Part shown: one piece after another, positions 1 to 41,907 of the stretch
Numbering within the stretch: position 1 is the stretch's first letter
How the letters are laid out: each line of letters opens with the position of its first letter
Origin: Candidatus Omnitrophica bacterium CG22_combo_CG10-13_8_21_14_all_43_16
GTDB taxonomy: Bacteria > Omnitrophota > Gorgyraeia > Gorgyraeales > Gorgyraeaceae
Assembly: GCA_002771475.1 (NCBI GenBank)
Contig: PCTH01000028.1
Span: 1 to 41,907 of the forward strand
Reading direction: 5' to 3'
Length of the DNA stretch: 41,907 nt
The notes under the pieces: model-generated
The model's database searches: none
What the model was told of the DNA's origin: nothing
Seen by the model: only the letters and a program-made list of their open reading frames with translations
Translations under genes and position numbers: made by a program

Positions 1-708
1 TCCGCTTTTTTCAGCTGCCTCCACGCATACGACTCCCAGGGAAATCCCGCTTATTATTCTGTTTCTTTTGGGAAAATTTCCCCTGTCAGGTATAGTAGCC
101 ATCGGAAATTCGCTGATTACAGCCCCTGATTCAGAAATCTTTTCAGCCAGCCTTATGTTCTCTTCCGGATAAATATTGGCAAGGCCTGAGCCCAGGATAG
201 CTAAGGTCCTCCCTTTTGCCTTTAACGCGCCTTTATGGCTGGCAGAATCAATGCCTCTTGCCAGGCCTGAAACCACTGTTAGACCATGCGAAGCCAGTTC
301 AAACCCCAGCTTTTCAGCTGTCTGCAGCCCATAAAAAGACGCCAGCCGCGAGCCTACTATCGCAATAGCCAGCTTGTCATCCGGCAAAATCCTGCCTTTT
401 ACATATAAAACTACGGGCGGATCATATATGGTCTTGAGGTTCTCAGGATAATCCTTGTCTAAAAAAGTAACGACCTTGACGCCATGCTTTTTTATTAAGC
501 CTATTTCTTTTTTTAAATCAACTTCTTTAATCGCCTGCGGCACCCTGGCGCCTATAACAGGCCCGATTTCTTTTACCCTGCCAATCTCATCAGCGCCTGC
601 TTTAAAAACTTTTTCAAACGACCCGAATTCGCTCAATAGCGCCCTGGTCCTGACGCTCCCGATATCTTCCACCATATTAAGCGCAACTAGTCTCTCAATA
701 TCATTCAT
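1..708 (-). CDS. dprA: DNA-processing protein DprA (3'-truncated by window edge)
   Basis: Not in the ORF track; translated by hand from ATG at 708 (SD AGGGGTG): MNDIERLVALNMVEDIG...DYPENLKTIYDPPVVLYVKG...AIVGSRLAS...VVSGLARGIDSASHKGAL...NFPKRNRIISG...VEAAEKSG. These are typical DprA/Smf motifs and the frame is open to position 1. Confidence 0.95.
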   Translation of the reverse strand, partial: MNDIERLVALNMVEDIGSVRTRALLSEFGSFEKVFKAGADEIGRVKEIGPVIGARVPQAIKEVDLKKEIGLIKKHGVKVVTFLDKDYPENLKTIYDPPVVLYVKGRILPDDKLAIAIVGSRLASFYGLQTAEKLGFELASHGLTVVSGLARGIDSASHKGALKAKGRTLAILGSGLANIYPEENIRLAEKISESGAVISEFPMATIPDRGNFPKRNRIISGISLGVVCVEAAEKSG

Positions 709-815
709 ATGATCACCCCTGCCACATAAGACACATAAGCAGGTAGTTTTCTTTCAAAAATTTTATATTTTTATTCTTTCAGAACACTGGATTGGCAAAA
801 ACTCTAACGGGCCTA

Positions 816-1316
816 TTATGATAAGTTTTTAATTATTGCTTCAGAAACCTGCTCTATATTCAGATTATCAGTATCTATGCTGAAATCGGCTTTATTGTAA
901 TGCGGTTCTCTTTTTTTCAGGAGCTCCTCTATTTGTTTTTTTGGGTCAGGGACATTCAGAAGCGGACGGGTTTTCAGGTTTTTCGTCCTTTTAAGGATAG
1001 TTTCAGGAGATGCCTTGAGGCATATTATAATGCCGCTATTTTTCATATTCCTAAAATTTTCTTCATCTACTACTGCGCCTCCGCCTGCGGACATAATGAC
1101 ATCCTCGCGCTTGGCAGCCTCTTTTACCACCTCTTTTTCGACCTGCCTGAAATACGGTTCCCCTTTTTTATCAAATATATCCTTGATGGACATTTTTTCT
1201 CTTGCCTCTATCATGTCGTCTAATTCTATGAAATCTCTATCAAGCTTTGCAGCGAGTTTTTTCCCCGCAGCGCTTTTTCCAGTGCCCATGAACCCTACTA
1301 AAATTATATTTTTCAT
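816..1316 (-). CDS. aroK: Shikimate kinase
   Basis: Walker A GFMGTGKS, GEPYFR, AGGGAV, RPLL motifs. Confidence 0.96.
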   Translation of the reverse strand: MKNIILVGFMGTGKSAAGKKLAAKLDRDFIELDDMIEAREKMSIKDIFDKKGEPYFRQVEKEVVKEAAKREDVIMSAGGGAVVDEENFRNMKNSGIIICLKASPETILKRTKNLKTRPLLNVPDPKKQIEELLKKREPHYNKADFSIDTDNLNIEQVSEAIIKNLS

Positions 1317-1336
1317 ACCAGCCTCTATTCTGATAA

Positions 1337-1365
1337 ACTATAACAGATAACCGCCCAATAGTCAA
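1337..1365 (-). promoter_or_regulatory. Sigma70-type promoter for aroK
   Basis: - strand TTGACT (1365-1360), 17 nt spacer, TGtTATAGT extended -10 (TATAGT 1342-1337); GAGG upstream of the ATG. Confidence 0.65.
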
Positions 1366-1370
1366 ATCCC

Positions 1371-1399
1371 TTGTATTTGCTGAAACCATATGTTATACT
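1371..1399 (+). promoter_or_regulatory. Sigma70-type promoter for the + strand gene at 1410
   Basis: TTGTAT (1371-1376), 17 nt spacer, TGtTATACT (TATACT 1394-1399). Confidence 0.65.
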
Positions 1400-1409
1400 T
1401 CTCATTTAA

Positions 1410-2000
1410 ATGAAACTATTATCCGGCATAATCATAATATTAGCCCAGTTTATATTTTTAAATCCCGCTTACAGCGTTGATATTAAAGATAAAAGCAGTT
1501 TTCTTCTGGATATAAGGAATAAAGACAACTCTATATACCTGAACCGCCTTTCTGTTTCAAAAAATATCTCCAAATACGATATAAAAACATCTATTTTCGG
1601 GGAATTCCAGTGGCACTTCGGAACCTCTAAATGGGACAAAATAACATCAGGCATAGAGGCTAAGAAATATCTGTTAAAATACTTTTATTGCGGAGAATCC
1701 GTACATTTTATTTCCGGCCAGATGCTCGATTACATGACATTTGACCCTGGCAATATGTCTGTGGAAGCGACTACAAAATTAGGGCTTAACTTCCCTCTGA
1801 CTAAAAAGCTTTCTTTCAAAATCCGGAATGAATATTCGTACAATCTGGAGAAAGGCGCCGCAGGCCTCAATGAAGTGTTTATAGATATCCCTTATGAGTT
1901 CAATGAAAATTTGGATTTTGCTATCGGCTGGCGCCACACTGACAGGATTCACGCATTTGATTCAGACTACGCCACTACTTCTATTATCCTACATTTTTAA
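1410..2000 (+). CDS. Hypothetical exported protein, probable small outer-membrane beta-barrel
   Basis: N-terminal signal peptide (MKLLSGIIIILAQFIFLNPAYS), alternating aromatic/polar beta-strand pattern, C-terminal Phe (DYATTSIILHF), own promoter. Confidence 0.7.
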   Translation: MKLLSGIIIILAQFIFLNPAYSVDIKDKSSFLLDIRNKDNSIYLNRLSVSKNISKYDIKTSIFGEFQWHFGTSKWDKITSGIEAKKYLLKYFYCGESVHFISGQMLDYMTFDPGNMSVEATTKLGLNFPLTKKLSFKIRNEYSYNLEKGAAGLNEVFIDIPYEFNENLDFAIGWRHTDRIHAFDSDYATTSIILHF

Positions 2001-3032
2001 TCCGGCTATATAACCTTTATAATTCCTGCTTATCTCCGCAATGCTGTCCCCGCCGAATTTTTCTAAAAACGCTCTGGCTATTACAAAAGCCGCCACAGCT
2101 TCCCCTACCACTCCTGCTGCGGGCACAACGCAGAAATCAGAGCGCTCCGTGGAAGCCTTTGCTTGTTTTTTTGTATCAATATCTATGGTATTCAGGCTGT
2201 CCATTAATGTGCTTATAGGTTTCATATAACCGCGCAATATTATATCTTCGCCATTAGACATGCCGCCTTCTATGCCTCCGGCATTATTGGTTTTTCTGTA
2301 GATGCCTTTTCCCCTGGAATAAAAAATCTCGTCATGTACCTTTGAGCCTGGTTTTCCGGCGCACTCAATAGCATCGCCTATCTCAACTGCCTTGACAGCC
2401 GGTATAGCCATGATAGCTTCCGCGAAGCCGGCGTCTAAACGCCTGTCACAATGCGCGCAGCTGCCTAAGCCAGGAGGCACTCCTTTAATCGTCACTTCAA
2501 AAATTCCCCCCATTGTATCTTTTGATTTTATAGCTTCGTCTATTTTTTCTTTAATAGCCGTTTCATCTTTAGCCCCGCCTATCATAAGTACGCGGCTTAA
2601 GATATTAATTTTAAATTCGCCTAACAAAATCTTGCATATCGCGCCGATACCCACCCTCACAGCTGTCTCCCTCGCCGAAGCCCTCTCAAGCACGCATCTG
2701 GCGTCATTAAAACCGTATTTAAGAATTCCCGCCATATCAGCATGCCCCGGCCTTGGATTTTTGACAGCCGGCAATTTATCTATGCTGGAATCTTTATTTT
2801 CTATCAGGATAGCTATGGGACTTCCTATTGTTACGCCTCTCATGAGGCCTGAAAGTATTTTAGCCCGGTCGGTCTCTATCTGCATCCTTTGGCCTCGTCC
2901 GTAACCCTCCTGCCTTCTTTTAAGGTCTTTATCTATGTCGCTTGCGTTTATTTTTAATCCAGCAGGCATGCCTTCCAATATGCCCGTCAGCGCCTCTCCA
3001 TGCGATTCCCCTGCAGTCAAAAATCTCAACAT
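1989..3032 (-). CDS. aroC: Chorismate synthase
   Basis: TAGESHG, RRQEGYGRG, PRPGHAD, ERASARETA, NNAGGIEGGMSNG, MKPIST, ERSD motifs. Confidence 0.97.
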   Translation of the reverse strand: MLRFLTAGESHGEALTGILEGMPAGLKINASDIDKDLKRRQEGYGRGQRMQIETDRAKILSGLMRGVTIGSPIAILIENKDSSIDKLPAVKNPRPGHADMAGILKYGFNDARCVLERASARETAVRVGIGAICKILLGEFKINILSRVLMIGGAKDETAIKEKIDEAIKSKDTMGGIFEVTIKGVPPGLGSCAHCDRRLDAGFAEAIMAIPAVKAVEIGDAIECAGKPGSKVHDEIFYSRGKGIYRKTNNAGGIEGGMSNGEDIILRGYMKPISTLMDSLNTIDIDTKKQAKASTERSDFCVVPAAGVVGEAVAAFVIARAFLEKFGGDSIAEISRNYKGYIAGLKM

Positions 3033-3042
3033 CTTGGCCTCC

Positions 3043-3813
3043 TTATGAATTCAACAATAAACTTAAAATTTTATGCCCCCAGATCATAGCCACGAAACCG
3101 GCTAAAGAAATATACGGGCCATAAGGTATTATATCCTCTTTTTTTACAAATTTCACATAAATTCCGATAGGCGCTCCGAAAAAAGGGGCTAAAAAGAAAA
3201 TAAGTACCGCCATTTTCCAGCCTAAAAACGCGCCAAGCATTGCCATGAGCTTCACGTCTCCCCCGCCCATGCTGTCTTTTTTAAATGCGAGCTTGCCCAG
3301 GACACCAGTAAGATATATCAAGCCGCCGCCTGCTATAGCCCCTAATATAGAATTTAAAAGGCCTATTTGCCAGGTAAAAGCGCCCTGCAATCCTGGAAAA
3401 ATTGCGCTCAGGATAATCCCGATAAATATACCGACAAGGCTGATGCTATCCGGTATCAACTGAAATTCCAGGTCTATAAACGCAATGACTATAAGGCCGG
3501 ATACCAACAAACTGTAAATCCAGAATATATCGTTAAATTTAAAATTCGCGAATAAAATCAGAAAACTTGCGGCGGTTATCAGTTCTACAAAAAAATACCG
3601 CGGGGAAAACTTAGCCTTACAATGCCTGCATTTACCCCTAAGCAAAACATAACTGATTAATGGTATATTGTCATACCACTGTATAGGTTTTTTGCATGAA
3701 ACGCATCTCGAACCCGGGAACACCAATGATTCGCTCCTGGGCATCCTGTATATGCACACATTCAGGAAACTTCCGATTATTAAACCAAATATAAAAACCA
3801 GCAAATTTACCAT
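3043..3813 (-). CDS. pilD: Prepilin peptidase / N-methyltransferase (peptidase A24)
   Basis: GSFLNVCIYRMP, two CxxC pairs, YDNIP, FIDLEFQLIPD, MGGGDVKL, IPYGPYI. Confidence 0.95.
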   Translation of the reverse strand: MVNLLVFIFGLIIGSFLNVCIYRMPRSESLVFPGSRCVSCKKPIQWYDNIPLISYVLLRGKCRHCKAKFSPRYFFVELITAASFLILFANFKFNDIFWIYSLLVSGLIVIAFIDLEFQLIPDSISLVGIFIGIILSAIFPGLQGAFTWQIGLLNSILGAIAGGGLIYLTGVLGKLAFKKDSMGGGDVKLMAMLGAFLGWKMAVLIFFLAPFFGAPIGIYVKFVKKEDIIPYGPYISLAGFVAMIWGHKILSLLLNS

Positions 3814-3833
3814 ATTTTATCTTTACCCTTGAT

Positions 3834-3873
3834 ACACTTACGAAGTGTAATAAATATTGCGCTTCGTAAGTGT
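3834..3873. repeat. Intergenic double palindrome (REP-doublet-like), family B copy 1
   Basis: ACACTTACGAAGTGTAATA-AA-TATTGCGCTTCGTAAGTGT: 19-bp arms with 2 mismatches, each arm itself a mini-hairpin; related copy at 16531-16574. Confidence 0.75.
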
Positions 3874-3886
3874 CTATGGTTTAAAG

Positions 3887-4732
3887 TTATTGTTTAATAG
3901 CGGCGTTTAATGCCTTTCTCATGACCTCTACCACTTGTATCGGAATATTATCTCTTCCTGTCCACTTGCTCAGGGACAACACACCCTGATAAAGCAACAT
4001 ACCTAATCCATTTGAATAACTAGCGCCGGCAGCCTTTGCTAAAGATAATAATTTAGTTTCAGCAGGATTATATATAAGATCGTAAACAAATAAATCTTTA
4101 CGGATCATCTTTTTATCAATCAAGCAGGGGTCGCTTTCCTTCAACCCGATTGGCGTAGCGTTAATAAGCGCGTCTTTGGAAAGGATATTTAATTCTTCTA
4201 CGCTATTTGCGATTTTAACCGGCAGATTACTGAATAGTTCTTTCAGCATACTGGCAACGCCTGACGCTTTATCTTTATCTATATCAAAGATGCATATTTC
4301 CTGCGCACCTTTATTCGCCAGCTCATAACTAACTGCCCTGCTAGCACCTCCAGCTCCTAATATCGCGATCTTTTTGCCTCTGGGATCAAAGCCCAATACT
4401 TTTAAGTGCCTTGAAAACCCGTTTATATCAGTATTAAAACCTTTCCATGCTTTGCCCTGTCTGACTAAAGTATTGACTGCTTTTATCTGACGCAAATAAA
4501 AAGATTCTTGATCCAGCTGTATAAAATCCAGCACCTTTTCCTTGTGAGGAATCGTGACGTTTAATCCTTTTATACAAGAGTCTATGTCAGCGAAGAAATC
4601 CCCTAACCCTTCCGGCTTTATCTCAAAAGTTCGGTATTCCGCGTCGATGCCGAGCGCCTTAAAGGCGGCATTGTGCATCGCGGGCGATAAACTATGTTTT
4701 ATAGGCCAGCCGATTACACCGTATATATTCAT
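3887..4732 (-). CDS. aroE: Shikimate dehydrogenase
   Basis: HSLSPAMHN, GLNVTIPHK, AVNT, NTD, GAGGAS, NATPIG, DLIYNP, GMLLYQG. Confidence 0.96.
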   Translation of the reverse strand: MNIYGVIGWPIKHSLSPAMHNAAFKALGIDAEYRTFEIKPEGLGDFFADIDSCIKGLNVTIPHKEKVLDFIQLDQESFYLRQIKAVNTLVRQGKAWKGFNTDINGFSRHLKVLGFDPRGKKIAILGAGGASRAVSYELANKGAQEICIFDIDKDKASGVASMLKELFSNLPVKIANSVEELNILSKDALINATPIGLKESDPCLIDKKMIRKDLFVYDLIYNPAETKLLSLAKAAGASYSNGLGMLLYQGVLSLSKWTGRDNIPIQVVEVMRKALNAAIKQ

Positions 4733-4735
4733 TAT

Positions 4736-6280
4736 TTATAATTTTAATTTTGCGGGGCCGGATTTTGCCTTGCGCGAACGGGTAAAGATCAGTTTATTGA
4801 CCGCGTTCACATACGCCTTTGCGCTGGCTTCTATGATATCAGTAGAAGTGCCCCTGCCTAAGACTTCGTCTTTATCTGATCTTATCCTGACCGTAACCTC
4901 TCCCAGCGCGTCTTTTCCTCCGGTAATTGATTTCAGGGAATAATCCAGGAGCTTGCACTTCAAGCCTGTTATGGCGTCTATGGCTTTATAGCACGCGTCT
5001 ACCGGGCCGTCTCCGGAAGAAGTCTTCTTAAACACCTTCGCGCCTTTTTTAAGTCCTATTGCAGCCTTTGGGATAATTTTATTTCCGCTCGTTATATTTA
5101 AATCTTCAAGGAGAAAGGTTTCAGGGATAGAGACTATACCATCCTCCACTATCGATAAGAGATCCTCGTTAAAGATCTCTTTTTTCTTATCCGCGAGAGA
5201 TTTAAACTTCTCGAACGCCTTTAATAATTCGCTTTCATCCAGCTCAAAACCAAGCTTTTTCAATCTCTCGTTAAACGCATGCCTGCCTGAATGTTTTCCC
5301 AGCACAAGTCTTGTAGCGCCGAACCCTACATCCTGCGGTTTTATGATTTCGTAAGTAGTGCTCTTTTTCAGCATTCCGTCCTGATGAATACCTGATTCGT
5401 GGCTAAAGGCGTTCCTGCCCACTATTGCCTTATTCGGCTGGACAACTATTCCGGTAAGTTTGCTGACCAGGCGGCTTGTTTTATAAATTTCTTTCTTGTT
5501 TATCGAGGTCGTGATGCCGAATATATCTTTGCGAGTATCAATGGCCATGACTATTTCTTCAAGAGACGCATTTCCAGCCCTTTCTCCGATGCCGTTAATA
5601 GTGCATTCCACCTGTTCTGCCCCGTTTTCTACAGCTGAAAGAGAATTGCTTACGCCCAGGCCCAAATCATTGTGGCAATGCACGCTGATAATGGCTTTAT
5701 CTACATTAGGGACCCTTGTTTTTATTTCCTTTATCAGAGAGCCGAACTCCGCAGGCATTGCGTAGCCCACAGTATCCGGGATGTTAACGGTCTTTGCCCC
5801 TGCTCTTATGACAGACTCCACTACCCTGCATAAAAAATCCCTGTCTGAACGCGAGGCGTCTTCAGGGGAAAATTCCACATCATCGCAAAAGTTGCGGGCA
5901 TACCCGACTGCCCAGGTTGCGAGCTTCAGTATCTCTGATTCGGCTTTTTTCAGCTTATACTGCATGTGAATTTTTGATGTAGCCAAAAAAACATGTATCC
6001 TCGGGCACTTCGCAGGCTTCACAGCCTTTGCGCATGCATCGATATCGGATTTTATAGACCTGGCCAAACCACAGACAGTAACGCCTTTTACTGCGCCGGC
6101 CACCTTTTGCACGGCGTTGAAATCGCCTTTTGAGGCAATGGGAAAACCAGCCTCAATCACATCAACGCCCAGCCTGGCGAGCTGCCTGGCTATTTCTATC
6201 TTGGCGTTCACGTCCAGGCTTGCGCCCGGCGACTGCTCGCCGTCTCTCAAAGTTGTGTCAAAAATTATTATTCGTTTCAT
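4736..6280 (-). CDS. leuA: 2-isopropylmalate synthase
   Basis: [46 protein letters not shown]-terminal regulatory domain (GDGPVDA, DIIEASA); follows ilvC. Confidence 0.94.
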
Positions 6281-6297
6281 AAGTATTTAACCGCTCC

Positions 6298-6332
6298 AAC
6301 CGCGTAGGAGGCCTTCGGCCACCTACGCGGTT
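6298..6332. repeat. GC-rich intergenic hairpin between ilvC and leuA
   Basis: AACCGCGTAGG-A-GGCC-TTC-GGCC-A-CCTACGCGGTT; no U-tract on the sense (-) strand. Confidence 0.65.
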
Positions 6333-6342
6333 AGTTCTGCGT

Positions 6343-7335
6343 TTATTTTTTCATCCAAGGCATCATTTCTCTCAGCGACTTACCCACTGCCTCGATCTGA
6401 TGCTCATCGCCTTCTTTTAACAGCTTATTAAAATTCGGCCTGCCCGCCTCATTTTCTTTTATCCACTCTCTGGCAAACTTGCCTCTCTGGATTTCATTTA
6501 AAATCTTCTTCATCTCTTTCCTGGTTCTTTGTGTAATAACCCTTTTGCCGCGCGACAGATCGCCGTAACAGGCGGTATTGGAAACTCTTCTTCTCATTCC
6601 GGAAATCCCTGTCTCCTGGATAAGGTCTGTTATAAGCTTTAACTCGTGCAGCACTTCAAAATACGCTATCTCAGGCTGATAACCAGCTTCTATCAGGGTG
6701 TCAAAACCCGCTTTTATCAATTCGCTCGCGCCGCCGCATAAAACAGCCTGCTCACCGAAAAGATCTGTTTCTGTTTCTTCTTTAAAGGTCGTCTCGATCA
6801 CGCCTGCCTTTGCCGCGCCTAATCCTTTGGCGTAAGCTAAAGCGAGTTTCATGGCATTGCCTGTCGCGTCCTGGTATATAGCGACTAAAGAAGGCACGCC
6901 TTTTCCTTCCACATACATTTTTCTAACGAGAGCTCCGGGCCCCTTCGGCGCTACCATAAACACATCCACGTTCTTGGAAGGCTTTATCTGTTTAAAATGA
7001 ATATTGAATCCATGAGAAAAACATAATGCCTTGCCTTTTTTAAGATTCGGCTTTATGGCCTCTTTGTAAACCTTTGCCTGCACATGGTCCTGGGTGAGTA
7101 TCTGTATTATGTCCCCGAGTTTTGCAGCCTCTGTGACCGATACAGGTTTAAATCCGTCCTCTACCGCAAGTTTATAATTTTCTGTCCCTTCTAACTCGCT
7201 CACTACCACATCCACTCCGCTGTCCCTTAAATTCAACGCCTGGCCCCTGCCTTGAATCCCGTATCCTATGATAGCCACCTTTTTACCGTTAAGAACGCTT
7301 AAATCAGCATCCTTGTCATAATAGATCTTTAACAT
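6343..7335 (-). CDS. ilvC: Ketol-acid reductoisomerase
   Basis: [44 protein letters not shown]. Confidence 0.97.
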
Positions 7336-7355
7336 TTGAAGCTCCTTTCCTTTTT

Positions 7356-7832
7356 TTATTCTTTAGATATTGCTATGCGGCCGCTTCTGACCAGTTCCTT
7401 GATCCCGAACTGTTTCAATCCTTCCAGGAGGGCTTTGATCTCATCCTGATCACCCATCATTTCAATGATAGCTGTATCGCTTCCGCGCTGGACCGCCTTT
7501 GCGCCGATTTTGTTCAGCACACTATCCAGCCTGGTTTTATCTTTTGAGGAATAACCTATCTTTGCCAGAATAAGCTCTCTTTCAACATGGCCTTTCTTTG
7601 TAAAATCCGTAACGCTGATAATATCTATGAGCTTATTGAGCTGTTTTTTTATCTGCTCCAGGATTTTCTCGTCTTCGGCTTCCACCACCATTGTCAGATA
7701 GGAAATAGTCGGGTCCAGGGTCTCGGATACTGCCAGGGACGCTATATTATAGCCGCGCGCGCTGAATAACCCGGATATCCTGGCCAGCACGCCGAATTTA
7801 TTTTCAACCAATACCGATATAGTATGTCTCAT
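7356..7832 (-). CDS. ilvN: Acetolactate synthase small (regulatory) subunit
   Basis: ACT domain [43 protein letters not shown]; lies between ilvB and ilvC. Confidence 0.95.
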
Positions 7833-9505
7833 TATGCAAGCCCCTCTATCATGCGGTTTAACGCCTCTCCCGCGGGAACCATCGGAAACACGTTTTCCTC
7901 TTCCTCCACCTTGAAATCAATCAGCACGACATTGTCTGTAGAGATCGCTTTTTCAATTGCCTTCGGCACATCTTCTCTTTTTGTAACCCGGATCCCGACA
8001 GCCCCGTAACTTTCGGCAAGCTTCACGAAATCAGGATTAGTCATGGTGGTATAGGCGTATCTTTTTTTATAAAATAATTCCTGCCACTGCCTGACCATTC
8101 CCAGATAGCCGTTATTGAGTATCGCAACCTTCACGTTAATCTTGTTCGCGACGCATGTGCCCAGTTCCTGTATATTCATCTGTATGGACCCGTCCCCTGC
8201 TATATCAAAAACTGTTTTATCAGGCAAACCTACTTTTGCGCCCATCGCAGCCGGAAAACCAAATCCCATGGTGCCTAAGCCGCCTGACGAAATAAATGTG
8301 CGCGGATAATCATATTTATACCACTGCGCAGCCCACATTTGATTCTGGCCCACCTCTGTGGTTATAATAGCCTTGCCCTTTGTAGCCTCGTAAATCTGCT
8401 CTACGACATACTGCGGCTTTATTATATCTTTTTTATCATGATACTTAAGGGGGCACTTTTTCTTCCAGCCCTCGATTGTCTTAAGCCATTCTGAAGTATC
8501 TGGAATTTTATCCATATCCTCTATCAACTGCCCTAAAATATTTTTCGCATCCCCTACAATCGGGATATCAACTCTCACGTTTTTACTGATAGATGTCGGG
8601 TCTATATCAATATGTATAACCTTGGCGTAAGGCGCGAATTTATCAAGCCTGCCGGTAACCCTGTCGTCAAACCTGGCGCCCACTGCGAGTATTAAATCCG
8701 CTTCCATGATCGCGTGATTGGCGTAAGCTGTGCCGTGCATGCCAAGCATGCCCAGAGAAAGTTTATGCGTGGCAGGAAAACATCCTATACCCATCAATGT
8801 CCAGGTGATAGGCGCGTTCAGTTTTTCCGTCAATTTCTTCAATTCATGATGAGCGCCTGATGTGATAATCCCCCCGCCGGCGTAGATAAGCGGTTTTTTG
8901 GAAGCGCTTATCAGCCTGGCTGCTTTTTTAATCTGCCCGGGATGACCGAACGACGTCGGCTTATAACTTCTGATATCAACTTCCTCGGGCCATATAAATT
9001 CTGCTTCCTGCTGCTGGATATCAGATGGTATGTCAATTAAAACCGGGCCCGGCCTTCCGCTCGCAGCGATATAAAACGCCTCGCGGATAGTCTTCGCCAG
9101 TTCTTTCACGTCTTTGACCAGATAATTATGTTTTGTTATAGACCTCGTAACCCCCGTAATATCCGCTTCCTGAAACGCATCATTTCCTATCAAAAAACTT
9201 TTGACCTGGCCTGTAATAGCCACCATCGGGATTGAATCCATGTATGCATTAGCAATGCCTGTGGTAAGATTAGTAGCGCCAGGCCCGGAAGTCGCCAGGC
9301 ACACTCCGACCTTTCCTGTTGCCCGGCTATATCCGTCTGCTGCATGCGCTGCTCCCTGCTCATGCCTGGTTAATATAAATTTTATATCAGCGTCATATAA
9401 GACATCAAATATGGGCAGCACCTGGCCTCCAGGATAGCCGAATATTACTTCAACGCCTTCCTTTTTTAACGCTTCTATTAATATTTTTGCGCCGTTCATT
9501 TTCAT
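7832..9505 (-). CDS. ilvB: Acetolactate synthase large subunit
   Basis: FGYPGG, RHEQGAAHAADGY, TSGPGATN, GMLGMHG, RFDDRVTG, ThDP motif GDGSIQMN...NN, GMVRQWQ. Confidence 0.97.
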   Translation of the reverse strand: MKMNGAKILIEALKKEGVEVIFGYPGGQVLPIFDVLYDADIKFILTRHEQGAAHAADGYSRATGKVGVCLATSGPGATNLTTGIANAYMDSIPMVAITGQVKSFLIGNDAFQEADITGVTRSITKHNYLVKDVKELAKTIREAFYIAASGRPGPVLIDIPSDIQQQEAEFIWPEEVDIRSYKPTSFGHPGQIKKAARLISASKKPLIYAGGGIITSGAHHELKKLTEKLNAPITWTLMGIGCFPATHKLSLGMLGMHGTAYANHAIMEADLILAVGARFDDRVTGRLDKFAPYAKVIHIDIDPTSISKNVRVDIPIVGDAKNILGQLIEDMDKIPDTSEWLKTIEGWKKKCPLKYHDKKDIIKPQYVVEQIYEATKGKAIITTEVGQNQMWAAQWYKYDYPRTFISSGGLGTMGFGFPAAMGAKVGLPDKTVFDIAGDGSIQMNIQELGTCVANKINVKVAILNNGYLGMVRQWQELFYKKRYAYTTMTNPDFVKLAESYGAVGIRVTKREDVPKAIEKAISTDNVVLIDFKVEEEENVFPMVPAGEALNRMIEGLA

Positions 9506-9518
9506 ATTTTTACATTAG

Positions 9519-9537
9519 GTCCGCCTGTAAGGCGGAC
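9519..9537. repeat. Short perfect intergenic palindrome between ilvD and ilvB
   Basis: GTCCGCCT-GTA-AGGCGGAC; no U-tract on the sense strand. Confidence 0.55.
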
Positions 9538-9542
9538 AATAG

Positions 9543-11195
9543 TTATTCTAGCACCGCTCCCTTGCTTGGAGAAGACACCATGCGGCTATATCTCGAAAGC
9601 CAGCCGCTTGTGACTCTCGGTTTAGGCGCCTTCCATCTTTTAAGGCGTTTCGCTATTTCGGCGCCTGTCAAATCCACGTCTATGCGCCTATTGTGTATAT
9701 CTATTGTAATCTCATCGTTATCCCTGACCACTGCTATAGGCCCGCCTTTACTGGCTTCGGGAGAAACATGACCTATGCACGGGCCACGCGTCCCGCCTGA
9801 AAATCTTCCGTCTGTGATAAGCGCCACGTCATTGGCAAGGCCCATCCCGACTATAGCCGAGGTAGGAGAAAGCATCTCTCTCATGCCGGGCCCGCCGCTA
9901 GGACCTTCATACCTGATCACAACCACGTCGCCTTTTTTAATCCTGCCGCTCAGTATAGCGTTCATTGACTCTTCTTCAGAATCAAATACCTTCGCCTTGC
10001 CTTTAAAAAGCATCGCCTCTTCGCTCACCGCGCCCTGTTTCACGACGCATCCTTCAGGCGCGATATTACCTTTTAATACAGCGATCCCTCCTTCTATATT
10101 ATAAGGATTATCCAGAGGCCTTATAACTTCTTCATCGCTAACCTTGCTGAGCCTCGCGATCTCTTTTATAGATAATCCGCTTACGGTGGGATTGTCATTT
10201 AATTTATCCGCCAGCCTGTTCAGAACACCAGGTATGCCGCCGCTGGATTCTAAATCCTCAAGGAAGTATTCCCCCCCGGGCCTCAGGTCAGATATCTTAG
10301 GTGTAGCCTTGCTTATTTTATCAAATATTTCAAGCGGCAGCGAAACCCCTGCCTCTTTGGCTATTGCCGTGAGATGTAAAACCGTATTTGTGGACCCGCC
10401 CAGAGCCATATCCACTGTTATCGCGTTCAAGAACGCCTTTTTATTCATAATAGAACGCGGCTTCACATTTTTCGCAACAAGCTCATTAATCCTTCTGCCG
10501 CTCTCAAAAGCTATCCTCATCTTTTTGCTGGATACTGCCAAAGATGTTGCGCATCCCACTAAGGACATGCCCATTGTCTCTGTAATGCAGCTCATCGTAT
10601 TGGCTGTAAAAAGCCCCTGGCATGAGCCAGGACCGGGACACGCGTTCATCTCAAGTGAATCCATTTCTTCCCTTGAAATCTCGCCCTTTTTGAATTTTCC
10701 CACAGCCTCAAACGTATCTCTTACAAGGTCCAGGCGCCTTCCTTTATAATTGCCTGTCAGCATAGGGCCGGCTGTGACAATAATAGCGGGTATATTCATT
10801 CTTGCGGCCGCCATGAGCATGCCCGGAGTAATCTTATCGCAATTTGTTAAAAGCACAAGACCGTCAAGCGAATACGCTCCCGCGATCGTCTCAACCATGT
10901 CAGCTATCAGTTCCCTGGAGGCAAGGGAATATCTCATGCCTGAGTGGCCCATCGCAATTCCGTCGCATATGCCCGGAATACCAAAGACAAAAGGCTTTCC
11001 TCCGCCTGCGTAAACCCCGTTTTCAATAGATCTCTCCAGCGTACGCATATGCATGTGGCCGGGTATCAGGTCCGTAAAGCTGGACGCAATACCTATAAAA
11101 GGCTTTTTCATGTCGCTATGGCACGCGCCTGTGGCGTACAAAAGCGCCCTGTTGCCTGCCTTGGAAATACCTTTTTTAATGATGTCGCTTTTCAT
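9543..11195 (-). CDS. ilvD: Dihydroxy-acid dehydratase
   Basis: [60 protein letters not shown]; start placed at ATG 11195 (SD AGAGGA). Confidence 0.97.
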
Positions 11196-11221
11196 AATAT
11201 CCTCTGGCTTCAAGCCTTTAA

Positions 11222-12196
11222 CTACTTTATTTCTATCTTTGCGTTCTTTTTCAAATCCTCTACGGTTTTATTGACCTGGTCTCTTTTGTTTTTATTCATT
11301 AAAAAATTCTCTATATCTTTAGAGACTTCTTCGTATGTCAATGTATGCGCGGCTTTTTTATCTATCGTCTTTAGTATATGATAACCAAACTGGGTTTCAA
11401 CCACAGGGCTGATCTGGTCTTTTTCAAGGCCGAATGCGGCGTCTTCGAAAGGCTTTACCATTTCGCCTTTTCTGAAATAACCCAGGTCTCCGCCATTTTG
11501 AGCTGAACCGTCTTCGGAGTTTTCTTTAGCGAGCTTCGCAAAATCCTCGCCTGACATAAGCCTGACCCTTAACGCGTCTATTTTTTCCTTTGCCTTTTGT
11601 TTTTCTTCCGGGGTGGCTTTTTCTCCTGCCTTTATCAGTATATGGCTGGCCCTTACTTCATCAGGGACGTTCAATTTATCTTTATTGGTTTCATATTCCT
11701 GCTTTTTCTGGCCTTCTGTCACCGGGCTCATTTTCGCAAAGACATTCTTTTCCAGATAGGCATTTATATAAATGCCTTTTTTGATGTCTTCCTTCAGGGA
11801 CTTCATGTCTATGCCCCTTTCCTTTAAGACCTTCTGAAACTCCTCTTCGGAATTAAATCCTTTTTTGATATTTTCCAGCTGGGTATCGACTTCTTTATCC
11901 AGGTTCCCGAGGCCGGCTTTCTGGCTCGCCTGGTACAACAGTTCCGCTGACACAAGCTCATTGAGTATGTCTTTTTTCAAAGCATCCTTTTCTTCTTCTT
12001 TTACTGTTACGCCGAACATTTTCTGGTTTTCTATGAAATTATTGACAGCCGTATCCAGCGTTGCCGCCTTGATTCCGGCCCCGTTAACCTTTGCCGCAAA
12101 CACATCTTTTTGGGAAGCCGCATTTGAGCTGACTACGCAAAATAATACTAAAACCGCAACCGCTAGCGCCGCAAACCAAGTATTTTTGATACACAT
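11222..12196 (-). CDS. Exported parvulin-type peptidyl-prolyl isomerase (PrsA/SurA-like)
   Basis: Signal peptide, SurA-N-like helical region, [41 protein letters not shown]. Confidence 0.9.
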
Positions 12197-12248
12197 GACA
12201 TCTCCTTTTTTCTATGGCCGGTTTGAAGTCTATAGCCATTAGTTTTTT

Positions 12249-12277
12249 ATTATCTCATTTTAACAAATAAAATTCAA
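12249..12277 (-). promoter_or_regulatory. Candidate sigma70 promoter upstream of PPIase-ilv genes
   Basis: - strand TTGAAT (12277-12272), 17 nt, TGaGATAAT (GATAAT 12254-12249); the spacer is AT-rich, so a chance match is possible. Confidence 0.4.
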
Positions 12278-12285
12278 TAACTAAA

Positions 12286-12759
12286 TTATCTCGAAATATC
12301 CACTATCTTATATTTCAAAGCGCCCGCAGGCACCTTTATATTGACTATGTCCCCGACCTTACAGCCTAAAAGCGCCTTGCCCACAGGCGAGGAGAGAGAA
12401 ATCCTGCCTGCGGCGTAGTCAGCCTCGTCCTCTGTCACGAGCATATAATCCATTTCCTCTTTTGAATCTATATCCACTAATTTTAATTTGGCTCCAATAT
12501 ACGCCTTATCCGAGGCTATGTTTTCATTATCCAGGATCCTGGCCGTAAGAATCTTCTCTTCGAGCTCCCTGATCCTTTTTTCATTTATTGCCTGGGACTG
12601 TTTCGCGGAATCATACTCGGCGTTCTCGCTTAAATCGCCCATCTGCCTCGCTTTTTCAAGGGCATTTGCTATTTCTTTGCGTTTCACGGTTTTAAGTATT
12701 TTTAATTCCCCTTTAAGCCTGTCGCATCCGTCTCTAGTCAAAAAAGTGCCTTCAGACAT
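12286..12759 (-). CDS. greA: Transcription elongation factor GreA
   Basis: ARQMGDLSENAEYDSAK, ISLSSPVGKALLG, VPAG. Confidence 0.96.
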   Translation of the reverse strand: MSEGTFLTRDGCDRLKGELKILKTVKRKEIANALEKARQMGDLSENAEYDSAKQSQAINEKRIRELEEKILTARILDNENIASDKAYIGAKLKLVDIDSKEEMDYMLVTEDEADYAAGRISLSSPVGKALLGCKVGDIVNIKVPAGALKYKIVDISR

Positions 12760-12767
12760 GTCTCCTC

Positions 12768-13880
12768 CTATTTATATATTCTCGGAACCCTGCGGCCTAT
12801 ATTGCAAAGCACCTCGTAGGGTATGGTATTTATAAGCCTTGCCAGCTCTTCCGCCCTTATAATCTTATTACCCTGACTGCCTATCAAAATTACATCATCT
12901 CCGACCTTGACATTTTTTAAATGCCCTACATCTATCATGCACATGTCCATGCAGACCCTGCCTGCTATGGGGCAGCGGCTATTATTGATCAGAACCTCCG
13001 CCTTGTTTGAAAAATGCCTTGAATATCCGTCGCCGTAACCCACCGGTATCGTAGCTATTTTTGTGGGCTTTTCAGTGACATAAGTCATTCCGTAACTTAT
13101 ACTGCGGCCTTTCGGCACCAGTTTCAGATGAGTTATCTTTGTTTTTAAAGTAAGCGCGGGTTTTAAAAGTATATTTCTCATAAGGCTTTCTTTCGGGTAT
13201 ATGCCGTACATCATGAGGCCCGGCCTGACCATGTTCATGTGGCTGTCTTTAAAATCTATAAGGCCCATGCTGTTTGCCGTATGTTTTACGGGTATATCTA
13301 TGCCGTTATCCCACAGCTCTTCCATGAGACGCTTAAAATTCTTTATCTGATTGCATGTAAAAACCTTGTCTGATTCTGCGTCCGGAAAATGCGTAAAAAT
13401 GCCGTCTATAATAATATTTTTCAATTTCGCTATTTTCTTTACGAAACTCACTGCCTCTTCGTGCCAGAATCCCAGGCGTCCCATGCCTGTATCCACTTTT
13501 ATATGCACTTTTATTTTTTTATTCTTGGACAGGGCAAGCTTAGAAAGCCTCTTGGGGATATCCAGGTCCGAAACTGTCTGGATCGCATCAAATTTCAAAA
13601 CCCCTTCTATTTCTTCAGGCAGGATAGCGCCTACGACAAGTATGGGCTTTTTTATCCCGATACCGCGTAAGATAGCTGCTTCATCAAGAGACGCGACCCC
13701 GAAATAATCCACATAATCCACTATTGCCTTTGAGACTTCCTGCATACCGTGGCCATAAGCATCTGCTTTTACAACGCCCAGTATTTTCGTGTCGCTTTTC
13801 ACGATATGGCTGACTATCTCCAGATTATGGCGTATAGCGCCCAGATCTATCCCTGCTAATGTAGGACGGTAAAATCTCAT
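12768..13880 (-). CDS. alr: Alanine racemase
   Basis: VVKADAYGHG (PLP Lys), HIKVDTGMGRLG, HTANS, ISYG, GYGDGY, GRVCMD; start at ATG 13880 (ATGA overlap with tsaB stop). Confidence 0.97.
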   Translation of the reverse strand: MRFYRPTLAGIDLGAIRHNLEIVSHIVKSDTKILGVVKADAYGHGMQEVSKAIVDYVDYFGVASLDEAAILRGIGIKKPILVVGAILPEEIEGVLKFDAIQTVSDLDIPKRLSKLALSKNKKIKVHIKVDTGMGRLGFWHEEAVSFVKKIAKLKNIIIDGIFTHFPDAESDKVFTCNQIKNFKRLMEELWDNGIDIPVKHTANSMGLIDFKDSHMNMVRPGLMMYGIYPKESLMRNILLKPALTLKTKITHLKLVPKGRSISYGMTYVTEKPTKIATIPVGYGDGYSRHFSNKAEVLINNSRCPIAGRVCMDMCMIDVGHLKNVKVGDDVILIGSQGNKIIRAEELARLINTIPYEVLCNIGRRVPRIYK

Positions 13881-14554
13881 GGTTTTCTCACCTGGCAATC
13901 ATCCGGATACAGATATAAAGGCGTTAATTTATCCAGGCCTGGTTTTTTAGCCTTTTTGATCCTTGAAAAACCAAGCCTTATAATATTCCCAGCTTCCGGA
14001 TACCAGTATTTTTCCTCCAGAAATATTGCTTTTTTATCCGCGCTCAATATATTTTCCCTGTAGAGAGATACGCCGTCTCCTAAAAAAACAGGCTCTCGCT
14101 TTATCTTTTTCAAAAGCTCCGCTACAGGCAGCAGCATATAATCCGACAATCTCTTTACCCGCCCGGCCTTTCTCCTGTAAATAGCGGCGTAAACCTGCCC
14201 TCTCTTCGCGTCTATTATAGGAATGACATCCTTATTGTTTTCAACGGCATTGCAGGCAATAGCGTCTATGCTTGCCACTCCTATGCATGGTTTTCCCGTA
14301 GCTATGCCGAAACCTTTTACTGCGCTGACTCCTATCCTGAGGCCCGTAAACGAGCCCGGCCCGAGGCCTATCACAAAAGCGCCTATTTTTTTTATAGGCG
14401 TTTTGGATTTTTGCAAAAACTCTTTTAGTATAGGTGTCAGCTGGCTGGCCTGGTTTCTATCCACCAGATGAGATTCTTCTTTCATTATATCCTCATCCTC
14501 GCTGAGAGCAATGTTCAGAAATTTCGAGCTTGTATCAATCCCTAAGATCTTCAA
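13877..14554 (-). CDS. tsaB: tRNA t6A biosynthesis protein TsaB
   Basis: ILGIDTS, GPGSFTGLRIG, IDAKRGQVY, PLYL. Confidence 0.95.
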   Translation of the reverse strand: MKILGIDTSSKFLNIALSEDEDIMKEESHLVDRNQASQLTPILKEFLQKSKTPIKKIGAFVIGLGPGSFTGLRIGVSAVKGFGIATGKPCIGVASIDAIACNAVENNKDVIPIIDAKRGQVYAAIYRRKAGRVKRLSDYMLLPVAELLKKIKREPVFLGDGVSLYRENILSADKKAIFLEEKYWYPEAGNIIRLGFSRIKKAKKPGLDKLTPLYLYPDDCQVRKP

Positions 14555-14960
14555 TCGCTACCTCTCTTTTATCATCGCCTTTTACCTTGAATTTCACAGA
14601 TATGTGTCTTTTGGGCAGGATGCATTTCATTTTTTCAGCCCATTCTATGACAGTGACGCCTTTTCCGTAAATATACTCTTCTATCGCAAGATTTTCTATC
14701 TCTTTAAGGGCATCCAGCCTGTACAAATCAAGATGGTACAGCGGCATTTTCCCGTCATATTCTTTTATCAGAACAAAAGTGGGGCTGTTTATGCGCCTTG
14801 GGTTTTTTACGCCCAGGCCTTTTCCAATACCTTTTGTAAAAGTAGTCTTACCGCTTCCCAGATTCCCTGAAAGCGCGACCACGTCTCCCGGCTTCAGTTT
14901 CTTCGCCAGCTTCTCGCCCGCCAGTATCGTCTCTTCCGCGCTTTTTGTTATCATATACAT
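14535..14960 (-). CDS. tsaE: tRNA t6A biosynthesis ATPase TsaE
   Basis: GNLGSGKTTF, SPTFVLIKEY, HLDLYRL, IEWAE; start moved to ATG 14960 (or 14954), downstream of the thiL stop. Confidence 0.94.
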   Translation of the reverse strand: MYMITKSAEETILAGEKLAKKLKPGDVVALSGNLGSGKTTFTKGIGKGLGVKNPRRINSPTFVLIKEYDGKMPLYHLDLYRLDALKEIENLAIEEYIYGKGVTVIEWAEKMKCILPKRHISVKFKVKGDDKREVAIEDLRD

Positions 14961-14986
14961 TTCAACATTGTCGTTTTTCCAGTTGT

Positions 14987-15889
14987 TTAGAAATGGGCAA
15001 AGCCTGCCGGCTTTATTTTTTCCGCTTTTCCGGTTTTTCTTACAAGAAAAAAACCTTTGCGGCTGCTGCATATCCTGCCAATTTCAGAAATCTTTGTTTT
15101 AAACGGCCATATCTTTTTTAACCTGCCTGCGACCGGCCCAGGCAAAGTAAAAACGAGCTCAAAATCTTCCCCATCCCTGAGTGCTGAATTAAAATTTGAA
15201 GCGCTTTTAGAAACAGGCACTCTATTTTCGTAAATGATTGCTCCCTTATTGCTCTCTTTTAATATATGCCCAAGGTCAGCCAGAAGCCCGTCAGATACGT
15301 CTATCATTGAATTGATCTTAAAATTATTTACTAAAAATCTAGCCTCTTTAAGCCGCGGGGTAAAATTGAGATGCTTGAGCTTTATTGAGCCTCCTATATA
15401 TCCTGTAATAAATATAGCGTCGTTTTCTTTTGCCCCGCTTCTCAGGGTCAAATTTTTCTTTTCCACCTCTCCTGTAAGCGCAATATTAATAACTATTTTT
15501 CCTGAACCGACAGTGTCCCCGCCCACTAAATCTACGCCGAACATATCAGCGGCTTTTTTTATTCCTTTATACAGCCCTTCGGCATATTTTAAATCCAGTG
15601 AGCCCGGCAGGCCTACCGAGATAACGGCAAATTTAGGAACGCCTCCCATTGCCGCAATATCGCTTATATTGCAAGACATGGCTTTTTTTCCCACCAGCTC
15701 GGCTTTGTCGCTTTTATAAAAATGCTTCCCTTCCACCAGCATATCGGTAGTCAAAAGCTGATATTTATCTTTCGAATAACGAAGGACAGCTGCGTCATCG
15801 CCTATACCTTTTATAACCCGCCCGGATAATTTTACAGCCTTATTTATCCTGTCTATAAAATTAAATTCCCCTAAATCTTTTAATCTCAT
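14987..15889 (-). CDS. thiL: Thiamine-monophosphate kinase
   Basis: GEFNFI, GIGDDAA, VEGKHF, NISDIAAMGG, GGDT, DVSDGL, GEDFEL. Confidence 0.95.
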   Translation of the reverse strand: MRLKDLGEFNFIDRINKAVKLSGRVIKGIGDDAAVLRYSKDKYQLLTTDMLVEGKHFYKSDKAELVGKKAMSCNISDIAAMGGVPKFAVISVGLPGSLDLKYAEGLYKGIKKAADMFGVDLVGGDTVGSGKIVINIALTGEVEKKNLTLRSGAKENDAIFITGYIGGSIKLKHLNFTPRLKEARFLVNNFKINSMIDVSDGLLADLGHILKESNKGAIIYENRVPVSKSASNFNSALRDGEDFELVFTLPGPVAGRLKKIWPFKTKISEIGRICSSRKGFFLVRKTGKAEKIKPAGFAHF

Positions 15890-16889
15890 AAATGCCTTTT
15901 TCGGTTATTATGCCTGAGATCAGGCTGTGAGGAGTAACGTCAAACGCAGGATTATAAACCTTTGCGCGGATCGGCGCAATCTGCCTTGAACCCGCGTAAA
16001 TAATCTCTTCCGCCTTTCTTTCTTCAATAGGGATATCCTCGCCTGTTTTTATAAATTTATCTATAGTAGAACTTGGGGCTGCTACATAAAAAGGAATACC
16101 GTGGTGCCTTGCAAGCACAGCGAGCCCGTATGTGCCTATCTTATTGGCGGCGTCTCCGTTAGCGGCAATCCTGTCCGAGCCGACGATGATCTTCGTAACA
16201 CCTTTATTTTTTATGACGCTCGCCGCCATATTATCGCATATAAGAGTGGCGTCAATATTATTCCGCATCAGTTCCCACATAGTAAGACGCGACCCCTGCA
16301 TAAGCGGCCTTGTCTCATCAGCATAGACCTTGAAACGTTTACCCTGTTTTTTAGCTTCGTAGATTATTGAAAGGGCTGTGCCTTGTCCGGCTGTAGCCAG
16401 TATCCCGGCATTGCAATGCGTCAATATCACGTCTCCATTTTTTATCAGTTTCGCACCGTTTTTTCCGATTGCAATGCACATATTTTTGTCTTCTTCCAGG
16501 ATTTTCAATGCCTCTTTTAAAACAAACCTCTTACACTTCGTAAGTGTACAATTTTTTACGCTTACGAAGCGTAATAAGGCGCGCTCCATTCTATCAAGTG
16601 CCCAGAATAGGTTTACCGCAGTAGGCCTGGTGACCCTGAGTTTCTGAGAGGCTTTGGCCAGATCTTTTTTAAGGCCTGCCCATGAATTTTGTTTTGAATT
16701 AACAGCGGCCAACGCGTATCCCAGGGCAACAGCCACGCCTATCAAAGGAGCGCCTCTTATCCTGAGCTTCTTTATTGCCTCGCATAATATATCTACATCC
16801 TTGCAAGCTACATACTTTAGCTTCGCGGGCAGTTCTGTCTGGTCAATAAAAACTATTTTTCCGTCTTTCCACTTGATAGGTTCTATCAT
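15861..16889 (-). CDS. mtnA: S-methyl-5-thioribose-1-phosphate isomerase
   Basis: DQTELP, IRGAPLIG, RPTAVNL, THCNAG, ETRPLMQG, DRIAANGDAANKIGTY, NPAFDVTP. Confidence 0.95.
   Translation of the reverse strand: MIEPIKWKDGKIVFIDQTELPAKLKYVACKDVDILCEAIKKLRIRGAPLIGVAVALGYALAAVNSKQNSWAGLKKDLAKASQKLRVTRPTAVNLFWALDRMERALLRFVSVKNCTLTKCKRFVLKEALKILEEDKNMCIAIGKNGAKLIKNGDVILTHCNAGILATAGQGTALSIIYEAKKQGKRFKVYADETRPLMQGSRLTMWELMRNNIDATLICDNMAASVIKNKGVTKIIVGSDRIAANGDAANKIGTYGLAVLARHHGIPFYVAAPSSTIDKFIKTGEDIPIEERKAEEIIYAGSRQIAPIRAKVYNPAFDVTPHSLISGIITEKGIYEIKRFRGI
16531..16574. repeat. Double palindrome inside the mtnA coding sequence, family B copy 2
   Basis: TTACACTTCGTAAGTGTA-CAATTTTT-TACGCTTACGAAGCGTAA; the same units as 3834-3873. 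Confidence 0.75.
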
Positions 16890-17989
16890 AAACCAAACCC
16901 CTTTGCTAAAAAATTACGTTTTAATTCTACTGCCTTATGAGGACAAACCTCGTGGCAGCACATGCACTTGATACATTTTTTTAAATCTATAACCGACTTT
17001 CCGGGATTTATCGTTATAGCTGAAACAGGACAGCTGTCCCTGCATATCATGCATTTTTTGCAAAATTTTTCTTTTATGCGCGGCCCGAATTTTATAAACC
17101 CGGCCACAAATTTAGCAAAAGGCCCTAGGGCAGTTATTAACCCCGGTTTTCCCGGGATCTCAAAACCTTTTATCAAATTATCTTTTATGTTTTCCCCTGA
17201 TACTTCAATATTTTCCAGGCCTGCTTCTCCGAGCCTTCTTCCATACGCTTCCTTTGTAGTCAAGATGCCTAACGGTTCCACGCCTATTAGTCCGGCAAAA
17301 ACAGAGTCTACTGCCACGCTGTCAGTCCCGGCTATTAAAAGACCTGTATCTTTCAGCCTTCCTGAAGCAGGCCCTCCCTGATCCATGCTGACTATAGCGT
17401 CCATTAAAACCAGGCTGGGCTTTGCTATCTCAAATGTATCCACTAAAACCTTTGCGAATTCTTCAGGGCTTGGATATTTTTTATGAAGTTCGCTTTTATG
17501 AAGCCCTGCAACAGCGCCGTACATATTTTTAACCGCCCCTGTAAGGCCCATCAAGCTGTGGGTTTTCATTTTAGGAATATTTATAATCTTATCGCATTCA
17601 AAAATATATGCCGCTATCGGAATATTATTAACTACTTTTATGCCTTTCGCCTCTTTTAACTCTATGCCTTCTTCCTTTGCCAAAGCGCTCAGGCCTGCGC
17701 CTTCGTATACCGCCATGGAACTTATTGAGCCGCCGGGATTGTCGCCTATAAAAACTGTCGCGCCGCAGTCTCTGGCTAATCTAACAACAGCCCTTATCAC
17801 CTCCGGGTGTGTACATACCCCGTCTTCAGGCAGACGGGCTGAAAGCATATTAGGCTTAATAAGTACACGTTCACCTTTTTTTATAAAAGCGCTTATCCCT
17901 CCCAGAAGATCAAAAGCCTTTTTTACAGCCTGCTCAACTTCTGTCCTTTTGTAATTTTCACATTTTACAATCGCAACTCTGGTTTTCAT
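16886..17989 (-). CDS. DUF362-family protein with C-terminal 2x[4Fe-4S] ferredoxin domain
   Basis: VLIKPN, THPEV, GDNPG, INIPKMKTH, TGAVKNMYG, GTDSVAVD; two CxxCxxCxxxCP motifs at the C-terminus. Confidence 0.85.
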   Translation of the reverse strand: MKTRVAIVKCENYKRTEVEQAVKKAFDLLGGISAFIKKGERVLIKPNMLSARLPEDGVCTHPEVIRAVVRLARDCGATVFIGDNPGGSISSMAVYEGAGLSALAKEEGIELKEAKGIKVVNNIPIAAYIFECDKIINIPKMKTHSLMGLTGAVKNMYGAVAGLHKSELHKKYPSPEEFAKVLVDTFEIAKPSLVLMDAIVSMDQGGPASGRLKDTGLLIAGTDSVAVDSVFAGLIGVEPLGILTTKEAYGRRLGEAGLENIEVSGENIKDNLIKGFEIPGKPGLITALGPFAKFVAGFIKFGPRIKEKFCKKCMICRDSCPVSAITINPGKSVIDLKKCIKCMCCHEVCPHKAVELKRNFLAKGFGL

Positions 17990-18039
17990 TCTATTCTCTA
18001 TGTAATACTTTCAATGTCAGATAACACTAATTGCTCTTT

Positions 18040-18281
18040 GCCAGCCCTGGCAGGTTTTGAGAAAAGCCTCGCCGATTTGAGCGGGCACGGTGCCCCGCCT
18101 CCGGGCTGGGGCCATTCGGCGCTGAAATAACTTCGCCGTAATTCCTTGCGGACTTTTGCCGAAATTTTTCTAATGCGCCTCAAACCCCAGCCCGGAGGCG
18201 GGGCAAGCGAAAATCGGCGCGGAGCGAAGGACGTCTCGCTGGGACGTCCGAGCGTCTTTTCGAAAGCCTGCCAGGGCTGGC
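18040..18281. repeat. Nested palindromic element (MITE/REP-like or structured RNA), family A copy 1
   Basis: 15-bp perfect terminal IR (18040-18054 / 18267-18281), 21-bp perfect inner IR (18091-18111 / 18185-18205) and further stems; core homologous to 25193-25374. Confidence 0.85.
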
Positions 18282-18322
18282 TACTATGCAAAGCGTTACC
18301 TAACTATTCAAATAATACACTT

Positions 18323-19348
18323 TTAGCCCCGGATGAGCTCCTTTATAAAAAATACAAAACCCACAATAATTGAATTGTGAATTATATGCACGGCCATGGG
18401 CGCTACAAGAGACCCTGTTGTCTCATATAAAAACGCCATCAGGATGCCCAATATTATAATCGGCGCAAAGCCCGTTACGTTTGTATGCAGCATGCTGAAT
18501 AAAGCTGCGCTTAGCAGCACTCCGGACAGCACTCCAAACCGTTTTCTTACAGCGCTGTATAAAAATCCCCTGAAAAATATTTCCTCTATTATAGGCCCCA
18601 GGATTGCAACAAATACTGTTAAAAATAAAACCACATTGCTTCTTTTTTCTTCTAAAAACATATCAAATACAGGCTGAGCAGGAAATTTATATCCTATCGC
18701 GTTTAGAAACAGCATCGATAAGATAAGGACTGCTATTAAAATAGGCAATATAAACACATAAGCGGTAATCCCGGATAAAACATTTCTATAAAAACCCGCG
18801 GATGCGATGCCCAGGCTGGACAATTTCTCCCTGTATTTTACCATGACAAAATAAAATATCGTTATCCCGGCAATCACATCTATAGAAAATGTGCCCAGTA
18901 TCATGCCCAGATTAGGGTCAATATTAAAATGAAGCGGCTTTGAAACAATGCTTGTTAACGCCCCCAGCATATAGCCTGAGAAAACCGCTATAATAGCCGC
19001 CTTTAACACGTCCGCTATGCCCCATGGTACGGATATTTTATCCGGAACTTTTTCCGGGATTATCTTTTTCCTGCCAAAAAGAAAAAAAAGATTCATCGCC
19101 ATGCCTGCCAGGAGCATAAAAATCCCTGTAAATATTCCATATTTGAAAAGAACTGCGGCAGGCTTTTCCGATTCAAAGAATAACTTTATCTTTTCTTCCG
19201 TGACGCCCATATCCTGGAATGTCATGGAAGAAACGCTTTTTTTATCAGCCGTTTTTTTTCGGCTATATCCTATATTAAGCAGATTAATGCCTAATATAAA
19301 AATCAGCATCCAGATATACATGCGTTCTCTTTTGATAAATTCTAACAT
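18323..19348 (-). CDS. CPBP (CAAX/Abi) family intramembrane glutamic endopeptidase
   Basis: Multiple TM helices; PIIEEIFFRG, FSMLH, HIIHN motifs. Confidence 0.9.
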   Translation of the reverse strand: MLEFIKRERMYIWMLIFILGINLLNIGYSRKKTADKKSVSSMTFQDMGVTEEKIKLFFESEKPAAVLFKYGIFTGIFMLLAGMAMNLFFLFGRKKIIPEKVPDKISVPWGIADVLKAAIIAVFSGYMLGALTSIVSKPLHFNIDPNLGMILGTFSIDVIAGITIFYFVMVKYREKLSSLGIASAGFYRNVLSGITAYVFILPILIAVLILSMLFLNAIGYKFPAQPVFDMFLEEKRSNVVLFLTVFVAILGPIIEEIFFRGFLYSAVRKRFGVLSGVLLSAALFSMLHTNVTGFAPIIILGILMAFLYETTGSLVAPMAVHIIHNSIIVGFVFFIKELIRG

Positions 19349-20115
19349 TTAGGTAAGTTAAAAAGCCTGATGGCGTTTTCAGCAGTCACTGCCGCCACTT
19401 CGTTAAAATCAATCCCTTTTATCTTCGCAACCTCTTCTGCGGCATATTTCACATGCATGGGTTCATTGCGAGCGCCCCTGAAATCCTGAGGAGCCAGGTA
19501 CGGAGCATCTGTCTCAAGAAGCAGCCTGTCCATTGGAACTAATTTTACAATCTCCCTCAGCTTTCCGGCGTTTTTATATGTGATATTGCAGGTGAAAGAT
19601 ATAAAAAATCCCATATCCAGGCATGTCTTTAAAAATTTTTCGTCTCCTGAAAAGCAATGCATGACCCCGCTCAAAGAATTGCCCATGATATTTTTTAAAA
19701 TATCTATCATATCCTCGTGGGAATCGCGATTGTGTATTACCAGGGGCAGCTTCGCGCCTTTTGCGATCTCGAGAAGCCTGGCAAATAATCTCTTCTGATT
19801 CTCCATGGATGAGATATTTCTGTAATAATCAAGCCCGATCTCGCCTATTGCCACAACCTTGGGCTTTTTAAGAAATCCTTCGAAAATCCTAAAATCTCCC
19901 TCGCTTACTTTATCAGCTTCATGAGGATGGATCCCGATAGAGGCGTAAATAAATGCGTTTTCCCGGGCGATCTTTACAGACCTGGCTGTCCCCTCCAGGC
20001 TGGACCCGACATTTATAATAAACTTTACGCCGCTCGCAACGGAACGCTTTAAAACAGCTCCAAGGTCATCATTAAAATCCTTAAAATCCAGATGGCAATG
20101 AGTATCTATCAACAT
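19342..20115 (-). CDS. tatD: TatD family deoxyribonuclease
   Basis: DTHCH, GIHPH, AIGEIGLD, IHNRD, MHCF, ETDAPY. Confidence 0.94.
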   Translation of the reverse strand: MLIDTHCHLDFKDFNDDLGAVLKRSVASGVKFIINVGSSLEGTARSVKIARENAFIYASIGIHPHEADKVSEGDFRIFEGFLKKPKVVAIGEIGLDYYRNISSMENQKRLFARLLEIAKGAKLPLVIHNRDSHEDMIDILKNIMGNSLSGVMHCFSGDEKFLKTCLDMGFFISFTCNITYKNAGKLREIVKLVPMDRLLLETDAPYLAPQDFRGARNEPMHVKYAAEEVAKIKGIDFNEVAAVTAENAIRLFNLPKC

Positions 20116-21266
20116 AGAGGGGACATCTTCCTGAGTCTTTCTACTATAGGAGGGATTTCAACAAGGCAATAATCTACATCTGCTTCCGTGTTCTCATATC
20201 CGAAAGAGAATCTCACGGATCCCTGAGCCATTTCAGGAGGAACAGCCATGGCTGTCAATACATGCGACGGCTCTAAAGACCCGGAAGTGCAGGCAGAACC
20301 TGTTGAAGCAGATATGCCTTTCATGTCAAAGTTCAATACCATTGATTCGCCTTCTATATACCTGAAACTTATATTGAGAGTGCTTGGGAGCCTCTTTTCC
20401 GGATGTCCGTTAAGAGATATTTCTTTAAGCGCTTTATTCAGACCATCCCACATCTTTTTTGTAAGTCTCTTTAAATGGGCGTCGTTCTTTTTCATATCCC
20501 TATGAGCTATTTCAACGGCTTTTGCAAAACCCACAATGCCCGGCACGTTCTCAGTGCCTGCTCTTTTACTTCTTTCGTGATGCCCGCCGTGCTGAAAAGG
20601 CGTTATTTTAACGCCTTTCCTGAGATACATCGCACCTATGCCTTTCGGGCCGTAAACCTTGTGGCCTGAAAAAGAACAGATATCAATCCCGAGGTCTTCC
20701 ACATCAATAGAGAGCTTACCCAGGGCCTGCACGGCATCTGTATGAAAATATATTTTATTCTCGCGGGCTATTTTAGCGATCTCTTTTACAGGCTGTATCG
20801 TACCTGTTTCATTATTGGCTAACATTATAGATATAAGGATCGTATCTTTTCTCACGGCTTCTTTTAATTTATTGATGTCTATTAAACCGTACTTATCCAC
20901 AGGAAGATATGTAACGTCGAAACCCAGCTCTTTTTCTATAAATCTGCACGGTTCCAAAACAGCCAGATGCTCTGTCATGGATGTTATTACGTGCCTTCCT
21001 CTGTTTAGATTAGCCATTGCAACGCCTTTTATGGCGAAATTATCAGACTCTGTCCCTCCTGAAGTAAATATGATATCAGTGGCTTCCGTGCCCAGCGCAT
21101 TTCCGATCACCTCTCTTGCCCCGTCCACTGCCTGCCTTGCCTTCTGGCCCATGGAATATACGCTCGAGGCATTTCCGTAATCCTCGGAAAAATAAGGCAT
21201 CATCGCTTCCAAAACCTCCTTGCGCACCGGAGTTGTAGCATTGTGATCAAGATATATCTGTTTCAT
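20109..21266 (-). CDS. iscS: Cysteine desulfurase (NifS/IscS, group I)
   Basis: YLDHNATT, FTSGGTESDN, NNETG, HTDAVQ, SGHKVYGPKG, STGSACTSG...PSHVL. Confidence 0.92.
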   Translation of the reverse strand: MKQIYLDHNATTPVRKEVLEAMMPYFSEDYGNASSVYSMGQKARQAVDGAREVIGNALGTEATDIIFTSGGTESDNFAIKGVAMANLNRGRHVITSMTEHLAVLEPCRFIEKELGFDVTYLPVDKYGLIDINKLKEAVRKDTILISIMLANNETGTIQPVKEIAKIARENKIYFHTDAVQALGKLSIDVEDLGIDICSFSGHKVYGPKGIGAMYLRKGVKITPFQHGGHHERSKRAGTENVPGIVGFAKAVEIAHRDMKKNDAHLKRLTKKMWDGLNKALKEISLNGHPEKRLPSTLNISFRYIEGESMVLNFDMKGISASTGSACTSGSLEPSHVLTAMAVPPEMAQGSVRFSFGYENTEADVDYCLVEIPPIVERLRKMSPLC

Positions 21267-21280
21267 TTTTTCAGCTCCTT

Positions 21281-22813
21281 CTATTCGATCCTGGGGAAGA
21301 GAGGCGCGGCCTTGCTGATCTTTGTGCCCGACTTAAGCAATCCCCATTTCAAATCATTGAAACTTCTTTTTTCTATTGCCTCAAGGCCGAGCTGCTGGGC
21401 TATCTTAACCGATGTAGCCGGCATGAACGGCATCAATGCCAGAGACACCATCCTCAACGCCTCGCAGAGATCATACATCATATCTTTCAGCTCATCCTGT
21501 TTGTTTTCTTTCGATAATTTCCACGGCGCCTTCTGTTCTATGAATTTATTCGCAATACTTATCAGGCCCCATATGCCATTAAGAGAATAACTAAAATCTA
21601 TATTATCCATGCCTTTTTTTATTTCAGAATCCAGAAGCCCGGCTTTATCGATAAGCGCCTTCGTGATTTCATCCGAATATTTCAAATCCCTTCTTTCAGG
21701 CACAATCCCGGAAAAATATTTCTCAACCATTGACAATGTCCTGTGTAAAAGATTTCCAAGGTCATTCGCCAAGTCGCTATTAATCCTGGAGCGAAGCGCC
21801 TCTTCTGAAAATGACCCGTCTGCCCCGAACTGCACCTCCTTCAGAAGAAAAAATCTATAAGCGTCCACTCCGTATTTATCTGCCATCTCAATGGGATTTA
21901 TGACATTACCTTTCGACTTTGACATCTTGTCCCCGCCTATCTTCCACCAGCCATGCGCGAAAATTGTCTTCGGCAGCTCCAGCCCTGCGGCGTAGAGCAT
22001 TATAGGCCAGTTTACCGCATGCATCCTCAGTATATCCTTGCCTATCATATGCACATCGGCAGGCCAGAACTTATTGAACTTTTCCTCGTCGCTTCCGTAT
22101 CCGCACACGCTTATATAATTTATCAGGGCGTCAAACCAAACGTAAGTAACATGGCCTTTGCTGAAAGGTATCTCTATGCCCCACGATAGCCTTGATTTCG
22201 GCCGGGATACGCATAAATCATTCAAAGGATTTTTTAAAAAACCGAGCACTTCGTTGCGACGCATAGCAGGCAATATAAAATCATCGTGCGATTTTATATA
22301 ATCTATAAGCCAATCCTGATATTTCGAAAGTTTAAAGAAAAAATTCTTTTCTTTTATATGCTCAACTTTTCTCTGGCAATCCGGGCAGTTCCCGTCAACA
22401 AGCTGCGTCTCTATCCAGAAACTCTCGCACGGGGTGCAATACCACCCGCTGTATTCGCCTTCATACAGATCCCCGTTTTTATGGAACATCTCCAATATAT
22501 CTTTTACCACCTTTTCATGCCTGGGGTCTGTTGTGCGTATAAAATCAGTATAATCTATCTCCAGCTTTTTCCACAATCCCAGAAAAACAGGCACTATCGC
22601 GTCAACAAACTCCTTGGGCTCCACGCCTTTTGCCTCGGCCGCGTCTTTTATTTTCTGGCCGTGCTCATCAGTGCCGGTGGCGAATAAAACCTCACAGCCC
22701 ATAAACCTTTTGAATCTGGCAAGCGTATCGCAGGCGATATTCGTATAAGAATGCCCTATATGAGGCGAGCTGTTTACGTAATATATTGGGGTGGTAATGT
22801 AAAATTTTTTCAT
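21281..22813 (-). CDS. metG: Methionine--tRNA ligase (short form without C-terminal tRNA-binding domain)
   Basis: TTPIYY, HIGH, GTDEHG, CTPC/CPDC zinc knuckle, YVWFDAL, GKDI, KMSKS, ends LFPRIE. Confidence 0.97.
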   Translation of the reverse strand: MKKFYITTPIYYVNSSPHIGHSYTNIACDTLARFKRFMGCEVLFATGTDEHGQKIKDAAEAKGVEPKEFVDAIVPVFLGLWKKLEIDYTDFIRTTDPRHEKVVKDILEMFHKNGDLYEGEYSGWYCTPCESFWIETQLVDGNCPDCQRKVEHIKEKNFFFKLSKYQDWLIDYIKSHDDFILPAMRRNEVLGFLKNPLNDLCVSRPKSRLSWGIEIPFSKGHVTYVWFDALINYISVCGYGSDEEKFNKFWPADVHMIGKDILRMHAVNWPIMLYAAGLELPKTIFAHGWWKIGGDKMSKSKGNVINPIEMADKYGVDAYRFFLLKEVQFGADGSFSEEALRSRINSDLANDLGNLLHRTLSMVEKYFSGIVPERRDLKYSDEITKALIDKAGLLDSEIKKGMDNIDFSYSLNGIWGLISIANKFIEQKAPWKLSKENKQDELKDMMYDLCEALRMVSLALMPFMPATSVKIAQQLGLEAIEKRSFNDLKWGLLKSGTKISKAAPLFPRIE

Positions 22814-23604
22814 TTGTTGGTGTAATCTAATTCTATCTGTGTGCCTTCTTCTAATCGAACGAGCACTTTTCGCTTTAACGCATTCACGCTGATAACCTTG
22901 CCTTTGCCTTCCGGCACAGTTATTTTTTCCCCTTCTTTCGGAAGCCCTTTCAGGTATTTTTTATAATTTTCATACTCGTAAGAAAGGCAGCACATAAGCC
23001 TTCCGCACACGCCTGAAATCTTGGTCGGGTTAAGGGACAGATTCTGCTCTTTGGCCATCCTTATGGTAACAGCATCAAAGCCTTTTAAAAAACTGGCGCA
23101 GCATAGAGGCCGGCCGCAATGCCCAAACCCGCCCAGCATCCTTGCCTCATCCCTGACGCCTATCTGCTTTAATTCTATCCTGACCTTAAAGATATGCGCC
23201 AGGTCCTTTACAAGCTCCCTGAAATCCACCCTGTCTTCGGAAGTAAAATAAAAAATGAGCTTTGTGCCGTCAAATGAATACTCGGCATCAATGAGTTTCA
23301 TTTCCAGCTTGCGCTCCTGTATCTTTTTTGCGCATATCTGAAACGCATCTTTAATGCGCTTCTTGTTTTCATTTATCTGGTTCACATCCTCCCTGGTAGC
23401 GACCCGTATTATCTTTTTCAAAGGCTTCTTAAGCTCTTCTTTCGGAATCTTTTCCAGGATGCCTATAACCTGGGCGTAATCCTGGCCTCTTTCAGCGTCT
23501 ATTATCACATAATCGCCCACCTTCGCCTGCAAGCCCTCCGTATTATAAAAAACTATATTTCCGGATTCCCTTATCCTCACCTCTATAATCCCCTGCATAA
23601 TCAC
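22810..23604 (-). CDS. ricT: PSP1-domain protein RicT/YaaT
   Basis: RVDFRELVKDLA, RIELKQIGVRDEA, CGRPLCC, KISGVCGRLMCCL; holB-yaaT-metG context; start GTG 23604 or ATG 23598. Confidence 0.92.
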   Translation of the reverse strand: MIMQGIIEVRIRESGNIVFYNTEGLQAKVGDYVIIDAERGQDYAQVIGILEKIPKEELKKPLKKIIRVATREDVNQINENKKRIKDAFQICAKKIQERKLEMKLIDAEYSFDGTKLIFYFTSEDRVDFRELVKDLAHIFKVRIELKQIGVRDEARMLGGFGHCGRPLCCASFLKGFDAVTIRMAKEQNLSLNPTKISGVCGRLMCCLSYEYENYKKYLKGLPKEGEKITVPEGKGKVISVNALKRKVLVRLEEGTQIELDYTNK

Positions 23605-24569
23605 TGCCTTTCTAGCTCAAGCGCCATATTGAAAAGCGCCATCTTTGGATTTATGTTTCTTCTTATGTAATTTATAGTTTTCATTACGCTGGCTATGTCC
23701 CTTTCTATTTTTTCTGCAGAAAACCTGGCAGAATAAGAAAAGATCTCCTCTATCCTGTCCAGATTCAGAAAAATATTCCTGTCCTGGGTGAATTTTGAAA
23801 CAAGTAGATCCCTGTACCAGGATAAAAGCATGCCGAGCGACGCGTCCAGGTCGTTATATTTTTTATCGTCGCATACCTCTTCCCTGAATATGGCCCTCTT
23901 CCTTAAAAAAAAGTCGTTCAGCATCCTGTCGCGCTCCCTGATATAATCGTTTTCTTTGAAGGCTATTGCCCTGCCCGGGCTGCCCATGGCCATGCGCGAA
24001 AATAAAACCGCTTCCTCTTCATTGAAACCCTGTCTGCTCGTAAGAATTTCCTGAACCTTGTCCCGGCTCAAAAGATTGAACTTCACGATCTTGCATCTGG
24101 AAAATACCGTAGCGAGTATCCCGGAAACAACCGAGGTGGTCAATATGAATATCTGGTTTTCCCTGGGCTCTTCCAGGATTTTCAAAAGCGCGTTCTGCGA
24201 TTCTTCGTTCATATCCTCTGCCTCGGCTATTATAAAAATCTTTTTCCTGGCTTCATACGGCTTCAGGCTCGCCTGATAAATAATATCCCTTATTCTGTCT
24301 ATCTTAATGAAACTGGATCCTTCTTCTTTCCGGATAATAAATAAATCCGGATGATTTAAGGAATTTATTTTCCTGCACGAAACGCATTCTTCGCACGCAT
24401 CCTCTTTTTTTTCGCAATTAATGGCCTTGGCAAATTCTATGCCGGCAGAAAACTTTCCCACGCCGCCGGGCCCGGTAAAGATATAGGCGCCGTTTATATC
24501 TTCCTTGGCAATCATACTACTAAGCGCCCTTACGGCGCTATCCTGTCCTATAATACCCTTTAGCGGCAT
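23601..24569 (-). CDS. holB: DNA polymerase III subunit delta'
   Basis: GPGGVGK, C-x-CxxCxxC zinc site, HPDL, QNALLKILEEP, TVFSRC; follows tmk. Confidence 0.93.
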   Translation of the reverse strand: MPLKGIIGQDSAVRALSSMIAKEDINGAYIFTGPGGVGKFSAGIEFAKAINCEKKEDACEECVSCRKINSLNHPDLFIIRKEEGSSFIKIDRIRDIIYQASLKPYEARKKIFIIAEAEDMNEESQNALLKILEEPRENQIFILTTSVVSGILATVFSRCKIVKFNLLSRDKVQEILTSRQGFNEEEAVLFSRMAMGSPGRAIAFKENDYIRERDRMLNDFFLRKRAIFREEVCDDKKYNDLDASLGMLLSWYRDLLVSKFTQDRNIFLNLDRIEEIFSYSARFSAEKIERDIASVMKTINYIRRNINPKMALFNMALELERQ

Positions 24570-25177
24570 ATTTTTAGAACTCTCTTTCTGATTTCTTCCT
24601 GGGCCAGGGTTATTTCGCCCCCGGAAGATACCACCCTGACTCTTTTAGGTTCTTTTTTTGCGATAGAAAGGTATCCGTTCCTTACCTTATTATGATAAAG
24701 AATGGATTTTCTTTCCATCCTGTCTTTGGACCTGCCTGTCCTTAAAAGCCCGGCCCTGGCGTCTATATCCAGCAAAAACGTAATATCAGGCTTCAGGCCT
24801 TTTGTAACGATGCCGGCTATATTTTCTATGACCTTCAAATCCATGCCTCCGGCATATCCCTGATAAGCAAGGGTGGCGTCGGTAAATCTGTCGCACACCA
24901 CTATCTTTCCCTGCGTAAGAGCGGGCAGGATTTTCTGCTTTACTATCTGGGCCCTGGCTGCCATGTATAAAAGCATCTCGCAAGAAACATCCATGCCTTT
25001 ATTTTTAGGATCCAGGAGGATCTTGCGTATTTTCTCGCTGATCAATGTGCCGCCTGGCTCGCGCGTATGTAAAACCTTATAGCCCTTCTTCCGCAAAAAT
25101 CCGCGCAGCAATCTGGAATGTGTGGTCTTACCGCTTCCTTCAGGGCCTTCAAATGTTATGAATATTCCATGTTTCAT
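24560..25177 (-). CDS. tmk: Thymidylate kinase
   Basis: FEGPEGSGKT, TREPGGT, CDRF, AYQG, PDITFLLD. Confidence 0.96.
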   Translation of the reverse strand: MKHGIFITFEGPEGSGKTTHSRLLRGFLRKKGYKVLHTREPGGTLISEKIRKILLDPKNKGMDVSCEMLLYMAARAQIVKQKILPALTQGKIVVCDRFTDATLAYQGYAGGMDLKVIENIAGIVTKGLKPDITFLLDIDARAGLLRTGRSKDRMERKSILYHNKVRNGYLSIAKKEPKRVRVVSSGGEITLAQEEIRKRVLKICR

Positions 25178-25192
25178 AGTTAATTTCTGTTT

Positions 25193-25374
25193 GGCAGGCT
25201 GGGACCGTTCGGCGCAGAGAGTGTTTCGCCGCGCGCTACGGTTTACGGCTCGTTTTTTATACTGAAGGTAGTCTTGACAGTATAAAAAACTTCGCCGTAA
25301 TCCCTTGCGCGCTTATATTCTAAAAAATCTATTATGCCGAAACCTCTCAAATGCGCCTCAGGTCCCAGCCTGCC
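25193..25374. repeat. Rod-like palindromic element, family A copy 2 (more complete core)
   Basis: 14-bp perfect terminal IR (25193-25206 / 25361-25374), 13-bp perfect inner IR (25252-25264 / 25278-25290), intermediate stems GCGCGC/GCGCGC and TTACGG/CCGTAA. Confidence 0.85.
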
Positions 25375-25392
25375 CAACCGCTATATAACTCT

Positions 25393-26847
25393 CTATATTT
25401 TCTTTTCCCAGACTGTTGTTCCGTCTTTTTTATCTTTTGGAACTAATCCTTTTTTTTCTAGCGCTTTTCTAACCTCATCAGCTGTCTTGAAATCTTTACT
25501 TTTCCTAGCTTCCTCTCGCCTTTTAACTAGTATTTTAATACTATCTGTTAAAGTACCATTATCCGTGTCTTTTACGCCAATATTCTGAATAACATCCACA
25601 TTCAGTAAAGACCCATCTAAAAATTCTTTTGATAAGCCTAAAGTCTTCCCCAAATCAATTAAACTTTCTTTCGCATACTCTAGATTTTCTCCACTTTCTA
25701 TACTTTTATTAATAAAAGATACCATTTCAAAAATAATACCTAGCGCTTGAGCTGTATTAAAATCATCGTCCATAACTTCTTCAAATTTAGAGCGATATTC
25801 GTCGACCAATTTATTGATATTTTTATTAGGCCTAGATTTTGTTTTTATATTTTTCAACTCATTCATTGATGTGCAAATACGCTTATACGCCTCTTTTGCT
25901 CCGTCCATCCTCTCCCACGAAAAATCCACGGGATGGGAATAGTGCGTCTGCAAAAATAATATTTTCAACGCGTCCGCCGGGTATTTGGCCAATATATCCT
26001 CTATGGTGATAAAATTACCGAGGCTCTTTGCCATCTTTTCTTTATTGATGGTCAAAAGGCCGTTGTGCATCCAGCAGCGCGCGAATTTATTGCCCGCGCC
26101 TTCTGACTGCGCAATCTCGTTCTCATGATGAGGAAATATAAGATCTATGCCTCCTCCGTGTATATCAAATTCGCCTCCCAATATATCAGAGCTCATAACA
26201 GAGCATTCTATATGCCATCCTGGCCTGCCGTTTCCCCACGGGCTTTGCCATGAAGACTCGCCCTCTTTTGCGGATTTCCATAAAGCGAAATCCAGAGGGT
26301 CTTTTTTATTCTCCCCCGGGGCTATCCTGGCGCCCGATTCCAGCATCTCAAAACTCTGGTTGGATAATTTCCCGTAACCATTAGCCTTACGCACATCAAA
26401 ATACACATCACCGCCTGACGCGTAAGCCACTTTGCGCTCAATCAGTATTTTTATAAAATCTATCATCTTTCCTATGTACTCTGTTGCCTTCGGCTCTTTA
26501 TCGGGAGGCATAATCCCCAGCCTCTCCATGTATTCGTGGTAAACTTTAAGGTATTTGTCCGAAACCTTTTTCACGGCGATGGTTAAATCCTCACCCTTAA
26601 ATTCTTCTTTTGCCTTATTGATTATTTTGTCGTCTACGTCCGTAACATTTCTGGCAAATTTTACTTCATAACCTTTGTACCTAAAATAACGCCGTACTAC
26701 GTCAAACGCATAAGCGCTTCTCGCGTGCCCTATATGCGGGACATCGTAAACAGTGGGCCCGCAGACATACATGCTGATACACCCTTCCTTGATCGGCTTG
26801 AATTCTTCTTTTTTTCTTGTAAGCGTATTGTATATTTTCATGCTCAT
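25393..26847 (-). CDS. cysS: Cysteine--tRNA ligase
   Basis: YVCGPTVY, HIGH, NVTDVDDKI, DFALWK, GRPGWHIECS, DIHGGG, FPHHENE, KMAKS, DDDFNT; start ATG 26847 (ATGA overlap) or 26841. Confidence 0.97.
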   Translation of the reverse strand: MSMKIYNTLTRKKEEFKPIKEGCISMYVCGPTVYDVPHIGHARSAYAFDVVRRYFRYKGYEVKFARNVTDVDDKIINKAKEEFKGEDLTIAVKKVSDKYLKVYHEYMERLGIMPPDKEPKATEYIGKMIDFIKILIERKVAYASGGDVYFDVRKANGYGKLSNQSFEMLESGARIAPGENKKDPLDFALWKSAKEGESSWQSPWGNGRPGWHIECSVMSSDILGGEFDIHGGGIDLIFPHHENEIAQSEGAGNKFARCWMHNGLLTINKEKMAKSLGNFITIEDILAKYPADALKILFLQTHYSHPVDFSWERMDGAKEAYKRICTSMNELKNIKTKSRPNKNINKLVDEYRSKFEEVMDDDFNTAQALGIIFEMVSFINKSIESGENLEYAKESLIDLGKTLGLSKEFLDGSLLNVDVIQNIGVKDTDNGTLTDSIKILVKRREEARKSKDFKTADEVRKALEKKGLVPKDKKDGTTVWEKKI

Positions 26848-27311
26848 ACCAGGCATACGACTGCGTACGCTGCAAGCGCCTCGCCTCTTCCTATTGCGCC
26901 GATACCTTCCTGGGTCGTGGCTTTCACGTTCACGCTATCAATGGTTATGCCCAGTGCTGCCGCTATCTCCCTTTTCATATTATCTTTAAAAGGAGCTATC
27001 TTAGGCTCTTCCAGTATAATCACTGAATCCACATATTCCACCCTGAAGCCTTTTTTCTTTATCTTCGCTGAAACCTCTTTTAAAAGTTCTGAGCTTGATA
27101 TATTCAAATACCTGTCATCATTCACTGGAAATTGATGGCCTATATCGTCCAGGCCTGCGGCTCCTAAAATAGCATCGCATATGGCGTGAAGAAGCGCGTC
27201 TCCGTCAGAATTGCCCAGCAGGCCTTTTATATACGGGATCTCAATGCCTCCCAGCATAAGCGGCCTCGCGTCCACGAACCTATGAATATCATAACCAATG
27301 CCAACTCTCAT
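26844..27311 (-). CDS. ispF: 2-C-methyl-D-erythritol 2,4-cyclodiphosphate synthase
   Basis: GIGYDIH, SDGDALLHA, DIGHQFP, NVKATT; follows ispD. Confidence 0.95.
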   Translation of the reverse strand: MRVGIGYDIHRFVDARPLMLGGIEIPYIKGLLGNSDGDALLHAICDAILGAAGLDDIGHQFPVNDDRYLNISSSELLKEVSAKIKKKGFRVEYVDSVIILEEPKIAPFKDNMKREIAAALGITIDSVNVKATTQEGIGAIGRGEALAAYAVVCLV

Positions 27312-27994
27312 AAGAACTCCTTTAATAATATTTTTGCCAATTCCAAATCCTCTTTTGTAGTGATTTTTATATTACTATACGAACCCATGACAATCTTTGT
27401 CTTCACGCCTATTTTTTCCACAAGCATGGAATCATCCGTGGCTTTAATATCTTTCTGCCCGGCAATCTTATAAGCCCTTTCTATCATAGCCCTTTTAAAA
27501 ACCTGCGGGGTCTGGGCCTCCCAGAAATATTCCCTGGAAGGGGTGTTTTTAATAAAACCGTCTTCTCCGGCAAATTTCAAAGTAGGCTTCACGGGTACAG
27601 CTGCAATTGCCGCACCGCTTTTGGACGCTTCTTTTAATAAAGCCTCTATCAGCTTATTCGTAACAAAAGGCCTTATGCCGTCGTGGATCAGGATGTAATC
27701 AATATCTTTTGAGACATATTTTAACGCATTGTAAACAGAATCGCTTCTTTCTTTCCCCCCTATTACAAGTCTTGCCTTTTTTATATTATACTTTTTTATT
27801 ATGTCTCTTCGGGCCTTATCAATTTTATCTTTTTCTACGCTGACCAATATCTCTTTTATATTTTTATTTTTGGAAAGCGCTATCAGGGTACGAGCAAGTA
27901 TAGGCTTGGCGCCAAGATTTATGTAAGGCTTTTGTATCTTTGATTTTAATCTGATGCCCGCGCCAGCTGCAGGGACAATAGCCGCTACTCTCAT
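27308..27994 (-). CDS. ispD: 2-C-methyl-D-erythritol 4-phosphate cytidylyltransferase
   Basis: PAAGAGIR, GGKERSDSV, HDGIRP, QTPQVF, TDD, NIKITT. Confidence 0.96.
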   Translation of the reverse strand: MRVAAIVPAAGAGIRLKSKIQKPYINLGAKPILARTLIALSKNKNIKEILVSVEKDKIDKARRDIIKKYNIKKARLVIGGKERSDSVYNALKYVSKDIDYILIHDGIRPFVTNKLIEALLKEASKSGAAIAAVPVKPTLKFAGEDGFIKNTPSREYFWEAQTPQVFKRAMIERAYKIAGQKDIKATDDSMLVEKIGVKTKIVMGSYSNIKITTKEDLELAKILLKEFL

Positions 27995-29004
27995 TTATTT
28001 CTCTTATTATCGTCAGGTAATTTTCCGAATATCATCCTGCCGGCCGCTGTCTGAAGAACGCTGCCCACCACCACATTTACGTTTTGGCCTATCAATCTCC
28101 TGCCGTTATCCACTACTATCATTGTGCCGTCTTCCAGATACCCTACTCCCTGATTGTATTCCTTGCCTTCCTTGATAAGCCTCGTCTCAATCATTTCTCC
28201 CGGCAGAACCACCGGCCTCAGGGAATTGGCAAGCTCATTAACATTCAACACCCTTATGCCCTGTATCTCTGAAACCTTATTCAGGTTATAATCGTTTGTG
28301 AATATCTTTGCGCCCAGGACCTTGGCCAGCTTCACGAGCTTCAAATCCACTTCTTTGATGTCCGGAAAATCATCATTATGTATCTTAACATCTATATTTG
28401 GATTTTTCTGGAGCTTCCCCAGTATATCGAGGCCTCTTTTCCCGCGTTCGCGCTTGAGAGAATCCGCAGAATCAGCTACCTGCTGTAATTCTTTTAATAC
28501 AAAACGCGGAACTATGAATTTCCCGTCCAGAAAACCTGTCTTGCATATATCCGCAATCCTGCCGTCTATAATAACGCTTGTATCCAGCAGTATCATCTCG
28601 TCCCTCTGGTCCTGCCTTGAAAATTTTACATAAGGCACTATTATATTAAACTCGTCCCTGCCTCGTATGGCCATAATCATTCCCAGATAGCAGAATACAA
28701 GGGTCAGCACAACTCGCAGGGAATACACAAGATTTTTATCAAAAGATATGAGAGCCAGCGTATCGGATACCAGTTTCGCCATTATGAGGCCGAATAACAG
28801 TCCGAAAACAGCTGACGAAAGGCCCCTGACAGACACCTTTCTCATGGTAAACTCCAGGATAATTATGAGCATGGCTATTAAAAAACCTATCGATGCGCCA
28901 AGCATGCTGAAATCAGCTGAACCTGCCTGCACAAACGAGCCTATCTGAAAACCTATTATAACGCTGAGCACCACAAAGAATACACGTATAAAAATTAATG
29001 TCAT
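27991..29004 (-). CDS. Membrane PIN/TRAM-domain protein (YacL-like)
   Basis: N-terminal TM helices, LDTSVIIDGRI, RGKRGLDIL, TNDYNLNKV, GVGYLEDGTMIVV, QTAAGRMIF; directly upstream of ispD. Confidence 0.93.
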   Translation of the reverse strand: MTLIFIRVFFVVLSVIIGFQIGSFVQAGSADFSMLGASIGFLIAMLIIILEFTMRKVSVRGLSSAVFGLLFGLIMAKLVSDTLALISFDKNLVYSLRVVLTLVFCYLGMIMAIRGRDEFNIIVPYVKFSRQDQRDEMILLDTSVIIDGRIADICKTGFLDGKFIVPRFVLKELQQVADSADSLKRERGKRGLDILGKLQKNPNIDVKIHNDDFPDIKEVDLKLVKLAKVLGAKIFTNDYNLNKVSEIQGIRVLNVNELANSLRPVVLPGEMIETRLIKEGKEYNQGVGYLEDGTMIVVDNGRRLIGQNVNVVVGSVLQTAAGRMIFGKLPDDNKRNK

Positions 29005-29019
29005 AGAATCTCCCTATTT

Positions 29020-29751
29020 TTATTTCTTTTTTTTATTGTTCCTGGGTTCAGGCGGCTTGAATAAAAGCTTCCACGGATGTTGTTTTATATCAAGAATCAT
29101 TTCATCGATATGCTTGTATAATGTATCGTCTGACATAAGCCTTCCGATCGTGCCCTTGCCCTGCTTTGCGTAAGACAGAAAATCCCTCAGATCCCCGCTT
29201 AGCGCCTCCGCGTTGTTAAAGGTATTCTTCAAAGATGTCCTCAAGGCCTCGTCTCCGGCAATCTTGTTTACCGAATCCGTAAGAACGCTTATTTTTTCTA
29301 TAAGCTCTTTCGTGGACCTGGCAAGTTCTTCTGTAGACACGGGGTCATTGCCTCTCAAGGTATCGCCTTTTTGCAAAAGCCTTGTATCCCTGGTGCCCGG
29401 GAATATCTCCAGGTATTTTTCCCCCAGAAGTCCCAGCGTATTTATAGACGCTCTTGCGTTTTCGTTGATCCAGGTATTCTGCGACACCCAGACATTTAAT
29501 CTAACCAAGGGCTTGTTTTCCTTTTCATCAAAATAAACCTTTATGTCCTGCACCTCTCCCACCTGAACCCCTGCATAACGTACCGGCGCGCCCACGCCTA
29601 TGCCGTTCGCAAAGCTGAAGACCACGTTCATGTTATAACCCTGCTTGACGCTGTAAAAATTTCCTATAGAAAATATTATTACGGAAAGTATCACTATGCC
29701 TATGAAAATAAATATGCCTACCTTTAATTCAAAATTCATCCTTGTAAACAT
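29020..29751 (-). CDS. mlaD: MlaD/MCE family protein
   Basis: ELKVGIF TM anchor, GAPVRYAGVQVGEV, GLLGEKYLEI, helical tail GTIGRLMSDDTLY, HPWKLL. Confidence 0.9.
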   Translation of the reverse strand: MFTRMNFELKVGIFIFIGIVILSVIIFSIGNFYSVKQGYNMNVVFSFANGIGVGAPVRYAGVQVGEVQDIKVYFDEKENKPLVRLNVWVSQNTWINENARASINTLGLLGEKYLEIFPGTRDTRLLQKGDTLRGNDPVSTEELARSTKELIEKISVLTDSVNKIAGDEALRTSLKNTFNNAEALSGDLRDFLSYAKQGKGTIGRLMSDDTLYKHIDEMILDIKQHPWKLLFKPPEPRNNKKKK

Positions 29752-29761
29752 TGATACCTCC

Positions 29762-30511
29762 TTATGCGTCTTCTGTTATAGGGCCTTTTGCAGCTCCTGT
29801 TATAAACTGTTTCACTATAGGGTCTTTTGTATTCTTAATATCATCCGGGGTTCCGATAGTTATAATCTTCCCTTTATATAACATCGCAATCCTGTCGGCT
29901 ATTTTGAAAGCGCTGACCATATCATGGGTAACCACTATGGACGTCACGTTCAGTTTATTATTTAAATCTATAATAAGGTCATTTATGGCATCGGCCATTA
30001 TCGGATCCAGCCCGGTGGTAGGCTCATCGTACAGTATGATACCGGGATTATTGCAGATCGCGCGCGCGAGCCCTACTCTTTTTTTCATCCCGCCGCTCAG
30101 CTCAGCCGGCATAAGCTTTTCTATGCCTTTCAACCCTACGAGCTCCAAAGAACCGGCCACCTTTTTCCGGATATCCTCTTCAGGCGTATTCGTGTGCTCT
30201 CTTAAAGTAAAACCCACATTTTCACCCACTGTCATTGAATCAAATAAAGCAGCTCCCTGAAAAAGCATCCCGAAGCTAAGCCTGATCTTATCCATCTCGT
30301 GCTCCTCAAGCCTTGTCATGTCATTCCCGTCTATAATGACCTGGCCGATGTCAGGCTTCATGAGCCCTATTATGTGCTTCAAAAGCACGCTCTTCCCGCA
30401 GCCCGAGCGGCCTATTATAACAATCACCTCTCCTGAATTTATAATCAGATTCAGGTTATCCAGGACTTTTGACCTGGTAAATGCCTTGGAAAGATTTATA
30501 ATTTCTATCAT
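29762..30511 (-). CDS. mlaF: MlaF/Mkl-type ABC transporter ATPase
   Basis: GRSGCGKS, FQGAALFDS, LSGGMKKRVGLARA, YDEPTTGLDP, VTHD; start at ATG 30511 (the longer ORF start lies inside a hairpin). Confidence 0.92.
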   Translation of the reverse strand: MIEIINLSKAFTRSKVLDNLNLIINSGEVIVIIGRSGCGKSVLLKHIIGLMKPDIGQVIIDGNDMTRLEEHEMDKIRLSFGMLFQGAALFDSMTVGENVGFTLREHTNTPEEDIRKKVAGSLELVGLKGIEKLMPAELSGGMKKRVGLARAICNNPGIILYDEPTTGLDPIMADAINDLIIDLNNKLNVTSIVVTHDMVSAFKIADRIAMLYKGKIITIGTPDDIKNTKDPIVKQFITGAAKGPITEDA

Positions 30512-30519
30512 AGCTTTGA

Positions 30520-30544
30520 ATGATGGGAGTGCGGCTCCCATCAT
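30520..30544. repeat. Perfect 10-bp hairpin between ruvB and mlaF
   Basis: ATGATGGGAG-TGCGG-CTCCCATCAT; no U-tract on the sense strand. Confidence 0.6.
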
Positions 30545-30545
30545 A

Positions 30546-31592
30546 TTAGAATAATTCTTTTTGCGATTCCTTCTTATACGCTATCTTCAGATGGTCATAC
30601 GCCAGCTTTGTGACTTCTCTGCCTCTGGGCGTACGCTTCAGAAATCCTATCTTTAATAAAAACGGCTCCACCACATCCACTATGGTGTCGCTCTCTTCAT
30701 TGAGCGTTGCCGCAAGCGATTCTATGCCCACGGGCCCGCCGTCATAAAAATCAATTACAGCCTTCATAACTTTCCTGTCTATATCGTCCAGGCCAGCGGA
30801 GTCTATCCTGTGCGACGCGAGGCCAGCGATAGCAATCTCTTTATCTATTTTTTTATTACCTTTCACTTCGCTGTAATCCCTGACCCTTCTAAGGAGCCTG
30901 TTAGCCACGCGGGGAGTGCCGCGCGAACGTCCGGCAATCTCAATAGCAGCATCTTTATCAAGGGGTATGCTTAAAAGCTCGCTGGACCGCTCTATTATCT
31001 TCACGAGATCCTCTGTCTCATAAAACTCAAGGTGGTAATACATCCCGAATCTGCCGCGCAAAGGAGCGCTCAATAATCCTGCGCGGGTAGTGGCCCCGAT
31101 GAGCGTAAATCTTTTAAGGTTGAATTTTATAGTTTTTGCGTAAGGCCCTTTATCTATAAGAAAATCTATCTGATAGTTTTCCATCGCGGGATATATAAAT
31201 TCCTCCACAACCTTTGAAAGCCTGTGTATCTCGTCTATAAAAAGTATATCGCCCTCTCCGAGATTGGTAAGGATACCTATCAAGTCTCCGGCTCTTTCTA
31301 TTGCAGGGCCTGAGGTGGCTGTAATCTTAGAGCCCATCTCGCGGCTTATTATATGGGCCAGGGTTGTCTTGCCTAAACCCGGAGGCCCTGAAAGCAAAAT
31401 ATGCTCAAGGCCCTCTTTTCTTTTTTTGGCTGCCTTTATCGCTATATTTACATTATCAATCACATGTTTCTGGCCTACGAAATGTTTCAAGCTGTCAGGC
31501 CTGAGAGATATATTAAATACAGTCTCTTCTTCTGCTTCCTGACCGGTAATCAAGCGCTCGCGGTCGTCATTTATTTTATTCTTTTCAGACAT
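30546..31592 (-). CDS. ruvB: Holliday junction branch migration helicase RuvB
   Basis: LRP, GPPGLGKTT, FIDEIHRL, GATTRAG, SRGTPRVANRLLRRVRD, GGPVG, RTPRGR. Confidence 0.97.
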   Translation of the reverse strand: MSEKNKINDDRERLITGQEAEEETVFNISLRPDSLKHFVGQKHVIDNVNIAIKAAKKRKEGLEHILLSGPPGLGKTTLAHIISREMGSKITATSGPAIERAGDLIGILTNLGEGDILFIDEIHRLSKVVEEFIYPAMENYQIDFLIDKGPYAKTIKFNLKRFTLIGATTRAGLLSAPLRGRFGMYYHLEFYETEDLVKIIERSSELLSIPLDKDAAIEIAGRSRGTPRVANRLLRRVRDYSEVKGNKKIDKEIAIAGLASHRIDSAGLDDIDRKVMKAVIDFYDGGPVGIESLAATLNEESDTIVDVVEPFLLKIGFLKRTPRGREVTKLAYDHLKIAYKKESQKELF

Positions 31593-31606
31593 AACTCACC
31601 TTCTTT

Positions 31607-31660
31607 ATACATTCGCCCCGATAAATCGGGGCTCAGTATTCCGCCCAAGGAACCTTGGGC
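31607..31660. repeat. Two tandem hairpins between ruvA and ruvB; the first is a minimal family A unit
   Basis: ATAC-A-TTCG-CCCCGAT-AA-ATCGGGG-CTCA-GTAT followed by GCCCAAGG-AA-CCTTGGGC. Confidence 0.7.
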
Positions 31661-31661
31661 T

Positions 31662-32291
31662 TCATTTTTTGCTTTTCTGCTTATATACTTCATTCAATAA
31701 ATCTTCCGCTGTTTCTATATCCTGATTGCGCTTCAATGCCTCGTCAAGCATGTTCTTGGCTTCGAATTTTTTATACTGAAGCTGCAATAAAACGCCCATT
31801 GCCTCTTCCTGTATATCGCGTTTTCCCGTAAAAGCCTTAGCCCCGGTTCTGGTATCCTGTATAAGCCCGAATTTTCCCACCTTGCCCTGAAGTTTAGCCA
31901 CGATCTCCCTGGCTCTTTGCTCCCCGATACCCGGTAAAGACTTTAAGAACGGGACATCTGCCATATCAATCGCCCTGGCAATCATGGATATGGGCATCTT
32001 CAGCGCCCTCACAGCAGCCTTGGGCCCTATGCCGGAAACTGTTATAAACTTTTCAAAAAATTCTTTTTCTATTTCATTCAAAAAACCTATCAGGCACTGA
32101 AACCCCTTGGATGGCTCCAGCTGAAAATAATGAAATGTTATAAGGGAAATAGAGCCGTCGGGTTTCGCGCTATCCCCCAGGCACTGCATCACAGCTCCCG
32201 GGATAAACACTTCATAGCATATCCCGTTCACATCCAGCACTACTGAATCCTCTTTTTTCTCTACCAATTTACCTGAAATCCTGCAAATCAT
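31662..32291 (-). CDS. ruvA: Holliday junction DNA-binding protein RuvA
   Basis: MICRISG, VNGICYEV, VSGIGPKAA and LPGIGEQRA HhH motifs; SD GGAGA before ATG 32291. Confidence 0.94.
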   Translation of the reverse strand: MICRISGKLVEKKEDSVVLDVNGICYEVFIPGAVMQCLGDSAKPDGSISLITFHYFQLEPSKGFQCLIGFLNEIEKEFFEKFITVSGIGPKAAVRALKMPISMIARAIDMADVPFLKSLPGIGEQRAREIVAKLQGKVGKFGLIQDTRTGAKAFTGKRDIQEEAMGVLLQLQYKKFEAKNMLDEALKRNQDIETAEDLLNEVYKQKSKK

Positions 32292-32769
32292 TTCTATGTC
32301 TCCATATATTGGCATGCGTGATAGCCAGGGCCAAAGCGTCTGTGACGTCAAACGGCTCAGGCGGTTTTTTTAGGCCAAGTAAACTCGCAACAGTCCTCTG
32401 CATCTGTTCCTTTGAAGCCCTGCCGCGTCCGGTAATAGCTTTTTTTATTTTCGTAACAGGGTAATTCACGAGCGAAACATTTTGATGTTCCACGGCAAGG
32501 CATATCGCGCCCCTGGCATGGCCCATCAGTATGGAGGTTTTCGGGTGTTTGTAATGCGAGTAAAGCTCTTCCAGCACCACTGCCTCCGGGTTTGTGTCTT
32601 TTATCAAACCAATAACTTTTTTATAAATACTTGCCAGCCGCTTTTCCATCCTGTCTTTTGCGTTAGACCTGATAATACCGGCTTCCATCAGCCTGACATT
32701 AGCCCCGCATGAATCTATAAGCCCGTAACCCGTAATCCCGAGACCCGGGTCTATCCCTAATATTCTCAT
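32269..32769 (-). CDS. ruvC: Holliday junction resolvase RuvC
   Basis: ILGIDPG, VVLEE, MGHARG, IKKAITGRGRASKEQ, DVTDALALA; start ATG 32769 (ATGA overlap with mlaE). Confidence 0.95.
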   Translation of the reverse strand: MRILGIDPGLGITGYGLIDSCGANVRLMEAGIIRSNAKDRMEKRLASIYKKVIGLIKDTNPEAVVLEELYSHYKHPKTSILMGHARGAICLAVEHQNVSLVNYPVTKIKKAITGRGRASKEQMQRTVASLLGLKKPPEPFDVTDALALAITHANIWRHRNDLQDFR

Positions 32770-33548
32770 GGAAATATAAAATAAAACAACGCGGTAAAAA
32801 GACAATCAGCCGCAATTATTAAAATAAACGATATAACGACAGAGCGCGTCGTGGCTTTTCCCACGCCCTCAGCCCCGCCTTCTGCGTTAAACCCTTCATA
32901 GCACGAAACTATACATATAATAACAGCAAATATAAATGACTTAAAAAGCCCCGTGAATAAATCCTTGAACGCCAGCGTATCGAAAGTCATTTTCCAATAT
33001 ATCGTAGAGCCTATCAGAAGCTTATAAACACCTATTACGTAACCGCCTATAATACCTACGAAGTCAGCGTAAACCGTAAGCAAGGGAAGCATGATGCATA
33101 ACGCGAGAAATCTCGGCACAACAAGATATTTTACAGGGTTTGCCGCAAGGGTCCTCAGGGCGTCTATCTGCTCGCTCACTTTCATTGTCCCTAGTTCCGC
33201 GGTGATGCTGGCCCCGACCCTTCCTGCAATCACAAGCGCTGTTAAAACAGGCCCGAGTTCCCTCAGCATGGAAAGCGCGACAAGGCTTGATATGTACATC
33301 TGCGCGTTCATCTTTGTCAGCTGATACGCGCTTTGAAGCGCCAGCACCATGCCTGTAAAAAACGCCACCAGAAAAACTATGGGAAAACTCATGACGCCTA
33401 TCTTATGCATCTGGATAACCCACTCTTTTCTTCTGAAAGGCCGGACAAATACCTGGAAGATGGTGCCGACCATCAGATTAAACGTGCCTCCTATGTAAAC
33501 AAAAAAATCCAGGGCTTTTTTCCCAAGGTTTTTTATCCACTCTTTCAT
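32766..33548 (-). CDS. mlaE: MlaE family ABC transporter permease
   Basis: RELGPVLTAL, GRVGASITAELGTMKVSEQIDAL, YLVVPR, GGAEGVGKATT. Confidence 0.94.
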   Translation of the reverse strand: MKEWIKNLGKKALDFFVYIGGTFNLMVGTIFQVFVRPFRRKEWVIQMHKIGVMSFPIVFLVAFFTGMVLALQSAYQLTKMNAQMYISSLVALSMLRELGPVLTALVIAGRVGASITAELGTMKVSEQIDALRTLAANPVKYLVVPRFLALCIMLPLLTVYADFVGIIGGYVIGVYKLLIGSTIYWKMTFDTLAFKDLFTGLFKSFIFAVIICIVSCYEGFNAEGGAEGVGKATTRSVVISFILIIAADCLFTALFYFIFP

Positions 33549-33557
33549 GAACGCTCC

Positions 33558-34553
33558 TTAAAATCTTTTTTTGTGCTCTACGCCGAAAAACTCTTCATTC
33601 TCTTTTAATTTCATCTGAAATAACTGGCCGTTATCCAGCTTGTATTCCAGGCTCATCTCGTCCGCATTGTCCCTTTTCTGGTAAGGCAATAATTCTTCCT
33701 TCGCGAATGTCCTGAATCCCACTGACACCTTCTCGCCTATCTCCTTTACCATCTTAATGCTGTCAGAACCATATCTGCTGATATCCCACCCGTCCCAGAC
33801 TATGGTCTTCATATCAGATTTTAATTTCAGATAATCCAGCAGATTGGAATCTGCCACGCTCCTCAGGTCTATATAGCCTTCCATAGTAAAAGTAGCCTGC
33901 GCCTGCCTGATCCTGGAATCCACTATGCTTATTATAGGCCCTGCTCCGCGGATCCTTACATCAGCGGAATCATACCAGATAGGTCCTATCTTCCCGGATC
34001 TAGAGCCTATAAAACCGCTTGACCGGAGATTGGCAAGCGGGCCTTCTATATTAAAAAGCCCGCTCATTATTCCTGTCACCACTTCAGGCCTTTTGGCCTT
34101 TGTCATCAAGGCGATATCCCTGAGATTCGCCCTGAGTATTTCAAAGGATGCGTTTGTTTCAAAAGGCTCTTTTAAGCCTATAGTCCCTTTCAGGCGGTAA
34201 GACTCTCCGAAGTTCATGGAATAAACCTTAAGCTTATCTTTTGTAAGCTTAAAAAATATCTTCAGCTCCGGCAAGGCGCTTGAATTCATCATCAAGTTGC
34301 CGGAATAAATTTTCCCGGTCAAGCCGTTATCTTTCAGCACCCTGGCTTTTAAGATAATATTTCCTGAAAGCGCAGCGCCCTTAATATCCAGCTTGTCTAT
34401 CTTTAATTCCGAAACCAGGCTTTTATTGTCAAAAAAATAAAAATTCAGAGAAATTGCCTTGTCGAGGCCGAAATCCAGAGCGGGCGCAGCAATAGCAGTA
34501 AAAAAAACCAACGCCGCCGCTAACGCCGCTATTGCAAATTTACGTTTTATCAT
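33558..34553 (-). CDS. Hypothetical exported beta-rich protein (possibly AsmA/TamB-like)
   Basis: Signal peptide, repeated Gly-punctuated beta-strand pattern (LSGNIILKA, LKGTIGL, MSGLFNIEGP, MEGYIDL), C-terminal Phe; overlaps the clpC stop. Family assignment is uncertain. Confidence 0.65.
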   Translation of the reverse strand: MIKRKFAIAALAAALVFFTAIAAPALDFGLDKAISLNFYFFDNKSLVSELKIDKLDIKGAALSGNIILKARVLKDNGLTGKIYSGNLMMNSSALPELKIFFKLTKDKLKVYSMNFGESYRLKGTIGLKEPFETNASFEILRANLRDIALMTKAKRPEVVTGIMSGLFNIEGPLANLRSSGFIGSRSGKIGPIWYDSADVRIRGAGPIISIVDSRIRQAQATFTMEGYIDLRSVADSNLLDYLKLKSDMKTIVWDGWDISRYGSDSIKMVKEIGEKVSVGFRTFAKEELLPYQKRDNADEMSLEYKLDNGQLFQMKLKENEEFFGVEHKKRF

Positions 34554-37024
34554 TTAAACACAAGTTTCCCGTTTTCCGCAACCACATTCACAGGTTTGTC
34601 TTTTACAAGGCGTTTTGAAATAATCTCTTCGGCTAATGGGTCTTCCAGAAATCTCTGTATGGTGCGTTTCAAAGGCCTTGCCCCGAAAATAGGGTCAAAG
34701 CCCTGTTCTATCAGAAGATCTTTGGCTGACTGGTCAAGGTTTATATCCACAGACTGCTCTTTTAACCTGGCCTTCACCTCTTCCATTTCTATTTCTATAA
34801 TTTTGTAAAGGTCATCCTTTGTAAGCGGATGGAATACTATGGTGTCATCGATCCTGTTTAAAAATTCCGGCTTGAAGGTTTTCTTGACCTGCTCCAGAAG
34901 CCTTTCCTTCGTATCATTGTAAGTAACTTCTTTGGCTTCTGATTTAAAACCAAGCGAACCCTGTTTCCTGAATATATCCGCCCCCACATTCGACGTCATG
35001 ATAAGTATGGTATTTCTGAAATCCACTTTTCTGCCGAAGCTGTCTGTCAGGCGCCCGTCTTCCAAAACCTGAAGCAGTATATTAAATACATCAGGATGCG
35101 CCTTTTCTATCTCGTCCAAAAGCACCACTGAATAAGGCCTGCGCCTTACTTTTTCCGTAAGCTGTCCGCCTTCTTCATAGCCCACGTACCCGGGAGGAGC
35201 GCCTACAAGCCTTGACACGTTAAATTTTTCCATGTATTCAGACATATCCAGTTGTATAAGGGCATTCTCATCGCCGAACATAAATTCCGCAAGCACTTTT
35301 CCCAGATGGGTCTTGCCTACGCCCGTAGGCCCGAGGAATATAAAAGAGCCTATAGGCCTCTTCGGATTCTTTATGCCTGCGCGCGAACGCCTGACTGCGT
35401 GGGCAATAGCGGTTATGGCCTCGTCCTGTCCTATGATCCTATTGTGCAGCTCCTCTTCCATCTTCATAAGCCTCTCAGACTCTTTTTCTTCAAGCCTGAA
35501 GATAGGTATGCCTGTCCATTTTGAAACTATATTGGCAATCATCTCCTCGTCAACCCTGGGCCGCGCCTCCATCCTGGCTTTTTTCCATTCTTCGCGCGTC
35601 TTGTCCAGCTTTGTACGAGCTTTTTTCTCTTCGTCCCTGAGATTGGCGGCCTTTTCAAAATCCTGGTTTTTTATCGCAGAATCTTTTTCTTTATGGATAT
35701 TCTCTATGTCGCTCTCCATGTCTTTTATTTCTTTTGGGGCAGTCATTATGGAAAGTCTGGCCTTTGCGCCTGCTTCGTCTATGAGGTCTATCGCCTTGTC
35801 AGGCAAAAATCTTCCCGCTATATATCTGTCTGAAAATTTCGCAGCAGCCTCCACGGCGGAATCCGTAATCTCAACCCTGTGATGAGCCTCATATCTATCC
35901 CTGAGGCCTTTTAATATTCCGATTGTCTCATCCACGCTGGGCGGGTCTACCATGATTGTCTGAAAACGCCTTTCGAGCGCAGCGTCTTTTTCTATATGCT
36001 TTCTGTATTCATCAAGGGTTGTGGCGCCTATGCATTGTATCTCGCCTCTTGAAAGAGCCGGTTTCAATATATTAGAGGCGTCTATGGCGCCTTCTGCGCC
36101 GCCTGCGCCTACCAGCGTATGCAATTCATCAATAAAAATCATCACGTTTTCAGACCTTTTTATCTCATCCATAACAGCTTTTATTCTCTCTTCAAACTGG
36201 CCCCTGTATTTCGTGCCTGCCACCATGAGCGCCAGGTCAAGGATTATCACCTTTTTATCTTTTAATATCTCAGGCACATCGCCTTTTACTATCTTCTGCG
36301 CAAGGCCCTCCACTATCGCTGTCTTGCCTACCCCTGCCTCGCCTAAAAGAACAGGATTATTTTTTGTGCGCCTTGAAAGTATCTGGATAACCCTCTCTAT
36401 CTCGTTCTCCCTGCCTATGACAGGATCTAATTTATTGTCGCGCGCAAGCTGGGTCAGGTTTCTGCCAAATGCGTCAAGCGCAGGAGTTTTAGAGCCGGAT
36501 CTCTGCTGTCCCGGAGCGTGCCCGGCTGCGCCTTGTCCAGGGCCAGAGCCCTGGCCTTGCTGAGGAGCGTTGAAACCGGGCTGTATATTGGATCCTAAAA
36601 GTTCCGCTATCTCTTCCCTGACCTTATTCAGGTCGAGCCCGAGATTTATCAATACCTGGGACGCAACGCCTTCGCCTTCTCTTATAAGGCCCAGTAAAAT
36701 ATGTTCTGTGCCTATATAATTATGACCCAGAGACCTTGCCTCTTCGCTGGAAAGCTCTATGACTTTTTTAGCCGTGGGCGTAAACGGTATATCGCCGGAA
36801 ACAACCATAGGCGGTCCGGGTTTTACAATCTTTTCTATTTCCATGCGTATCTGCTGCAGGTTCAACCCCATTTTCTGGAGAACTACCGCAGCCACGCCCT
36901 CGCCTTCTCTTATAAGCCCGAGCAATATATGCTCGGTACCTATATAATCGTGGTTAAACCTTTTTGCCTCTTCTTTTGCAAGCAATATTACTTTCCTGGC
37001 ACGTTCCGTAAACCTGTTGAACAT
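34550..37024 (-). CDS. clpC: ATP-dependent Clp protease ATPase ClpC
   Basis: Double Clp-N repeats (HDYIGTEHILLGL), two AAA+ modules (GEAGVGKT, GPTGVGKT), UVR middle domain, LGF loop; follows mcsA-mcsB. Confidence 0.96.
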   Translation of the reverse strand: MFNRFTERARKVILLAKEEAKRFNHDYIGTEHILLGLIREGEGVAAVVLQKMGLNLQQIRMEIEKIVKPGPPMVVSGDIPFTPTAKKVIELSSEEARSLGHNYIGTEHILLGLIREGEGVASQVLINLGLDLNKVREEIAELLGSNIQPGFNAPQQGQGSGPGQGAAGHAPGQQRSGSKTPALDAFGRNLTQLARDNKLDPVIGRENEIERVIQILSRRTKNNPVLLGEAGVGKTAIVEGLAQKIVKGDVPEILKDKKVIILDLALMVAGTKYRGQFEERIKAVMDEIKRSENVMIFIDELHTLVGAGGAEGAIDASNILKPALSRGEIQCIGATTLDEYRKHIEKDAALERRFQTIMVDPPSVDETIGILKGLRDRYEAHHRVEITDSAVEAAAKFSDRYIAGRFLPDKAIDLIDEAGAKARLSIMTAPKEIKDMESDIENIHKEKDSAIKNQDFEKAANLRDEEKKARTKLDKTREEWKKARMEARPRVDEEMIANIVSKWTGIPIFRLEEKESERLMKMEEELHNRIIGQDEAITAIAHAVRRSRAGIKNPKRPIGSFIFLGPTGVGKTHLGKVLAEFMFGDENALIQLDMSEYMEKFNVSRLVGAPPGYVGYEEGGQLTEKVRRRPYSVVLLDEIEKAHPDVFNILLQVLEDGRLTDSFGRKVDFRNTILIMTSNVGADIFRKQGSLGFKSEAKEVTYNDTKERLLEQVKKTFKPEFLNRIDDTIVFHPLTKDDLYKIIEIEMEEVKARLKEQSVDINLDQSAKDLLIEQGFDPIFGARPLKRTIQRFLEDPLAEEIISKRLVKDKPVNVVAENGKLVFK

Positions 37025-37043
37025 AACTCACTCCTCCTGTCTA

Positions 37044-38093
37044 TTATTTCCCCAATTTTTCCCTGATGATCTCCGCCCTCTTGACATCCCTCTGATTCGG
37101 GCTGAGTTTTTTCTTCTCCAATTTCTGCAAATGAGCCGGCTGGGTTATCACAAAAAGTTCGTTTATAAGCGTCCTGTCCGCCTGCTTAATGACCCCCAAA
37201 TCAACGCCAAGCCTTGCCAGAGAAAGAAGGTCGATGGTCTCTGTGCTGGTTATTATATGCGCGCTCTTCAGAGTGCCGTATGCCCGCCAAATTCTGTCTT
37301 CCAGGGCTTCTCTATTCTGCGCAAGAAGCGTCTCCCTGGCGCTCTGTTCGTGATCCACTATCTGTTTAATAATCCTGTCTATATTGTCAATTACATCCTC
37401 TTCTTTGTGCCCCAGGGAAACCTGATTTGATATCTGAAAAAAATTACCGCTTGCCTCTGTGCCTTCTCCGTACAGGCCCCGCGCGGTCAGGCTGAGTTTT
37501 GTAATTGCCTGCAGCACCTTCCCGATTTGTTTTGTCATTACAAGCGACGGCAGATGCAGCATTACACTAGCCCTCATGCCCGTGCCTGTGTTTGTCGGAC
37601 AGGCTGTCAGATAACCAAAATCCACGGAATACGCAAAGTCAAGGGAGTTGCCGAGTTCAGTGTCTATATCATTCAATATCTGCCACGCCTCTTTTAAATT
37701 AAAGCCTGATTTCATGACCTGCATGCGTATATGATCCTCTTCGTTTATCATTATGCTGATAACCTCATCCTGGCCCACGCATAACCCTTTATTCTCCGAA
37801 TCCACCATGTGTTCTTTGCTCATAAGATGCCTTTCCACGAGAAACTGCTTATCTATAGGATCAAGTTTTCCTATCTCGAGGAACAATGAATCTTTCAATT
37901 TCTTAATAGAAAGAATACTCTGTCTGGATGTTTCCAGCACAGTCTCCTGCTCTTTTTTGCTGGCCCAATGCGAAAAAGGATAATCAGCAAGGTTTCTCGC
38001 CAGCCTCACGCGCGAAGACATCACTATGTCGCAGACCGGACCCGTGCACCTGATCCACTCGCCTGTATTATTTAAGAGATCGTCTAATGTCAT
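37044..38093 (-). CDS. mcsB: Protein-arginine kinase McsB
   Basis: SSRVRLARN, LVERHL, NEEDH, GYLTACPTNTGTGMRASVMLHLP, RGLYGEG, QISNQ, QPAHLQ. Confidence 0.95.
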   Translation of the reverse strand: MTLDDLLNNTGEWIRCTGPVCDIVMSSRVRLARNLADYPFSHWASKKEQETVLETSRQSILSIKKLKDSLFLEIGKLDPIDKQFLVERHLMSKEHMVDSENKGLCVGQDEVISIMINEEDHIRMQVMKSGFNLKEAWQILNDIDTELGNSLDFAYSVDFGYLTACPTNTGTGMRASVMLHLPSLVMTKQIGKVLQAITKLSLTARGLYGEGTEASGNFFQISNQVSLGHKEEDVIDNIDRIIKQIVDHEQSARETLLAQNREALEDRIWRAYGTLKSAHIITSTETIDLLSLARLGVDLGVIKQADRTLINELFVITQPAHLQKLEKKKLSPNQRDVKRAEIIREKLGK

Positions 38094-38104
38094 AGCCTCT
38101 CCTA

Positions 38105-38608
38105 TTATTTATTATTCTTCTTCTCCGATTCCCTTATCTTATCGCGCAGCTTTGCAGCTTCTTCAAAATCCTCTTTCTGTATGGCTTTCTGAAGCTTTTC
38201 TTTCAGCGTATCCAGATCATTCTTCGCCTTTACCACCTTGGCTGCCCTTTTGGGAGATTTGCCGTAATGCTGCGTTGAACCGTGTATCCTTTTTAAAAGA
38301 GGGACCAGGGCTTCTTTGAATGTATTATAGCATTCGCCGCAGCCAAGCCTTCCGACCTTCTTAAAATCTTCATATGTAAGCCCGCACTTCGGGCATTTAA
38401 GTTTCACTGCCTCTGTCTTGGTCTTGGAAAACTGCGTACCCAAGTCAGCCAGGCCTGCCAGAAGGTCGGACAATCCGAAATGGCTCTCCATCTGCGCGCC
38501 TTTTTTCTGCGCGCATTCTTCGCACAGATGCAGCTCTGTTATCTGGTCGTCTATTATCTCTGTCAGATGAACAGTTGCCTGATTTTTAGCGCATATATTG
38601 CATACCAT
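38105..38608 (-). CDS. mcsA: McsB activator McsA (zinc finger + UVR domain)
   Basis: Four CxxC motifs, GRLGC, HYGKSP, EDFEEAAKLRDKI. Confidence 0.94.
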   Translation of the reverse strand: MVCNICAKNQATVHLTEIIDDQITELHLCEECAQKKGAQMESHFGLSDLLAGLADLGTQFSKTKTEAVKLKCPKCGLTYEDFKKVGRLGCGECYNTFKEALVPLLKRIHGSTQHYGKSPKRAAKVVKAKNDLDTLKEKLQKAIQKEDFEEAAKLRDKIRESEKKNNK

Positions 38609-38620
38609 ATGTCCCTCCGA

Positions 38621-39493
38621 TTAATATTTTACGCCGTCTGTCTTTGTAAGTTTCCTGAATTCTTTCATCAGGTTCAACGTAGCCTTGCCCGGCTTTCCGG
38701 TTCCTATTATCCTCTTATCAACGCGGATAACAGGTATAATCTCAGCCGCTGTGCCTGTAAGAAAACACTCGTCTGCCGTATAGATATTATGCCTTGTAAT
38801 AACTTCTTCCTTCACTGTTATGCCCTGCTTGCCGGCAATACCCATAACGCTTGCCCTGGTAATGCCTTTAAGGATGCCGAGATAAGCCGGGGGCGTGATA
38901 AGGGAATTATCTTTTATAATAAAAATATTATCTCCTGTGCATTCCGCCACATACCCCTGGGCAGTAAACATCAACGCCTCTTCGCATCCTGAATTTATCG
39001 CCTCTATCTTTGCGAGGATATTGTTCAGGTAATTCAAAGATTTTATCTGAGGGTTCAACGCCTCCGGAATATTCCTTGGCGTAGGGACCGTAATGATGCT
39101 CAAGCCTTCTTTATACAATGATTCAGGATAAAGCTTGATACTATCCGTTATGATGACAATAGACGCGTTCTTGCACTTTCTCGGGTCAAGCCCGAGATCC
39201 CCTGCGCCTCTTGTCACGATAAGCCTGATATAGGCATTATCCAGATTATTCAGTTTAAGCGCGCCCACTACTGCCTTGGCCATCTCTTCCTTTGTAAGAG
39301 AGATGCTCAGCATGATCCCGTGAGCTGATTCATACAGCCTGTCAATGTGTTCCTTGAGTTTAAACACAAGCCTGTCATATGAGCGGATGCCTTCAAACAC
39401 GCCGTCACCGTACAAAAACCCGTGGTCAAAGACAGAAACCTTTGCCTGGTGTTTCTTAAAATATTCGCCGTTGATATAAATCTTTAATCCCAT
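38621..39493 (-). CDS. ilvE: Branched-chain amino acid aminotransferase (PLP fold IV)
   Basis: DHGFLYGDGVFEGIR, IKSLNY, ECTGDNIF, ILKGITR, FLTGTAAE. Confidence 0.93.
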   Translation of the reverse strand: MGLKIYINGEYFKKHQAKVSVFDHGFLYGDGVFEGIRSYDRLVFKLKEHIDRLYESAHGIMLSISLTKEEMAKAVVGALKLNNLDNAYIRLIVTRGAGDLGLDPRKCKNASIVIITDSIKLYPESLYKEGLSIITVPTPRNIPEALNPQIKSLNYLNNILAKIEAINSGCEEALMFTAQGYVAECTGDNIFIIKDNSLITPPAYLGILKGITRASVMGIAGKQGITVKEEVITRHNIYTADECFLTGTAAEIIPVIRVDKRIIGTGKPGKATLNLMKEFRKLTKTDGVKY

Positions 39494-40164
39494 AAAATCC
39501 TCCCGTCTTTCATTTCTATTATTTTATGCGCCTTTCTGGCAATCTCCTTGTCGTGAGTGACAATCACGATTGCGGTTTTATGTTTTTTATTCAGACTGAA
39601 TAATATATTCAATATCTCCTGTCCCATTTCAGAATCCAGGTTGCCTGTAGGCTCGTCGCACAATAATACTTTCGGATTATTTACGAGCGCCCTTGCTATA
39701 GCAACCCTCTGCTGCTCTCCTCCCGAGAGTTCTCCGGGCCTGTGGTGCATCCTTTTTCCAAGCCCCACGTCTTCCAGCAGTATTTCAGCTTTATTTCTTA
39801 TGCCCTGTTTCCTGTTTCCTGCCTCCTGCCCCTTTATCAGCGCCGGCAATATTACATTTTCCAAAGCTGTAAACTCAGGCAACAAATGATAAAATTGGAA
39901 CACAAACCCTATCTTTTGATTTCTGAATCTAGCCCTTTTAACGTCATCCAGGCTGTAAAAATCAGAATTGTCCAGAAATACCCTGCCTGAACTTGGCCTG
40001 TCTATACCTCCCAATATATGTAAAAGCGTTGACTTGCCGGCCCCTGAAGGGCCTACAATAGCTATTATCTCGTCTTTTCTTAATTCTAAGCTGACTCCCT
40101 TTAAGACATGCAGCTCTCTTTTTCCGTCTTTATATGTCTTATGAATATTGTCCGCTCGTAGCAT
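39484..40164 (-). CDS. lolD: Lipoprotein-releasing ABC transporter ATPase LolD
   Basis: GPSGAGKS, GFVFQFYHLLPEF, LSGGEQQRVAIARAL, DEPTGNLD; follows lolC/E. Confidence 0.9.
   Translation of the reverse strand: MLRADNIHKTYKDGKRELHVLKGVSLELRKDEIIAIVGPSGAGKSTLLHILGGIDRPSSGRVFLDNSDFYSLDDVKRARFRNQKIGFVFQFYHLLPEFTALENVILPALIKGQEAGNRKQGIRNKAEILLEDVGLGKRMHHRPGELSGGEQQRVAIARALVNNPKVLLCDEPTGNLDSEMGQEILNILFSLNKKHKTAIVIVTHDKEIARKAHKIIEMKDGRILWD
39790..39831. repeat. Degenerate 7-bp tandem repeat within lolD
   Basis: TTTATTT CTTATGC CCTGTTT CCTGTTT CCTGCCT CCTGCCC. Confidence 0.65.
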
Positions 40165-40166
40165 GT

Positions 40167-41348
40167 CTACTCGTATCTAAGCGCTTCTACCGGCTCCATT
40201 TTCGCTGCCTGCCAGGACGGATAAAGCGTTGATAATAAACTTATGATCATTGCCGCAGCTATAACTGTTATTGCATCCCCCATCTCCAGATTAACGGGAA
40301 GCCTGTCTATATAATAAATATCCTTTGGCAGTTTTATAAATTGATACGTCTTTAATAAATACGAGATGCCGAAACCTCCTATGGCTCCCAGAACAGTCCC
40401 TGCAAAGCCTATCAAAAAACCGTCCAGCATAAATATCTTTCTTATGCTTTTATTGTCAGCGCCTATTGATTTTAGTATGCCTATATCTTTTGTCTTTTCC
40501 ATCACCATCATTATGAGGGTACTGGCTATGTTGAAACACGCCACCACCACTATAAGAGCGAGTATTATAAACATGGTTATCTTTTCAAGCTTCAGCGCGC
40601 TGAAAAGATTTTTGTTCAATTCAGACCAGCTTCTGACCCAGTAATCAAAACCTATTTTTTCCTGGACATCTTTTTTTATATTGTCCGCCTTGTTTACGTC
40701 ATCCACCCTCACGCCTATGCCGCCCGCCATATTGCCTGTATTGTAAAAGTTCTGGGCGCCTTCAAGATTTGTGAACACAAGATTCATGTCATATTCAAAC
40801 ATCCCTGAATTGAATATGCCGGCTATCTTAAAGCTTTTCGGCTTGGGATCTGCCGCAGAAATAAGAGAAATAGCATCTCCTATTTTTAAACCCAGCTTTA
40901 AAGAAAGCTCCTTTCCGATCAGGACAGTATCTTTTTTAACCTCTATCGTGCCGGATTCCAGGTATTTTTGTATATTAGTGACGTCCTTTTCTCTTGCCGG
41001 GTCTATGCCTCTTAATACTACCCCCAAGACCTGTTCATCCTGCCTTATCAGGGCCTGGCCGTTTATAAAAGGCGAACTTGCTTTCACATGGGGTATCTTA
41101 TTTATCTCTGCTACAACAGCGTTATAATCGGTTATCCCGCCTTCTTTTTCAATTATTATATGCGAATTCGTACCTACTATCTTTTCGCGAAGGTCATTAT
41201 CAAAACCGCTCATGACAGCCAATACTACAATAAGCGCTGTCACGCCCAAGGCTACGCCCATTATTGATATAAAACTTATAATGGAAATAAACTTTTCCTT
41301 GCGCCTCGATATTAAATATCTAAAACTGATCCATAATTCGTATGACAT
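40167..41348 (-). CDS. lolC: Lipoprotein-releasing ABC transporter permease (single LolC/E-type)
   Basis: FISIISFISIMGVALGV, AVMSGF, GIFNSGMFEYD, FNIASTL, DIGILKSIG, YPSWQAAK...PVEALRYE. Confidence 0.9.
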   Translation of the reverse strand: MSYELWISFRYLISRRKEKFISIISFISIMGVALGVTALIVVLAVMSGFDNDLREKIVGTNSHIIIEKEGGITDYNAVVAEINKIPHVKASSPFINGQALIRQDEQVLGVVLRGIDPAREKDVTNIQKYLESGTIEVKKDTVLIGKELSLKLGLKIGDAISLISAADPKPKSFKIAGIFNSGMFEYDMNLVFTNLEGAQNFYNTGNMAGGIGVRVDDVNKADNIKKDVQEKIGFDYWVRSWSELNKNLFSALKLEKITMFIILALIVVVACFNIASTLIMMVMEKTKDIGILKSIGADNKSIRKIFMLDGFLIGFAGTVLGAIGGFGISYLLKTYQFIKLPKDIYYIDRLPVNLEMGDAITVIAAAMIISLLSTLYPSWQAAKMEPVEALRYE

Positions 41349-41350
41349 AT

Positions 41351-41907
41351 CTATGCTTCCGGTTTTAACTGCGGGAATAAGATTACATCTCTTATAGACG
41401 GCTGATTTGCAAAAAGCATTACCATCCTGTCAATGCCTATGCCGAGCCCGCCTGCCGGCGGCATCCCGTATTCCAACGCCCTCACAAAATCCTCATCTAT
41501 TTTCTTTACGCCTTCCTGCCCGACCAGTTGCTCCTCAAATCTTTTTTTCTGCTCTATAGGATCATTCAATTCTGAATACGCATTTGCGATTTCCATTCCG
41601 CCCATAAAAAGCTCAAACCTGTCTGTCAAAAGCGGGTTTTCTTTTTTCCTTTTTGCAAGAGGGCACAGTTCGGCAAATAAATCCACCACAAAGATAGGTC
41701 TGTCCCCCGTCTCAGGCTCTAGCATCTCTGTTATGATGTTGGCTATCTGAGAACGCGTAATATCCTTTGCTTTAAAATCTATACTCTTGGCTTTAAGCTT
41801 TTTTACCCACACATCGGAAGAATCGTCCGGATTTATATCAAACTTCTTTTTTATCTCTTCGGCGAATGACCATCTCGGCCACGGAGGAGTCAGGTCAATA
41901 AGTTCTT
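41351..41907 (-). CDS. lysS: Lysine--tRNA ligase class II (5'-truncated by window edge)
   Basis: Frame open to the window end (ELIDLTPPWPR...); PLAK, DRFELF, EIANAYSELNDP, ALEYGMPPAGGLGIGIDR, IRDVILFP. Confidence 0.96.
   Translation of the reverse strand, partial: ELIDLTPPWPRWSFAEEIKKKFDINPDDSSDVWVKKLKAKSIDFKAKDITRSQIANIITEMLEPETGDRPIFVVDLFAELCPLAKRKKENPLLTDRFELFMGGMEIANAYSELNDPIEQKKRFEEQLVGQEGVKKIDEDFVRALEYGMPPAGGLGIGIDRMVMLFANQPSIRDVILFPQLKPEA

What the first reader, a model, noticed from the sequence alone, without database searches (positions are those of the whole stretch)
18040..18281. 242-bp Russian-doll palindrome: a family A core nested inside a second, oppositely oriented shell
Seen: outer 15-bp perfect IR GCCAGCCCTGGCAGG, then GAAAAG/CTTTTC, CGCCGATT-TGAG...CGAA-AATCGGCG, a side hairpin CGAA-GGACGTC...GACGTCC-GAG, and a 21-bp perfect inner IR enclosing TTCG-GCGC...GCGC-CTCA. 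The shell carries the TGAG/CGAA motif on the + strand and the core carries it on the - strand. It is GC-rich in AT-rich flanks, with no obvious target-site duplication. Inference: successive insertion of one element into another, pointing to DNA-level mobility rather than a single-stranded functional RNA.
Basis: partly seen in the sequence, partly recalled or inferred. Interest (0 to 1): 0.75.

Follow-up and report, generated by a model that had tools for sequence, protein, structure and literature searches.

The report
Nested palindromic mobile repeat, Omnitrophota
This is a small non-coding palindromic repeat with a second such repeat sitting inside it, dropped between two genes of an uncultivated Omnitrophota bacterium; it is a new family of a familiar kind of selfish bacterial DNA.

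Summary
The element is larger than reported. AT-rich arms extend the palindrome to about 18001-18319, filling the 333-nt CPBP-DUF362 spacer. The host is a Candidatus Omnitrophota chromosome. In two of three related genomes the same junction is 14 nt (L004) and 7 nt (L001), so the element is a DNA-level gain. The core ("family A") recurs without a shell at 25189-25378 (cysS-tmk), and half-decayed at that junction in L001. Here it is a short, internally deleted variant. Translated ORFs over the element matched 21 metagenomic or MAG ORFs. Among the 16 that carry the shell, 9 clearly and 2 probably have family A inside, and 4 clearly and 1 probably have none. One further ORF has the core in the opposite relative orientation. 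There is no Rfam match, terminator or transposase gene. Best reading: two related, non-autonomous palindromic mobile elements (REPIN/MITE-like), one nested in the tip of the other. The mobilising enzyme is unknown; I infer an HUH/Y1 single-strand route. An RNA role is not excluded. It is a new member of a known kind, of moderate interest.

The parts
18001..18039 (.). AT-rich outer left arm of the palindrome (GC 0.28)
   Evidence: It pairs with 18286-18319 (score 29 against shuffles 19.0+/-3.9, 9 of 500 as high). It is conserved in P0005 and P0012, which map to window 18002-18070 on the + strand at E 0.004 and 0.034.
18040..18102 (+). Shell, left half: outer GC-rich IR arm 18040-18054, GAAAAG 18061-18066, CGCCGATT 18070-18077, TGAG 18078-18081, and apical stem arm 18091-18102. 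The boundary between shell and core is uncertain.
   Evidence: The empty-shell ORFs P0016 and P0019 align to window 18110-18057 and 18109-18056, that is, into the outer part of the 21-nt IR.
18103..18193 (-). Family A core, a short and internally deleted variant. On the - strand it reads stem, UGAG, GCGC ... GCGC, CGAA, U, stem, with a GCAA-capped stem-loop at the tip.
   Evidence: In alignment with copy 2 and L001 it lacks about 66 nt and about 19 nt.
18194..18281 (+). Shell, right half: apical stem arm 18194-18205, CGAA 18208-18211, AATCGGCG 18212-18219, side hairpin 18225-18252 (GC-GAA-GGACGTC ... GGACGTCC-GA-GC), CTTTTC 18256-18261, outer IR arm 18267-18281.
   Evidence: Sixteen of the 21 related ORFs map to window 18279-18200.
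18282..18319 (.). AT-rich outer right arm (GC 0.29). It ends 3 nt from the CPBP stop codon.
   Evidence: P0004, P0005, P0008, P0010 and P0018 align from window 18315-18324 inward.
17990..18322 (-). The whole CPBP-DUF362 intergenic spacer (333 nt). Only 3 + 11 = 14 nt of it lie outside the element.
   Evidence: ORFs are and Pfam matches. The same spacer is 14 nt in L004, 7 nt in L001, and 159 nt of unrelated sequence in L002.
25189..25378 (-). A full-length family A copy without a shell, lying between cysS and tmk. It starts 14 nt after the cysS stop and ends 11 nt before the tmk ATG.
   Evidence: Its left half is present at the same junction in L001 at about 2865-2948.
31605..31660 (-). A small related 'platform' element in the ruvA-ruvB spacer: AAUAC-UGAG-hairpin-CGAA-U-GUAU.
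   Evidence: A 24-nt stretch is identical to L004 2459-2482 (24 of 24), while the inner hairpin differs.

Best explanation
The 242-bp palindrome is the GC-rich middle of a roughly 320-bp, three-layer, non-coding palindromic element (about 18001-18319). It fills the spacer between a CPBP/Rce1-like protease gene and a DUF362-ferredoxin gene on a Candidatus Omnitrophota chromosome.

It is a composite of two related, non-autonomous mobile palindromic repeats. The outer 'shell' has its GA-type internal loops on the + strand. The inner 'family A' unit has the same loop types on the - strand and sits in the tip of the shell's hairpin. Here the inner unit is a short, internally deleted variant.

Shown: the element is a DNA-level presence/absence difference between related genomes. 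Shell and core exist apart, together, in tandem and in both relative orientations. A related unit is inserted in frame inside a gene in a relative.

Inferred: the units are moved in trans, most likely as folded single strands by an HUH/Y1 transposase of the IS200/IS605-RAYT type. That would make them REPIN-like, with hairpin tips and neighbouring hairpins as preferred landing sites. I give this route about 0.35 and a DDE-type MITE route about 0.2. The composite probably formed before it reached this locus. Only insertions between the stop codon and the ribosome-binding site survive in this compact genome, which would explain why all three window elements end 11-12 nt before the next ATG. The large hairpin that results in the operon mRNA is probably a by-product.
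For: 1. Host and empty sites. A related-loci scan with the DUF362 protein returned 4 loci from 3 Omnitrophota MAGs among 9 loci. The CPBP-DUF362 spacer is 14 nt in L004, whose DNA is about 86-90% identical to the window. It is 7 nt in L001. In L002 it is 159 nt of sequence no more similar to the window's spacer than shuffles. In the window it is 333 nt.

2. Repeated family. A second family A copy lies at 25189-25378. Its left half is at the same junction in L001, where the right half is replaced by an unrelated 19-nt perfect IR.

3. Relatives elsewhere. Translated ORFs over the element matched 21 related ORFs (sequences in 43, 48, 51, 54; mapped by tblastn). Sixteen carry the shell's 5' half. 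Nine of those continue directly into family A (P0002, 4, 5, 6, 9, 12, 13, 18, 21). Two are cut off just as family A starts (P0003, P0010). Four close the shell after 7-12 residues (P0008, 16, 19, 22), and one probably does (P0014). Core-only ORFs are P0007, P0015, P0017 and P0020. P0023 has the other shell arm (window 18050-18091 on the + strand, 14 aa, E 0.02) in front of family A. NCBI names P0019 and P0023 as hypothetical proteins of one Candidatus Omnitrophica MAG, and the table lists them with different longest-contig lengths.

4. Not coding. The window carries in-frame stops where relatives read through, and homologous stretches sit in different frames in different ORFs.

5. Shared strand-specific motif. 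Exact matches to helix-TGAG-helix...helix-CGAA-(0-1 nt)-helix number 3 in 84.5 kb, against 0.11 expected, and 0 of 300 shuffles reach 3. The copy-1 core and the shell carry the motif as well.

6. A related unit in L004 is a 102-nt, 34-codon in-frame insertion in the CPBP gene.

7. No flanking duplication. The non-element spacer is 3+11 = 14 nt, the same length as L004's whole spacer.

8. The element folds as ssDNA: -97.6 (-) and -89.4 (+) kcal/mol, z about -10.5.

9. No Rfam family and no terminator-like site.

10. [quoted passage not shown]
Against: No transposase of any kind turned up. The 43 window ORFs and 3 L003 ORFs scanned against Pfam gave no transposase match, and the named matches are ordinary cellular genes. 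This covers only 42 kb of one genome.

Only three DNA copies of family A and one of the shell could be read. All other copies are known only as translations, so insertion sites, ends and base-pair covariation could not be examined.

No target-site duplication or conserved target sequence was found, so neither the Y1 nor the DDE route has direct support.

Nine clear and two probable cases among 16 shells hold the core at the same place. One ancient composite inherited or spread as a unit would explain that as well as repeated insertion does.

The - strand, which is the sense strand of every gene in the window, folds better: -175.3 against -161.7 kcal/mol with 8 against 3 G-U pairs for 17996-18324, -80.4 against -70.3 for the core, and -105.9 against -99.8 for copy 2. 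Family A, the ruvA-ruvB unit and the L004 unit all carry the GA motif on the gene-sense strand. This fits an RNA-level role. It also fits an ssDNA role on the lagging-strand template, or strand-biased C-to-T mutation.

The peptides at the tips of the empty shells can be encoded by a perfect 12-bp hairpin, but that test is not significant on its own (117-207 of 1000 shuffles reach it).

A relaxed motif scan found 2 hits against 0.93 expected.
Confidence: 0.6

Rival explanations
1. It is a functional structured RNA element within the operon transcript (- strand). It would be an intercistronic hairpin whose tandem G-A internal loops bind a protein or direct processing or stability, tuning expression of the downstream DUF362 gene. 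DNA mobility would only be its means of spread.
For: Family A (both window copies), the ruvA-ruvB unit and the L004 unit all carry UGAG/CGAA on the gene-sense strand. The - strand folds are 6-14 kcal/mol more stable and have more G-U pairs. All three window elements end 11-12 nt before the next start codon. In the ruvA-ruvB and L004 units the conserved internal loop carries different apical hairpins, which is typical of RNA motifs (the last point is recalled, not from a call).
Against: The element is absent from the same junction in L004 and L001. The L001 copy at the cysS-tmk junction has lost its right half with no compensating change. The shell's motifs are on the antisense strand, and P0023 shows the opposite relative orientation. 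A related unit sits inside an ORF. There is no Rfam match. The three mismatches inside copy 2's helices are T-C, T-T and C-C on the + strand, not wobble pairs. The G-U excess on the - strand could also come from strand-biased mutation on the G-rich strand (GC skew is negative throughout).
Confidence: 0.15
2. It is a classical MITE: an internally deleted derivative of a DDE-transposase insertion sequence, moved by cut-and-paste through its terminal inverted repeats.
For: It has terminal inverted repeats, a size of about 320 bp, no coding capacity, an intergenic position and presence/absence between relatives.
Against: No target-site duplication is visible, and the residual spacer has the same length as the empty spacer in L004. 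The whole length is palindromic rather than only the ends. No parent IS or DDE transposase was seen in the window. None of this is decisive, because the ends are known only to within about 5 nt.
Confidence: 0.2
3. It is a locally generated palindrome, made by fold-back or template-switch replication errors at this spacer, and not a member of a dispersed family.
For: The arms are perfect over 15 and 21 nt.
Against: Homologous units lie elsewhere in the same window, in L001 and in 21 ORFs from other contigs.
Confidence: 0.03
4. It is a small protein-coding gene: the 97-codon ORF at 17998-18291 on the - strand. Public sources do list similar 'hypothetical proteins'.
For: An ORF spans the element. 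Four of the related ORFs carry a source's 'hypothetical protein' label.
Against: Relatives match in shifting frames, and the window has in-frame stops (for example the window reads a stop where P0002 and P0004 read L). Conservation follows the DNA palindrome. No Pfam domain is precomputed for any hit.
Confidence: 0.02

Closest known systems
REPINs / REP-BIME elements mobilised by RAYTs (PMC3116915 and PMC3337134; passages read)
   Same: Both are non-coding, extragenic, whole-length hairpin-forming palindromes built from inverted units. Compensatory changes keep the hairpin. There is no obvious flanking duplication. Clusters form by insertion into or next to existing elements. Copies decay to half-elements, as in L001.
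   Different: This element is about 190-320 nt, whereas the GI and GII doublets in that paper have unit spacings of 71 and 110 bp (passage). No RAYT was seen. The conserved foot motif is TGAG...CGAA rather than the GTAG recalled for REPs (recalled, not from a call). Here the units are nested in three layers rather than arranged in tandem. The host phylum is Omnitrophota. Copy number per genome is unknown.
Bacterial MITEs (review PMC10969869; passages read)
   Same: The size range, terminal inverted repeats, lack of coding capacity, intergenic position and presence/absence between strains all match.
   Different: No target-site duplication and no parent IS were found, and the palindromy runs through the whole element.
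Rickettsia palindromic elements (RPEs), as described in PMC10969869
   Same: A related unit in L004 is inserted in frame in a housekeeping gene and adds 34 residues. A palindromic patch also sits in frame in MtnA.
   Different: The element under study is intergenic. There is no sequence relation, and the host is not an obligate intracellular bacterium as far as is known.
IS200/IS605-family ends and their miniature derivatives (recalled; reference entries for Barabas 2008 and Ton-Hoang 2010 seen)
   Same: Both have hairpin-shaped ends with a short conserved sequence at the hairpin foot, strand-specific activity, no terminal duplication, and a link to the lagging-strand template. Here the family A motif strand is the G-rich, gene-sense strand.
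   Different: Those elements carry two separate subterminal hairpins rather than one whole-length palindrome. No tnpA gene, cleavage site or target tetranucleotide was identified here.

Membership tests
REPIN (RAYT-mobilised REP doublet) | Two inverted units plus a spacer that fold into one long hairpin in ssDNA or mRNA | tested here: met
   The whole-length palindrome folds at z about -10 as RNA and as DNA on both strands.
REPIN (RAYT-mobilised REP doublet) | A cognate single-copy RAYT (HUH/Y1) gene in the genome, flanked by the same repeats | not testable with these tools
   No transposase match among the 43 window ORFs and 3 L003 ORFs scanned. The rest of the genome is not available.
REPIN (RAYT-mobilised REP doublet) | Tens to hundreds of copies per genome, in extragenic space | tested here: inconclusive
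   There are 2 family A copies, 1 shell and 1 small related unit in 42 kb, all extragenic. At least 2 shell copies occur in one other MAG. Whole-genome counts are not possible.
REPIN (RAYT-mobilised REP doublet) | Conserved GTAG tetranucleotide at the 5' foot of the REP hairpin (feature recalled, not from a call) | tested here: not met
   The recurrent foot motif is TGAG...CGAA. A single GTAG abuts the outer stem on the - strand at 18285-18282. The residues before the outer stem in P0002 and P0004 (NNQ, NSQ) cannot encode it.
MITE (DDE-transposon derivative) | Terminal inverted repeats | tested here: met
MITE (DDE-transposon derivative) | Target-site duplication flanking the element | tested here: not met
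   No direct repeat flanks the ends. The residual spacer of 3+11 nt equals L004's 14-nt spacer. The ends are known only to about +/-5 nt.
MITE (DDE-transposon derivative) | A full-length parent IS with the same ends | not testable with these tools
   None is present in the window or loci. There was no match in plasmids or phages.
Any Rfam RNA family | A covariance-model score at or above the gathering threshold | tested here: not met
   There were 0 matches over the whole window. At E<=10 the only matches were sub-threshold chance hits, to miRNA-precursor and other unrelated families.
Intrinsic terminator | A GC-rich hairpin followed by a T/U run | tested here: not met
   There were 0 terminator-like sites in 17900-18420 and in 25100-25480.
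RPE-like in-frame palindromic insertion | Insertion inside an ORF that keeps the reading frame | tested here: not met
   This element is intergenic. The feature is met only by the related L004 unit.

The most novel reading that the evidence does not exclude
The recurring strand-specific module is a helix, then U-GA-G / C-GA-A (tandem G-A, often with a 1-nt bulge), then an interchangeable apical hairpin. It could be the recognition platform of an undescribed hairpin-tip-targeting mobility system in Omnitrophota. In that system whole hairpin cassettes would be inserted into, or swapped at, the tip of an existing hairpin, building Russian-doll elements in either orientation and occasionally in frame inside genes. 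Alternatively, the module could be a protein-binding RNA motif that is spread through operons by mobile DNA.
Probability: 0.15. Interest if true: 0.65.

Novelty: new member of a known kind. Interest (0 to 1): 0.35.

Why it matters
The finding documents a family of nested palindromic repeats in Omnitrophota, an uncultivated phylum. My full-text searches found no description of such repeats there: one search found 10 papers (9 listed) and the 8 papers listed included none on the subject. The elements create length differences between close relatives at gene junctions and even inside genes. This matters for MAG assembly (several related ORFs lie on contigs of only a few hundred bases), for gene calling (public sets list spurious 'hypothetical proteins' over the element), and for strain typing. 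If the conserved GA platform proves to be a recognition site, it would offer a way to find the enzyme that moves such elements in this phylum.

Tried and rejected
- Rfam gave nothing at gathering over the window. Permissive scans of the three element regions gave only sub-threshold hits to miRNA-precursor and other unrelated families.
- Promoter and terminator scans found no terminator. They found one weak promoter-like match, CTGACA-16-GAGAAT, at 18020-17993 on the - strand, ending 3 nt before the ATG. I judged it uninformative.
- blastn of the 319-nt element against plasmids and phages found no match.
- blastn-short of both elements against the window and loci found no copies beyond those reported.
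- L002's 159-nt spacer, compared with the window's spacer, scored 19 and 18 against shuffles at 16.8 +/- 2.5, so it is unrelated.
- A relaxed motif scan (6-bp outer helix with one mismatch, G-T allowed) found 2 hits against 0.93 expected, which is not informative. The strict scan was informative.
- The codon test for a hidden hairpin at the tips of the empty shells found the longest compatible run at the tip in P0019, P0022 and P0008, but 117-207 of 1000 shuffles reach it. P0014 and P0016 show nothing.
- P0011 (989 aa, 28% identity, E 3.7e-4) was dropped as a chance match and not examined.
- A hammerhead or K-turn reading of the UGAG/CGAA motif was considered from memory and rejected. The motif lacks the rest of the hammerhead core and the 3-nt bulge of a K-turn, and no tool supports either.
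- Whether P0003 lies at the same CPBP-downstream locus stays unresolved. Its tblastn match runs into the CPBP 3' end (window 18381-18202), but identity there is weak.
- Paper searches for Omnitrophota repeats and for nested bacterial MITEs returned nothing relevant.

Full report

- The outer inverted repeat is 15 nt perfect, or 19 nt at 95% (18040-18058 / 18263-18281). The inner one is 21 nt perfect (18091-18111 / 18185-18205).
- The intermediate pairings GAAAAG/CTTTTC and CGCCGATT-TGAG ... CGAA-AATCGGCG are all present. So are the side hairpin at 18225-18252 and the inner TTCG-GCGC ... GCGC-CTCA.
- Both strands fold far better than shuffles: -154.6 and -151.0 kcal/mol, z -9.8 and -10.8, 0 of 200 shuffles as good.
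- GC is 0.62, against 0.28-0.29 in the immediate flanks and 0.44 for the window.

**True extent.** The AT-rich flanks are part of the palindrome. 18001-18035 pairs with 18286-18319, scoring 29 against 19.0 +/- 3.9 for shuffles, with 9 of 500 as high. These arms are also conserved in translated relatives. The element therefore spans about 18001-18319 and fills the 333-nt spacer 17990-18322. Only 3 nt remain after the upstream stop codon and 11 nt before the downstream ATG.

**Context.** Every annotated gene in the window lies on the - strand and is an ordinary cellular gene; the named ones are housekeeping genes. The element sits between a CPBP/Rce1-like gene (18323-19348) and a DUF362 plus 4Fe-4S gene (16886-17989). 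GC skew is negative throughout, so the - strand is the G-rich strand. No transposase was found among the 43 window ORFs or 3 L003 ORFs scanned.

**Relatives and empty sites.** Four of them come from three Candidatus Omnitrophota MAGs, with 78-89% protein identity. DNA identity to the window is about 86-90% for L003/L004, 79-84% for L001 and 75-84% for L002.

| Source | CPBP-DUF362 spacer |
|---|---|
| Window | 333 nt |
| L004 | 14 nt |
| L001 | 7 nt |
| L002 | 159 nt, no more similar to the window's spacer than shuffles |

The element is thus a DNA-level difference between close relatives. A gain in the window's lineage needs fewer events than two precise losses. The 14 nt of non-element spacer in the window match the length of L004's whole spacer, and no flanking direct repeat is visible.

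**The core is a repeated unit.** A second copy lies at 25189-25378 between cysS and tmk. It has the same orientation and no shell. It folds at z -10.7 and -11.6.

- Alignment shows that the core inside the finding lacks about 66 nt (the left half of the inner helices plus an apical hairpin) and about 19 nt of a right-hand loop. It is an internally deleted variant.
- L001 carries the left half of this unit at the same cysS-tmk junction, at 91-96% identity over 28-45 nt. Its right half is replaced by an unrelated 19-nt perfect inverted repeat. That copy predates the split of the two genomes and is decaying in L001 with no compensating change.

**Shell and core in other sequences.** No further DNA scan was possible, so I searched the protein collections with the 97-codon ORF that lies over the element. 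I then searched with a hit, and then with an alignment of hits. This gave 21 related ORFs; P0011 was dropped as a chance match. A tblastn map onto the window sorts them as follows.

| Class | ORFs |
|---|---|
| Shell 5' half running straight into family A (9) | P0002, 4, 5, 6, 9, 12, 13, 18, 21 |
| Shell 5' half, cut off as family A begins (2) | P0003, P0010 |
| Shell closed after 7-12 residues, then the shell 3' half (4) | P0008, 16, 19, 22 |
| Shell probably closed (1) | P0014 |
| Family A behind other sequence (4) | P0007, 15, 17, 20 |
| Family A behind the other shell arm (1) | P0023 |

- P0009 and P0012 carry an extra layer of about 22 residues between shell and core.
- In P0008 a family A unit follows the closed shell in tandem.
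- P0023 has the opposite relative orientation to the window, although this rests on a 14-residue match at E 0.02.
- P0004 and P0006 share a flank and shell that differ at one residue but hold the long and the short core variant respectively.
- NCBI names P0019 and P0023 as hypothetical proteins of one Omnitrophica MAG.
- These ORFs are not genes. Homologous stretches appear in different frames in different ORFs, and the window has in-frame stops where relatives read through.

**A shared strand-specific motif.** On one strand, each unit has a helix interrupted by U-GA-G opposite C-GA-A, often with a 1-nt bulge. Each also has a second loop, GC-GAA-G opposite C-GA-GC.

- A strict scan of the 84.5 kb of Omnitrophota DNA in hand found 3 instances against 0.11 expected, and 0 of 300 shuffles reach 3. 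The core of the finding and the shell escape the strict rule only through wobble pairs or a 1-bp inner helix.
- Two of the three hits are new units: one in the ruvA-ruvB spacer (31605-31660) and one in L004.
- Those two share 24 of 24 nt before the motif, and the same bases after it, but carry different apical hairpins.
- The L004 unit is a 102-nt in-frame insertion that adds 34 residues to the CPBP protein.

**What it most likely is.** It is a composite of two related, non-autonomous palindromic mobile elements, one sitting in the tip of the other.

- Shown: DNA-level presence/absence; a dispersed family; separate, nested, tandem and inverted arrangements (the empty-shell, tandem and inverted cases known only from translated ORFs); and no match to any known RNA family or terminator.
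- Inferred: the mode of movement. Several features resemble REPINs and IS200/IS605-type single-strand transposition. These are whole-length hairpins that are stable as ssDNA (-97.6 and -89.4 kcal/mol), a conserved strand-specific motif at hairpin feet, no flanking duplication, and insertion into or beside other hairpins. [quoted passage not shown]
- No such enzyme gene was seen, so I give this route about 0.35 and a DDE-type MITE route about 0.2.

**The RNA rival.** The - strand is the sense strand, and it folds better: -175.3 against -161.7 kcal/mol with 8 against 3 G-U pairs over 17996-18324. Most units carry the motif on that strand. All three window elements stop 11-12 nt before the next ATG.

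Several points count against a required RNA role:

- The element is absent in L004 and L001.
- The L001 copy is an uncompensated half-element.
- The shell's motifs are antisense.
- P0023 has the inverted arrangement.
- The L004 unit sits inside a gene.

The placement is also what selection would leave in a genome whose spacers are 7-14 nt. The G-U excess could come from strand-biased mutation. I give this rival 0.15.

**Limits.**

- Only three family A copies and one shell could be read as DNA.
- Paper supplements were not consulted.
- Of the papers, I read only passages of PMC3116915, PMC3337134 and PMC10969869. The others were seen as search listings only.
- The GTAG rule for REPs, the properties of IS200/IS605 and the RNA-motif comparisons are recalled, not tested.

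Noticed in passing
L004 2434-2535 (+ strand of locus): A 102-nt palindromic unit is inserted in frame in the CPBP gene, adding 34 residues that are absent from the window and L001 proteins. It shares 24 of 24 nt with the window's ruvA-ruvB spacer unit.
   Followed up: yes
window 31605-31660 (- strand): A small two-hairpin unit in the ruvA-ruvB spacer carries the AAUAC-UGAG-hairpin-CGAA-U-GUAU platform and ends 12 nt before the ruvB ATG.
   Followed up: partly
window 16531-16576; L001 11406-11509: The MtnA (IF-2B family) gene has a hypervariable in-frame patch at residues of about 103-120. It is encoded by palindromic DNA that differs in sequence and length between the window, L001, L003 and L002. 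The window's palindromes (TTACACTTCGTAAGTGTA type) recur at 3818-3889.
   Followed up: partly
L001 16820-16957, 11406-11509, 8828-8986: L001 has its own palindromic repeat family (shared TCGCTCGAAGAATAT and GAGTCGAGAA stretches). It occurs at three places, two at gene junctions and one in the MtnA patch, where the window has short sequences of 40-52 nt.
   Followed up: no
L001 about 2775-2835 (cysS-tmk junction): An unrelated 19-nt perfect inverted repeat (GGGACAGCGACCATTTTTT / its complement) replaces the right half of family A.
   Followed up: no
L002 6043-6114; L004 1953-2150: Further lineage-specific palindromic insertions lie at junctions that are only 5 nt (window 12770-12775) and about 50 nt (window 19342-19394) in the window.
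   Followed up: no
L002 1985-2587: The MtnA ORF in L002 stops after 200 codons and a second ORF follows (2562-2930). This may be a frameshift or an assembly error.
   Followed up: no
window 18020-17993 (- strand): A promoter-like match, CTGACA-16-GAGAAT, lies inside the AT-rich arm and points at the DUF362 gene. L002's unrelated spacer also contains CTGACATTG.
   Followed up: partly
window 1-41907: All major ORFs but one (1410-2000, +, no Pfam match) lie on the - strand. GC skew is negative in every 300-nt bin.
   Followed up: no

Follow-up and report, generated by a model that had tools for sequence, protein, structure and literature searches.

Two families of small mobile hairpin-forming repeats with a common purine-rich internal loop at gene junctions of Omnitrophota

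Results

Hairpin sites in the window

The window, i.e. the whole stretch of DNA analysed (41,907 nt), belongs to a draft genome (G000; 1.23 Mb, 90.8% complete) of the Omnitrophota, uncultivated, tiny-celled bacteria with genomes of 1–2 Mb. It carries copies of two families (famA and famB) of small, mobile, hairpin-forming intergenic repeats. These copies lie at three sites, for which the initial annotation had quoted - strand sequences that were all recovered letter for letter.

The intergenic region between the genes for CysRS and thymidylate kinase (cysS–tmk) is filled by a full-length famA copy (site 2, 25191..25377, - strand; TGAG at 25360–25357, CGAA at 25211–25208, bulged C at 25207). 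From the outer stem, its predicted RNA fold (−105.9 kcal/mol) leads through the internal loop 5'-CUGAG/CGAACG-3' into a multi-loop core that bears an apical hairpin. This copy was the best-scoring nhmmer match of famA and forms row 1 of the famA alignment; at the same locus an element was also present in G008, G005 and G004.

Site 1 (18093..18203, - strand; TGAG at 18182–18179, CGAA at 18118–18115, bulged T at 18114) is an internally deleted famA copy, in which the 20-bp outer stem and the loop were kept and the loop halves are spaced by 71 nt, compared to 136–181 nt in other famA copies. Folded as DNA, the GA strand (−46.6 kcal/mol) was better by 5 kcal/mol than its complement (−41.5 kcal/mol). 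The copy is nested within two further repeat layers. The middle layer, C, has its left arm at 18204..18271 and its right arm at 18050..18092 (both - strand); many famA copies lie between such arms, and the centre between these constant arms is occupied either by famA or by one of several unrelated small perfect hairpins. The outermost layer, D, consists of a left arm at 18272..18320, with a terminal inverted-repeat-like end, and a right arm at 18003..18049 (both - strand). Layer D-like arms were also found around other composites (C2, C62, L167 and L182).

Site 3 (31607..31663, - strand; element ends set from filled/empty pairs) is a famB copy, with a 5' hairpin at 31660–31641 and a 3' hairpin at 31639–31607, the latter reading ATAC-TGAG-stem-CGAA-T-GTAT (TGAG at 31635–31632, CGAA at 31615–31612, bulged T at 31611). 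The ruvA stop codon (31664–31662) is made up of one flank base and the first two bases of the element, and the ruvA–ruvB spacer is shorter by about 60 nt in G007 and G005. All three sites folded much better as RNA than shuffled sequences did (z = −7.7, −11.4 and −4.7 for sites 1, 2 and 3, respectively). The loci had been described as unrelated; sites 1 and 2 turned out to be homologous copies of one dispersed repeat, famA, and site 3 is famB.

Copy numbers and distribution

The famA core measures 150–190 nt, famB about 57–85 nt. Within G000, famA gave 43 nhmmer matches, corresponding to about 31 loci, and its 28-nt core pattern matched 28 times. The family was present in 10 of 12 congeners. 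The core pattern, searched in 400 genomes sampled from the phylum, was present in 18, each of them classed as 'same genus', 'same family' or 'same class' (reversed-pattern control: 0). For famB, 26 distinct copies were collected from G000 and the other loci analysed, and 74 distinct copies among 80 metagenome loci; a famB-like word occurred 44 times in G008. Searching with a 16-nt famB word and one mismatch was noisy, and only multi-copy genomes were counted because the control matched too. No co-distribution of the families was found (G009: 10 famA core matches, 0 famB; G292: 10 famB-like matches, 0 famA), so that one common enzyme is not indicated.

The 31 famA loci of G000 were intergenic on a rough long-ORF gene map, overlapping only with short, probably spurious ORFs. 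In low-copy genomes no conserved famA synteny was detected, the 39 flanking proteins being products of unrelated housekeeping genes. The viral contigs scanned gave 0 matches to either family. Absences of genes or copies, here and below, are provisional because the genomes are incomplete drafts.

Identity with a catalogued motif had been named as a finding that would remove the novelty. No Rfam 15 family matched in the window at the gathering threshold, the best sub-threshold hit being mir-330 (29.5 bits vs 60). Among the publications listed for Omnitrophota/Omnitrophica, none dealt with repeats or structured RNAs, and in PMC10066038 the terms 'repeat', 'palindrom', 'intergenic' and 'non-coding' occurred 0 times each; supplements to these publications could hold repeat annotations.

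Conservation of the loop and covariation of the stems

The descriptor used for a genome-wide search required a stem of ≥4 bp, then TGAG and another stem of ≥4 bp, an interval of up to 260 nt, and the 3' series stem, CGAA, N, stem. It matched 24 times, compared to a mean of 3.15 (range 1–5) in 20 dinucleotide shuffles and 0–5 matches with seven permuted loop words. By family, 19 matches were famA, 3 famB and 2 elsewhere, the last figure being chance level. The predicted excess over chance thus holds for the genome as a whole but not outside famA and famB, and the TGAG/CGAA signature, put forward as the sole definition of one family, is rather a feature shared by two sequence families. A third family with the motif is possible.

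In famA, the loop columns were retained in 56–60 of 60 aligned sequences; in famB, TGAG was found in 23 of 26 copies. Of the 54 metagenome copies in which a stem was identified, 49 had CGAA plus T or C behind it, and the stems there were of at least 11 different sequences. Outside G000, 72 of 85 unique complete copies had TGAG/CGAA-N. Loop and bulge, initially called invariant, are accordingly strongly conserved but with exceptions: two complete copies and one partial copy in G000 have Watson–Crick CTCTGG/CCAGAG instead of the loop, and more distant famA members carry GA/GAA, UGGA/GAA or fully paired versions.

The suggested covariation check came out positive, with stems that covary around loop letters that stay fixed. 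Paired cells in the fold amounted to 94.6%, compared to 86.8% in shuffles (0 of 500 shuffles reached the observed value), two-sided changes were seen in 28 of 47 pairs vs 18.0 ± 1.5, and the covariation score was 0.277 vs 0.04–0.08 for slid partners. The famA alignment contained 120 G.T wobbles vs 48 A.C cells, favouring the GA strand; selection was shown to act on one strand. Whatever agent mobilises the two families probably uses their common purine-rich internal loop for recognition.

The loop can be written 5'-C-UGA-G / C-GAA-Y-G-3', in which a U-A pair is joined by two G.A pairs in tandem and a single additional pyrimidine; a 5'-YGAR-3' context favours sheared G.A pairs in RNA and DNA. 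In kink-turns, a 3-nt bulge is followed by tandem G.A/A.G pairs and is bound by an L7Ae-family protein. Two adjacent G.A/A.G pairs closed by a G-C pair recall this fold, but the present loop is 3 by 4 nt and has, instead of a 3-nt bulge, one extra pyrimidine two positions away on the 3' strand; no match to the L7Ae family (PF01248) was found in G000. By eye, the consensus did not fit a hammerhead core, kink-turn, sarcin–ricin motif, group II domain 5 or retron/UG27-type ncRNA (no reverse transcriptase was found in G000), nor were the motifs of UG27 arrays, as far as given in the consulted part of the Minerva preprint, seen on reading famA. The approximately 150-nt core with five fixed internal loops exceeds the known needs of HUH enzymes and is more RNA-like, an observation that runs against an HUH reading.

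Mobility and insertion

Both families are mobile, since orthologous sites in sister species are empty; the proposal of non-autonomous, multi-copy intergenic repeats was supported. The site 1 composite (~17990–18329) was absent at the orthologous site in all 5 congeners searched, where the gap measured 18 nt (G008) or 44–64 nt (G003, G005, G004 and G007), compared to ~340 nt in G000. The site of the C89 copy was occupied in G005 and G004 and vacant in G008, G003 and G007. That of the C62 copy was vacant in G003, G005 and G007, in which the flanking genes overlap, and five composites of 284–513 nt (in G008, G011, G006 and G001) corresponded to only 9–83 nt at the G000 counterparts.

For famB, six filled/empty pairs could be analysed, and in all six the joined flanks of the filled site were as long as the empty site, so that no target is duplicated. 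Insertion was precise, between ...AAT and AAA..., and 18 of the 26 copies had GAAAAT as left flank. The element ends in ...CGAATGTAT, followed by AAA, and its 3' end is the last base of the motif-bearing hairpin (the hairpin foot); the 5' and 3' hairpins differ in sequence. Duplication-free insertion with the 3' end at the foot of the motif hairpin is the behaviour expected for single-strand HUH transposition. famA travels mostly within composites, and its ends are not definable from filled/empty comparisons, which counts against the HUH reading. Its outer stems vary from copy to copy; one composite was flanked by a direct repeat of ~15 nt.

Orientation

The sites had been described on the transcribed strand. 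Relative to flanking co-directional genes, the GA strand was sense in 11 and antisense in 10 cases in G000, and sense in 21 and antisense in 20 in relatives (with 5/10 in addition); pooled, 37 copies had the same and 40 the opposite orientation, which is random, so the 'transcribed strand' does not generalise beyond the window. Counts for famB were 21 sense vs 13 antisense. Since GC skew mirrors the coding strand (r = 0.98), it was no usable proxy for replication direction; the skew sign at the repeats split 14 to 15. For IS200/IS605 elements a bias relative to the replication fork is expected, against which the lack of bias to gene direction stands as a point contrary to an HUH reading.

Candidate enzymes

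The enzyme had been predicted to lie outside the window, and RAYT-like Y1 HUH genes do occur elsewhere in the genome. G000 has two (PF01797, at C31 and C76), both with the NCBIfam REP-associated tyrosine transposase NF047646 as best match; at a cut-off of 80, the 175-aa protein scored above (97.7 bits) and the 229-aa protein below (64.7 bits). Y1 genes were present in 37 of 41 related genomes. TnpB (PF07282), DDE_Tnp_1, IS110 and reverse transcriptase were not found in G000.

Nuclease or transposase genes flanked by the motif, which had been suggested as a route to the enzyme, were not among the Y1 loci: famA, famB or the descriptor lay within ~1.2–1.5 kb of 0 of 21 loci in relatives and 0 of 36 in the genus. 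One of the G000 RAYT genes was flanked by a separate repeat of its own, of the GTAG-plus-hairpin kind. The 36 Y1 proteins of the genus fell into 10 clusters, none covering all famA-bearing genomes, and the sole Y1 of G009, which has many famA copies, belongs to a cluster also found in the famA-negative G002 and G012. On four metagenome contigs a Y1 gene was located within 2 kb of a famB copy; on one contig, a 159-aa ORF that adjoins the Y1 gene, and not the Y1 gene itself, lies between two famB copies in inverted orientation. L383 was discarded as a Y1 neighbour, its match having fallen on the non-HUH part of long ORFs, and the single rve-domain gene of G000 (at C39) was discarded as a partner, lacking matching ends. 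An autonomous element (tnpA with or without tnpB) with famB ends was not found in G000, at Y1 loci or in viral contigs, provisionally for these drafts. The proposed link to a structure-recognising HUH enzyme hence fits the insertion mode of famB, but the motif flanks none of the Y1 genes surveyed, and no Y1 orthogroup tracks the repeats.

Comparison with known systems

REP/REPIN sequences are imperfect palindromes of ~20–40 nt or simple doublets with a 5' tetranucleotide such as GTAG, and the RAYT gene is flanked by inverted copies of its own REP. famA and famB resemble them as multi-copy intergenic imperfect palindromes in a genome with RAYT-like Y1 HUH genes and, by analogy, may be recognised as hairpins as REPs are. 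They differ in that famA is 150–190 nt long, has five fixed internal loops and 136–181 nt between loop halves, and shows no GTAG-type word in its alignment; the 33-nt 3' hairpin of famB is preceded by ATAC, not GTAG, and no RAYT gene is flanked by either family at the loci surveyed. Identity with a REP-type repeat, a further possibility raised initially, is thus matched by intergenic multi-copy occurrence and a RAYT gene, not by palindrome size, GTAG or RAYT flanking. The REP/REPIN–RAYT features used here reportedly go back to Nunvar 2010, Bertels & Rainey 2011, Ton-Hoang 2012 and Messing 2012.

Like IS200/IS605 elements, famB has two different end hairpins, inserts without target duplication just 3' of an A-rich word, and has a 3' cut site that lies at the hairpin foot and pairs with the tetranucleotide on the hairpin's 5' side (ATAC/GTAT). 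Unlike these, no autonomous partner with famB ends and no TnpB were found, and the G000 Y1 genes score as RAYT rather than IS200. To our knowledge, the hairpins of IS200/IS605 elements have not been described with a tandem G.A loop. The features of these and of palindrome-associated transposable elements are said to derive from Ton-Hoang 2005/2010, Barabas 2008 and He 2015.

famB differs from classical MITEs in having neither terminal inverted repeats nor a fixed target duplication, only layer D being TIR-like. Mosaic or nested intergenic repeats are known as the BIMEs of E. coli, Correia, RUP, ERIC and cyanobacterial MITEs; the present repeats are likewise modular, at gene junctions and in both orientations, with elements inside elements, but their nesting is concentric (three layers at site 1) and conservation of the innermost module, whose stems covary, extends over a bacterial class. 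The left-end hairpin of minute virus of mice is said by Cotmore & Tattersall to have a 'bubble' of GA opposite GAA, read by the HUH nickase NS1. GA facing GAA in a long terminal hairpin processed by an HUH enzyme is similar, distant famA members being exactly GA/GAA; as this is a eukaryotic virus with rolling-hairpin replication, the likeness is an analogy that implies no homology.

Discussion

The reading we tentatively favour, at somewhat less than even confidence, is that the elements are non-autonomous and are recognised in the form of a folded single strand, the enzyme probably being of the HUH type. Both families would function as folded single strands, one particular strand forming a rod-like hairpin whose stems need only pair and whose purine-rich internal loops are held fixed. 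The loop beside the hairpin foot may be the irregularity that lets a structure-specific enzyme acting on single-stranded DNA locate and position the element. The likeliest candidate would be a Y1 HUH transposase of the RAYT/IS200 kind, which would cut at the hairpin foot and rejoin the strand to a single-stranded target; the folded form would be DNA rather than RNA, and famA would presumably take the same route as famB.

It is possible, if rather unlikely, that RNA is the functional form and that a rod-like tandem G.A fold was spread through intergenic regions as a protein-binding or processing module, for instance a transcript-end stabiliser, an intercistronic site for RNase III or another nuclease, or a small RNA transcribed from its own promoter. 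Class-wide deep loop conservation with stem covariation is the usual signature of structured RNA, the wobbles, of the G-U type, favour one strand, and copies sit strictly between genes, often 1–20 nt from a stop or start codon; famB copies can provide the stop codon or lie just upstream of a Shine–Dalgarno sequence, and the cysS–tmk element persists in at least four species with outer stems that differ and are still paired. The sense/antisense counts for both families argue against this explanation, as do the lack of synteny in low-copy genomes, of a conserved promoter-like sequence upstream of the outer stem (by reading), of an Rfam match, of an L7Ae-family protein in G000 and of the kink-turn 3-nt bulge. 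When metatranscriptome (lake X23, X24) and DNA (X8, X9) runs were compared with 24900–25700, only short contigs from related repeats matched; one 151-nt X24 contig covers 25199–25343 with 6 differences, contigs carrying neither strand nor transcription information.

Ordinary MITEs moved by an unassembled classical DDE transposase, with the GA loop as a founder quirk kept by recent copying instead of selection, seem improbable. The ~25-bp inverted-repeat-like ends of the outermost composite layer, the composite between direct repeats and the rve-domain gene would fit, and with contigs frequently ending at the repeats, complete insertion sequences may have escaped assembly. Yet famB has no terminal inverted repeats and duplicates no target, G000 lacks DDE_Tnp_1, IS110 and TnpB, and the rve locus has no matching ends. 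Recent copying moreover fails to explain the loop, because it was kept while adjoining stems changed repeatedly with compensation, and also in members from other families of the class. Double-stranded palindromes serving the host as nucleoid-protein or gyrase sites or bidirectional terminators, as proposed for enterobacterial BIMEs, would agree with equally frequent orientations, long perfect stems, confinement to gene junctions and persistence at some orthologous sites, but are highly improbable, as a function at the duplex level would keep neither one-strand asymmetric loops nor a G.T excess over A.C, and many orthologous junctions have no element.

Two bolder readings can be put forward, which we consider unlikely. 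Either the GA/GAA loop would be a structural address for a trans-acting factor, marking several unrelated Omnitrophota hairpin elements and steering them into the single-stranded tips of other hairpins, whereby concentric hairpin-in-hairpin repeats would arise, or the class-wide 150-nt famA core would not be a passive transposon end but a new mobile structured RNA with a catalytic or protein-scaffolding role.

In these small genomes, dozens of structured repeats occupy housekeeping-operon junctions and break up assemblies. With many stems and one fixed loop, famA and famB are a clean natural data set on structure-specific strand recognition. The role of RAYTs in moving REPs is still unsettled, and the exact ends and exact target of famB offer a means to test whether RAYT-like enzymes mobilise elements of this kind. 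Should it be RNA that adopts the fold, famA would represent a class-wide structured RNA not previously on record. Annotation and binning of Omnitrophota genomes would benefit from a model of these repeats.

Loop signature and repeat families

In the source draft genome (G000; 1,226,160 bases, 92 contigs, 42.8% G+C, 90.8% complete), all long ORFs across 18104..31639 of the window are housekeeping genes on the - strand (DUF362/ferredoxin, CAAX protease, TatD, MetRS, HolB, Tmk, CysRS, RuvB and RuvA). The three hairpins quoted in the initial annotation, all on the - strand (site 1, 18108-18188; site 2, 25201-25366; site 3, 31607-31639), were confirmed at these positions, and each folded far better than its own shuffles. 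The whole genome was searched with the descriptor stem-TGAG-stem...stem-CGAA-N-stem, which gave 24 matches against a mean of 3.15 (range 1-5) in 20 dinucleotide shuffles and 0-5 matches when the loop words were permuted. By origin, 19 matches belonged to one repeat (family A), 3 to another (family B), and 2 lay elsewhere, which is the chance level. The signature that had been proposed to define an element family is therefore real and exceeds shuffles, but since 22 of the 24 matches fall into two repeat families and the rest are at chance level, it marks these families and is not itself one. Likewise, sites 1 and 2, taken for unrelated loci, were identified by BLAST and nhmmer as homologous copies of one dispersed repeat, family A; site 3 belongs to family B.

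Structure and distribution of family A

Family A was located by BLAST and nhmmer at 31 loci in G000, several of them broken by contig ends or N runs. From the outside inwards, it comprises an outer stem of 12-20 bp, the sequence of which varies between copies with pairing kept, the loop 5'-C-UGA-G / C-GAA-Y-G-3', a rod in which four more purine-rich internal loops are fixed, and an apical hairpin, of which at least three unrelated versions occur. The copy at site 1 has lost the inner half of this structure. RNAalifold was applied to an alignment of 60 sequences from several species (A1) and returned 47 pairs, with compensatory changes in 28. Paired cells amounted to 94.6% versus 86.8% in shuffles (attained by 0 of 500), and the covariation score was 0.277 versus 0.04-0.08 with slid partners; the stems around the loop covary. 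Strict invariance of the loop, as first described, did not hold: its columns were kept in 56-60 of the 60 rows (extra base C in 37, T in 18), TGAG/CGAA-N was present in 72 of 85 unique complete copies outside G000, and in some copies the loop is closed by Watson-Crick pairs (CTCTGG/CCAGAG in G000, CTTCG/CGAAG in other genomes).

Family A was present in 10 of 12 congeners. Of 400 genomes sampled from the phylum, 18 contained its 28-nt core word, every one belonging to the same class (reversed-word control, 0); most positive genomes had 1-3 copies, and counts of 20 or more were confined to the genus of G000. Distant members carry GA/GAA, UGGA/GAA or similar loops, occasionally a paired version, at the same junction of outer stem and core; the loop type is thus old and recurrent, its exact letters drifting. 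A species-genome scan for relatives with the same repeat gave Omnitrophota or Omnitrophica titles for 75 of the 80 matches listed, the remaining five comprising four named 'uncultured Planctomycetales' and one named 'bacterium'. In the cysS-tmk spacer of the relative G011 (locus L122), a 'mini' family A copy of about 50 nt has the outer stem and GA loop joined straight to the last inner helix, so large internal deletions spare the GA loop.

Family B and further repeats

Site 3 corresponds to the 3' hairpin within a family B copy spanning 31607-31663; longer copies, with an additional nested hairpin, reach about 85 nt. The start G(G/A)AGCC and the end CGAATGTAT are common to 26 distinct copies, in which the arrangement is ATAC-TGAG-stem-CGAA-T-GTAT, with TGAG in 23 of the 26 and several unrelated stem sequences. 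A metagenome set was retrieved with the 5' part of the 3' hairpin (80 loci, 74 distinct copies); among the 54 copies in which the stem was located by script, it was followed by CGAA plus T or C in 49. At 31662-31664 of the window, the ruvA stop TGA consists of one flanking T and the first two bases (GA) of family B, the insertion supplying the stop. On metagenome contig L376 (1967-2730), an inverted family B pair flanks a 159-aa ORF whose start resembles a signal peptide, and a small ORF similar to this one adjoins family B on metagenome contig L383. An 85-aa ORF framed by 16-nt inverted repeats (L383:2480-2880) looks like a GIY-YIG nuclease from its N-terminal sequence, read by eye, and is possibly a small mobile gene.

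A possible third family in G000 reads CTGAG-CGAAG-CGAATG with a minimal inner hairpin. In its copy on contig C87, compared with those on C38 and C14, the stretch 5' of the loop is duplicated in reverse orientation and has lengthened a short hairpin, apparently by a template switch; such switches may give rise to new perfect stems. At 39 places G000 has the word AGCGAAGCGA(A/G), within which lies GCGAAGC, a mini-hairpin unit of very high stability. The word is part of at least three further families of hairpin repeats, and one repeat holding it is framed by GTCATTGCGAG...CTCGCAATGAC. A small hairpin repeat, ACTATGGGAGTC...GACTCCCATAGT (G000 C59:7061-7088 and C11:21839-21861; C121 of the relative G008), fills several junctions where sister species carry family A or B and is a further REP-like family competing for their sites.

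Mobility and nesting

Site 1 belongs to a 340-nt composite with three concentric layers: family A innermost, layer C around it and layer D outermost. None of the five congeners searched had the composite at its orthologous CAAX-protease/DUF362 junction, where G008 had 18 nt only, at flank identities of 88-91%. Two more family A copies of G000 have empty orthologous sites in three species each, and at one empty site the flanking genes overlap by ATGA; five composites of other species correspond to 9-83 nt in G000. At the cysS-tmk junction, the element is present in G000 and in the relatives G008, G005 and G004, with outer stems that differ and are all paired; G003, G001 and G011 have remnants or the mini version, and no element was found at this junction in G012 and G009.

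For family B, six filled sites in G008 had exact empty counterparts in G000. The joined flanks equalled the empty site in length in all six pairs, hence no target bases were duplicated. Insertion took place after ...AAT and before AAA... (left flank GAAAAT in 18 of 26 copies), which places the last base of the element at the last base of the short ATAC/GTAT helix stacked under the GA loop.

The constant arms of layer C enclose either family A or a small perfect hairpin; these hairpins are of several unrelated types, one of which is also found as the inner stem of family B; given these variable centres and the common hairpin type, the repeats are modular and nested. The arms around site 1 (18003-18320) form these layers C and D, also seen on G000 contigs C2, C62 and C54 and at loci L167 and L182, layer D having inverted-repeat-like ends of about 25 bp and layer C a hypervariable perfect hairpin between constant arms. 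On C62, a direct repeat of about 15 nt lies on either side of the composite, and C54 has a short layer-D hairpin only, where G008 has the full composite.

Strand and orientation

The orientation of the strand carrying the TGAG...CGAA loop (GA strand) was counted relative to co-directional flanking genes. Family A gave 11 sense and 10 antisense copies in G000, 21 and 20 in six congeners and others, and 5 and 10 in low-copy genomes of other families (read by eye); metagenome copies of family B gave 21 and 13. With counts this near to even, the GA strand is not tied to the transcribed strand, to which the initial annotation had assigned it. Folding favours one strand, the GA strand; A1 had 120 G.T versus 48 A.C cells, and at site 1 the GA strand, folded as DNA, was favoured over its complement by 5 kcal/mol. 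GC skew was rejected as a proxy for replication direction: across 51 G000 contigs of at least 8 kb, it followed gene-strand bias (r = 0.98; mean absolute skew 0.14), coding strands being strongly richer in G than C.

Candidate enzymes

G000 encodes two Y1 HUH proteins, the best NCBIfam match of both being REP-associated tyrosine transposase, one above the cut-off. The second gene is surrounded by a GTAG-plus-hairpin repeat of its own, with about 10 copies genome-wide; at C76:7402-9436 (L002, L296), a 175-aa RAYT-like gene holds one such copy within its coding sequence. No TnpB, DDE_Tnp_1, IS110, reverse transcriptase or L7Ae was found in G000 at its 90.8% completeness, and the sole rve-domain gene was rejected as a partner, its locus being without matching ends. 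Y1 genes were present in 37 of 41 related genomes. Two sets of Y1 loci were inspected, 21 across relatives and 36 in the genus, and none had family A, family B or a descriptor match nearby, which speaks against a link; the Y1 proteins of the genus formed ten patchy clusters, none tracking family A, and the distributions of the two families across genomes were not coupled. Among the 80 metagenome loci of family B, a true Y1 gene lay within 2 kb in four contigs, chance expectation being below 1, a rough estimate based on some 3 genes in every 1.5 Mb rather than a computed control. This proximity weakly favours a link. In one of the four, the Y1 gene is neighboured by a small ORF that lies between two inverted copies. 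A fifth apparent neighbour was discarded, its domain not being HUH.

Interpretation

Precise, duplication-free insertion, an end at the hairpin foot, selection for folding of one strand, orientation indifferent to transcription, and free stems with fixed loops together point to a structure-specific enzyme that recognises the element in its folded, single-stranded form. Recognition of single-stranded DNA by a structure-specific enzyme of the HUH type is tentatively preferred here, at slightly less than an even chance. To our knowledge, the enzymes that recognise a folded single strand in this way are Y1 HUH transposases. IS200/IS605 and RAYT enzymes use hairpinned ssDNA as substrate and insert 3' of a short word with no target duplication, and DNA, like RNA, stably accommodates tandem sheared G.A pairs where the context is 5'-YGAR-3'. 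A Y1 HUH transposase would act on the folded single-stranded element, the GA loop being the irregularity that would set its position relative to the cut site; nesting would follow if other hairpins, once extruded, were targeted at their single-stranded tips. The weak points of the HUH reading are that Y1 genes show no physical or phyletic link, that no strand bias is demonstrable, and that the core size and deep conservation of family A fit RNA at least as well as HUH-recognised DNA.

A function of the repeats as RNA, set beside the near-even orientation counts, appears unlikely overall. That the repeats are ordinary DDE-type MITEs is improbable, and a host function at the duplex level, set beside folding that favours one strand, more improbable still.

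In the way they work, both families most resemble REP/REPIN or gene-less IS200/IS605 derivatives, but no RAYT flanked by either family, which defines the former, and no autonomous partner, which defines the latter, was found; the loop is not a kink-turn. The repeats had no match in Rfam 15, so identity with a catalogued Rfam motif did not remove their novelty, and no description of such repeats was found in full-text searches or in the text of the main Omnitrophota genomics paper (PMC10066038; supplements outside the search). New here is a set of mobile intergenic repeats, structured and nested, that have a GA/GAA loop in common and are of a general kind already known. If true, the loop as a recognition code, or family A as a functional RNA, would be of high interest.

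What the first reader, a model, noticed from the sequence alone, without database searches (positions are those of the whole stretch)
25193..25374. 182-nt rod-like element; the 18 kb core is its internally deleted homolog
Seen: 25288-25309 matches 18129-18150 at 21/22 nt and 25332-25360 matches 18154-18182 at 24/29 nt, while the 18 kb copy lacks the left inner arm (about 25217-25287). On the - strand the stacked stems are separated by non-canonical-looking loops: two tandem G.A loops and a GUA/AAG loop-E-like loop. Inference: either a structured ncRNA/leader upstream of tmk or the fuller form of a miniature mobile element. The size is 6S-RNA-like, but I cannot recognise 6S consensus sequence.
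Basis: partly seen in the sequence, partly recalled or inferred. Interest (0 to 1): 0.75.

Follow-up and report, generated by a model that had tools for sequence, protein, structure and literature searches.

The report
Omnitrophota interspersed palindromic repeat element
The 182-base hairpin between cysS and tmk is one copy of a many-copy, modular palindromic repeat that sits between housekeeping genes in Omnitrophota bacteria, much like the ERIC, Correia or REP repeats of better-studied bacteria, and it is not a 6S-like RNA or a tmk leader.

Summary
The two matches are exactly 21/22 and 24/29. The 25 kb element folds as a rod on either strand, with z about -11.

It is not a known RNA: Rfam gave 0 hits. 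It is one copy of a dispersed repeat family. A 20-mer seed found 51 loci in species-representative genomes. A covariance model confirmed 43 of them, in 11 assemblies, 10 labelled Omnitrophota.

- Every copy is intergenic, and the flanking genes are housekeeping genes.
- Orientation relative to transcription is unbiased, 23 sense to 20 antisense.
- Ten copies are cut by contig ends.
- Of 62 stem pairs, 27 covary, with no G.U over A.C excess.

The 18 kb copy is the apex-deleted form. The same junction recurs in another genome. In the window it sits inside a 319-nt nested composite of further conserved palindromic modules.

Several intergenic sites are occupied in different species, including cysS|tmk, yet sequences group by genome and never by site.

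Best reading: a new ERIC/Correia/BIME-like repeat family, co-transcribed as a long hairpin. How it moves and what it does were not shown.

The parts
25178..25392 (.). cysS-tmk intergenic spacer. It is palindromic almost end to end (25178-25390).
   Evidence: ORFs; Pfam hits for Thymidylate_kin and tRNA-synt_1e; self reverse-complement alignment.
25193..25374 (+). Full-length core repeat copy (subfamily with the AT-rich bulge). Polarity is defined by the strand carrying the 20-mer seed; here that is antisense to the flanking genes.
   Evidence: Covariance model hit at 25185-25394, 233.7 bits on +, against 38.8 bits for the palindromic echo on -; folds.
25193..25206 (+). Outer stem, left arm. 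It pairs with 25361-25374. This part varies between copies but stays complementary.
   Evidence: Helix 1: 17 of 17 pairs show changes on both sides, and 88.8% of cells are paired.
25361..25374 (+). Outer stem, right arm.
25231..25252 (+). Left mid-stem with conserved internal loops. It pairs with 25290-25312.
   Evidence: Nearly invariant columns in the 30-copy alignment; also kept in the diverged copies L018, L019 and L051:1699-1887.
25253..25289 (+). Apex hairpin: an AT-rich 12-bp stem with a 13-nt loop (25265-25277). In diverged copies it is replaced by unrelated apex modules, and in the short form it is deleted.
25290..25309 (+). Right mid-stem 20-mer, used as the search seed. It is identical at 19 of 20 positions to 18131-18150.
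   Evidence: Its invariance among the fetched loci follows from how they were found.
25313..25335 (+). 23-nt AT-rich one-sided bulge. It is present in one subfamily and absent in the other.
18001..18319 (+). Composite long-form element that fills the spacer between the Rce1-like and DUF362 genes. It is a set of nested palindromic modules around a short-form core.
   Evidence: Self reverse-complement alignment; fold of -151.4 kcal/mol, z -9.7; alignment with long forms from other species.
18105..18191 (+). Short-form core, with the apex and inner left arm deleted. The junction lies next to the 8-nt word TTCGCCGT, which occurs in both arms of full copies.
   Evidence: Covariance model hit at 18092-18216, 86.6 bits; alignments; the same junction in L040.
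18091..18111 (+). Variable stem, left arm. It is 21/21 complementary to 18185-18205.
   Evidence: pair I10.
18185..18205 (+). Variable stem, right arm.
   Evidence: pair I10.
18055..18090 (+). Left arm of a second conserved module, called 'X' here.
   Evidence: Conserved in many loci. X also occurs without a core.
18206..18266 (+). Right arm of module X, with its own small side hairpin.
18040..18054 (+). 15-nt outer clamp, left. It pairs with 18267-18281.
18267..18281 (+). 15-nt outer clamp, right.
18001..18039 (+). Outermost AT-rich module, left. Its right counterpart is 18282-18319. It is conserved in the long forms of other species.
18282..18319 (+). Outermost AT-rich module, right.

Best explanation
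The 182-nt rod is one copy of a non-coding, interspersed palindromic repeat family carried by a clade of Omnitrophota. It has no coding capacity of its own. It is built of nested modules: a variable but self-complementary outer stem, a sequence-conserved mid-stem with fixed internal loops, and an exchangeable apex hairpin. It is optionally enclosed in further palindromic shells (module X, a 15-nt clamp and an AT-rich outer module).

Shown here:
- The family, its copy number and its intergenic location.
- Its modular and nested build.
- The recurrence of the short form.
- Covariation of the arms.
- The absence of strand or orientation bias.
- Occupation of the same intergenic sites in different species, with sequences that group by genome.

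Inferred:
- Copies are spread and kept alike by DNA-level processes. These would be mobilisation by an enzyme encoded elsewhere and/or gene conversion between copies.
- Recombination between the two arms flips the inner part.
- Slippage at a short direct repeat produced the apex-less form.
- Because copies lie inside same-strand gene runs without promoter or terminator signals, they are co-transcribed. In the mRNA they would fold into a long interrupted hairpin that can be cut or bound by double-strand-specific factors such as RNase III. That would uncouple the stability or expression of the flanking genes (here cysS from tmk), as described for Correia and ERIC repeats.
For: Family and spread:
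- The 20-mer seed gave 51 loci.
- The covariance model R1 hits 43 of the 51 on the seed strand and 0 of the other 8, which are chance matches in coding DNA of other phyla.
- The 43 loci lie in 11 assemblies: 16, 12, 6 and 2 loci in four assemblies, and 1 locus in each of seven others.
- R1 found 2 further copies that lack the seed.
- 10 of 45 seed-bearing copies (43 loci plus the window's 2) are cut by a contig end, as expected of a repeat that breaks assemblies.

Location:
- Every copy is intergenic.
- None of the 110 flanking ORFs scanned hit a transposase or integrase family; the named hits are overwhelmingly metabolic, translation, repair and envelope families.

Orientation among the 45 seed-bearing copies:
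- Flanked on both sides: 14 sense, 12 antisense.
- Flanked on one side: 9 sense, 8 antisense.
- 2 divergent, 0 convergent.

Structure:
- 62 consensus pairs, 27 with changes on both sides, 96.0% of cells paired.
- Shuffled columns give 87.0%, and 0 of 500 shuffles reach the observed value.
- Slid registers give 35-47%.

No RNA-strand signal. Sporadic G.T cells number 29 and A.C cells 22. This excludes 42 G.T cells in two fixed columns.

Modularity:
- Long forms of 414-522 nt with the same outer modules occur in several species.
- Module X occurs without a core in L009, L026, L040 and L050.
- Three other apex modules sit on the same mid-stem in L018, L019 and L051:1699-1887.
- The apex-less form with the same junction occurs in the window and in L040.

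Dynamics:
- The same sites are occupied in different species. They are cysS|tmk, uvrA|TPR, purH|Mur-ligase, ABC|NTP-transferase, upstream of atpH, downstream of a methyltransferase-GT2 pair, and upstream of DUF362.
- At two of these seven sites the orientation is flipped.
- The nearest relative of each of 30 cores is in the same genome for 16 of them, and at the same site for none.

No sigma-70-like promoter or intrinsic terminator lies in 25193-25374. An RNase III gene is present in one carrier genome (L032). The abstract of PMC2649163, seen in the listing, says that Correia elements bind RNase III and are cleaved or protected by it.
Against: - No transposase partner, target-site duplication or empty site for this family was seen, so mobility itself is unproven. 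I looked at the ends of the two window copies and found no flanking direct repeat.
- Conservation runs the wrong way for a classical transposon. The ends vary and the interior is conserved.
- Where the same site is occupied in two species, the element is 80-92% identical while third codon positions of the flanking genes are 52-81% identical. One site, upstream of DUF362, is shared with a genome whose DUF362 protein is only 44% identical. This points to constraint or function and not to neutral junk.
- Transcription, RNA folding in vivo and RNase III action are all untested.
- All loci were found through one exact 20-mer. Copy numbers are therefore lower bounds, and the conservation of that stretch follows from how the loci were found.
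Confidence: 0.65

Rival explanations
1. A host-kept functional DNA site. The hairpin or cruciform, or its conserved mid-stem, would be the binding or cleavage site of a dedicated protein, for example a domesticated hairpin-specific HUH/Y1-type enzyme, a nucleoid protein or a single-strand initiation factor. The repeat would then serve chromosome biology and not RNA.
For: - The interior is conserved while the ends vary.
- The element folds equally well on both strands and as DNA.
- There is no G.U over A.C excess.
- There is no orientation bias relative to transcription.
- The same sites are kept across species, including one shared at 44% protein identity of the neighbouring gene.
- The arms change in step, including matched length changes between the window copy and L046 at the same site. 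This is easier to explain by arm-to-arm templating in DNA than by independent mutations.
Against: - No candidate protein was identified, and there is nothing in the 2-kb flanks.
- A site read on one DNA strand would be expected to keep one orientation relative to replication. In genomes whose genes run mostly with replication this would appear as an orientation bias, and none is seen.
- The seed biases the apparent conservation.
Confidence: 0.15
2. A multi-copy structured non-coding RNA, either a trans-acting sRNA or a protein-sequestering rod such as a 6S analogue, expressed from the element itself.
For: - Rod shape and a size of about 180 nt.
- Strong covariation.
- Invariant purine-rich internal loops on one strand.
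- Conservation above that of synonymous sites.
Against: - No Rfam family matches, 6S models included.
- There is no promoter-like or terminator-like site in or beside the 25 kb copy.
- There are at least 17 copies in one assembly.
- The element is nested inside other repeats.
- The apex is exchangeable or deletable.
- Wobble pairs are no commoner than A.C mismatches (29 against 22).
- The model's polarity shows no link to the direction of neighbouring genes.
Confidence: 0.1
3. A gene-specific cis element: a leader or attenuator of tmk, or the terminator of cysS.
For: - It fills the cysS-tmk spacer and ends 15 nt before the tmk start codon.
- A copy sits at the same place in a related genome, L046.
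Against: - The same family lies beside dozens of unrelated genes.
- The L046 copy belongs to a different subfamily, and its nearest relatives are other copies in its own genome.
- No U-tract follows the hairpin on either strand, and the terminator scan found none there.
- There is no T-box, riboswitch or leader hit in Rfam.
Confidence: 0.03

Closest known systems
ERIC / IRU (RU-1, 127 bp) and related enterobacterial intergenic repeat units (RU-2, RU-3)
   Same: Both are imperfect palindromes of about 100-170 bp, present in many intergenic regions and described as small MITE-like mobile sequences (abstract of PMC2759123, seen in the listing). From memory, not from a call: ERIC copies occur in either orientation in transcribed spacers and have longer and shorter variants made by internal insertions and deletions. 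That matches the bulge-plus, bulge-minus and apex-less forms here.
   Different: There is no sequence relationship that I could test, because no ERIC model was in the libraries searched. The host phylum differs. This element is longer (182 nt, and up to 522 nt with its shells), has exchangeable apex modules, and is nested inside other palindromic modules.
Correia repeat enclosed elements (CREE) of Neisseria
   Same: Both have inverted repeats around a conserved core, are intergenic and co-transcribed, and form a hairpin in RNA. CREE hairpins can bind RNase III and be cleaved or protected, so the element controls the neighbouring genes (abstract of PMC2649163, seen in the listing). This is the working model adopted here.
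   Different: CREE are said to create promoters at their ends and to bind IHF. No promoter-like site was found in the 25 kb copy, and IHF binding was not tested. From memory, CREE have defined terminal repeats and a TA target duplication. Here the ends vary and no duplication was seen.
REP sequences and their mosaic clusters (BIMEs)
   Same: Both are extragenic palindromes. Both combine with other conserved motifs into mosaics that occupy intergenic spacers, in both orientations. Both show species-level homogenisation of copies at shared sites. The REP description comes from the abstract of PMC3184786, seen in the listing. The BIME and homogenisation points are recalled.
   Different: REP units are small G+C-rich stem-loops. 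From memory they are 20-40 nt long, carry a conserved 5' tetranucleotide and are tied to RAYT genes. This unit is five to ten times longer and has an AT-rich apex, and no RAYT link could be tested.
Bacterial MITEs
   Same: Both are small, non-coding, multi-copy and intergenic, and both have inverted ends.
   Different: The defining target-site duplication and a parent insertion sequence with the same ends were not found. The termini are the least conserved part, not the most conserved.
6S RNA
   Same: Both are rods of about 180 nt with internal loops.
   Different: There is no match to any Rfam 6S model. The element is multi-copy, has no promoter of its own, and points either way.

Membership tests
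6S RNA | Match to a 6S covariance model | tested here: not met
   Rfam 15 gave 0 hits at gathering thresholds over the window. No 6S hit appeared at E up to 10 over 24900-25700.
6S RNA | Single or few-copy gene with its own promoter and terminator | tested here: not met
   At least 17 copies in one assembly. No promoter-like or terminator-like site in the element.
MITE | Small, non-coding, multi-copy, with inverted ends | tested here: met
MITE | Direct target-site duplication flanking each copy | tested here: not met
   No flanking direct repeat was seen at either window copy or in the flanks printed. The ends grade into copy-specific palindromic sequence, so the boundary itself is uncertain.
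MITE | A parent insertion sequence with the same ends, or a transposase | not testable with these tools
   No transposase family appeared among 110 ORFs within 2 kb of the copies.
REP / BIME | Extragenic palindromes combined with other conserved motifs into mosaics | tested here: met
REP / BIME | Unit of about 20-40 nt with a conserved 5' tetranucleotide (recalled definition) | tested here: not met
   The unit is 182 nt and its ends vary.
REP / BIME | Association with a RAYT (Y1 transposase) gene | not testable with these tools
   Only 2-kb flanks were held, and none contained one.
ERIC / Correia-type transcribed hairpin repeats | Imperfect palindrome of about 100-200 nt in transcribed spacers, in either orientation | tested here: met
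   26 of the 28 copies with genes on both sides lie between same-strand genes, 14 sense and 12 antisense. Transcription itself was not measured.
ERIC / Correia-type transcribed hairpin repeats | Sequence homology to the ERIC or Correia consensus | not tested
   No model or reference sequence of either was available in the tools used. The host phylum differs.
ERIC / Correia-type transcribed hairpin repeats | RNA hairpin processed or bound by RNase III or RNase E | not testable with these tools
   This needs an experiment. An RNase III gene exists in one carrier genome (L032).
Intrinsic terminator | G+C-rich stem followed by a U-tract | tested here: not met
   No such site lies in 25178-25392 or 17990-18322.
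T-box / riboswitch leader | Match to a curated cis-regulatory RNA family | tested here: not met

The most novel reading that the evidence does not exclude
The element is not junk. It would be a phylum-specific structured nucleic-acid module that the host keeps. Its heart would be a conserved mid-stem with fixed purine-rich internal loops, read by a dedicated but still unknown protein as RNA or as extruded single-stranded DNA. The outer stem would be free to take any self-complementary sequence, and the apex would be an exchangeable plug-in.

Its retention in the same operon spacers across species would then mark a new kind of operon-internal control or processing signal in Omnitrophota. Examples are cysS|tmk, uvrA|TPR, upstream of atpH, and upstream of DUF362 even at 44% protein identity. 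The nesting of cores into the apical loop of module X would reflect a loop-targeting insertion mechanism that has not been described.
Probability: 0.15. Interest if true: 0.75.

Novelty: new member of a known kind. Interest (0 to 1): 0.45.

Why it matters
Omnitrophota are uncultivated bacteria known almost only from metagenome bins, and I found no description of their repeats. Searches of open-access papers and bioRxiv preprints returned nothing relevant.

A repeat family of this kind has practical consequences:
- It breaks assemblies. Ten of 45 copies sit at contig ends.
- It can yield false ORF calls, such as the 97-codon frame at 17998-18291.
- It can be mistaken for an ncRNA.

It also has biological interest:
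- It gives a lineage marker.
- It places likely mRNA-processing sites inside housekeeping operons.
- It combines variable self-complementary ends, a conserved interior, swappable apexes and nesting. That makes it a good case for asking how long palindromes are copied, flipped and kept symmetrical in bacterial chromosomes.

Tried and rejected
- Rfam at gathering thresholds on the whole window, at E up to 10 on 24900-25700, and at E up to 0.1 on five related loci. Only noise came back: mir-183 at 19 bits, a flavivirus CRE and a human lncRNA piece. 6S, T-box and riboswitch readings were dropped.
- Promoter and terminator scans. Nothing was found in the 25 kb element. The 3 promoter-like sites reported in 17800-18500 are weak (9 of 12 matches each): one runs from the edge of the 18 kb composite's outer module to within a few bases of the DUF362 start codon, which is too close to serve it; the other two lie outside the composite.
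- blastn (distant mode) of 25178-25392 against plasmid and phage collections gave no match.
- G.U against A.C counting, to pick the functional RNA strand, gave no signal.
- Target-site duplications were sought by eye at the copy ends and none was found.
- Transposase or integrase genes were sought within 2 kb of the copies and none was found.
- My first orientation count used the nearest unfiltered ORFs, some of which were spurious antisense frames. I replaced it with the filtered count.
- I first listed an M48-peptidase site (L004, L040) and a glycosyltransferase-1 site (L008, L041) as shared between species. On reading the gene orders the positions differ, so I dropped them.
- Rows left out of the 30-copy alignment A2, from the 35 complete copies: L018 and L019 (diverged), L040 and the window 18 kb copy (short form), and L047 (extra insertion). 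They are included in the model-fitted alignment A3.
- Not checked: the metagenome and viral contig collections, which were closed; whole genomes of the carriers; and any expression data.

Full report
**The observation.** The window is a stretch of bacterial chromosome of about 44% G+C. Essentially all of its genes lie on the - strand, and they are ordinary housekeeping genes. The element at 25193-25374 lies in the 215-nt spacer between cysS (25393-26856, -) and tmk (24560-25177, -). The second copy lies in the 333-nt spacer between an Rce1-like gene (18323-19348, -) and a DUF362/ferredoxin gene (16886-17989, -).

The left ends also match. The 25 kb element folds into one interrupted hairpin on either strand:
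- RNA, - strand: -105.9 kcal/mol.
- RNA, + strand: -99.8 kcal/mol. Both RNA folds have z = -11.4, and 0 of 200 shuffles did as well.
- DNA parameters: -58.4 kcal/mol, z = -10.3.

**It is not a known RNA.** Rfam 15 gave nothing at gathering thresholds over the whole window. It gave only noise at E up to 10 around the element, and nothing at E up to 0.1 in five related loci. There is no sigma-70-like promoter or intrinsic terminator in or beside the 25 kb copy. The plasmid and phage collections hold nothing similar.

**It is a dispersed repeat family.** I spent the single genome scan on the best-conserved 20-mer (25290-25309, 13th base free). It returned 51 loci. I built a covariance model from 30 full copies (A2, R1).
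- R1 hits 43 of the 51 loci on the seed strand, at 61-244 bits.
- R1 hits none of the other 8. These are coding DNA of Fibrobacter, Bradyrhizobium, Lachnoclostridium, Christensenellaceae, Thermomicrobiales and Spirochaetota, about the number of chance matches I had estimated beforehand (a rough hand calculation, not a tool result).
- The 43 loci come from 11 assemblies. Ten are labelled Omnitrophota or Omnitrophica. One 2.3-kb contig is labelled Firestonebacteria.
- The loci are distributed as 16, 12, 6 and 2 in four assemblies and one in each of seven others.
- R1 found two further copies that lack the seed: L007:206-416 and L051:1699-1887.
- Ten of 45 seed-bearing copies are cut by a contig end, as expected of a repeat that breaks assemblies.
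- The window's own genome is not among the loci. Its closest relative there is the assembly of L046, with tmk 93% identical in protein.

These counts are lower bounds, because only copies with the exact 20-mer were fetched. For the same reason, the invariance of that 20-mer follows from how the loci were found.

**Context and orientation.** Every copy is intergenic. No transposase or integrase family was hit among 110 ORFs within 2 kb of the copies, and the named hits are mostly tRNA synthetases, ribosomal proteins, ATP synthase, repair and envelope genes. With filtered ORFs, the 45 seed-bearing copies divide as follows:
- Between two same-strand genes: 14 sense, 12 antisense.
- With a gene on one side only: 9 sense, 8 antisense.
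- Between divergent genes: 2. Between convergent genes: 0.

The element does have a polarity. The model scores 180-244 bits on one strand and only 27-60 bits on the other. That polarity is unrelated to the direction of transcription.

**Anatomy.** The consensus has 62 base pairs in six helices.
- The outer helix of 17 pairs differs from copy to copy, yet 88.8% of its cells are paired, and all 17 pairs show changes on both sides.
- The inner helices are conserved, with a few clean compensatory switches. The internal loops and the apex loop are nearly invariant.
- Overall, 96.0% of cells are paired. Shuffled columns give 87.0%, with 0 of 500 shuffles reaching the observed value. Slid registers give 35-47%.

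Covariation in a long DNA palindrome does not by itself show an RNA. Arm-to-arm templating in DNA gives the same picture. The one test that separates the strands gave no signal. Outside two fixed columns there are 29 G.T and 22 A.C mismatches, alongside 1706 Watson-Crick cells and 52 other mismatches.

Two subfamilies exist and share genomes. One has the 23-nt AT-rich bulge (25313-25335 in the window copy). The other lacks it.

**The 18 kb copy.** Its core (about 18105-18191) lacks the part that corresponds to 25224-25289 and most of the bulge. The junction lies next to the 8-nt word TTCGCCGT, which occurs in both arms of full copies. A slip or recombination between these direct repeats explains the deletion. 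This is an inference. The same junction occurs in L040, in another genome and at another site. The short form is therefore propagated.

Around this core, the window carries further nested palindromic layers:
- A 21/21 complementary variable stem (18091-18111 with 18185-18205).
- The two arms of a second conserved module, which I call X (18055-18090 and 18206-18266).
- A 15-nt clamp (18040-18054 and 18267-18281).
- An AT-rich outer module (18001-18039 and 18282-18319).

The whole 319-nt spacer is thus palindromic. The same layered long form, 414-522 nt with a full core, recurs in several species. Module X also exists without a core. It then has its own short, copy-specific apical hairpin, and in several loci it sits next to a separate core (L009, L026, L040, L050). 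Diverged copies keep the mid-stem but carry three other, unrelated apex modules (L018, L019, L051:1699-1887). The family is a mosaic of nested palindromic modules.

**Evolutionary behaviour.** Seven intergenic sites are occupied in more than one species:
- cysS|tmk: window and L046.
- uvrA|TPR protein: L020, L026, L051.
- purH|Mur-ligase-like: L028, L033.
- Oligopeptide ABC|NTP-transferase: L022/L010, L024.
- Upstream of atpH: L047, L050.
- Downstream of a methyltransferase-GT2 pair: L021, L042.
- Upstream of DUF362: window 18 kb copy and L018, where the DUF362 proteins are only 44% identical.

At two of the seven sites the core is flipped between species (L026, and L021 against L042).

The host genes at shared sites are 70-93% identical in protein and 52-81% identical at third codon positions. 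The elements at those sites are 80-92% identical. Yet no core's nearest relative is the copy at the same site in another species. For 16 of 30 cores the nearest relative is a copy elsewhere in the same genome. For the rest it is a copy in another genome, at up to 96% identity.

Old, persistent sites combined with sequences that are homogenised or replaced are what is reported for REP/BIME-type repeats (recalled). The pattern fits gene conversion, repeated re-insertion, or strong constraint. The data cannot separate these three.

One related case shows gain or loss directly. L046 has an extra spacer between ispF and cysS that holds a palindromic element of another family, roughly 165 nt by my reading of the printed sequences, at the point where those genes overlap in the window (26841-26856).

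**Most likely mechanism.** I read the element as a non-autonomous interspersed palindromic repeat of the ERIC/Correia/BIME kind, new for Omnitrophota.

Shown: the family, its modular build, its location, the covariation, the lack of strand and orientation bias, the shared sites, and the clustering by genome.

Inferred:
- DNA-level spread and homogenisation by an enzyme encoded elsewhere and/or by gene conversion.
- Flipping of the inner part by recombination between the arms.
- Origin of the short form by slippage at a direct repeat.
- Co-transcription, because copies lie inside same-strand gene runs without promoter or terminator signals. The long hairpin in the mRNA could then be cleaved or protected by double-strand-specific factors, as the abstract of PMC2649163 (seen in the listing) states for Correia elements and RNase III.

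For the window this would mean that cysS and tmk, and the Rce1-like and DUF362 genes, are separated by a processing or stability signal. No step of this RNA-level effect was tested.

**Rivals.**
- A host-kept DNA site read by a dedicated protein. The conserved interior, the variable ends, the equal behaviour of both strands and the matched changes in both arms support it. No protein is known.
- A multi-copy ncRNA. Rod shape, covariation and fixed purine-rich loops support it. The copy number, the nesting, the swappable apex, the absence of promoter and terminator, and the missing wobble signal count against it.
- A tmk-specific leader or a cysS terminator is contradicted by the family's distribution.

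**Comparison with known systems and novelty.** In behaviour the element resembles four known kinds: enterobacterial intergenic repeat units (abstract of PMC2759123), Correia elements (abstract of PMC2649163), REP and MITE repeats (abstract of PMC3184786), and, from memory, BIME mosaics. It is not a member of any of them by sequence or by their defining ends.
- No target duplication was found.
- No parent insertion sequence was found.
- There is no short REP unit.

I found no paper on such repeats in Omnitrophota in four full-text searches. For the papers cited I saw only titles and the starts of abstracts in the search listings.

I file it as a new member of a known kind. Its unusual traits are variable self-complementary ends around a conserved interior, plug-in apexes, nesting, and site retention down to 44% identity of the neighbouring protein. 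These leave room for a more interesting, host-kept function.

Noticed in passing
L046:3422-3661 against window 26841-26856: A close relative of the window genome has an extra spacer between ispF and cysS holding a palindromic element of a different family, roughly 165 nt by eye. In the window these genes overlap. This is a clean occupied-versus-empty pair for another repeat family of these genomes.
   Followed up: partly
L009:120-265, L026:1700-1870, L040:1730-1900, L050:1700-1870: Module X, the shell around the window's 18 kb core, also occurs alone. It then has a short, copy-specific apical hairpin, and in several loci it sits just beside a separate core copy. It looks like a repeat family in its own right.
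   Followed up: partly
window 17998-18291 (-): A 97-codon open frame lies wholly inside the palindromic composite and has no Pfam hit. It is most likely a false ORF created by the repeat.
   Followed up: partly
window 3818-3889 and 16531-16548: The spacer at 3814-3886 holds a 35-nt-arm palindrome. Its 18-nt centre recurs as a perfect complement inside the IF-2B-family gene at 16531-16548 (pairs I1 and I25). This may be another small palindromic repeat, or chance.
   Followed up: no
L003 and L011, right flanks of the core (about 90-330 nt after the seed): Both loci, from the same assembly, share a further long G+C-rich palindromic module to the right of the core that is absent from other copies. 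It is more evidence that these spacers are mosaics of several repeat families.
   Followed up: no
L009 (contig JAZDIO010000205.1, 2288 nt): The only copy outside Omnitrophota-labelled assemblies lies on a very short contig of a bin labelled Firestonebacteria. This could be a binning error or a transfer.
   Followed up: no
window 1-41907: Nearly every long ORF is on the - strand, and GC skew is negative in every 1-kb window. The only sizeable + strand frame in a gap is 1410-2000, which has no Pfam hit at E<=1e-12.
   Followed up: no
window 36663-36720 and 36891-36948: A 58-nt direct repeat at 84% identity lies inside the Clp ATPase gene (family D3). It falls in the region of the two Clp_N repeats, so it is most likely the protein's own internal repeat.
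   Followed up: no
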